A stretch of DNA of 5,655 nucleotides from a virus (taxonomy: Duplodnaviria > Heunggongvirae > Uroviricota > Caudoviricetes), in the IMG/VR virus record IMGVR_UViG_2609460219_000006; one strand, 5' to 3'. The notes beneath the pieces are model-generated. The model did no database searches. It was not told where the DNA came from and saw only the letters and a program-made list of their open reading frames with translations. Within the stretch, counting starts at the first letter, position 1. The number at the start of each line of letters is the position of its first letter. Shown one piece after another: positions 1-5,655 of the stretch. The position numbers were made by a program, and so were the translations under genes.

Positions 1-56
1 GCAATAATGTCGGCAACTTTGGCGGCTTCCTTTCCATTAACAAACTTTCGCAGTAA
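1..56 (+). CDS. L: 3' end of tail tip assembly protein L gene (partial; 5' end lies outside the window)
   Basis: The frame starting at nt 3 is open to a TAA at 54-56 (NNVGNFGGFLSINKLSQ*), 5 nt before the K start at 62. Placement follows the conserved lambda L-K-I-J order. The fragment is too short to confirm from sequence alone, and frame 1 is also open through this stretch. Confidence 0.4.
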   Translation, partial: NNVGNFGGFLSINKLSQ

Positions 57-61
57 ATCCC

Positions 62-805
62 ATGACAGAGACAGAATCAGCGATTCTGGCGCACGCCCGG
101 CGATGTGCGCCAGCGGAGTCGTGCGGCTTCGTGGTGAGAACGTCGGAAGGGGAAAGATATTTTCCCTGCGTGAATATCTCCGGTGAGCCGGAGGATTATT
201 TCCGGATGTCGCCGGAGGACTGGCTGCGGGCAGAGATGCAGGGTGAGATTGTGGCGCTGGTCCACAGTCATCCCGGTGGTCTGCCCTGGCTGAGTGAGGC
301 CGATCGGCGGCTGCAGGTGCAGAGTGATTTGCCGTGGTGGCTGGTCTGTCGGGGAGCGATTCACAAGTTCAGCTGTGTGCCGCATCTTACCGGACGGCGC
401 TTTGAGCACGGGGTGACGGACTGTTACACGCTGTTCCGGGATGCTTATCATCTGGCGGGGATTGAGATGCCGGATTTTCATCGCGGGGATGACTGGTGGC
501 GTCACGGTCAGAATCTCTATCTTGACAATATGGAGGCGACTGGTTTTTACCGTGTCGCACTGACAGAGGCGCAGCCTGGCGACGTGCTGCTGTGCTGCTT
601 TGGTTCATCGGTGCCGAATCATGCCGCCATTTACTGTGGTGACGGCGAGCTGCTGCACCATATTCCTGAACAACTGAGCAAACGAGAGAGGTATACCGAC
701 AAATGGCAGCGACGCACACACTCCCTCTGGCGTCACCGGGCATGGCGCGCATCTGCCTTTACGGGGATTTACAACGATTTGGCCGCCGCATCGACCTTCG
801 TGTGA
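62..805 (+). CDS. K: Tail tip assembly protein K: N-terminal JAB/MPN (JAMM) metalloprotease-like domain plus C-terminal NlpC/P60 cysteine peptidase domain
   Basis: 247-codon ORF. The JAMM motif H-x-H-x7-S-x2-D is readable as HSHPGGLPWLSEAD (nt 263-304), with Glu residues upstream. An NlpC/P60-like Cys-His-His triad is readable (Cys in TDCYTLF at nt 422-424, His in PNHAAIY, His in LLHHIP). The translation matches my recollection of lambda gpK. The classical 199-aa annotation corresponds to the internal ATG at 206, which has a GGAGG about 11 nt upstream; the ATG at 62 has no obvious Shine-Dalgarno but lies 5 nt after the L stop, suggesting translational coupling. The 3' end overlaps I by 103 nt in another frame. 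Confidence 0.85.
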   Translation: MTETESAILAHARRCAPAESCGFVVRTSEGERYFPCVNISGEPEDYFRMSPEDWLRAEMQGEIVALVHSHPGGLPWLSEADRRLQVQSDLPWWLVCRGAIHKFSCVPHLTGRRFEHGVTDCYTLFRDAYHLAGIEMPDFHRGDDWWRHGQNLYLDNMEATGFYRVALTEAQPGDVLLCCFGSSVPNHAAIYCGDGELLHHIPEQLSKRERYTDKWQRRTHSLWRHRAWRASAFTGIYNDLAAASTFV

Positions 806-1350
806 AAACGGGGGCCGAAGCCATCCGGGCGCTGGCCACGCAGCTTCCGTCGTTTCGCCAGAAACTGAATGAAGGCTGGTATCAGGTGCGCATTGCCGGG
901 CGTGATGCAGGCGAAAATGAATTATCTGCCCGTCTTAATGAGCCGCTGGCAAATGGTGCCGTGATCCACATTGTGCCGCGTCTGGCGGGAGCTAAAAGTG
1001 GCGGTGTTTTTCAGGCAGTGCTGGGTGCGGCGCTGATTGCGGTGGCATGGTGGAACCCTGTGGGCTGGCTGGGTGCCGCGGCTGTATCGGGCATGTATGC
1101 GGCAGGGGCCAGTATGATCCTGGGCGGTGTGGCTCAGATGCTGGCACCGAAAGCCAGAACTCCCCGCACACAGACAACGGATAACGGTAAGCAGAACACG
1201 TATTTCTCCTCACTGGATAACATGGTTGCCCAGGGCAATGTTCTGCCTGTTCTGTACGGGGAAATGCGCGTGGGGTCACGTGTGGTTTCTCAGGAGATCA
1301 GCACGGCAGACGAAGGGGATGGTGGTCAGGTTGTGGTGATTGGTCGCTGA
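703..1350 (+). CDS. I: Tail tip assembly protein I: N-terminal ubiquitin-like (beta-grasp) domain, then a Gly/Ala-rich hydrophobic segment and a conserved C-terminal region
   Basis: 215-codon ORF starting MAATHTLPLASPGMARICLYGDLQRFGRR and ending VSQEISTADEGDGGQVVVIGR, matching my recollection of lambda gpI at both ends. A purine-rich GAGAGAGG lies 11-18 nt upstream of the ATG. A Gly-Gly (nt 1000-1005) follows the predicted ubiquitin-like domain. The 5' end overlaps the K 3' end. Confidence 0.9.
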   Translation: MAATHTLPLASPGMARICLYGDLQRFGRRIDLRVKTGAEAIRALATQLPSFRQKLNEGWYQVRIAGRDAGENELSARLNEPLANGAVIHIVPRLAGAKSGGVFQAVLGAALIAVAWWNPVGWLGAAAVSGMYAAGASMILGGVAQMLAPKARTPRTQTTDNGKQNTYFSSLDNMVAQGNVLPVLYGEMRVGSRVVSQEISTADEGDGGQVVVIGR

Positions 1351-1367
1351 TGAAAAACGTTTATGTG

Positions 1368-1388
1368 AAACCGCCTCCGGGCGGTTTT
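1368..1388 (+). promoter_or_regulatory. I-J intergenic stem-loop (8-bp stem AAACCGCC / GGCGGTTT, 4-nt loop) followed by a short U-rich tract
   Basis: A perfect inverted repeat at 1368-1375 and 1380-1387 with loop TCCG, then TTTTGTCGTTT. It resembles a weak intrinsic terminator or RNA structural element between I and J. In a Q-antiterminated late operon it would be read through. It was identified by eye only. Confidence 0.3.
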
Positions 1389-1406
1389 GTCGTTTATGGA
1401 GCGTGA

Positions 1407-4808
<3,402 letters not shown>

Positions 4809-4826
4809 ATTTTATAACCCAGAACG

Positions 4827-4852
4827 GGCGTCAGAAATGACGCCTTTTTTAT
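4827..4852 (+). terminator. Rho-independent terminator downstream of J
   Basis: GGCGTCA (4827-4833), loop GAAA, TGACGCC (4838-4844): a perfect 7-bp GC-rich stem followed immediately by TTTTTTATT (4845-4853), 18 nt after the J stop. Confidence 0.7.
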
Positions 4853-4874
4853 TGCAGAAAAGCGAGAGGTAATT

Positions 4875-5473
4875 ATGCGTAAACTTTATGCCGCCATTTT
4901 GTCCGCAGCCATCTGTCTGGCCGTATCCGGTGCGCCTGCATGGGCGTCTGAACATCAGTCCACGCTGAGCGCGGGCTATCTTCATGCCTCGACGAACGTT
5001 CCCGGCAGCGATGATCTGAACGGGATTAACGTGAAATACCGTTATGAGTTTACGGACACACTGGGCTGGTGACGTCATTCAGCTATGCAGGAGACAAGAA
5101 TCGCCAGCTGACCCGTTACAGCGATACCCGCTGGCATGAAGATTCCTTGCGTAACCGCTGGTTCAGCGTGATGGCGGGGCCGTCTGTACGCGTGAATGAA
5201 TGGTTCAGCGCGTATGCGATGGCGGGTGTGGCTTACAGCCGTGTGTCGACTTTCACCGGGGATTATCTCCGCGTAACTGACAACAAGGGGAAAACGCACG
5301 ATGTGCTGACCGGAAGTGATGACGGTCGCCACAGCAACACGTCTCTGGCGTGGGGAGCTGGCGTGCAGTTTAACCCGACCGAATCGGTGGCCATTGATAT
5401 TGCTTATGAAGGCTCCGGCAGTGGTGACTGGCGCACTGACGGGTTCATCATGGGTGTCGGTTATAAATTCTGA
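4875..5473 (+). pseudogene. lom: lom, outer membrane beta-barrel protein of the Ail/Lom/OmpX/PagC family, disrupted by a 1-nt frameshift (or a sequencing error at a G run)
   Basis: ORF 4875-5072 encodes a Sec-type signal peptide (MRKLYAAILSAAICLAVSGAPAWA then SEHQ) and the first beta-strands, ending ...EFTDTLGW*. ORF 5069-5473 (GTG-initiated in the ORF track) continues the same protein in another frame (VTSFSYAGDKNRQLTRYSD...GFIMGVGYKF, with the C-terminal aromatic residue typical of outer membrane barrels). One extra G in the GGG run at 5063-5065 would restore a single frame reading ...TDTLGLVTSFSY.... GAGAGG lies 7 nt upstream of the ATG at 4875. Confidence 0.8.
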
Positions 5474-5500
5474 TTAGCCAGGTAACACAGTGTTATGACA

Positions 5501-5527
5501 GCCCGCCGGTTCAGGCGGGCTTTTTTG
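5501..5527 (+). terminator. Rho-independent terminator downstream of lom
   Basis: GCCCGCC (5501-5507), loop GGTTCA, GGCGGGC (5514-5520), then TTTTTTG (5521-5527), about 28 nt after the lom stop codon. Confidence 0.7.
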
Positions 5528-5537
5528 TGGGGTGAAT

Positions 5538-5655
5538 ATGGCAGTAAAGATTTCAGGTGTACTGAAAGACGGTGCAGGTAAACCGGTACAGAACTGCACA
5601 ATCCAGCTGAAAGCAAAACGTAACAGCACCACGGTGGTGGTGAACACGGTGGCAT
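5538..5655 (+). CDS. stf: Side tail fibre protein Stf, N-terminal 39 codons (partial; continues beyond the window)
   Basis: ATG at 5538 follows the lom terminator. The translation MAVKISGVLKDGAGKPVQNCTIQLKAKRNSTTVVVNTVA matches my recollection of the lambda Stf (orf-401) N-terminus and the lambda J-lom-stf order. The frame is open to the window end. Confidence 0.7.
   Translation, partial: MAVKISGVLKDGAGKPVQNCTIQLKAKRNSTTVVVNTVA

Follow-up and report, generated by a model that had tools for sequence, protein, structure and literature searches.

The closest described relative of the gene studied here is gene K of bacteriophage lambda, the product of which is known as gpK or TAPK. The E-x(n)-HxH-x7-S-xx-D motif and the catalytic role of its glutamate were defined by Ambroggio (2003; PMC300881), and the same study listed the JAMM motif of lambda K. 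Iyer, Burroughs and Aravind (2006; PMC1779556) described TAPK as a JAB domain combined with an NlpC/P60 domain and encoded next to TAPI, a ubiquitin-like protein in which a conserved C-terminal glycine is followed by a second domain, and the JAB domain of TAPK was predicted to cut TAPI after this glycine.

Relatives of the two domains have also been described in other settings. The JAB domain of K has the same fold and the same E...HSH...S..D motif as PfJAMM1 (PDB 5ld9/5lda) and DSY2949 (PDB 2kks). Isopeptidases of the PfJAMM1 type cut ubiquitin-like proteins, and K is adjoined by gene I, which encodes a ubiquitin-like sequence ending in Gly-Gly. Unlike in PfJAMM1 and DSY2949, the JAB domain of K shares its polypeptide with a second peptidase domain and is encoded in a phage tail operon, where its activity and its substrate are predicted. 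The second domain has the fold and the Cys-His-His triad of D,L-endopeptidases of the MEROPS C40 family such as MepS/Spr in E. coli and LytE in B. subtilis.

Here, we analyse gene K in a stretch of 5,655 bases, hereafter the window, which covers the tail-tip end of a lambda-like prophage. The locus has the gene order L-K-I-J-lom and the JAB plus NlpC/P60 architecture in common with lambda, but the K protein of the lambda reference is only 199 residues long, whereas the window contains an intact open reading frame of 247 codons. The evidence presented below makes it very likely that the functional gene product is the 247-residue protein with two domains, translated from the first ATG, and that the 199-residue K is an artefact of annotation.

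Gene K and its neighbours

Genes L, K and I are located on the plus strand, and of L the window holds the last codons. The stop codon of L (TAA, 54-56), up to which L is annotated in near-identical prophages, is followed by the 5-nt spacer ATCCC (57-61) and by gene K (62-805), with the start codon ATG at 62-64 and the stop codon TGA at 803-805, the same coordinates as assigned by PGAP to the copy in NIST0056. Gene I, recognised by the Pfam family Lambda_tail_I, ends at 1350 and may start at 703, 742 or 802, so that its first codons lie over the 3' end of K, read in a different frame. It is followed by gene J (1410-4808; 1132 amino acids) and by a lom-like gene. On the minus strand, open reading frames at 77-505 and 387-752 were also seen over K.

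Over its whole length, the window is matched best by a prophage carried by E. coli strain 7.1994/NIST0056 (99.6% identity), in which K is identical. The window does not represent lambda itself; across the full 247 residues, its K shows 94% identity to the K protein encoded by the lambda prophage of E. coli K-12 J53, and it matches phrog_30 with an E-value of 7e-164. The location between L and I/J and the close identity to lambda K are those of a lambda-type tail tip assembly protein, and the region 62-805 is thus an ordinary gene K for the assembly of the tail tip, in a lambda-like prophage of E. coli.

The JAB domain and the first 48 residues

The preliminary description of this locus, made from the sequence alone, had reported the JAMM motif HSHPGGLPWLSEAD at residues 68-81 of the 247-codon frame and had pointed to a second candidate start, the ATG at 206-208 (Met49). 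It argued that this later start would leave only about 19 residues before the first histidine and would remove the glutamate-containing half of the JAB fold. The coordinates are all correct, Met49 and His68 are 19 residues apart, and the glutamate in question is Glu19, encoded by GAG at 116-118 and present in the long form only. With the zinc-site residues H68-S69-H70, S78 and D81 (263-304), Glu19 makes the JAMM motif complete in the 247-residue form, whereas the 199-residue form lacks the glutamate.

Searches with domain profiles gave a consistent picture. The Pfam family Prok-JAB (PF14464; cut-off 25 bits) matches residues 4-98 of the 247-residue form with 53 bits (E=3.7e-14) over profile positions 4-103 of 114, whereas the match to the 199-residue form is confined to profile positions 63-103 and, with 22.7 bits, falls below the cut-off. 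The NMR structure 2kks, a stand-alone JAB domain, aligns with residues 7-106 of K (phmmer, E=9e-6), and the K sequence PAESCG is placed on PNEACG of 2kks, which brings Glu19 onto the glutamate of the motif. Moreover, the 48-residue N-terminal fragment on its own matches JAB families of phage tails with E-values of about 1e-22. The peptides AILAHAR and CAPAESCGFVVR belong to this part of the protein.

Structure prediction had been proposed in the preliminary description as one way to decide whether residues 1-48 belong to the JAB fold, and the model places them inside it. The AlphaFold2 model of K, based on an alignment of 49 sequences, has a pLDDT of 96.1 and a pTM of 0.90. The first 48 residues, with pLDDT values of 96-98, form a helix (3-15) and two strands (21-27 and 30-36), and are followed in the JAB domain by a helix (51-60), a strand (62-69), a second helix (79-88) and two further strands (92-96 and 99-103). 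A Foldseek search of the PDB with the model identified, for its first half, PfJAMM1 (5ld9) over 109 columns with a target TM-score of 0.66, as well as 2kks, AMSH, Rpn11 and CSN5, all with a probability of 1.00. Only about 57 residues of the JAB domain are located downstream of Met49, and the match to PfJAMM1 over 109 columns therefore needs the first 48 residues. In a separate fold search against BFVD, many JAB and NlpC/P60 tail proteins of phages were observed.

Taken together, the profile, the 2kks alignment, the predicted model and the fold search delimit a JAB/MPN domain at approximately residues 1-105 (62-376). The 247-residue form combines a complete motif, a profile score above the threshold and an MPN fold, as in JAB/MPN+ proteins. 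A complete JAB/MPN domain is thus obtained only with the long start, as the preliminary description had stated, and the 247-residue form is the likely functional product.

The second domain is unaffected by the choice of start codon. The Pfam family NLPC_P60 (PF00877; cut-off 23 bits) matches with 47.9 bits (E=1.4e-12) over the entire profile (positions 1-105 of 105), and is complete in both forms of K. For both Pfam families, the E-values are far below what chance would produce. The domain covers residues 111-224 (392-733), or about 108-225, and its structural matches are MepS/Spr, LytE and the Acd autolysins, with target TM-scores of 0.6-0.68. The catalytic triad consists of C121 (422-424), H187 (620-622) and H199 (656-658), and is indeed intact, as had been noted previously. 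The profile score, the triad and the MepS/Spr-like fold are those of an NlpC/P60 (C40) papain-like peptidase.

Conservation among homologues

When 1.84 billion cluster representatives were scanned in full, 2,868 relatives of K were retrieved. Distant full-length relatives (36-50% identity, 230-260 amino acids) align with the query from residues 3-10, which adds to the case for the longer start. Among 49 homologues with 33-59% identity, the residues of both active sites are strongly conserved. In the JAB domain, there is no variation at H68, H70 and D81, and conservation reaches at least 90% at S69 and S78. In the NlpC/P60 domain, H187 and H199 likewise do not vary, and at C121 conservation is again at least 90%. 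The segment upstream of Met49 is likewise conserved in these homologues, with G22 and N38 invariant and P17, E19, C21 and F47 conserved to at least 90%. In a wider set of 161 homologues of 225-265 amino acids, position 19 is a glutamate in 153 of the 154 that could be aligned there.

The substitution pattern points in the same direction, albeit on a small sample. The pN/pS ratio over codons 2-48 was 0.32 among 84 close relatives, compared to 0.15 for the rest of the gene, a comparison that is based on just 26 variable sites, of which 8, 5 and 13 fall in the first, second and third codon position, respectively. Judged from these few sites, the pattern is consistent with coding in the K frame, although selection among close relatives looks weaker on these codons than on the remainder of the gene, which speaks against the long form.

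A base missing from the lambda reference

The later ATG had been called the classically annotated start in the preliminary description. This is true of the 199-residue lambda annotation, but the window is not lambda, and in the lambda reference there is no choice between two starts in one frame. In J02459/NC_001416, L ends at 14127 and K is annotated at 14276-14875, leaving a gap of 148 nt, and the encoded protein (AAA96551 / NP_040598) is 199 residues long. Judging by the open reading frames of J02459, the K frame does not continue upstream of the annotated ATG for long; it is open only from position 958 of the locus, with the ATG at 976.

The difference comes down to one nucleotide. The lambda reference lacks one G after position 14266, where it reads GGAGGC-TAT as compared to GGAGGCGTAT with the base, so that positions 14262-14270 read GGAGGCTAT in the reference. 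In an alignment of the region, the reference sequence GGAGGC-TATTTCCGTATG is opposed to GGAGGCGTATTTCCGTATG in mEp460, lambda PV340536, lambda KT232076, lambda imm21 and DE3. With the G in place, an open reading frame of 247 codons begins at 14133, at a distance of 5 nt from L. If the G is left out, the JAB domain is split into a 76-codon open reading frame (14133-14363), which covers Prok-JAB positions 3-41 with 22.6 bits, and the annotated K, which covers positions 63-103 with 22.7 bits. Hence, the missing G accounts for the length of 199 residues of K in the lambda reference. Its absence puts codons 1-47 in another frame, and the first in-frame ATG preceded by GGAGG was then chosen as the start.

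The reference version of the junction is very rare. Over positions 14133-14400, full identity to the reference is confined to J02459, NC_001416, OR474059.1 and OR974322.1. A 36-mer across the reference junction was searched for in IMG/VR, 241 million metagenome records and 185,579 species-representative genomes and matched none of them, whereas the form with the extra G had at least 120 matches in IMG/VR alone. Furthermore, none of the 10,394 copies of the segment in 5,426 complete E. coli genomes was 100% identical to the reference, and the closest copies reached 99.6% over 269 nt, which corresponds to one extra base. On these comparisons of sequences, the gap in the lambda reference is probably a base that was missed in 1982.

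It is also conceivable that the G is truly absent from the sequenced stock, lambda cI857 ind1 Sam7, as a private frameshift mutation. K would then be produced in two pieces or in the short form only, lambda would be viable with a split K, and laboratory growth would not depend on the JAB half. We consider this unlikely. Identity to the reference in two additional records, one of which (OR974322.1) dates from 2022, could be taken in favor of the frameshift, but OR474059.1 is flagged UNVERIFIED and is unannotated, and the 2022 "isolate" mirrors RefSeq lambda in its L and K coordinates and product names over the stretch examined. A laboratory frameshift would have a precedent in lambda PaPa, which according to record notes carries another one in stf. 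Nevertheless, the nine other sequenced records that match the reference at 100% across the PaPa stf frameshift (HK629, HK630, DE3, DN1, lambda imm434, 4W, E26, CJLB-4 and PV340536) all carry the G in K, and a genuine mutation is also contradicted by the absence of the reference junction from the viral, metagenome and genome contig collections searched and of 100% matches from the E. coli copies. In a search of full-text literature, we found no paper stating that the lambda reference is wrong at K, which accords with a real frameshift. The record LC730321, which was considered as a proxy for the sequenced strain, also has the extra G when compared directly to J02459, but the two sequences disagree at 15 sites, one of them an extra C in the stf region (20833), and LC730321 was set aside as a different lineage that is not decisive.

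Nor does it seem that the reference frame could be restored during translation, by a programmed -1 frameshift of the kind used in lambda G/GT. The two frames overlap only at positions 958-976 of the locus, where there is no slippery heptamer of the form X XXY YYZ, and a programmed frameshift is unlikely for this reason. The sequence TTTCCCC in lambda, which is TTTTCCC in the relatives, lies upstream of an in-frame TGA (955-957) and is therefore unable to rescue the frame. The lack of a slippery site also weighs against a real frameshift in the sequenced stock.

Translation starts and coupling to L

The preliminary description had stated that the ATG at 62 is located 5 nt after the L stop codon with no Shine-Dalgarno sequence, and that GGAGG precedes the ATG at 206. 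Calculated duplex energies bear out both statements: the value for pairing with the anti-Shine-Dalgarno sequence was +0.7 kcal/mol upstream of ATG62, as compared to -9.5 kcal/mol for the GGAGG at 190-194, the pairing of which equals in strength that at the real starts of the genes I, J and lom. Among unique viral loci with an identifiable L-like open reading frame, the stop codon of the latter was located between 8 nt inside K (-8) and 11 nt ahead of the K start (+11) in 45 of 50. Translational coupling in phage late operons usually goes along with such a tight spacing of stop and start codons.

We propose that translation begins at ATG62 in spite of the missing Shine-Dalgarno sequence, and that ribosomes that have finished L would re-initiate there. 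Translational coupling is the most likely mechanism given the spacing and the duplex energies, with the spacer at 57-61 as the presumed site of termination and re-initiation. The gene would then have one main product of 247 residues, with a predicted JAB/MPN zinc metalloprotease domain at the N-terminus and a predicted NlpC/P60 cysteine peptidase domain at the C-terminus.

The strong duplex upstream of ATG206 could instead be read as a sign of two isoforms, the 247-residue K and a 199-residue protein with an NlpC/P60 domain and a non-functional JAB remnant, in analogy with the nested pairs C/Nu3 and S107/S105 of lambda. In line with this reading, Met49 is retained in 12 of 13 aligned homologues with at least 90% identity, which represent the lambda clade, and phages in which K consists of an NlpC/P60 domain only do exist (PMC1779556). 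In a nested-start pair, however, the internal start would be expected to be conserved among the homologues, and this is not the case for Met49. Of 47 aligned relatives with 70-89% identity, 29 have Ile, Leu or Val at position 49, as do 77 of 91 homologues with less than 50% identity (Ile 61, Leu 11 and Val 5, as compared to Met 11). At the level of DNA, an ATG was present at the expected N-terminus of K in 65 unique loci of viral contigs, and the codon equivalent to Met49 was no start codon in 63 of these. The GGAGG falls inside the Pro-Glu codons of a G-E-P-E stretch, and the short form would retain an incomplete JAB fold of about 57 residues. Besides, the 11 nt that separate the GGAGG from ATG206 (190-208 in all) are longer than the usual optimum. 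The apparent invariance of the GGAGG and ATG206 in 84 genes of the lambda clade was discarded as circular, most of these loci having been retrieved with the same sequence.

We thus regard the production of two isoforms as quite improbable. The earlier suggestion that both forms may be made or that the long form may be the functional one is upheld in its second part, and its first part finds little support because Met49 is replaced by Ile, Leu or Val in most relatives. In a more specific version, which we judge to be very improbable, the GGAGG and ATG206 of the lambda clade would drive the synthesis of an NlpC/P60-only protein, K', beside full-length K, with separate jobs at the tail tip. If so, the JAB domain could for example cut the ubiquitin-like domain off gpI, while the C40 domain cuts gpH into gpH* and gpHC, a cut for which the protease is still unknown (PMC12617516). 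Finally, that the 199-residue protein from ATG206 is the sole product and positions 62-205 an untranslated spacer, as implied by the annotations of J02459, NC_001416, DE3, HK630 and lambda imm21, by the presence of a Shine-Dalgarno sequence before ATG206 and not before ATG62, and by several large 199-residue clusters in public gene calls, is scarcely credible, given that the first third of the JAB domain, which is conserved and includes the catalytic glutamate, is encoded by this supposed spacer, that the frame is open and homologous down to about 33% identity with no start at position 49 there, and that the short annotations of DE3 and HK630 seem to be inherited from the gapped record.

Discussion

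Our analysis favors a single long K protein, and the history of the annotations offers an explanation for the coexistence of two lengths in the databases. K is annotated with 247 residues in the prophages of J53 and NIST0056 processed with PGAP, in the RefSeq entry of mEp460, and in PhiR55_1, O276 and lambda PV340536, and the name given by PGAP in the NIST0056 prophage is "C40 family peptidase". Intact open reading frames are annotated with 199 residues in DE3, HK630 and lambda imm21, and with 211 residues in lambda KT232076. The short K genes of DE3 and HK630 carry the notes "similar to lambdap19" and "similar to phage lambda protein", which suggests that their start codons were inherited from the record with the 1-nt gap. 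Both lengths are abundant among public gene calls, with clusters of 9,427, 12,883 and 6,975 members for 247 residues, and of 2,207, 2,159, 1,684 and 4,936 members for 199 residues. Gene callers that reward a ribosome binding site probably favor the 199-residue start. This start is a legacy artefact that is still copied onto intact genes. It has also entered the literature, in that a survey and review from 2020 took gpK to be 199 residues long and reported just the peptidase domain, at residues 52-182 (PMC7291167).

With regard to function, the full-length protein should be considered together with its neighbour. In the window, gene I encodes a ubiquitin-like domain and a C-terminal plug domain, and the sequence ...PRLAGAKSGG is found at the end of the Lambda_tail_I domain. 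It is predicted that the JAB domain of K cuts the ubiquitin-like domain of gpI after this Gly-Gly. In lambda virions, gpI was resolved only from residue 134/135 onwards (PMC10721106, PMC12617516), which is compatible with removal of the ubiquitin-like part, although it provides no proof of it.

The protein gpK itself was not found in lambda virions by mass spectrometry (PMC10721106). Likewise, PA0639/PyoF8 of the F-type pyocins, which is described as a homologue of gpK, is absent from mature particles (bioRxiv 10.64898/2026.02.24.707460; PMC13455828), and deletion of PA0639 resulted in tip-less tubes (bioRxiv 10.64898/2026.02.24.707460). Based on these studies, K may act in the assembly of the tail tip without being kept in the virion. 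The absence of gpK from lambda virions makes a role as a tail lysin that cuts the cell wall doubtful, and we find a role as an assembly protease more likely.

The combination of a JAB and an NlpC/P60 domain in K has been known since 2003 and 2006, and a length of 247 residues is the standard annotation outside the lambda reference. The implications of our findings are therefore to a large extent a matter of curation, in that the most used phage reference (J02459/NC_001416) still carries a K gene that is truncated by a 1-nt gap. The consequences are nevertheless also experimental. K proteins that are cloned or tested according to the reference coordinates lack the catalytic glutamate and a third of the JAB fold, and the same truncation would affect tests of the proposed processing of the ubiquitin-like gpI by K.

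A single G is absent from the K gene of the lambda reference genome at position 14266/14267 of J02459/NC_001416 (966/967 in the reference locus numbering), a site that lies outside the window. The other lambda and lambdoid K sequences under comparison carry this G. Because of this missing nucleotide, the JAB domain of K is divided between two reading frames in the lambda reference, and an apparent "gap" of 148 nt separates L from K. In the window, residues 1-76 of K (62-289) match the PHROG family phrog_7305 from end to end; this family comprises 76 positions and carries the function label "unknown".

The choice of start codon in gene I, the tail gene located 3' of K (window 703-1350, plus strand), represents the same type of problem as in K, with ATG703, ATG742 and GTG802 as the candidates. 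A start of the GTG802 type, which overlaps the K stop codon by 4 nt, has been annotated in the related phages and prophages mEp460, PhiR55_1, lambda PV340536 and J53. This form of the protein covers only positions 26-83 of the profile for the ubiquitin-like domain, Lambda_tail_I (52.9 bits), whereas the ATG742 and ATG703 forms both cover positions 2-83 (about 84 bits). Judging from these profile matches, the beginning of the ubiquitin-like domain is therefore probably lost in the short annotations. If gene I starts at ATG703, the last 34 codons of K overlap with the first codons of I in a different frame over 103 nt (window 703-805), and the K/I overlap is annotated likewise in lambda.

Comparison with the NIST0056 prophage of E. 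coli, which is 99.6% identical over the window, revealed that 17 of the 22 substitutions are concentrated in 190 nt of the host-specificity gene J (window 2628-2817), a segment that on sequence grounds looks like a small recombination patch. Further downstream, a lom-like outer-membrane gene (window 4875-5473) is split into ORFs of 65 and 134 amino acids by the loss of one nucleotide from a stretch of Gs at about position 5062, which reads GGG in the window and GGGG in the NIST0056 prophage, where an intact Ail/Lom protein of 199 amino acids is annotated. The broken gene is either a pseudogene or the product of a homopolymer sequencing error.

The lambda tape-measure protein gpH is cut into gpH* and gpHC by a protease stated to be not known (PMC12617516). 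Given its two peptidase domains and its absence from virions, K is a candidate for this protease.

Follow-up and report, generated by a model that had tools for sequence, protein, structure and literature searches.

The window, by which we mean the entire stretch of 5,655 nt analyzed here, contains the distal tail module of a lambda-like Escherichia coli prophage, as is apparent from its open reading frames (ORFs) and from annotated relatives. The ORFs follow one another in the order K, I, J, lom, and stf, an arrangement that recurs in the annotated relatives and in many Stx and lambdoid phages. The features are the following:

62-805: K-like ORF (C40-family peptidase), 247 aa, assigned from the relatives' annotation at the matching place
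703-1350: I-like ORF (tail assembly protein), 215 aa, assigned in the same way
1410-4808, + strand: J, the tail-tip or host-specificity gene, intact, 1132 aa, from the ORF list and from relatives annotated as gpJ there
4826-4855, + strand: terminator-like hairpin and T run in the J/lom interval, upstream boundary of the lom cassette, from a consensus scan
4864-4869, + strand: putative Shine-Dalgarno-like GAGAGG, 5 nt 5' of the lom ATG, read from the sequence
4875-5072, + strand: lom 5' fragment, 64 native codons followed by a frameshifted Trp codon and TGA, from the ORF list and Pfam
5063-5065, + strand: GGG run, site of the one-base deletion, GGGG in relatives, from alignment with L001 and L002
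5066-5473, + strand: lom 3' fragment in the -1 frame, with homology restarting at CTG 5066 and the listed ORF at GTG 5069, from the ORF list and Pfam
5070-5072, + strand: premature TGA, a product of the frameshift, from the sequence and the ORF list
5500-5531, + strand: terminator-like hairpin and T run 3' of lom, from a consensus scan
5539-5655, + strand: start of the side tail fiber gene (prophage tail fiber N-terminal domain), continuing beyond the window, from the sequence

The gene starting at 5539 has its counterpart in coding sequences that begin at L001:6730 and L002:6730 and are annotated "prophage tail fiber N-terminal domain-containing protein." The hairpins, at 4826-4845 and 5500-5521 (4826-4855 and 5500-5531 with their T runs), bracket lom on the + strand, giving it the look of a moron-like cassette; the terminator call at 4826-4855 is a pattern match only, and termination there is a predicted function. 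A simple sigma-70 scan recovered no promoter for lom between J and lom. At the other end of the window, the K-like (62-805) and I-like (703-1350) ORFs overlap by 103 nt when the longest I ORF is taken, and the start of I is annotated differently in the two closest relatives (573 nt versus 648 nt). An open reading frame of 674 aa also runs antisense to J (2010-4034, minus strand); it carries no evidence of being a gene and is most likely a functionless antisense open frame.

The gene between J and the side tail fiber gene, lom, is split here because a run of four Gs has become one base shorter. Around the break the sequence is ACA CTG GGC TGG TGA, in which positions 5063-5065 form the G run and 5070-5072 the stop; at codons 63-64, CTG GGG CTG has changed to CTG GGC TGG TGA. 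A preliminary description, made from the letters of the window, had placed the ORFs 4875-5072 and 5069-5473 in different frames of a broken lom. Both ORFs are present, the second in the -1 frame, and the identity of the gene is borne out by Pfam Ail_Lom matches and by its place between J and the side tail fiber gene. The break had further been ascribed to a single-base loss in the G run, and the two closest relatives, E. coli 05-3629 and NIST0056, indeed carry GGGG where the window has GGG, all other positions being equal in an alignment of 142 columns. Adding one G yields a gene of 600 nt and 199 codons with the anticipated junction T-L-G-L-V-T-S-F, and this repaired gene is identical at 600/600 nt to the intact lom of E. 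coli 05-3629 (L001:6066-6665; WP_106916185.1). It had also been raised beforehand that full-length members of the family might truly stop here; the relatives, which encode contiguous 199-aa proteins, rule this out.

Across the window as a whole, the nearest relative is NIST0056, with 99.6% identity, 22 substitutions, and a single gap over 5,655 nt; this sole indel is the missing G at 5063-5065. There are five GGGG runs in the 600-nt lom gene, in which no run is longer than 4 bases. Besides the run at 5063-5065, a further 69 homopolymer runs in the window reach at least 4 bases (19 of them at least 5), and none of these differs in length from its equivalent in NIST0056.

The family assignment could be made separately for the two fragments. 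The 5' fragment (4875-5072) has an ATG start and encodes 65 aa, comprising a signal-peptide-like N-terminus and the first part of the barrel; this product matches the Pfam Ail_Lom profile (PF06316) over profile positions 1-64 (E = 4.5e-35, 121.6 bits), and the 134-aa product matches positions 66-199 (E = 9.8e-77, 257.6 bits), both scoring above the curated membership cut-off of 23 bits. The intact or repaired protein covers positions 1-199 with 396.9 bits. Because positions 1-64 and 66-199 are each accounted for, we regard the fragments as two halves of one gene rather than a chance pair of ORFs. The reading frame is not contiguous, being interrupted by the frameshift at 5063-5065 and the TGA at 5070-5072; hence, as written, the locus is an Ail/Lom pseudogene or contains a mis-called base, and is not a functional member of the family. 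Its flanks, J and the side tail fiber gene, show the synteny expected of a phage Lom when the ORF order is set beside annotated relatives. In the translations, an N-terminus MRKLYAAILSAAICLAVSGAPAWA/SE, signal-peptide-like by sequence, and a C-terminus GVGYKF are visible, and both can be aligned to lambda Lom and OmpX. In this alignment, the break coincides with the LG(L/V) motif, which directly follows the conserved INVKYRYE strand, presumably at the start of the third of eight strands, going by the known OmpX topology, which reportedly goes back to Vogt and Schulz in 1999.

Several parallels are offered by characterized members of this family. The closest is the E. coli Lom found in 05-3629 and NIST0056 (WP_106916185.1), an Ail/Lom outer membrane beta-barrel whose gene likewise lies between J and the side tail fiber gene, and from which the window copy differs in being short of one G at 5063-5065 and split into 65 + 134 codons. 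The preliminary description had called for alignment to lambda Lom, OmpX, and Ail, and significant matches were obtained to all three. Lom of bacteriophage lambda (206 aa; PDB 9wso chain C) is homologous over residues 11-199 and is the best structure match (E = 5e-50); its gene, too, lies between J and stf. The motifs INVKYRYE and AYEGSGSGDWRTDGFI(V/M)GVGYKF are common to lambda Lom and the window lom, whereas the window allele is divergent, with other loops and a length difference of 7 residues, and is frameshifted. The 9wso chain C entry is named "Outer membrane protein lom" of lambda, and this structure may bear on the binding partner of Lom. OmpX of E. coli (E = 1e-18) and Ail of Yersinia (E = 2e-17) are likewise significant chain matches, and with respect to the Ail, OmpX, and PagC-type eight-stranded barrels (PF06316 / PF13505), the two fragments together span the full Ail_Lom profile length. 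The genes of the latter type are chromosomal and intact, whereas the window lom is prophage-borne and broken.

The three-G allele is private to the window and absent from every collection that we searched. With an 81-nt query across the junction, 5,426 complete E. coli genomes yielded 3,083 records at 95 to 99% identity and none that matched exactly; among the matches listed (30), all were 98.8% identical and spanned 82 bases in the record, which indicates one gap. Because a single substitution would yield 98.8% identity with this query just as a single gap does, a 40-nt query was also run for which megablast seeds only where the three-G junction is present; neither these E. coli genomes nor 50,697 phage records contained a match to it. 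An exact 28-nt scan for the three-G junction likewise gave 0 hits in species-representative genomes, viral contigs, and metagenome contigs, as opposed to 1 species-representative locus, at least 120 viral contig loci, and 110 metagenome contig loci for the four-G junction. The five-G version had 0 matches in viral contigs. Exact-protein look-ups with the 65-aa and 134-aa fragments, a 100-aa alternative-start version, and J found none of them on record. The four-G allele, by comparison, is present in thousands of records.

The arrangement of the two ORFs raises the question of programmed -1 ribosomal frameshifting or another form of recoding that would join them into a full-length Lom. The downstream ORF is indeed in the -1 frame and shares bases with the stop of the upstream one, and a tRNA-Gly on GGC could in principle re-pair with the overlapping GGG. 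Nevertheless, we consider recoding extremely improbable. As the preliminary description had already remarked, a slippery heptamer is lacking at this point: no X XXY YYZ sequence occurs in the zero frame of ACA CTG GGC TGG TGA. The 70 nt downstream (5066-5135) fold with a predicted -19.3 kcal/mol, which is no better than shuffled sequences (z = -0.74), and a run of three Gs is far too short for transcriptional slippage. Further, the two-frame arrangement is not conserved, the three-G junction being found in no record of the collections searched and every relative examined having a contiguous gene with identical flanks. Programmed frameshifting was hence rejected on the combined lack of a heptamer, of significant downstream structure, and of any such split in the relatives.

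Disrupted copies of lom are encountered in public viral and metagenome contigs. Among the loci brought in by the four-G junction scans, 199 lom copies were full length, and 7 of these (3.5%) are disrupted (L120, L020, L223, L165, L160, L151, and L231). Trp-to-stop mutations account for three of the seven, and a +1 insertion at a G run near gene nt 479 for two; one copy has lost a G from another GGGG run, at gene nt 303-306, and the remaining one has a pair of compensating indels. The deletion at 5063-5065 is shared by none of them. These lom pseudogenes are comparable to the window copy as versions of the same gene with single small lesions, several at G runs, and differ from it in the sites affected. 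Small inactivating lesions of lom, several of them at G runs, are thus routine in public data, whether they arise by mutation or by error, and G runs recur as places of lesion or of error in the gene.

One possibility is phase variation, with the G run serving as a contingency tract through which Lom is turned on and off within the population. The five GGGG runs of lom and the indels at two other G runs in other contigs could be read in this way, and surface proteins, of which Lom is one, form a class that is often phase-variable. However, the homopolymer tracts of contingency loci typically have about 7 to 8 bases or more, as against three Gs here and four in the relatives. Neither a three-G allele elsewhere nor, in viral contigs, a five-G allele was found, the tract having four Gs in at least 120 viral contigs, in 110 metagenome contigs, and in thousands of E. 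coli records. Moreover, nonsense mutations make up three of the seven other disruptions, which points to general decay rather than tract-specific switching. We accordingly hold phase variation to be very unlikely, and it was rejected on the shortness of the tract and the lack of length polymorphism among the related sequences searched. An equally doubtful variant of this idea is that the five GGGG runs act as weak mutational hot spots that recurrently switch Lom off in lysogens, with the window representing an off-variant; were it true, the outcome would be low-level heterogeneity in adhesion or in the exclusion of related phages, as distinct from random decay or error.

The sole live question is therefore whether the deletion is real or an artefact of sequencing or assembly, a choice that the preliminary description had left open and that is weighed here from the sequence itself. 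Under the latter explanation, lom is in truth intact in the strain, with GGGG, and base-calling or consensus polishing lost one G. This is a serious contender, to which we would assign rather less than an even chance. The three-G allele is unique against thousands of lom copies, the rest of the gene is base-for-base equal to that of an intact relative, and the missing base belongs to a homopolymer; further, G-run indels account for part of the lom disruptions seen in other public contigs, and these may likewise be artefacts. Against an artefact, the window shows no other indel over 5,655 nt relative to its closest relative, and each of its 69 other homopolymer runs with at least four bases has the length seen in that relative, even where the run is longer and more prone to error; this speaks against systematic homopolymer errors in the assembly. 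A run of four bases is, moreover, short for an error of that kind, and, as read from the sequence, the site shares no base with a GATC or CCWGG methylation motif.

Taking these findings together, we lean, by a little more than an even chance, toward a true and recent deletion in this lysogen, arising by replication slippage, that renders lom null and leaves the tail genes unaffected. The frequency with which sporadic inactivation of lom occurs elsewhere (7/199 copies) is consistent with such an event, and the complete identity of the repaired gene to an intact copy implies that it would be very recent. Counting against it, the allele is a singleton, seen in no second record of the collections searched. 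The missing base, the uniqueness of the allele, the family assignment, and the lack of recoding signals are shown by the data; it is by inference that we favor a true mutation over a sequencing error, and the fate of the fragments and the phenotype outlined below have the same standing.

On a real deletion, replication slippage in this particular lysogen would have removed one G from the four-G run, and translation from the ATG at 4875 would end after 65 codons. The predicted product consists of the signal peptide and about 40 mature residues, corresponding to roughly the first two strands of the eight-stranded barrel, and would be unable to fold as an outer-membrane barrel. The remaining 134 codons would lie in the -1 frame, apparently with neither a signal peptide nor a recognizable ribosome-binding site before the GTG at 5069; hence, even if this part were translated, it would not be delivered to the outer membrane. 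We also considered a functional split barrel assembled from the two fragments and rejected it by inference, as the C-terminal fragment has no signal peptide and would have no access to the periplasm. From the sequence as written, then, no functional Lom is to be expected, and lom would amount to a null allele. With terminator-like hairpins on both sides, lom appears to be a separate cistron, and an effect on J or on the tail fiber gene is accordingly not expected.

The Lom of lambda is described as a prophage-expressed moron that is associated with the adherence of bacteria to human epithelial cells (PMC3594210, with reference to Vica Pacheco et al. 1997). Over-expression of the protein protected strongly against lambda-vir; from this, the authors of the study in question suggested that it acts in superinfection exclusion or prevents non-productive adsorption (bioRxiv 10.1101/2025.02.28.640651). 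Lom is described as a non-essential prophage moron, the loss of which would be tolerated (PMC3594210; bioRxiv 10.1101/2025.02.28.640651). If the deletion is real, the lysogen would lose the contribution of Lom to epithelial-cell adhesion and possibly, at high expression, to the exclusion of lambda-type phages.

At this locus, a well-known gene occupies its customary position in frameshifted form, and nothing here is new in kind; what is new is the private allele, its 100% identity to an intact copy after repair, and its standing as the sole indel relative to the nearest relative. For annotation, we suggest that lom be labeled as a frameshifted pseudogene or flagged for a possible sequence error, and that this prophage copy not be counted as the strain's supply of Lom. 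Were the deletion real, it would illustrate the decay of an accessory prophage gene beside intact tail genes and would provide a natural lom-null lysogen for comparison with isogenic lom-intact relatives in respect of adhesion or protection against lambda-type phages.

Two further observations concern the variation around lom. In the closest relatives, the tail fiber assembly genes 3' of stf, at a position outside the window, are annotated as incomplete or frameshifted pseudogenes (L001 10051-10176; L002 10177-10335 and 10940-11039), and this hints that decay of the prophage lineage has already set in at the distal end. Within J, a stretch of 190 nt (2628-2817) accounts for 17 of the 22 substitutions that distinguish the window from NIST0056, and the segment 2600-2850 is 99.6% identical to the J of other E. 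coli prophages; on this pattern, 2628-2817 has the appearance of a short mosaic patch produced by recombination within the host-specificity gene.
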